Origin: an uncultured virus (IMG/VR IMGVR_UViG_3300033144_007571) | Taxonomy: Duplodnaviria; Heunggongvirae; Uroviricota; Caudoviricetes | Direction: 5' to 3' (one strand) | IMG/VR virus record: IMGVR_UViG_3300033144_007571 | Length of the DNA stretch: 20,000 bases | Part shown: positions 1 to 20,000 of the stretch, piece after piece | How the letters are laid out: each line of letters starts with the position of its first letter | Position numbering within the stretch: position 1 is the stretch's first letter | The notes under the pieces: model-generated | The model's database searches: none | What the model was told of the DNA's origin: nothing | The model's input: only the letters and a program-made list of their open reading frames with translations | Program-made: the position numbers and the translations under genes

Positions 1-5
1 TATGT

Positions 6-830
6 ATGGTGGTTAATAAAATGATAATACATTCTACTTTTACAAATGGATATTATGAATTTTCTAAGTTGTTTTTGCGCTCTTTCAAAACTTCTAATGG
101 AGAAAACTTAAAAATAGTTTTTACAACATTTGATTTAACTTCTGATGAAATGACTGAACTGAAGAGAATTTATTCTAATCTTATAATTCATAATAAAAAG
201 TTTAATTATAAAGAGATATGTAAAGAGTTGAATATAACAGTCAAACAAGCAAAAGATTTACAGTATAAAGTAGAGCATGAACATGCAAGGAAAAATACAT
301 CCAGACCAAAGTGGAAAATGCATGTTGCTGCGGAGAACCGAGTGAAAATAGATATACCATTCATTATGAAAAAATATGAATCAGAGGAATTGATAGCACA
401 TTTTGATATAGATATGTATTTCAAAAAATCGTTAGATTCTATGTTTAAGATAATGGAAGAAAATGATTTTACAATTATGTATAGGCCTTCCATGAAAAAA
501 GACTGGCGAAAAGTTTGGATGTGTGCTATGGGAATTAAAACCAATAATATTCATGCTTCTAATTTTATAAGTGAGTGGGGAAAAGAGCTTGATAAAATAC
601 CTTTAAGAAATAAACCGTTTGCTTATGGGCAGACTTCTTGTTATAATGCATATGTTAGATTTTTAAAGGAATCTAAGATAAAATTTGGGAATATACCAGA
701 AAAATATATTGTGGCTGGTTTTGATGGGACAGAAGATGCTCTTATTGTTTCTGGAAATAAATCTGCAGTTGGAAAAGATAGATATGTAAGGAGATTTAAT
801 GCAGATTTGAAAAAGAGGATTTTAAAATGA
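6..830 (+). CDS. Putative GT-A fold glycosyltransferase (GT8/nucleotide-diphospho-sugar transferase-like)
   Basis: 274 aa. DxD-type motif after a hydrophobic strand (LIAHFDIDMYF), C-terminal YGQTS motif, and glycan-gene neighbourhood. Start lies at the window edge and is uncertain. Confidence 0.6.
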   Translation: MVVNKMIIHSTFTNGYYEFSKLFLRSFKTSNGENLKIVFTTFDLTSDEMTELKRIYSNLIIHNKKFNYKEICKELNITVKQAKDLQYKVEHEHARKNTSRPKWKMHVAAENRVKIDIPFIMKKYESEELIAHFDIDMYFKKSLDSMFKIMEENDFTIMYRPSMKKDWRKVWMCAMGIKTNNIHASNFISEWGKELDKIPLRNKPFAYGQTSCYNAYVRFLKESKIKFGNIPEKYIVAGFDGTEDALIVSGNKSAVGKDRYVRRFNADLKKRILK

Positions 831-1450
831 AAAATAAAAAAAAGAAATTTGGTGGAGTTTGGAGATTAGAAGAAGAGGTTCCTTGGTTGACAAAAAAATC
901 AGTTGAGTTCATACAAAAAAATATAACTAAACATCATAATGTTTTAGAGTTTGGTTCTGGCGCAAGCACTATATTTTTTGCTAGAAATTGTAATAAAGTT
1001 ATTTCTTTTGAAAGTGGAGGATATAGTGTGAGAGTAAATAATTTGAATAGATCATTACTCTGGTATCAAAGACTTATAGAAAAGATGGAAAAATTTAAAA
1101 TTAAAAACGTGGAACTATATTTGATACAGGGATATCCTGCATCCTCTATAGTTTATGATCATATATTAAACTCTTTACCAAATGATTTTTTTAATTGGGT
1201 TTTAGTAGACGGAAGTAACAGAAATTTATGTATAGAAAGAGGTATAGAGAAACTAGTTATAGGAGGGTATTTAATTATAGATAATTATGATCATCTTCCT
1301 GAAAAGAAATTTCTAACTGATATGAAATTATATATGAAGAACGAATATTGTATAGAAACAATGGATAAATTATTAGATGGTTGGGAGAGATTCAAATTTG
1401 ATCAGAAAGATTGGCCAGGTTTGGGTACAATTATATTTAAAAAACCATAA
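827..1450 (+). CDS. Class I SAM-dependent methyltransferase
   Basis: Motif I VLEFGSGAST, later VLVDG and LIIDN motifs. ATGA overlap with the upstream gene. Confidence 0.8.
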   Translation: MKNKKKKFGGVWRLEEEVPWLTKKSVEFIQKNITKHHNVLEFGSGASTIFFARNCNKVISFESGGYSVRVNNLNRSLLWYQRLIEKMEKFKIKNVELYLIQGYPASSIVYDHILNSLPNDFFNWVLVDGSNRNLCIERGIEKLVIGGYLIIDNYDHLPEKKFLTDMKLYMKNEYCIETMDKLLDGWERFKFDQKDWPGLGTIIFKKP

Positions 1451-1459
1451 GGAATAAAA

Positions 1460-1987
1460 ATGGCAATTAGAAAGATAACTATTAAATACATACAAGAAAT
1501 GATAGATCTTGTTGGATTTAAAATGAAGAACCTTAGAATGTGTGAACTAGGAAATCAACTCATTATGGATAATTATGTACCCTTTAAAGTTGCGAAGAAA
1601 TATTATGAATCACTTGGTGTTATACATACTTCAATTGATTGGAATGGTGAAGATGGAGCATTACCTCTTGATCTCAATAATCCTATTTCTATTGGTAAGT
1701 TTGATGTAATTACAAGCGTTGGTTTTATTGAGCATGTTAAAAACGAAGAACAATTAAATGAAAATATACATAACTTAACTGTTGATGGTGGTATTATTAT
1801 TCATATTGCCCCAAAGGTGGGAAGTTATAAAAAACATAAATGTCATAGATGGTATGTTGAAGACTTTTTTTATGATCTTGCTAAAGAAAGAAACTATGAA
1901 ATATTAGATATGGGAATTATTAATCCAAAGAATATGAAAAGTTTTGATTGTATTAGATGTACTTTAAAGAAACTGGGGGAAAAATGA
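1460..1987 (+). CDS. Class I SAM-dependent methyltransferase
   Basis: MCELGNQ (motif I), SIDWNG...LDLN, FDVITSVGFIEHV and GGIIIH. SD AAGGA upstream. Confidence 0.75.
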   Translation: MAIRKITIKYIQEMIDLVGFKMKNLRMCELGNQLIMDNYVPFKVAKKYYESLGVIHTSIDWNGEDGALPLDLNNPISIGKFDVITSVGFIEHVKNEEQLNENIHNLTVDGGIIIHIAPKVGSYKKHKCHRWYVEDFFYDLAKERNYEILDMGIINPKNMKSFDCIRCTLKKLGEK

Positions 1988-2922
1988 AATATTTAATAAC
2001 TGGCGGCTCGGGTTTTATTGGAACAAATTTAATTTTAAAGCTTTTAGAATTAGGCCACGAAGTAACTACTATAGATAAAGAAGACTTAAATGATGCTGTG
2101 CGTGGAGGTGTGATACATCTATTTGCTGATGTTAGTAAAGATGACTTAACTCCATGGTATGAGAAACAAGATGTAGTTATTCATTTAGCAGCACAAAGCG
2201 GAGTAGTACCTTCTATTGAAGATCCAGAGTATAATTTTCATAACAATGTTTTAGGGACTTTTAACTGTTTGGAATCTACAAGAAAAGCTGGAGTAACAAG
2301 ATTTGTATTCGCATCTTCGGGTGGAACTGTTGTTGGAGATTGTGATCCTCCTCTACATGAAGAGTTAGTTCCCAAACCTAGAACTCCATACGGTTGTAGT
2401 AAATTATGTGGAGAAGCATATTGTATGGCATATTCTGCTACATATGGAATAGATGCTGTAGCTTTAAGGTTTTCTAATGTATATGGTCCTCATTCATTAG
2501 CTAAAACTCACAACTTAATTCCTTCGTTTATAATGAACGCTATTGAAGATAAAGTATGTACAATTTATGGAGATGGATCATTTAAAAAAGATTATATTTA
2601 TGTTGAGGATTTGATTCAAGGTATCATACTGGCTTCTATATCTGAAGGGGTAGCAGGAGAAGTTATTCAAATTGCTACTGGTGCTGGAAATGATGTAAAA
2701 ACAATTTTTGATATTATAGAAACATTAGCAGCGAATATTTGTAAGAGAAAATTAAAAGTTGAATATGGCGAAAGTAGATCTGGAGATATTAACTATGATT
2801 ACTGTGATATTAGTAAAGCTGAACGAATTCTTAAGTATTCTCCTAAGCATAATGTATATGATGGGATTGTGAAAACTTTTGAATGGTATACAAAAAATTA
2901 TGGAGGAAATAAGAATGGATAA
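1984..2922 (+). CDS. NAD-dependent NDP-sugar epimerase/dehydratase (GalE/WbpP-like extended SDR)
   Basis: TGGSGFIG, HLAA, ASS, YGCSK (YxxxK), LRFSNVYGP and IYGDG...DYIYVED. Start placed at ATG 1984 (ATGA overlap, GGGGGA SD). Confidence 0.9.
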   Translation: MKYLITGGSGFIGTNLILKLLELGHEVTTIDKEDLNDAVRGGVIHLFADVSKDDLTPWYEKQDVVIHLAAQSGVVPSIEDPEYNFHNNVLGTFNCLESTRKAGVTRFVFASSGGTVVGDCDPPLHEELVPKPRTPYGCSKLCGEAYCMAYSATYGIDAVALRFSNVYGPHSLAKTHNLIPSFIMNAIEDKVCTIYGDGSFKKDYIYVEDLIQGIILASISEGVAGEVIQIATGAGNDVKTIFDIIETLAANICKRKLKVEYGESRSGDINYDYCDISKAERILKYSPKHNVYDGIVKTFEWYTKNYGGNKNG

Positions 2923-4117
2923 TATAATTGTTTTTGGGGGAGATGGTTTTTGTGGATGGCCAACTAGTTTGGGACTTTCTGCTCTCGGTTATAATATAAC
3001 TATTGTTGATAACTTAGTTCGTAGAAAAACAGATATTGAATTGGCATGTGATTCTCTTACTCCAATAAAATCTATTTATAAAAGACTTGAAACATGGAAA
3101 AGAATAACAGGCAAAACAATCCATTTTGAATATATTGATGTAGCAGATCATTATCATCGAGTTTTAACATTAATACAAGATCTCAAACCGAAAGCTATAG
3201 TTCATTTTGCTGAGCAACGAGCTGCACCTTATTCAATGAAATCTCCTTTTCATAAACGATATACTGTAAATAATAATGTTAATGCTACTAATAATATTTT
3301 ATGTGCTATTGTTGAGTCTGGTATTGATGTTCATATGGTTCATTTAGGAACAACTGGATACTATGGATACTCTTCAGTAGGAATGAAAATTCCTGAAGGG
3401 TATTTAAAAGTTAGAGTTGATGTTGAAGGAGTTGAAAAAGAATTAGAAATTATGTATCCTCCACACCCTGGTTCAATTTATCATATGACGAAATGTCAAG
3501 ATGCTATTATGTTTTATTACTACAATAAAAATGATGGAGTACGCATTACAGATTTACATCAAGGAATTGTTTGGGGTACTGAAACAGATGAGACAAAAAT
3601 AGATGATAATCTTATTAACAGGTTTGATTATGATGGAGATTATGGAACAGTTTTAAACAGATTTTTAATGCAAGCTGCTGTTGGTCATCCATTGACAGTT
3701 CACGGTACAGGAGGACAAACTCGAGCATTTATACATATAAAAGATACTGTTAAGTGTGTAAAGATGGCAATAGAAAATCCCCCTGAAAAAGAGGACAAAG
3801 TTAAAATATTTAATCAGACTTCAGAATGTTTAAATATAAAAGATTTGGCATTGAAAATACAATCAATGACTAGATCTCAAGTTAGATATTATAAAAATCC
3901 AAGAAATGAAGATCCAAAAAATGATCTTGAATTTGTGAATGAGGGGTTTAAAAGTTTGGGGTGGAATCCAATTATGTTGGATGATGGTCTTATGATTGAA
4001 ATAAATCAGATTGCAAAAAAATATAGTGGTAGATGTGATAAATCGAAGATTATTGCTACATCTGTTTGGAAAGAAGGAATGGATGTTGATAGAGTAGGTA
4101 GTGAGGTTGAGGTTTAA
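2915..4117 (+). CDS. sqdB: UDP-sulfoquinovose synthase (SqdB/SQD1/Agl3 family)
   Basis: Family motifs GGDGFCGWPT, HFAEQRAAPYSM, HLGT, PGSIYHMTK, TDLHQGIVWG, RFDYDGDYGTVLNRF and HPLTVHGTGGQTRAFIHI. ATG 2915 follows GGAGG; 400 aa. Confidence 0.93.
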   Translation: MDNIIVFGGDGFCGWPTSLGLSALGYNITIVDNLVRRKTDIELACDSLTPIKSIYKRLETWKRITGKTIHFEYIDVADHYHRVLTLIQDLKPKAIVHFAEQRAAPYSMKSPFHKRYTVNNNVNATNNILCAIVESGIDVHMVHLGTTGYYGYSSVGMKIPEGYLKVRVDVEGVEKELEIMYPPHPGSIYHMTKCQDAIMFYYYNKNDGVRITDLHQGIVWGTETDETKIDDNLINRFDYDGDYGTVLNRFLMQAAVGHPLTVHGTGGQTRAFIHIKDTVKCVKMAIENPPEKEDKVKIFNQTSECLNIKDLALKIQSMTRSQVRYYKNPRNEDPKNDLEFVNEGFKSLGWNPIMLDDGLMIEINQIAKKYSGRCDKSKIIATSVWKEGMDVDRVGSEVEV

Positions 4118-4821
4118 TGAAAATTTTAGTTATTGGTTTTCCTAGAAGTGGAACGACTCTAATGTATAGGACAATCAGAAGACATCCACAAATGGATAAA
4201 ATGTTATTTGAAACAAATATGATGAAATTAATAGGAACTCAAAGAGAAAGTAGATTAAATTTAGTATTCCCAAAAGGAAAAAATATTGGAGAAAAAGTTA
4301 TTTATGAAAGAGAGATAATGGGAAAGAAACGTAGTAATGCTCCAACCCCATTTGAATATTGTAAGAGATGGAATAAAATGTTTAAGAAAGAAGCCAGAAT
4401 CATTCAAATTATAAGACACCCTTATGATGTTTGGAACTCTCTTTTAATAAAAAAATATGTACGAAGAGATATAAAATATGCTATCATTAAAATGGAGGAA
4501 AGATACTTTAATTTTGTCCCTACTTATTTTACTGCGATTGATAGATTCAAAAATTGTTTGACTATCAAATATGAAGATATAGTATCAAACCCAGAGATTG
4601 TTATTCCAAAAATTTATAAGCATTGTGGATTGGACCCAAAACACTTCCCTAAAGAAGAAATGAGATCATCAAGACTTTTTGCTTATAAAAGAAAGGGATT
4701 TAGAATTAATGAACCAAGATTGAGAGGTCAAAGAAATAAATTTGTGAAAATAATGAATAAGAATATTGATGAGTGTTTAGAAATACTTAATCAGTTTCCT
4801 GGTCCGGAGTATGAGAAGTGA
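4117..4821 (+). CDS. PAPS-dependent sulfotransferase family protein
   Basis: 5'-PSB loop GFPRSGTT, 3'-PB motif IIRHPYDVWNS and IKYEDIV. Confidence 0.85.
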   Translation: MKILVIGFPRSGTTLMYRTIRRHPQMDKMLFETNMMKLIGTQRESRLNLVFPKGKNIGEKVIYEREIMGKKRSNAPTPFEYCKRWNKMFKKEARIIQIIRHPYDVWNSLLIKKYVRRDIKYAIIKMEERYFNFVPTYFTAIDRFKNCLTIKYEDIVSNPEIVIPKIYKHCGLDPKHFPKEEMRSSRLFAYKRKGFRINEPRLRGQRNKFVKIMNKNIDECLEILNQFPGPEYEK

Positions 4822-5507
4822 GAGTTATAAATACTATAGAAAAAGGACCGTGGTATCGGTATGATTTTTCTGAAAAAAGTGATCATCTAATTATTGGTTT
4901 TGGAAGTATTAGAATGTTTAATCGTCAAAAGAAAAGGGGTTTTGAATGGGATAATTTGTTAAAATATAAATTTGGTCATTTAAAGTTCAATAGTCTATTT
5001 GTTGGAGATGTAAATAACTCTTGGTGGCATACAGATTATGAAGGGTTGCCAGGATATGGTCCTCTTGTTCTAAGAGATTTTCTTTTAAGAAAGATAAAAG
5101 AGTCGGGTGCAACGAAAACTTTATGTTTGGGTGTGTCAATGGGAGGTTATGGAGCAATACTTTTTGGGTGTTTAACTGGAGCAACACAAACTATGTCATT
5201 TTCACCACAGACCAACTTGTCGGAAGGAAGAAGAAGGAGGTCTTTAAGTAGAAAATTTGATGGTTTTGATGTTGATGAAAGGTTCACGGATTTACAAAGA
5301 GTACTTTTAGAACAAAATAATAATAAAACTATTTATAAAATATGGTATGGAAGTCTAAATGGAAATGACAAGAATGCTGCAAATAGAATTTCTAAAGATA
5401 AGAACGTTTTCATATATCCTGTTAAGACTAGGAAACACAATCCAATAAAGCTTGTTTTAAAGTCAGGTGTTTTTAAGAAAGAAATAGAGAGTTTTATTAG
5501 GGGGTAA
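4818..5507 (+). CDS. Alpha/beta hydrolase-fold protein (putative esterase)
   Basis: Nucleophile elbow LGVSMGGYGA (GxSxG), SFSPQT and a C-terminal His. GTG start overlapping the upstream stop. Confidence 0.7.
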   Translation: MRVINTIEKGPWYRYDFSEKSDHLIIGFGSIRMFNRQKKRGFEWDNLLKYKFGHLKFNSLFVGDVNNSWWHTDYEGLPGYGPLVLRDFLLRKIKESGATKTLCLGVSMGGYGAILFGCLTGATQTMSFSPQTNLSEGRRRRSLSRKFDGFDVDERFTDLQRVLLEQNNNKTIYKIWYGSLNGNDKNAANRISKDKNVFIYPVKTRKHNPIKLVLKSGVFKKEIESFIRG

Positions 5508-5509
5508 CT

Positions 5510-5830
5510 ATGGGGTGTACAGAGAATAAAGGAATATGGAGATGTGATGATTGGGTCGACGCATGGGATTTATCTAAATTTTATGGATGTACTGAATCTC
5601 CTAATATTGTAATTGATTTTGATAATATTGATTGTGATGGAGGAACAACCCTAGCAGAAGTAAATCGAAATGGTGAAAGATTTTGGACTAGAGTTATTGA
5701 TTGTCCTAGATGTGAAGTAATTGTAGCAATTGTAATATGTGATTTGGTTTTTGACCATCCATTTTCAAAGGGAGATAGAGTACAATATGAACTAAGGAAT
5801 GTTTATAATATTAGAACAATTGGAGAATAA
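5510..5830 (+). CDS. Hypothetical Cys-rich protein
   Basis: 106 aa ORF in operon, AGGGG SD, CPRC motif. No family recognised. Confidence 0.65.
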   Translation: MGCTENKGIWRCDDWVDAWDLSKFYGCTESPNIVIDFDNIDCDGGTTLAEVNRNGERFWTRVIDCPRCEVIVAIVICDLVFDHPFSKGDRVQYELRNVYNIRTIGE

Positions 5831-5833
5831 AAA

Positions 5834-6208
5834 ATGGTATATTGGTTCACGGGAAAATCTAGTTCAGGAAAAACTGTATATGCTAAAAGACTTAAAAGAG
5901 AATTTGAAATGTCTGGTAAAACAGTTCTTCTTTTGGATGGAGATGAGGTAAGAGATATATTTAAAAATGATAAGTATGAGGACGACGCAAGAGAGGCTCA
6001 TATTATGAGGATTGCTGGGTTTGCTTCAATCGCAGAGAAACAAGGAATCACAGTTATAATTTCATTAGTATCTCCAAAAAAAGAGTGGAGAATGAAGGCA
6101 AGAAAAATGTTTGAAAAATCAATGCTTATTTATATGCCAGGTGGCTTCTTATGGGAGGGATCTACATATGAGGAACCTGACCATGAGGAAATGATGTGTG
6201 AGGGGTAA
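5834..6208 (+). CDS. cysC: Adenylylsulfate (APS) kinase-like, short form lacking the lid
   Basis: YWFTGKSSSGKT P-loop, LLDGDEVR, ISLVSP and YEEP motifs. Only 124 aa; the RDPKGLY lid segment is absent. Confidence 0.8.
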   Translation: MVYWFTGKSSSGKTVYAKRLKREFEMSGKTVLLLDGDEVRDIFKNDKYEDDAREAHIMRIAGFASIAEKQGITVIISLVSPKKEWRMKARKMFEKSMLIYMPGGFLWEGSTYEEPDHEEMMCEG

Positions 6209-6212
6209 TAAC

Positions 6213-6488
6213 ATGGAAGAAAATAATACAGATACAAATTTACCACAACCAAATATGACAGTTAGATGGACTAATCGTAGAAGAATGGCATGGACAGCAT
6301 TAGTTTCTATGATACTTGTTACAATATTGATTCTTTTTACAGATCTGGTACCTGATACTCGTTTAAAAATTCTTAGTGAAGTTATAACGTGGTTTTATTT
6401 TTGTTCAGTTTCTGTTGTTGGAGCATATATGGGGCTTACAACATATGCGAGTGTGAAGGGTCTAAGGGAGGAAAAATATCGTGCTTGA
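6213..6488 (+). CDS. Two-TM membrane protein (holin-like)
   Basis: WTNRRRMAW followed by two hydrophobic helices and a charged C-terminus. ATG 6213 follows GAGGGG. Confidence 0.6.
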   Translation: MEENNTDTNLPQPNMTVRWTNRRRMAWTALVSMILVTILILFTDLVPDTRLKILSEVITWFYFCSVSVVGAYMGLTTYASVKGLREEKYRA

Positions 6489-7017
6489 CTCATATTTAGA
6501 TTATATACAGGAAGGTTATATAATTAGTGACAAGACTGTATCGGTAAACTTAGATGAGTTCGAGAATGGAACGAAAAATAAACTTCTTATTGTAGGGGTC
6601 TTAGGATCAGGTAAGACATCATTAGCAGAGTATATAGCAAAGAAATATAATGTACCCCTTATAAGTGATGCGTCAGATATAATAATAAAATCATTAAAAG
6701 ATTCTAAAAGAAATATAATAGAAGGATCCCAAATTGCACGGTTATATAAAGATAATCCTAGCTACAGAAAATTTATACTTAATGAACCAATGATCATAAT
6801 AGGAATGTCAGCAATAAGAGCTGGTTTAAGGGCTGATAAACGAGATGGAACAACTATTACTGGTGCAAAGAATTGGAAAGATATACATCACTTTGTTAGA
6901 GTAAATATTAAAAAAACTCAAGGATATCTTAACTTTTTAAGAGAAGATGTTATGAAAATTCCTAGTGCTAAAATAAAAGAATATAAGATCCCTAAATTTA
7001 AAACAGTTCGATATTAA
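6481..7017 (+). CDS. P-loop NTPase / nucleotide-kinase-like protein
   Basis: LLIVGVLGSGKT Walker A and IIEG. GTG start after GGAGG. Confidence 0.65.
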   Translation: MLDSYLDYIQEGYIISDKTVSVNLDEFENGTKNKLLIVGVLGSGKTSLAEYIAKKYNVPLISDASDIIIKSLKDSKRNIIEGSQIARLYKDNPSYRKFILNEPMIIIGMSAIRAGLRADKRDGTTITGAKNWKDIHHFVRVNIKKTQGYLNFLREDVMKIPSAKIKEYKIPKFKTVRY

Positions 7018-7029
7018 ATGGAGACTAAT

Positions 7030-7188
7030 ATGGAAATTTTAAAAGTAACAGAGAATAAAGATGGAAGCGCAGAAGTAAATATGAATCTAACTACAGAAGA
7101 AAATAGACTATTAATAGAATATGCAGTTAATGATCTTCTGAGGAAATGCTGCATTAAAGGGATGGAGAAAGAAAATGTCAAGACCTGA
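7030..7188 (+). CDS. Small hypothetical protein (52 aa, MEILKVTENKDGSAEV...)
   Basis: Manually translated ORF filling the gap. GGAG SD at 7020-7023; overlaps the next start. Confidence 0.65.
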   Translation: MEILKVTENKDGSAEVNMNLTTEENRLLIEYAVNDLLRKCCIKGMEKENVKT

Positions 7189-7870
7189 AAATCCAGAAAC
7201 AATTGTAATAAAAAATAAGTATTACCCAAAGGGTGTTAGGGAAATTGACGTTTGGAATTATTATCAGAAAGTTAAATCAAAAATGCTAAATGAAACAAAA
7301 AATAGAGATTTAATGTTTATGATTATGGTAGATGTCAATAAACCCATTATTAGAAGAAAACTTTACGATAAATTTATTAGATTAACTCCACAAAATTATG
7401 ATACACTTATTACAGGTAGAACAGTTGCTATTTATTCTGCTATGGGAGCAACGGAAAGTATAGGAATCATAGATATTGACATTAATCCATCTGATGGAAT
7501 CCGATGGGCAAATCAAGCAGCATTTGATGTATATGACTATGTAATGGATAGTGTTCCTCTTATTCGTAGCGCTTCTATTCGGTTTACAGGAAAAACTTCA
7601 TATCATATTATATGTGATTTTCAAAGGAAAATGAAAATTGATGTTATTCGATTTCTGCTTAAAAAATTTTTAGGTGATTCAAAGTTAACAAATAAATATA
7701 CAATACAATCTAAGAGAAGAGCAGGAGTTCCGAATTTAGATCTTGCTCCAAATAAATTTAGGGGAAATTATATAACACTCCATTCTCTTTCTATATTAGG
7801 ACTACAATGTATGGACGTTCCATATAATAAAATATTAAGATTTGATCCAAATTATGCTAGGATTAAATAG
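7175..7870 (+). CDS. Stand-alone archaeo-eukaryotic primase/polymerase, LigD polymerase-domain-like
   Basis: N-terminal VWNYYQKV...NRDLM resembles LigD-Pol. AEP motif I IIDIDI, motif II FTGKTSYHI, motif III NLD. Confidence 0.7.
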   Translation: MSRPENPETIVIKNKYYPKGVREIDVWNYYQKVKSKMLNETKNRDLMFMIMVDVNKPIIRRKLYDKFIRLTPQNYDTLITGRTVAIYSAMGATESIGIIDIDINPSDGIRWANQAAFDVYDYVMDSVPLIRSASIRFTGKTSYHIICDFQRKMKIDVIRFLLKKFLGDSKLTNKYTIQSKRRAGVPNLDLAPNKFRGNYITLHSLSILGLQCMDVPYNKILRFDPNYARIK

Positions 7871-7881
7871 GAGTAAAAATA

Positions 7882-8736
7882 ATGGATATTAGAGAACCAG
7901 ATGTTATGCATTTTAATTTAAATTATATGAAAGACCCAACAGATAGAAGAGATTTTGCATTTACAAAATCGTTATCAAAGAAAAAATTAAAAAGAGCTTT
8001 ACGAAGAGCTCCAAGAAGGTTAGATCATTCTTTAAATATGAGTCCTGTGAAAAATCAAGGTCGGTTAGGGTCTTGTGTTGGATTTGCTGCTTCTGCAATG
8101 AAAGAATGGCAAGAGCAAGTTGAGCATTTGAAGGAAGTGGAAAAAGGGAAGAAAAATCATAGAGACGACAAATATTATGATCTTTCTGAAGCATGGATAT
8201 ATTGGATGTGTAAGAAAATTGATCCCTGGCCAAATTCTGAGGGAACTTCAATTAGATGCGCTATGAAAGTCCTTAGAAAATTGGGTGTCCCTTGTGAGAA
8301 AGCATGGCCATACAGTGATAGAGTTTATGGTCATCCAAAAAAATGGGCAAGGCTCGTTGCTCGTTGGTCACTGATTCATAGTTATTGGAGAGTGAATAAT
8401 TTAAAGGAGCTTCGACTAGCTCTTTTAAAAGGTCCAGTTGTTATTGGAATTGGGTGTTATGAAGAGATATTCAATGTTGGAAAAAATGGAGTTGTTAAAG
8501 ATCCCGCTAATCCTAATTATTGTTATGGAGGGCATGCTATTTGTGCTGTAGGATATGATAATAAAAGAAAAAGAATTAAGTTTAAAAATAGTTGGGGAAA
8601 ATCCTGGGGTCAAGATGGGTATGGCTATTTAAGCTACAGATATATAAAAAAATATATGTGGGATGCTTGGACTTGTAAAGATTTGAGTGTGACAAAAAAG
8701 ATGCTGAAAAGAACTAAAAAATTGATTGGAGTATAA
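7882..8736 (+). CDS. Papain-like cysteine peptidase (C1 family)
   Basis: NQGRLGSCVGFA (oxyanion Q, catalytic C), GGHAICAVGY (H), FKNSWG (N) and WGQDGYG. Pro-region D..DRRD motif. Confidence 0.92.
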   Translation: MDIREPDVMHFNLNYMKDPTDRRDFAFTKSLSKKKLKRALRRAPRRLDHSLNMSPVKNQGRLGSCVGFAASAMKEWQEQVEHLKEVEKGKKNHRDDKYYDLSEAWIYWMCKKIDPWPNSEGTSIRCAMKVLRKLGVPCEKAWPYSDRVYGHPKKWARLVARWSLIHSYWRVNNLKELRLALLKGPVVIGIGCYEEIFNVGKNGVVKDPANPNYCYGGHAICAVGYDNKRKRIKFKNSWGKSWGQDGYGYLSYRYIKKYMWDAWTCKDLSVTKKMLKRTKKLIGV

Positions 8737-8877
8737 ATGGATATAATAAAGGTATGTTTTAAGCTAATTGGACTAACATTTAAACTGATATTTTTAATGT
8801 TTATGCGCGATTTCTTTTCTCTTTGTATCCAAATATATGATGCGTTTTATCGGATTTTTCAAATAAAAAGGACATAA
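8737..8877 (+). CDS. Small hydrophobic hypothetical protein (46 aa)
   Basis: ATG immediately after the peptidase stop, with GGAG SD inside the peptidase end. Translation MDIIKVCFKLIGLTFKLIFLMFMRDF... Confidence 0.4.
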   Translation: MDIIKVCFKLIGLTFKLIFLMFMRDFFSLCIQIYDAFYRIFQIKRT

Positions 8878-8917
8878 AGGAACAAAAAAATAATAGGATA
8901 TTAAGAAGATTGTTATT

Positions 8918-8948
8918 AAAAAAAGATCCTTTGTAATGGATCCCTTTT
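8918..8948. terminator. Intrinsic terminator between convergent units
   Basis: Minus strand AAAAGGGATCC-attacaaa-GGATCTTTTTTT, with A/T tracts on both sides. A second hairpin GCATAGA/TCTATGC lies at 8949-8976. Confidence 0.7.
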
Positions 8949-8987
8949 GCATAGATTCTGTTCCCAAGCTCTATGCTGCTCGGAGGC

Positions 8988-9140
8988 TTACTCGGCCGGG
9001 TCAGGATCTGAAATCCAAGTCCAAAGACGAGGTTCCCGTTCCTGCTGTCGTTTTTCACAACAGGTGGCTGGACTATTAGGATCAACCACTTTGTCGCAAA
9101 ATTGACACCGGGTTACGAATTGATTGTTAGAGTATGTCAT
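8988..9140 (-). CDS. Small Cys-rich hypothetical protein (50 aa, MTYSNNQFVTRCQFCDKVVDPNSPATCCEKRQQ...)
   Basis: Perfect SD AAGGAGG upstream of ATG 9140, CxxC...CC putative metal site, and terminator hairpins after the stop. Confidence 0.75.
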   Translation of the reverse strand: MTYSNNQFVTRCQFCDKVVDPNSPATCCEKRQQEREPRLWTWISDPDPAE

Positions 9141-9180
9141 ATTTTATATCCTCCTTAGGTTTAGGTTAATATATGTATGA

Positions 9181-9478
9181 AGTCCTATGAAAACTGCTCA
9201 TTTGTTCAGGGATCCCCTAACCTGAGTTGACTATTTCTCTGGGAATTATTTGGGTGTTCCTTTTGGCATAGTCTTGCCTCACCATCCTTTAACGCGGATT
9301 GGTTTTCGGCCACGTTGCTGTAGACTTCCATATCTACACAGTGTGACACCCTGTTAATTGTGGGAACCTTAACGTACCTCCCACTGGACGCCCTATGAAC
9401 TACACAAGGAAACTAACCGCACCGACATAGGGTTCAGTGTTTTGGTTAGCTAAAGGATTTATCAATAATCCCTTTATT
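9181..9478 (-). ncRNA. Candidate large structured RNA with several pseudoknots and group I intron-like elements
   Basis: ORF-free, GC-enriched ~300 nt with at least 8 hand-identified helices and loop-downstream pairings. G-U wobbles favour the minus strand. Starts just downstream of the 14-mer promoter-like motif. Confidence 0.6.
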
Positions 9479-9485
9479 CATATTA

Positions 9486-9499
9486 ATTAATATATATAG
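9486..9499 (-). promoter_or_regulatory. Conserved 14-mer CTATATATATTAAT (putative phage promoter), copy 1
   Basis: Exact copy also at 11200-11213 and 11719-11732. All three are intergenic and upstream of minus-strand units. Confidence 0.65.
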
Positions 9500-9513
9500 A
9501 ATGGAGTTTTATA

Positions 9514-10533
9514 ATGAGAAATTTTTGGTTATTTAGATCTAATATAAAACATTTAGAATATTATCATGAGTATAAAACTTTACAAGAATTTGAAATGAAT
9601 TGTCATGATTATTATATGTTGCTACCATTATGGTTATTGAAAAATGGCTATTTTGATAAAGTTATCATTTGGAGATTATCTAAAGGTACCCACCCTGATA
9701 TAAAATTCGACATTGATGGAAAATATTATATTCAGAGATGGGTTCGAAATTTTAAAGATACATTTGATTATCCTAAACCAGAAATCTCATTTTTTAGAGG
9801 AGGTTTTAGCGAATATGATGCTGTTACAAAACAGAATCCAAAACACTATGGACTCAAGTTATATCTTGGAGCCGGAAGAAGAATAATACCGCAGTGGGGT
9901 GGGAATTATGATGTGTATTTAATGGAAGATGAAAGAGATTTTATAAGAGGACAAAAATGTGGTCCATTTTATAAAACAGCTTCTCCTTATATTTTTCATC
10001 CAATCCCAGATTCGAAGATTAAATATGATATTTGTTGGCCAGCAAATTTTGAACAGATAAGACATAAAGGACATGAGTTCTTTATTAAAATTGTATCTTC
10101 TAGTTCTTTTCTAAAAAAATTAAAAATAGTTCATTGTGGTAACAAACCAGGTGTTGGAAAAAAATTATGTGAAAAATATAATGTAGATAATATAAAATTT
10201 ATGGGACCAGTTGATAGACCTATTTTAAATAAAATTCTTAATCAAAGTAAATTTGGCCTGAATGTTAGTAATTTACAAGATGGATGCCCAAGAGTTTCTA
10301 CTGAAGTTTTAATGTCCGGAACACCCTTAATACTTAGAGATACAGTAAGGTTATTAAAATCATATAGAAAAAAAGGAGTGTTAAATGTAAATCAAGAGAA
10401 TATGGTATACCAAATTATTTCAAATATCTCTTTTTTTAAGAAGCATAAAGAGGTAGTATTTGATGCAATAAATCATGAACTATCATTTGATAATGTGAAC
10501 AAAAAAAATATTGATTTTTGGAAGACCATGTAA
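9514..10533 (+). CDS. GT-B fold glycosyltransferase (GT4-like)
   Basis: C-terminal DGCPRVSTEVLMSGTPLI (D/E-x7-E motif), HKG and FMGPV. GGAG SD. Confidence 0.75.
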   Translation: MRNFWLFRSNIKHLEYYHEYKTLQEFEMNCHDYYMLLPLWLLKNGYFDKVIIWRLSKGTHPDIKFDIDGKYYIQRWVRNFKDTFDYPKPEISFFRGGFSEYDAVTKQNPKHYGLKLYLGAGRRIIPQWGGNYDVYLMEDERDFIRGQKCGPFYKTASPYIFHPIPDSKIKYDICWPANFEQIRHKGHEFFIKIVSSSSFLKKLKIVHCGNKPGVGKKLCEKYNVDNIKFMGPVDRPILNKILNQSKFGLNVSNLQDGCPRVSTEVLMSGTPLILRDTVRLLKSYRKKGVLNVNQENMVYQIISNISFFKKHKEVVFDAINHELSFDNVNKKNIDFWKTM

Positions 10534-10566
10534 AAAAATACGATCTATGTTGACTCGTATTTTTTT
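10532..10566. terminator. Bidirectional intrinsic terminator
   Basis: AAAAAAATACGA-11 nt-TCGTATTTTTTT inverted repeat between convergent genes. Confidence 0.75.
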
Positions 10567-10573
10567 GTTCGTT

Positions 10574-11158
10574 TTAATCCAGATCAATTGCATCCCGGAG
10601 ATTTTTTGGAAGAGAATCAATCATGCTAAATCCAGTTTCAAGCAGTTCATTCACATCATTATTTTCAGTATGAACCATTGTTTCAAACAGCATTTTCTTT
10701 AAGGGCCACAGAAATCCTGTTGCACCTTTTTCAGCTGCAATTCCGATTCCCTCTCTTGCTTTTCTATCTGTTTTGTCAATCCCATTGAAGAATCTTTGGT
10801 GCTTGAGGATGAAGTACGTAACGTAATCATGTTCGATGGGCTCTCCATCTCGATCTACTGCAATCTCGGTCGATCTTAACACCTCTTTGTAAAAATTCTC
10901 CATTTCAGCAAGCTCAAGTTTCTGAGCATCAGACAGATTTACTTTGTTTCTTTTGATCCTCACTTTCTCTTTAAGAAGTTGATCCAAAGCTTTTTTGGCA
11001 TCTAGCTTTCTTTGATGGAGGGCGTCATTTTGTTTATTCATCATTCTCCAACGAGACATGACTGTTGGATAATTATCAATGAAGAAATTTATGGTATCCT
11101 CCAAACTTCCATTGTGATAGCTACAACTACTGTCGAAAAAGTCACTTGCTAGACTCAT
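10574..11158 (-). CDS. Hypothetical protein (194 aa, partly coiled-coil)
   Basis: SD AAAGGAG, promoter-like motif 42 nt upstream, terminator downstream. Confidence 0.8.
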   Translation of the reverse strand: MSLASDFFDSSCSYHNGSLEDTINFFIDNYPTVMSRWRMMNKQNDALHQRKLDAKKALDQLLKEKVRIKRNKVNLSDAQKLELAEMENFYKEVLRSTEIAVDRDGEPIEHDYVTYFILKHQRFFNGIDKTDRKAREGIGIAAEKGATGFLWPLKKMLFETMVHTENNDVNELLETGFSMIDSLPKNLRDAIDLD

Positions 11159-11199
11159 AAGTTTATCTCCTTTCCAACTGGTTTAGGTTTAGCTCAATT

Positions 11200-11213
11200 A
11201 TTAATATATATAG
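11200..11213 (-). promoter_or_regulatory. Conserved 14-mer CTATATATATTAAT, copy 2
   Basis: Exact repeat 42 nt upstream of ATG 11158. Confidence 0.65.
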
Positions 11214-11231
11214 AACAAAAAAATATCTTGG

Positions 11232-11265
11232 AAAAATAAAGGTAGCAGAATGCTCCTTTATTTCC
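11232..11265 (-). terminator. Intrinsic terminator after the Lys-rich gene
   Basis: Minus strand AAATAAAGG-AGCattctGCT-A-CCTTTATTTTT. A small hairpin CCTTCA/TGAAGG (11265-11279) precedes it. Confidence 0.55.
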
Positions 11266-11303
11266 CTTCATATTGAAGGAGGCGGGGGAATTAGACTGAG
11301 GAA

Positions 11304-11669
11304 TTAGACCACGTCGGTTGGCTCGCCGTTGTCCTTGCCGTTGACCTTGCTTTTGATAAGCAATCCTGCCACTGCTGTTGCGGCTGCCGCTGTAACCAGA
11401 CCACCCCAAAGAGCAACCTTTTTCACTTTTGCTTTGAACTTCTTGCTCTTCATCTTTTTCGTTGTGGTTTTCTTTGCGTCCGTGTATCTGTTTTTGGCGT
11501 TTGTGTAGCGGGTCTTGGCGGCCTTTTTTGCCTTTTCGGCCTTTTCGAGGACGTCCTTTTTAACATCCGTACCCATGGCCTTGAAACGTTTGATGGCGTG
11601 TTCATATCTGGTTTTCGCCATATCCATCTTTTTCTTCAAATCACTGACCTTTACCTTCTTTTTACCCAT
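11304..11669 (-). CDS. Lys/Ala-rich basic protein with C-terminal transmembrane anchor (121 aa)
   Basis: ATG 11669 after GGGAGG. Three AK(T/N)RYxxA repeats and the hydrophobic segment VALWGGLVTAAAATAVAGLLI. Confidence 0.8.
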   Translation of the reverse strand: MGKKKVKVSDLKKKMDMAKTRYEHAIKRFKAMGTDVKKDVLEKAEKAKKAAKTRYTNAKNRYTDAKKTTTKKMKSKKFKAKVKKVALWGGLVTAAAATAVAGLLIKSKVNGKDNGEPTDVV

Positions 11670-11718
11670 AATTGTATTCCTCCCGAAATTGAAGTTTGTG
11701 AAATTCATTATTCTATAA

Positions 11719-11732
11719 ATTAATATATATAG
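11719..11732 (-). promoter_or_regulatory. Conserved 14-mer CTATATATATTAAT, copy 3
   Basis: Exact repeat 50 nt upstream of ATG 11669. Confidence 0.65.
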
Positions 11733-11811
11733 TTGGTTTGATTATAATGGATGATTTTCGGTTGATTTTTTTTATAATGGGAACATAATAATAAAATGAA
11801 AGGAGTGATAA

Positions 11812-12369
11812 ATGGGTGAAAAGTATGATCTTTTAGTATTATTTAGCGGTGGTGCTGATAGTGTATTGATGATCCAAATGGCAAAACTTATGAATAAAGA
11901 CCCATATTGTGTTGTTATTGATTATGAGCAACTTCATCAACAAGAGCTTGATGCAGCATATGATTATTTGAGGGAAGAGGGAATTGATTGGCAAACTGTA
12001 AAAATATCTGGACTTAAAATTAATAGTGGATTAACTGGTAGTGGAGAAAAAAATGAGAGTGGTGAAGTTCATGAAATGTATGTACCAGGGAGAAATACTA
12101 TATTTATTAGTATAGCTTTTAGTATTGCAGAAAATCTGGGAATTGATACGATTTGGCATGGCGCAGACTATACAGATAGACTCAATTTTTTCCCTGATTG
12201 TTATCAGAATTATTTCGTTGCTTTTAATGAACTTCTTCAACATGCAGGGCCAAAAGACATTGAAGTTGAAGCTCCACTGTTAGGACTTTCAAAAGAAAAT
12301 ATTTTAAAAATTTTAGAGTATTATGGGATTGATATGGAAAAAATCTTTAGCGGATATGGAGACTTATAA
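11812..12369 (+). CDS. queC: QueC-like 7-cyano-7-deazaguanine synthase, lacking the C-terminal Zn site
   Basis: PP-loop LFSGGADS, DYEQ.H..EL, YVPGRNTIF, FPDC and APLL..SK. Ends at IFSGYGDL without the Cys cluster. Confidence 0.82.
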   Translation: MGEKYDLLVLFSGGADSVLMIQMAKLMNKDPYCVVIDYEQLHQQELDAAYDYLREEGIDWQTVKISGLKINSGLTGSGEKNESGEVHEMYVPGRNTIFISIAFSIAENLGIDTIWHGADYTDRLNFFPDCYQNYFVAFNELLQHAGPKDIEVEAPLLGLSKENILKILEYYGIDMEKIFSGYGDL

Positions 12370-12710
12370 TGGACTTTAATGAATATCAAATAGCAACACG
12401 AGAAACTGATTTGGGTACTGGTGAAAGACATAATATTAGTCCAACATGGTTATATTATGTTTTGGGCGTAGGTGGTGAAACAGGAGAATTATTAGAAAAA
12501 ATTAAGAAGCATTTTAGAGATGATTATGGAGTTATGACAGAAGAAAAAAAGAAAGAAATAATAAAAGAGATGGGTGATATACAATGGTATATTGCAAGAT
12601 TAGCTGATGTGTTGGAAATTAAGTTTGATGATGTAGCAACCACAAACATTACAAAACTTTTAGATAGAAAGAAAAGAAAAAAACTAAAGGGGAGTGGAGA
12701 CAACAGATGA
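12369..12710 (+). CDS. MazG-like nucleotide pyrophosphohydrolase
   Basis: LGVGGETGELLEKIKK...KEMGDIQWY (ExxE...ExxD), N..KL..R and GSGDNR. Confidence 0.88.
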   Translation: MDFNEYQIATRETDLGTGERHNISPTWLYYVLGVGGETGELLEKIKKHFRDDYGVMTEEKKKEIIKEMGDIQWYIARLADVLEIKFDDVATTNITKLLDRKKRKKLKGSGDNR

Positions 12711-13141
12711 AAACAAATATTGAATATTTAGCGATTCCATATACTGATGATAGTGAAGAAGTTATGGATTTCAGAGCAGCGGTGTCGGATATTATTTGTG
12801 CAGATTTAATGAATAAGGGAAGATATATTTATGCTCCTATTAGTAGTTGCCATCATATTGCTAAGAAATATGGGCTTCCAAGAAACTGGGAATTCTGGAA
12901 AGGAATGGACGAAGAATATGTTAGTATGTGTAAAACTATTATCATTGTTACTCTTCCAGGGTGGGAGACATCCACCGGAGTTACAGCAGAAAAAGCAATT
13001 GCAGAAAGAGAGGGAACTGAAATTGAAAAACTAGATCCAACCCCCTATGTTGAACAATTAAAGAAGGAAAAACCCGTACCACCTGGAGATCGAATACTTC
13101 AAGAAGGAGAACAACCACCACTTAGAAAGGAGAATGAATAA
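12707..13141 (+). CDS. DUF1937-like / nucleoside 2-deoxyribosyltransferase-fold protein
   Basis: YLAIPY, IYAPISSCHHIA, WEFW...D and LPGWETSTGVTAE motifs. Confidence 0.75.
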   Translation: MKTNIEYLAIPYTDDSEEVMDFRAAVSDIICADLMNKGRYIYAPISSCHHIAKKYGLPRNWEFWKGMDEEYVSMCKTIIIVTLPGWETSTGVTAEKAIAEREGTEIEKLDPTPYVEQLKKEKPVPPGDRILQEGEQPPLRKENE

Positions 13142-13332
13142 TGATTTGGGATGAGAAAGCGAGACAAAAGGAAGATGAGGGTTTAAGAAATGGTACCCTT
13201 AGAATGTGTCCTAAATGTCTCGAGATCATACTAAGAACTTCACCAATATGTGAGCATTGTAATACAAATTTGGAAGAGCTTGGATATTGGATAAAGAAAT
13301 AGAAAAGGAGAATGAATAATGACGTGGGATGA
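13126..13332 (+). repeat. 29-bp direct repeat (27/29 identical) covering the RBS and first codons of two adjacent genes
   Basis: AAAGGAGAATGAATAATGA-tt-TGGGATGA (13126-13154) versus AAAGGAGAATGAATAATGA-cg-TGGGATGA (13304-13332). Confidence 0.85.
13141..13302 (+). CDS. Small zinc-ribbon protein (53 aa)
   Basis: Manually translated MIWDEKARQK...RMCPKCLEIILRTSPICEHCN... with CxxC-x10-CxxC. AAAGGAG SD. Confidence 0.75.
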   Translation: MIWDEKARQKEDEGLRNGTLRMCPKCLEIILRTSPICEHCNTNLEELGYWIKK

Positions 13333-13861
13333 ATATTATCACAAACTTTGTGTAACTGTAGCAAGCAATACAAAATGTTTATCAAGAACTATTGGCGCTG
13401 TATTGGTAAGAGATAAAAGTATAATTTCTACGGGTTATAATGGACCTCCAAGAGGTGTACCACATTGTGGCTCAAGATTTATAATTGATCCTAAACTTAG
13501 AGCGCTTCTTATATCAAAAGATATGAATCCTAATGATCCAGCGCTTCACGATACATGTCCTAGATATGTTGCAGGTTTTAAATCTGGAGAAGGGCTTGAA
13601 TGGTGTGTAGCAGGACATGCTGAAAGAAATGCTATAGTAAATGCAGCTAGATCAGGTGCTTGCACTATGGGTGCTACTCTTTATATGGACTGCGGAATTC
13701 CTTGTACTCCATGTTTGGTTGAAATTATCAATTCAGGTATAGAAGAAATAGTTGTTACGAAAATGATATACTATGATCTTTCAGCAGAATATACTCTAGA
13801 AAATAGTGATCTAAGATGCAGAGTTTATAGTCATTTAATAGGTGAACGAAATGAGAACTAA
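13319..13861 (+). CDS. dCMP deaminase (ComEB/dCMP deaminase family)
   Basis: WDEYY, CLSRTIGAVLV, STGYNGPP, HAERNAI and PCTPC. Confidence 0.92.
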   Translation: MTWDEYYHKLCVTVASNTKCLSRTIGAVLVRDKSIISTGYNGPPRGVPHCGSRFIIDPKLRALLISKDMNPNDPALHDTCPRYVAGFKSGEGLEWCVAGHAERNAIVNAARSGACTMGATLYMDCGIPCTPCLVEIINSGIEEIVVTKMIYYDLSAEYTLENSDLRCRVYSHLIGERNEN

Positions 13862-14015
13862 AAAAGATTTATTGTATGAACTTAAAACTGTACAACAAGT
13901 TATAAAAAATAGTAAACGAACTGAGATTGAAATAAATCATGTTGTGGGAGAAGTTCTGATTGATATTAGAGATATTTTGAAGGATATTTGTGATTATTTA
14001 AAAGGGGATCTCTAA
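13851..14015 (+). CDS. Small hypothetical protein (54 aa)
   Basis: Manually translated ORF MRTKKDLLYEL...VLIDIRDIL... filling the gap. AGGTG SD. Confidence 0.6.
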   Translation: MRTKKDLLYELKTVQQVIKNSKRTEIEINHVVGEVLIDIRDILKDICDYLKGDL

Positions 14016-14016
14016 G

Positions 14017-14376
14017 ATGAAAAAAATAGGAGTAATAGGAACTAGGCGTAGAGATACCTTTCTGGACTACAAACCAGTTCAAGAAGCTTTCTATGAAATA
14101 TATGAAGATAGGGATTGGGTAGTATCTGGAGGATGTCCAGAAGGTGGAGATCGTTTTGCTGAAAAAATGGCAAAAAAATATGGTATGCCTATTTTAATAT
14201 TTTATCCCAATTGGAGAAAATATTCTAAAGGAGCTGGATTTATAAGGAATACAGATATAGCTGAAAACTCTGATATAATTATTGCCTGTGTTGCCGAAGA
14301 TAGAACTGGCGGAACTGAGGATACTATCAAAAAGTTTTTGAAAGATCATGATGAAAAGGATTTGATTATTGTATGA
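14017..14376 (+). CDS. SLOG superfamily protein (YspA/DUF2493, DprA-like Rossmann fold)
   Basis: [31 protein letters not shown] and TGGTEDTI. Confidence 0.82.
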
Positions 14377-14744
14377 AAAAAGAGCTATTGTTTTCAGTAA
14401 CCAGAAAAGATCTGAAAGTTCAAACTTTTAAGTCTGGTGGTAAGGGCGGACAACATCAAAACAAAACCGATTCTGGAGTTAGAATAATTCATTCAGAGAG
14501 TGGTGCAGTTGGTGAAAGCAGAGAAGAACGAAGTCAACATCGGAACAAAAAAATAGCATTGAAAAGATTAGTTAAACATCCAAAATTTAAGATATGGAAC
14601 TCAAGAAAATGTTTTGAGATAATAGAAGGAAAAACTATAGAGCAGATAGTCGATGAAATGATGGATGAAAAAAATCTCAAGTTTGAGGTAAAGGAAGAAG
14701 GAAAATGGACAAAAGTGGAAAGCCAAGAAGAAATGAAGAGTTAA
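14373..14744 (+). CDS. Class I release-factor domain protein (GGQ; ArfB/PrfH-like peptidyl-tRNA hydrolase)
   Basis: [23 protein letters not shown]...[15 protein letters not shown]. Only the catalytic domain is present. Confidence 0.88.
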
Positions 14745-14896
14745 TTGAAGCTAAAGAAGCAATAAAGAAAGAAATGGTTAACTTACAAAATATAAGTCCT
14801 ATATTAGTATTTTACCCTACTATTATTGATGCTATTGATGAATTGTTAGAGGTAAGAAAAAAGGACAATGAATATTGGTTTTTAATAGACCGATAA
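14705..14896 (+). CDS. Hypothetical protein (63 aa)
   Basis: ORF fills the gap in a co-directional operon. Purine-rich SD; start uncertain. Confidence 0.55.
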
Positions 14897-14907
14897 AGGG
14901 GAAATAA

Positions 14908-15390
14908 ATGAAAAACTATCAGAGAAATATAGATGAAGAAGCACTGATGGGAAAAGAGACCGCTGCTAGATTTAGTGAAGGAAAGGTCAGACATGATTTA
15001 GTACCATCATGGCCAGTAGATGAGGTAGCAAAAGTCTATACATATGGTACTATTAAATATGATGATGATAATTGGCGAAAAGGACTTGCGTGGAAGAAGA
15101 ATGTAATTGGTCCTTTATTTAGACATCTATGGAAATGGGTTCGTGGAGAAATATTAGATGAAGAAAGCGGTTGTTTACATCTTGCAATGGTTGTTTGGCA
15201 ATGTTTTGCTTTAATGGAATATGAAAGATGTAAGGTAGGTCAAGATGATAGAAATCCATATGATTTAACTTTGATGGATAAAGAAGAACAAGAACGACGG
15301 ATAAAAATGTGGAAAATATTAGCAAGAGAAGATAGACTTGATGAATATAATGGGTTAGATAATAATTTAAAAAATAAGAACAAAAAATAA
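14908..15390 (+). CDS. dATP/dGTP diphosphohydrolase domain protein (DUF5664-like)
   Basis: RFSEGKVRHDLVP, EVAKVYTYGTIKYDDDNWRKG, RHLWKW..GE..DEESG..HLA. Confidence 0.85.
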   Translation: MKNYQRNIDEEALMGKETAARFSEGKVRHDLVPSWPVDEVAKVYTYGTIKYDDDNWRKGLAWKKNVIGPLFRHLWKWVRGEILDEESGCLHLAMVVWQCFALMEYERCKVGQDDRNPYDLTLMDKEEQERRIKMWKILAREDRLDEYNGLDNNLKNKNKK

Positions 15391-15401
15391 AAGGAGAAGT
15401 T

Positions 15402-15596
15402 ATGAAGAGTAGAAGTGTTATCGAAATTGAAACTGAGACTTATGAAGAAGAACAATTTATACTTAACAAATTTCCACGTACAGCTTGGATAAAATTGGGT
15501 GAAATAACCAGATTTTATGTTCAAAATGATCAGCTGACTAAAGTGGCAAAAGTATTGTCTGAATGGTCTCTAGGTGAGAAAGGAGCGAAAAGATGA
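15402..15596 (+). CDS. Hypothetical protein (64 aa)
   Basis: AAGGAG SD; operonic. Confidence 0.7.
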   Translation: MKSRSVIEIETETYEEEQFILNKFPRTAWIKLGEITRFYVQNDQLTKVAKVLSEWSLGEKGAKR

Positions 15597-16021
15597 CCAA
15601 AGAAATGAAAAATGAGAACGTTCAACCTATTGGTCTTGATGAGGTTAATACATCTACAAGACTTTTAGATAAACATTATTCTCCATTAATTGTAAGAAAG
15701 TATCAAATGTATGGGTGGCCCTTATTTGTATCACTTATATGTGATGTTTCTCTATCTGATTTAGATGACGTTGTTCATGATTTTGAGGATGATTTTGGAA
15801 TAGTAGATGATGATATTCAGGTAGCAAGAAATTTTTGTGGTGGTTTAAGTGATTGTATTGTTGAACATTACGAACTTAAAAAGAGGGGTTGTGTTGAAGG
15901 TGTTGCAGTTTTATGGTATGTTGATAAATGTTTTATTAGCTCTTTATGGGGCGACTTTATGGTTCATGCTTCATGTAAGGCAGAACTATTTGCTATCATA
16001 AATACTCTACCTCATATTTAA
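15593..16021 (+). CDS. Hypothetical protein (142 aa, acidic)
   Basis: AAGGAG SD; ATGA overlap. Confidence 0.75.
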   Translation: MTKEMKNENVQPIGLDEVNTSTRLLDKHYSPLIVRKYQMYGWPLFVSLICDVSLSDLDDVVHDFEDDFGIVDDDIQVARNFCGGLSDCIVEHYELKKRGCVEGVAVLWYVDKCFISSLWGDFMVHASCKAELFAIINTLPHI

Positions 16022-16033
16022 GGAGAATTTTAA

Positions 16034-16207
16034 ATGGAAGAAAATGAATATATAGATTTTGCAAATAAGTGTTATGATGAAGGAAAAGATCTAATTCAAG
16101 AAATGAAAAATGAAATTGCTACTATAATTGGTGATCGTAAATATGATCTACATGAGCAAGTAGAAAAAATTATGAATTTAATTTATGCTACAAAGTATGA
16201 ATGGTAA
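16034..16207 (+). CDS. Small hypothetical protein (57 aa)
   Basis: Manually translated MEENEYIDFANKCYDEG... AAGGAG SD. Confidence 0.7.
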   Translation: MEENEYIDFANKCYDEGKDLIQEMKNEIATIIGDRKYDLHEQVEKIMNLIYATKYEW

Positions 16208-16218
16208 GGAGATAAATC

Positions 16219-16485
16219 ATGGCGAAAATTCAAGAAGGAGATTATGTTCTTTATCATTCATTAGCAGAAAAAAATAAAGAGAAATCATATCCTCAAATTG
16301 TAATGACTATAATAAAAGTATGTAAGGTTAATGATTTTGCAGTCGAAGATAAAGATAGAAAAGTATATGAAAAATATAGGTGTAGTTGTATTTTTACAGA
16401 TGGAATCAAAAGTAAGATAGAAAATGATGACTATGATGAAGAAAGAGTTTTTAAAGAAGATTTGGAGGAACTAATAAATGACTGA
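16219..16485 (+). CDS. Hypothetical protein (88 aa; SH3-like N-terminus IQEGDYV)
   Basis: AAGGAG SD; operonic. Confidence 0.7.
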   Translation: MAKIQEGDYVLYHSLAEKNKEKSYPQIVMTIIKVCKVNDFAVEDKDRKVYEKYRCSCIFTDGIKSKIENDDYDEERVFKEDLEELIND

Positions 16486-16741
16486 AAAGAAAAAAACACA
16501 AACACCAAAGAAAGTAGAAACACCAAAAGTAAATCCTGAACCAAATAGTGCTGCACCCAAACAGCCACCCAAGATAACTATTCAGGACGTAATTAATAAT
16601 TATCCACCTGATAGAGAAAAAGTTAGAGATCAATTACTACTTGCAATTTCTAATGATCTAACTAAAATTGCTACAACATTGGATTGGTTTGCCAGAAGAA
16701 AACAAGAGGAAATTGACCGAACAATTAAATTAAAAGATTAG
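16478..16741 (+). CDS. Hypothetical protein (87 aa, Pro/Lys-rich N-terminus)
   Basis: GGAGG SD; overlap with the upstream gene. Confidence 0.7.
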   Translation: MTEKKKTQTPKKVETPKVNPEPNSAAPKQPPKITIQDVINNYPPDREKVRDQLLLAISNDLTKIATTLDWFARRKQEEIDRTIKLKD

Positions 16742-16742
16742 G

Positions 16743-16946
16743 ATGTATCGTAAAACTCTTTACAGACTTGATACTAAATATGGCTGTGGGGGGGTCGTGG
16801 TTAGTCAGGGAGGGTTGATAGTTGAAACATGTCCCCTATATAGGTGGATGATAGGAAAACCATTCAGGACTGTTCTACCCTCGTTAAAGAGGTCAAAAAA
16901 ATTATATGGATGTGACAAAATATTAAATGAGTATGAACCATTTTAA
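16743..16946 (+). CDS. Hypothetical phage-type protein (67 aa)
   Basis: YGCGGVVV...TCPLYRWMIGK motif; operonic. Confidence 0.65.
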   Translation: MYRKTLYRLDTKYGCGGVVVSQGGLIVETCPLYRWMIGKPFRTVLPSLKRSKKLYGCDKILNEYEPF

Positions 16947-16958
16947 GGAGATACAATT

Positions 16959-17087
16959 ATGGCTTGTTGTAATAAGAAAGTAAAAATACTAAAAATCCAG
17001 AGAAGAAGAATTTTAGCACAAAGAAAAATGGAAAAATTAAGACTGAAAAGACTTCAAAAAAAACAGGAAAAAAATAATGATAATTAG
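16959..17087 (+). CDS. Small highly basic protein (42 aa, MACCNKKVKILKIQRRR...)
   Basis: AAGGAG SD; manually translated; overlaps the next start. Confidence 0.6.
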   Translation: MACCNKKVKILKIQRRRILAQRKMEKLRLKRLQKKQEKNNDN

Positions 17088-17304
17088 AAATGCAGCACAG
17101 TGTAGACAGTGTGGAGATATAATAGAATCTACATATCGTCACGACTTTGTATTTTGTATATGCAGATCTATTTATGTGGATGGTGGTAAAGATTATTTGC
17201 GAAGGGGTGGGGTTCTTGAAGATTTAATTGAACTATCAGAAGTTATAGATGAAATATCAGATATTATTGCAGAATATAAAGAGTCTGAGATAGGGACAGA
17301 TTAA
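17077..17304 (+). CDS. Conserved phage zinc-binding hypothetical protein
   Basis: RNAAQCRQCGDIIES..RHDFVFCICRSIYVDGG..YLRR, a motif familiar from phage proteins. Confidence 0.75.
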   Translation: MIIRNAAQCRQCGDIIESTYRHDFVFCICRSIYVDGGKDYLRRGGVLEDLIELSEVIDEISDIIAEYKESEIGTD

Positions 17305-17305
17305 G

Positions 17306-17340
17306 AGAGGTATGACCCTCTATGTGAGGATCATACCTCT
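17306..17340. terminator. Strong hairpin between convergent transcription units
   Basis: AGAGGTATGA-C-CCTC-tatgt-GAGG-A-TCATACCTCT: 14 bp with one mismatch, followed by ATTTT. Confidence 0.75.
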
Positions 17341-17349
17341 ATTTTACGT

Positions 17350-17427
17350 TGGAGGCGATGGTAGGATTTGAACCTACGCATAATGGTTTTGCAGACCACC
17401 CCTTTTTGACCACTCAGGCACATCGCC
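17350..17427 (-). tRNA. tRNA-Cys (GCA)
   Basis: GGCGATG/CATCGCC acceptor, anticodon loop CTGCAAA, T arm GTAGG-TTCAAAT-CCTAC, U73 and encoded CCA. Confidence 0.95.
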
Positions 17428-17436
17428 TTTAAATTT

Positions 17437-17775
17437 TTAATGTTGTAGATTTTTGTCCTCATTTAAAACTATTTTTCCTTTAATATGTTTTGTTTTAGAT
17501 GGTGACAACACTTCTATATTTAGTATAGACTTCTCTCCTTGTTGTTCTAATATTTCTGTAAATTTTGTTAGTTCTGTACTTGCAGATAATAGAATATGAG
17601 GATCTTTCATTCCCTCTAGATTAATTAAGTTAAATAAACAAAGAATTAATCCAGAAGCTTTTTCAGTTACTTCGTCTTCTGTATCATCTTCTTTTGATAC
17701 TTTAAACAATTCGTGAATTGCTTGCTTAATATAATCTATACCATTTTTGAAATGGTTTTCGGAATTTTCAACCAT
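17437..17775 (-). CDS. Hypothetical protein, paralogue A
   Basis: AAGGAG SD; shares motifs with 17789-18085. Confidence 0.75.
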   Translation of the reverse strand: MVENSENHFKNGIDYIKQAIHELFKVSKEDDTEDEVTEKASGLILCLFNLINLEGMKDPHILLSASTELTKFTEILEQQGEKSILNIEVLSPSKTKHIKGKIVLNEDKNLQH

Positions 17776-17788
17776 ATATATTCTCCTT

Positions 17789-18085
17789 TTAATGAACTTG
17801 CCTTCCTCCCTCTTGCCGTATTAATCCTGGTCTGGATTTTACTACCGACATTTCCTCTTGTTTTTGCTTTTCTGCTACAATAAAATCTAGATTGTTAGAT
17901 AACTGACCAAGAAGTTTACAGTCACTCATTTTTGACAATACAGTCAAATGACTTAAGCATAATTCCAATCCTGCTGCTCTAAATCTTTCAGAAGCTGGAG
18001 TTGTCTTATCAACCTTTATTAATTTTAATTCATGTATAGCATTGTTAATATATATCATAACTTTTTTAAACTTTTTTTCATCCAT
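17789..18085 (-). CDS. Hypothetical protein, paralogue B
   Basis: AAAGGA SD; shares motifs with 17437-17775. Confidence 0.75.
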   Translation of the reverse strand: MDEKKFKKVMIYINNAIHELKLIKVDKTTPASERFRAAGLELCLSHLTVLSKMSDCKLLGQLSNNLDFIVAEKQKQEEMSVVKSRPGLIRQEGGRQVH

Positions 18086-18116
18086 ATCAACTTCCTTTCT
18101 CTTTGAGGTTAAAAGA

Positions 18117-18189
18117 TGGTGCCGGAATGAACTTTTCGGGAATAGGATTCGATGCTTTTAAGCTACTCCTATAATAAGAGCATTCCGAC
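18117..18189 (-). ncRNA. tRNA-sized non-canonical RNA with acceptor-like stem and ACCA end
   Basis: GTCGGAATG...CATTCCGGC-A-CCA, 73 nt, intergenic, with no canonical T or anticodon arm. Confidence 0.5.
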
Positions 18190-18196
18190 ACGCGGT

Positions 18197-18364
18197 TTAA
18201 CTTTTGCGAAGTTTTTGTCTGGCGATTCTTTTGGCTACTTTGGCAGCTTTTTTTTCTTTGTTTATTTCCCATCTTCTTTCCATATTATAACGAAGATGAG
18301 TAGGTTTTTTTTCGCTGCGGCCATGCTTTCTATCGCCACCAGATTTCCTGCTTGTTGTGCCCAT
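18197..18364 (-). CDS. Small highly basic protein (55 aa, MGTTSRKSGGDRKHGRSEKKPTHLRYNMERRWEINK...)
   Basis: AAAGGAG SD before ATG 18364; manually translated. Confidence 0.7.
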   Translation of the reverse strand: MGTTSRKSGGDRKHGRSEKKPTHLRYNMERRWEINKEKKAAKVAKRIARQKLRKS

Positions 18365-18462
18365 GGATTTTCTCCTTTTTTAGAATTTACTTACATCCAG
18401 GGTAATCTTCCGCAAGAATATTTTTTTTTGAACATGATTTATTTCTCCTTTTCTGATGATTT

Positions 18463-18615
18463 TTATTCTTTTCTAAAAAATTTCTCTGCTCCATTTTTTC
18501 CACACTTGGGACAAACCCAATCGGGGCCGAATAATTCATTAGAAACCTCAGATTCTTTGTCACATTTTTCACACCAAACATAAACTATTATGTCTGCTGT
18601 CTTTACTTTATTCAT
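18463..18615 (-). CDS. Small zinc-ribbon protein (50 aa)
   Basis: MNKVKTADIIVYVWCEKC...WVCPKCG with two CxxC motifs. ATG overlaps the end of the HD gene. Confidence 0.75.
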   Translation of the reverse strand: MNKVKTADIIVYVWCEKCDKESEVSNELFGPDWVCPKCGKNGAEKFFRKE

Positions 18616-19363
18616 CTTTCTTGTCCTTTTTAGCTTTTGAATCTTCTTTAGTTTTTGAATAGTCTACTCTTTTTTGATAGCTTCCTTCTAACTCTTTTGC
18701 TAAAGCTTCTTTTATGGTTTGTAGATCTCCAACTTTCATCTCATCAAGTTGCCCATCATTCATTAAATCACTAATTGTTTCTTCAATGACTATTAATGGA
18801 TCAAACTTTCCATGTTGATCATCAGATTTGGATCTTGATTCAATACAGTCACATATCATTAAGACCATTGATTCAATACATTTTGGTTTGGTTCCTTGAT
18901 ATCTAAATAGATCTTCATCTTCATCTTCAGTCTTATCAAAGAAGTTTTTCATTATATTTGTTCCATGATGTTGAGTGGCTATCTCAATTAGATCTTTTGG
19001 AAAATTTATATCGCTTAATAGAATATGTGCTGTGTGTGCAACATGACTACTGATTATGAGATAACTTATATAAGGATCTAAGTCGTCATGAGGATTTTCA
19101 TCTTCTAATTGATTTTCTGAATAATATTTTGGGCTTCTCATTTTTCCAATGTCATGATAATATGCAGCTACTTTCATTTTTGTTGAATCTAAACCAAGTA
19201 CTACACTCACTCCCTCAACAAAAGCACCAACTGTTTGAGAGTGTCTAGAAGTTCCTGGACACTTATCTTTAAACTCTTTCCAGAGAGGATATTTTGGTTC
19301 TAAAAGAAAAGCTAAGTCATGAACTTCTTTTTCGTTATTAGAATGACCGTTTTCTTCAGTCAT
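18608..19363 (-). CDS. Stand-alone HD-domain phosphohydrolase, PgpH/7TM-HD type
   Basis: PGT..HS, YYHDIGK, ENQ...NPHD, IISSHV, QHHGT, FRY.G.KP and LMICDCIE. No TM segments. AAGGAGG SD. Confidence 0.88.
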   Translation of the reverse strand: MTEENGHSNNEKEVHDLAFLLEPKYPLWKEFKDKCPGTSRHSQTVGAFVEGVSVVLGLDSTKMKVAAYYHDIGKMRSPKYYSENQLEDENPHDDLDPYISYLIISSHVAHTAHILLSDINFPKDLIEIATQHHGTNIMKNFFDKTEDEDEDLFRYQGTKPKCIESMVLMICDCIESRSKSDDQHGKFDPLIVIEETISDLMNDGQLDEMKVGDLQTIKEALAKELEGSYQKRVDYSKTKEDSKAKKDKKDE

Positions 19364-19387
19364 GTATGTCTGCCTCCTTGGTTATGA

Positions 19388-19888
19388 CTACTTTTTTTGA
19401 AACTGTTTACTTCTTGCTTCATATTTAGCTTTATTCTCCTTTATCCTTTCTTTGATCCATTCTTCTAACTCATAGAGACTATATCCTATTTCTCCACCTT
19501 TATCTAATATTTCAAGTAAATATTTCAAATGATCTGGATTTGTTTTTTGATATTTCCGGGTAAAAAACTCTCTTGAATCAGGTATGTGAGTATTAGTTTC
19601 TTCTTCATCAATTTTTACTCTTACTGCAATTCTAGCTACTATTAGTTCATCTGGTTCATAGGGATGCATAGGAGTTCTATGTCCTGCATTATACCACTCT
19701 GTAGAAAATTTTCTCACATAACCAGCGTTAATTGAAGAGTCGATTATCCAAAGGGAATCTCCATAAGTATTTAGTTCAATAGTAGTATCATTACTAATAG
19801 AATCTCTTGGGTTTGAACTACTTGTAAATCTTAGAAGCTTCTTTTCCTTTTTATGCCATAAACCATATTGTATTTCAAGACTTTCCAC
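19388..19888 (-). CDS. Hypothetical protein (166 aa)
   Basis: AAAGGAG SD and GTG start, directly downstream of tRNA-Arg. Confidence 0.75.
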   Translation of the reverse strand: MESLEIQYGLWHKKEKKLLRFTSSSNPRDSISNDTTIELNTYGDSLWIIDSSINAGYVRKFSTEWYNAGHRTPMHPYEPDELIVARIAVRVKIDEEETNTHIPDSREFFTRKYQKTNPDHLKYLLEILDKGGEIGYSLYELEEWIKERIKENKAKYEARSKQFQKK

Positions 19889-19907
19889 CAGTATTCTCCT
19901 TTTAAAA

Positions 19908-19986
19908 TGGAGCCCCTAGAGGGATTTGAACCCACGACCTCCTAGTTCGTAGCCAGGCGCTCTAATCCGGACTGAGCTATAAGGGC
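19908..19986 (-). tRNA. tRNA-Arg (ACG)
   Basis: GCCCTTA/TAGGGGC acceptor, D arm GCTC/GAGC, anticodon loop CTACGAA, TTCAAAT T loop and encoded CCA. Confidence 0.93.
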
Positions 19987-20000
19987 TTGTTTATTCTCAT

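Follow-up and report, generated by a model that had tools for sequence, protein, structure and literature searches.

We found that the stretch at positions 9181-9478 of the window (the whole 20,000-nt piece of DNA that was analysed) can be read as a folded 5' leader belonging to a moron-like cassette for a tiny Cys-rich protein, a tentative reading to which we assign a probability of roughly 45%. On this reading, a small transcription unit would have entered the genome of a jumbo-type phage between two genes, with its orientation opposite to theirs. On the minus strand, the parts follow one another as a promoter motif (9502-9473), about 300 nt of a hairpin-rich RNA, a strong ribosome-binding site (RBS), a 50-aa ORF (9140-8988), and a hairpin with a terminator (8975-8918). 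The block that holds them is absent from a syntenic relative, and both the promoter motif and the small protein are conserved. The RNA would be made from the 9502-9473 promoter, would adopt all or part of the fold described below, and would act through it in cis on its own message, not as a ribozyme; the likely effects are protection of the 5' end and setting of the amount of the small protein. The features used in the argument are as follows:

9473-9502, minus strand: promoter motif of the phage group, ATTCTATATATATTAATTAATATGAATAAA, located with a weight matrix; its final bases are shared with the first RNA hairpin.
9181-9478, minus strand: non-coding, GC-enriched, multi-hairpin stretch of about 300 nt (checked helices, z-score of the minimum free energy (MFE), GC content, no Rfam match).
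9252-9351, minus strand: long-range helix GGGTGT (9351-9346)/ACACCC (9257-9252), the "P3/P4-like" part, from complementarity; the outer helix is in the MFE fold, too.
9229-9273, minus strand: "P7-like" crossing pair of GACTA(T) (9273-9268) with (A)TAGTC (9234-9229), from sequence complementarity.
9150-9156, minus strand: Shine-Dalgarno sequence AAGGAGG, 9 nt ahead of the ATG of the small ORF, as read from the sequence.
8988-9140, minus strand: 50-aa Cys-rich ORF P0001, with the pattern CQFCD..VV...A.CC.KR..E..P.LWTW conserved with P0002.
8918-8975, minus strand: hairpin 8975-8950, then A-tract/U-tract hairpin 8948-8918 (7-bp and 11-bp stems in the MFE fold).
8737-9509, no strand assigned: block of about 770 bp, present in the window and missing in the syntenic locus L052 (locus comparison).
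8737-8877, plus strand: 46-aa hydrophobic ORF that uses the former RBS-ATG of the downstream gene, without a Pfam match.

The leader reading is backed by the promoter, the RBS together with the conserved ORF, the terminator, the insertion, the GC content, the fold stability (z = -3.06) and the lack of any known RNA family that fits; it is weakened by the lack of an RNA homologue, by moderate fold statistics, and by an ORF that is as GC-rich as the stretch itself.

The window derives from a large (jumbo-type) uncultured phage. A near-mode blastn comparison of the whole window to 50,697 deposited phage records gave no match, and its closest relatives, IMG/VR contigs 130-277 kb in length, have a papain-like peptidase that is 57-59% identical at 8 of 11 loci and 34-35% identical at the other three. 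Elsewhere in the window, two nucleotide-sugar epimerases/dehydratases are clustered with a sulfotransferase and an APS kinase (1957-6208), which suggests a phage-encoded chemistry of sulphated sugars. Another region (11812-15390) contains a run of genes for the nucleotide pool and DNA modification, i.e., QueC, MazG, a DUF1937 deoxyribosyltransferase-like protein and dCMP deaminase, as well as a SLOG-family protein, a protein with an RF-1 domain (ArfB-like) and one with the N-domain of dATP/dGTP diphosphohydrolase.

The promoter motif was analyzed using a weight matrix derived from nine instances in related phage records. Exactly three sites in the window score above 12 bits, all of them on the minus strand (11735, 11216 and 9502, the last with 18.4 bits). 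The 20-mer at 9500-9481 (minus strand) has four matches at up to three mismatches, compared to 0.07 expected, with copies at 11214 and 11733; each of these two sites is located about 45 nt ahead of the ATG of a minus-strand gene. In the relatives G001 and G004-G007, the promoter string has 10-20 BLAST matches per record. The motif CTATATATATTAATTAATGAATA (window positions 9473-9502, 11187-11216 and 11706-11735, minus strand) is also common to the 130-277-kb IMG/VR relatives (L052, L063-L078), where nearly all matches are on one strand, each about 35-55 nt ahead of an RBS. This recurrence in the window and in the relatives indicates that the conserved promoter motif is real. Thus, the statement of the earlier note that the RNA region begins right after a conserved promoter motif is confirmed by the three-site result of the matrix, by the 20-mer expected only 0.07 times, and by the matches in relatives. 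Leaders that follow the motif elsewhere have a length of about 35-55 nt.

An exhaustive phmmer search with the small ORF, P0001, among 1.84 billion representatives returned P0002 (45 aa) as the sole match, with an E-value of 3.2e-6 and 18 identical residues out of 35; P0002 is encoded on one JGI contig of 2,632 nt. A profile search gave the same single match and nothing further, and a word search with P0001 gave no match. The one IMG/VR locus that matched the alignment of P0001 and P0002 was discarded as spurious (18 terminal residues of a 156-aa ORF), and the 93 matches of the small-protein pattern in genome contigs included 0 relatives. Given the homologue P0002, we regard the small protein as real.

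The hairpin at 8948-8918, the plus-strand version of which was also reported by the terminator scan, is predicted to be able to act as a bidirectional intrinsic terminator. The same scan found no terminator-like site between the RNA stretch and the small ORF. A second promoter immediately before the small ORF was considered and rejected, the promoter-like string there scoring below 12 bits. With neither a second promoter nor an intervening terminator, the small ORF and the stretch probably share one transcript; the simplest reading is a single predicted transcript of about 560 nt, the first 340 nt of which are untranslated. The suggestion that the RNA is stand-alone therefore has to be given up: between it and the conserved 50-aa ORF with its strong RBS there is no terminator, and it is better described as the 5' part of the transcript of this ORF. 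In the MFE fold, the RBS of the small ORF lies within a weak local AU-rich hairpin. Among public runs, no RNA run containing the stretch is listed.

The limits of the inserted block were defined by comparison to L052, the only one of 11 loci of relatives with synteny to the window on either side. There, 31 nt separate the end of the peptidase gene (4795) from the start of a 343-aa gene (4827), whereas 777 nt lie between the homologous peptidase and 339-aa genes of the window. An RBS-ATG sequence is present in two copies, one on each side of the block: GGAGTATAAATG at 8726-8739 and GGAGTTTTATAATG at 9503-9516. The copy GGAGTATAAATG starts the downstream gene in L052 and opens the 46-aa hydrophobic ORF in the window, while GGAGTTTTATAATG starts the 339-aa gene; the 46-aa ORF may be a by-product of the insertion. 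In contigs of relatives from public runs, the similarity to the window ends at 9509/9510. A back-joint of 9502 to 8946 in one of these runs (X3) was examined as a possible deletion of the cassette and rejected, as it is a relative's hairpin-terminator-promoter junction. This contig of a relative carries a copy of the post-ORF hairpin, followed by 40 nt with a terminator-like hairpin and by the promoter motif (window positions 8946-8984 and 9480-9502), which suggests that the phage group can reuse hairpin, terminator and promoter as modules.

Morons, a concept from the HK97 and HK022 literature, are reportedly insertions within a phage operon, each placed between two genes and made up of a promoter, a gene and a terminator. 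The block fits this definition, because it has a predicted promoter and a predicted terminator of its own, has an odd composition, and is absent from a relative; its opposite orientation is a further likeness. It differs from typical morons in two respects: it consists mostly of a 300-nt folded untranslated stretch, its sole gene being 50 aa long, and its promoter is the phage group's own motif and not a host-type one.

As to coding potential, the placement of the stretch outside any host gene is confirmed by the absence of minus-strand ORFs of at least 40 aa between 9349 and 9919. No convincing frame was found in the stretch under table 11, under table 4, or with TAG or TAA read as Q; its stop-free frames have no Pfam match, and a 68-aa stop-free frame used as a query found no homologue. 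Since alternative codes, Pfam and the homologue search of the frames all came back empty, the stretch is considered non-coding.

The comparison to known RNA families was performed using the 4227 covariance models of Rfam 15, which include riboswitches, small ribozymes, GOLLD, ROOL, GIR1 and tmRNA. At gathering thresholds, the only matches in the window are its two tRNA genes, and ARAGORN, which was also run, did not find a tmRNA. With the cut-off relaxed to E<=10, the 901 nt at 8800-9700 and the 296 nt at 9185-9480 gave only chance rows of 12-18 bits (DGCR5, STnc150, ceN30 and lincRNA-p21). No described RNA family fits the stretch, consistent with the novelty claimed for it in the earlier note. 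Rfam contains several large phage-associated ncRNAs, namely GOLLD, ROOL, raiA and HEARO. Like the stretch, these are GC-enriched ornate ncRNAs of phage DNA near tRNA genes; compared to them, the stretch is shorter, is located immediately ahead of an ORF, and has no Rfam match.

Homologues of the RNA were sought with the complete sequence, with patterns made of its Q-, R- and S-like strings, and with R1, a covariance model built from the candidate core. Distant-mode blastn of 901 nt against 50,697 phage records gave no match, and an exact 22-mer had 0 loci in IMG/VR. The R..S pattern was found at 17 IMG/VR loci, which were rejected as none has the flanks of the candidate and Rfam gives only a tRNA; the Q..R..S pattern was found at two identical IMG/VR loci unrelated to the candidate, which were likewise set aside. 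Metagenome contigs contained 23 loci with the Q..R..S pattern. The most candidate-like families among them (L042; L030/32/43/45) were rejected because they lie inside long ORFs, and Rfam had 0 hits on 20 of the 23 loci (duplicates L044, L046 and L049 omitted). Genome contigs contained another 23 loci with this pattern. The loci scanned with the R1 model were 17 of the 23 from metagenomes (duplicates omitted), the 23 from genome contigs and eight of relatives; the model recovered only the window itself (207.6 bits), the next best scores being 15.5 and 12.9 bits, and it had a match in 0 of 5 whole related phage records. Pieces identical to the stretch are present in three public DNA runs with 0 differences, so that they offer no natural variation to use. 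Since no RNA homologue was found in any collection searched, no base pair is backed by covariation.

These results bear on the possibility that the stretch is a new ncRNA, acting in trans or binding protein and unrelated to group I introns, which would be either processed from the transcript or assembled into an RNP with the Cys-rich protein. Its size, its GC enrichment in an AT-rich phage, its several possible pseudoknots and the lack of a known family are what one would expect of such an RNA, and it is linked to a conserved tiny protein whose conserved residues include basic and aromatic ones. However, nothing between the RNA and the ORF signals a 3' end, and there is neither a homologue nor covariation. 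The protein itself does not help: P0001 has no Pfam family, its AlphaFold model is of low confidence (pLDDT 56.9), neither of the two provides a link to RNA binding, and the Atlas lead to NinF is weak (133 shared features). We therefore regard a trans-acting or protein-bound RNA as improbable.

Turning to the structure, all 13 complementary pairs listed in the earlier note (13/13) were found at their minus-strand positions, as were the strings AATCCGC at 9300-9294 and CTGAACAAATG at 9209-9199. The long-range helix GGGTGT/ACACCC encloses the hairpins 9338-9319 and 9316-9291, the latter containing AATCCGC, as well as the GGCA/TGCC mini-hairpin at 9278-9265. Four G-U pairs in the listed minus-strand helices correspond to A-C mismatches on the opposite strand, a point in favour of the leader reading. 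The drawing of the complete fold stands only in part: its pairs are present, but they are not all compatible. GACTAT (9273-9268) and TGCC (9268-9265) share the base 9268, and full formation of both is thus impossible. In the MFE fold, CATAGGG (9397-9391) pairs locally with CCTTGTG, in competition with the pseudoknot claimed for it. The linker of the GTTAA/TTAAC pseudoknot is only 2 nt (AA) across a 6-bp stem, and we consider this pseudoknot sterically doubtful, a judgement drawn from general pseudoknot geometry and not from a tool result.

The minus strand of the stretch has an MFE of -91.8 kcal/mol, with z = -3.06 and 0 of 100 shuffles folding equally well. For the plus strand, z = -2.44 and 2 of 100 shuffles are equal; thus, the minus strand folds better. 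A second statistic, the sum of pairings of at least 5 nt between loops of MFE hairpins and downstream sequence, was reached in 39 of 500 dinucleotide shuffles; this sum leaves out the third, P7-like pseudoknot because its hairpin is absent from the MFE fold. Among 790 sliding windows of 300 nt, the composition-corrected fold stability of the stretch has a rank of 13-21. The strongest outlier in fold stability, on both strands, is the region 17100-17600 around tRNA-Cys (17350-17427), which exceeds the stretch 9181-9478 and in which Rfam finds the tRNA only. Overall, for one sequence, the fold statistics are moderately beyond chance. The GC content of the stretch is 44-49%, compared to 18-30% nearby; over 8950-9450, it is 44-54%, compared to 18-30% in adjacent bins. 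As the rise spans the 50-aa ORF, too, it may reflect a foreign origin and is no specific evidence for structure.

The same figures define the strongest competitor of the leader reading, namely that the 300 nt are non-functional filler, transcribed or not, that the cassette brought along from a donor richer in GC; the helices would be those that any sequence of such a length with 45% GC offers. Consistent with filler, the adjoining small ORF is equally raised in GC, the pseudoknot score is matched by 39/500 shuffles, the stability of the stretch is not the top outlier of the window, and no homologue was found in phage records, IMG/VR, metagenome contigs or genome contigs, the stretch being absent from five related phage records as well. 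Conversely, filler would not be expected to have a z of -3.06 with 0/100 shuffles as stable, or a minus strand more stable than the plus strand, and a 300-nt spacer between promoter and RBS is unusual compared to the ~35-55 nt of other leaders. On balance, we consider filler possible but rather unlikely.

The earlier note had also pointed to phage group I introns. Short strings similar to the Q, R and S elements do occur in group I order, AAUCCGC (Q), CAAGACUA (R) and GAGAAAUAGUC (S); the P7-like strings resemble AGACUA and AUAUAGUC of the RF00028 consensus, and the three elements are collinear with this consensus, as had been proposed. GGGTGT/ACACCC and GACTA/TAGTC exist and cross in the manner of P3 and P7, in one sequence only. 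The stretch resembles the T4 introns td, nrdB and nrdD (IA2, RF00028) in the order of Q, R and S, in the possible crossing of P3-like and P7-like pairs, in a hairpin after P7', and in a length of about 280 nt. If these similarities reflect descent, the 5' region of the small gene would contain a degenerate or re-purposed group I core (P3, P4, P7 and P9) capable of splicing, cleavage or GIR1-like capping. Such a group I-derived ribozyme, which we consider very unlikely, could account for the collinear strings (a Q-R-S triple occurs in 4/2000 block-shuffled windows), for the P3-like helix that surrounds a P4-like hairpin and crosses the P7-like pair, and for the hairpin directly after P7'. A published account (PMC12880540) describes jumbo phages as able to hold many small group I introns, which there interrupt genes; a search of the five related phage records found group I introns in 0 of 5 at E<=1. 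It should be noted that a Q-R-S triple at 0.2% per window is expected to yield about 500 chance cases over about 250,000 windows.

The covariance models speak against this kinship in both directions. The RF00028 model, with a gathering threshold of 50 bits, returned no row at E<=10 for the 901 nt (8800-9700) or the 296 nt (9185-9480), whereas the three T4 introns used as a positive control scored 105.3, 40.3 and 35.7 bits. In the reciprocal comparison, R1 was applied without filters to the three T4 intron loci and produced 24 hits at E<=10, all noise, the best of which (6.8 bits) was outside the introns; the best score at any T4 intron was 5.0 bits (E = 2.1), at the core of L021.

The architecture of the candidate also departs from that of group I introns. 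The gap between P7 and P3' is 10 nt, compared to the usual 0-1 nt or P7.1/7.2 hairpins. Instead of P4-P5-P6, the candidate has a P4-like hairpin (9316-9291), the loop of which measures 12 nt, without a nested P5 and without P6, and an extra hairpin (9338-9319) is located between P3 and P4. P8 is missing, only 18 nt (AAAUAAUUCCCAGAGAAA) being available from ACACCC to TAGTC, and the G-site is non-canonical, with A-A beside the G-C of P7. Searches for a P1 with U-G plus a matching P10 and for exons found none: there is no upstream minus-strand ORF, and the promoter ends a few bases before the RNA. One U-G in the hairpin labelled b could mimic P1; no matching P10 is present at any G near 9199. The caveats that had accompanied the proposal, i.e., no local P8, A-A by the G-site and no interrupted gene, hold. 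GIR1, the lariat-capping ribozyme, is a group I-like RNA that precedes an ORF in twin-ribozyme introns; Einvik et al. 1998 is said to be the reference for it. The candidate is similar to GIR1 in that a group I-like core would be located upstream of an ORF and not within a coding sequence. However, GIR1 is eukaryotic, is found inside a larger intron, and keeps P4-P6 and P8, whereas the candidate region has no Rfam match at E<=10. We conclude that the stretch does not belong to the group I family, and the resemblance, which consists of three short strings and one crossing helix, is taken as convergence or chance.

The proposal that the RNA is ribozyme-like or a new large ncRNA concerns a single sequence with a plausible fold and moderate fold statistics, and the new part is the genomic context of the stretch, the leader of a small ORF in an inserted block. 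The boldest version of the proposal is a free-standing, re-purposed group I core that has kept P3, P4, P7 and P9 without P5, P6 and P8, is held together by new pseudoknots, is transcribed from a jumbo-phage promoter, and processes or gates the message of a tiny zinc-finger-like gene that follows it. We consider this version highly improbable; if true, it would be the first RNA of a bacterial virus to correspond to the lariat-capping (GIR1) ribozyme that precedes an ORF in eukaryotes, and would mean that, in such a virus, the core of an intron can be put to new use away from a gene. The main practical value lies in a defined promoter motif for an uncultured group of jumbo phages and in a clearly delimited insertion. 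If the fold of the leader is real, the insertion would be a phage cassette that has an RNA structure, and not a protein, as its main cargo, and that is tied to a two-member family of Cys-rich proteins of 45-50 aa.
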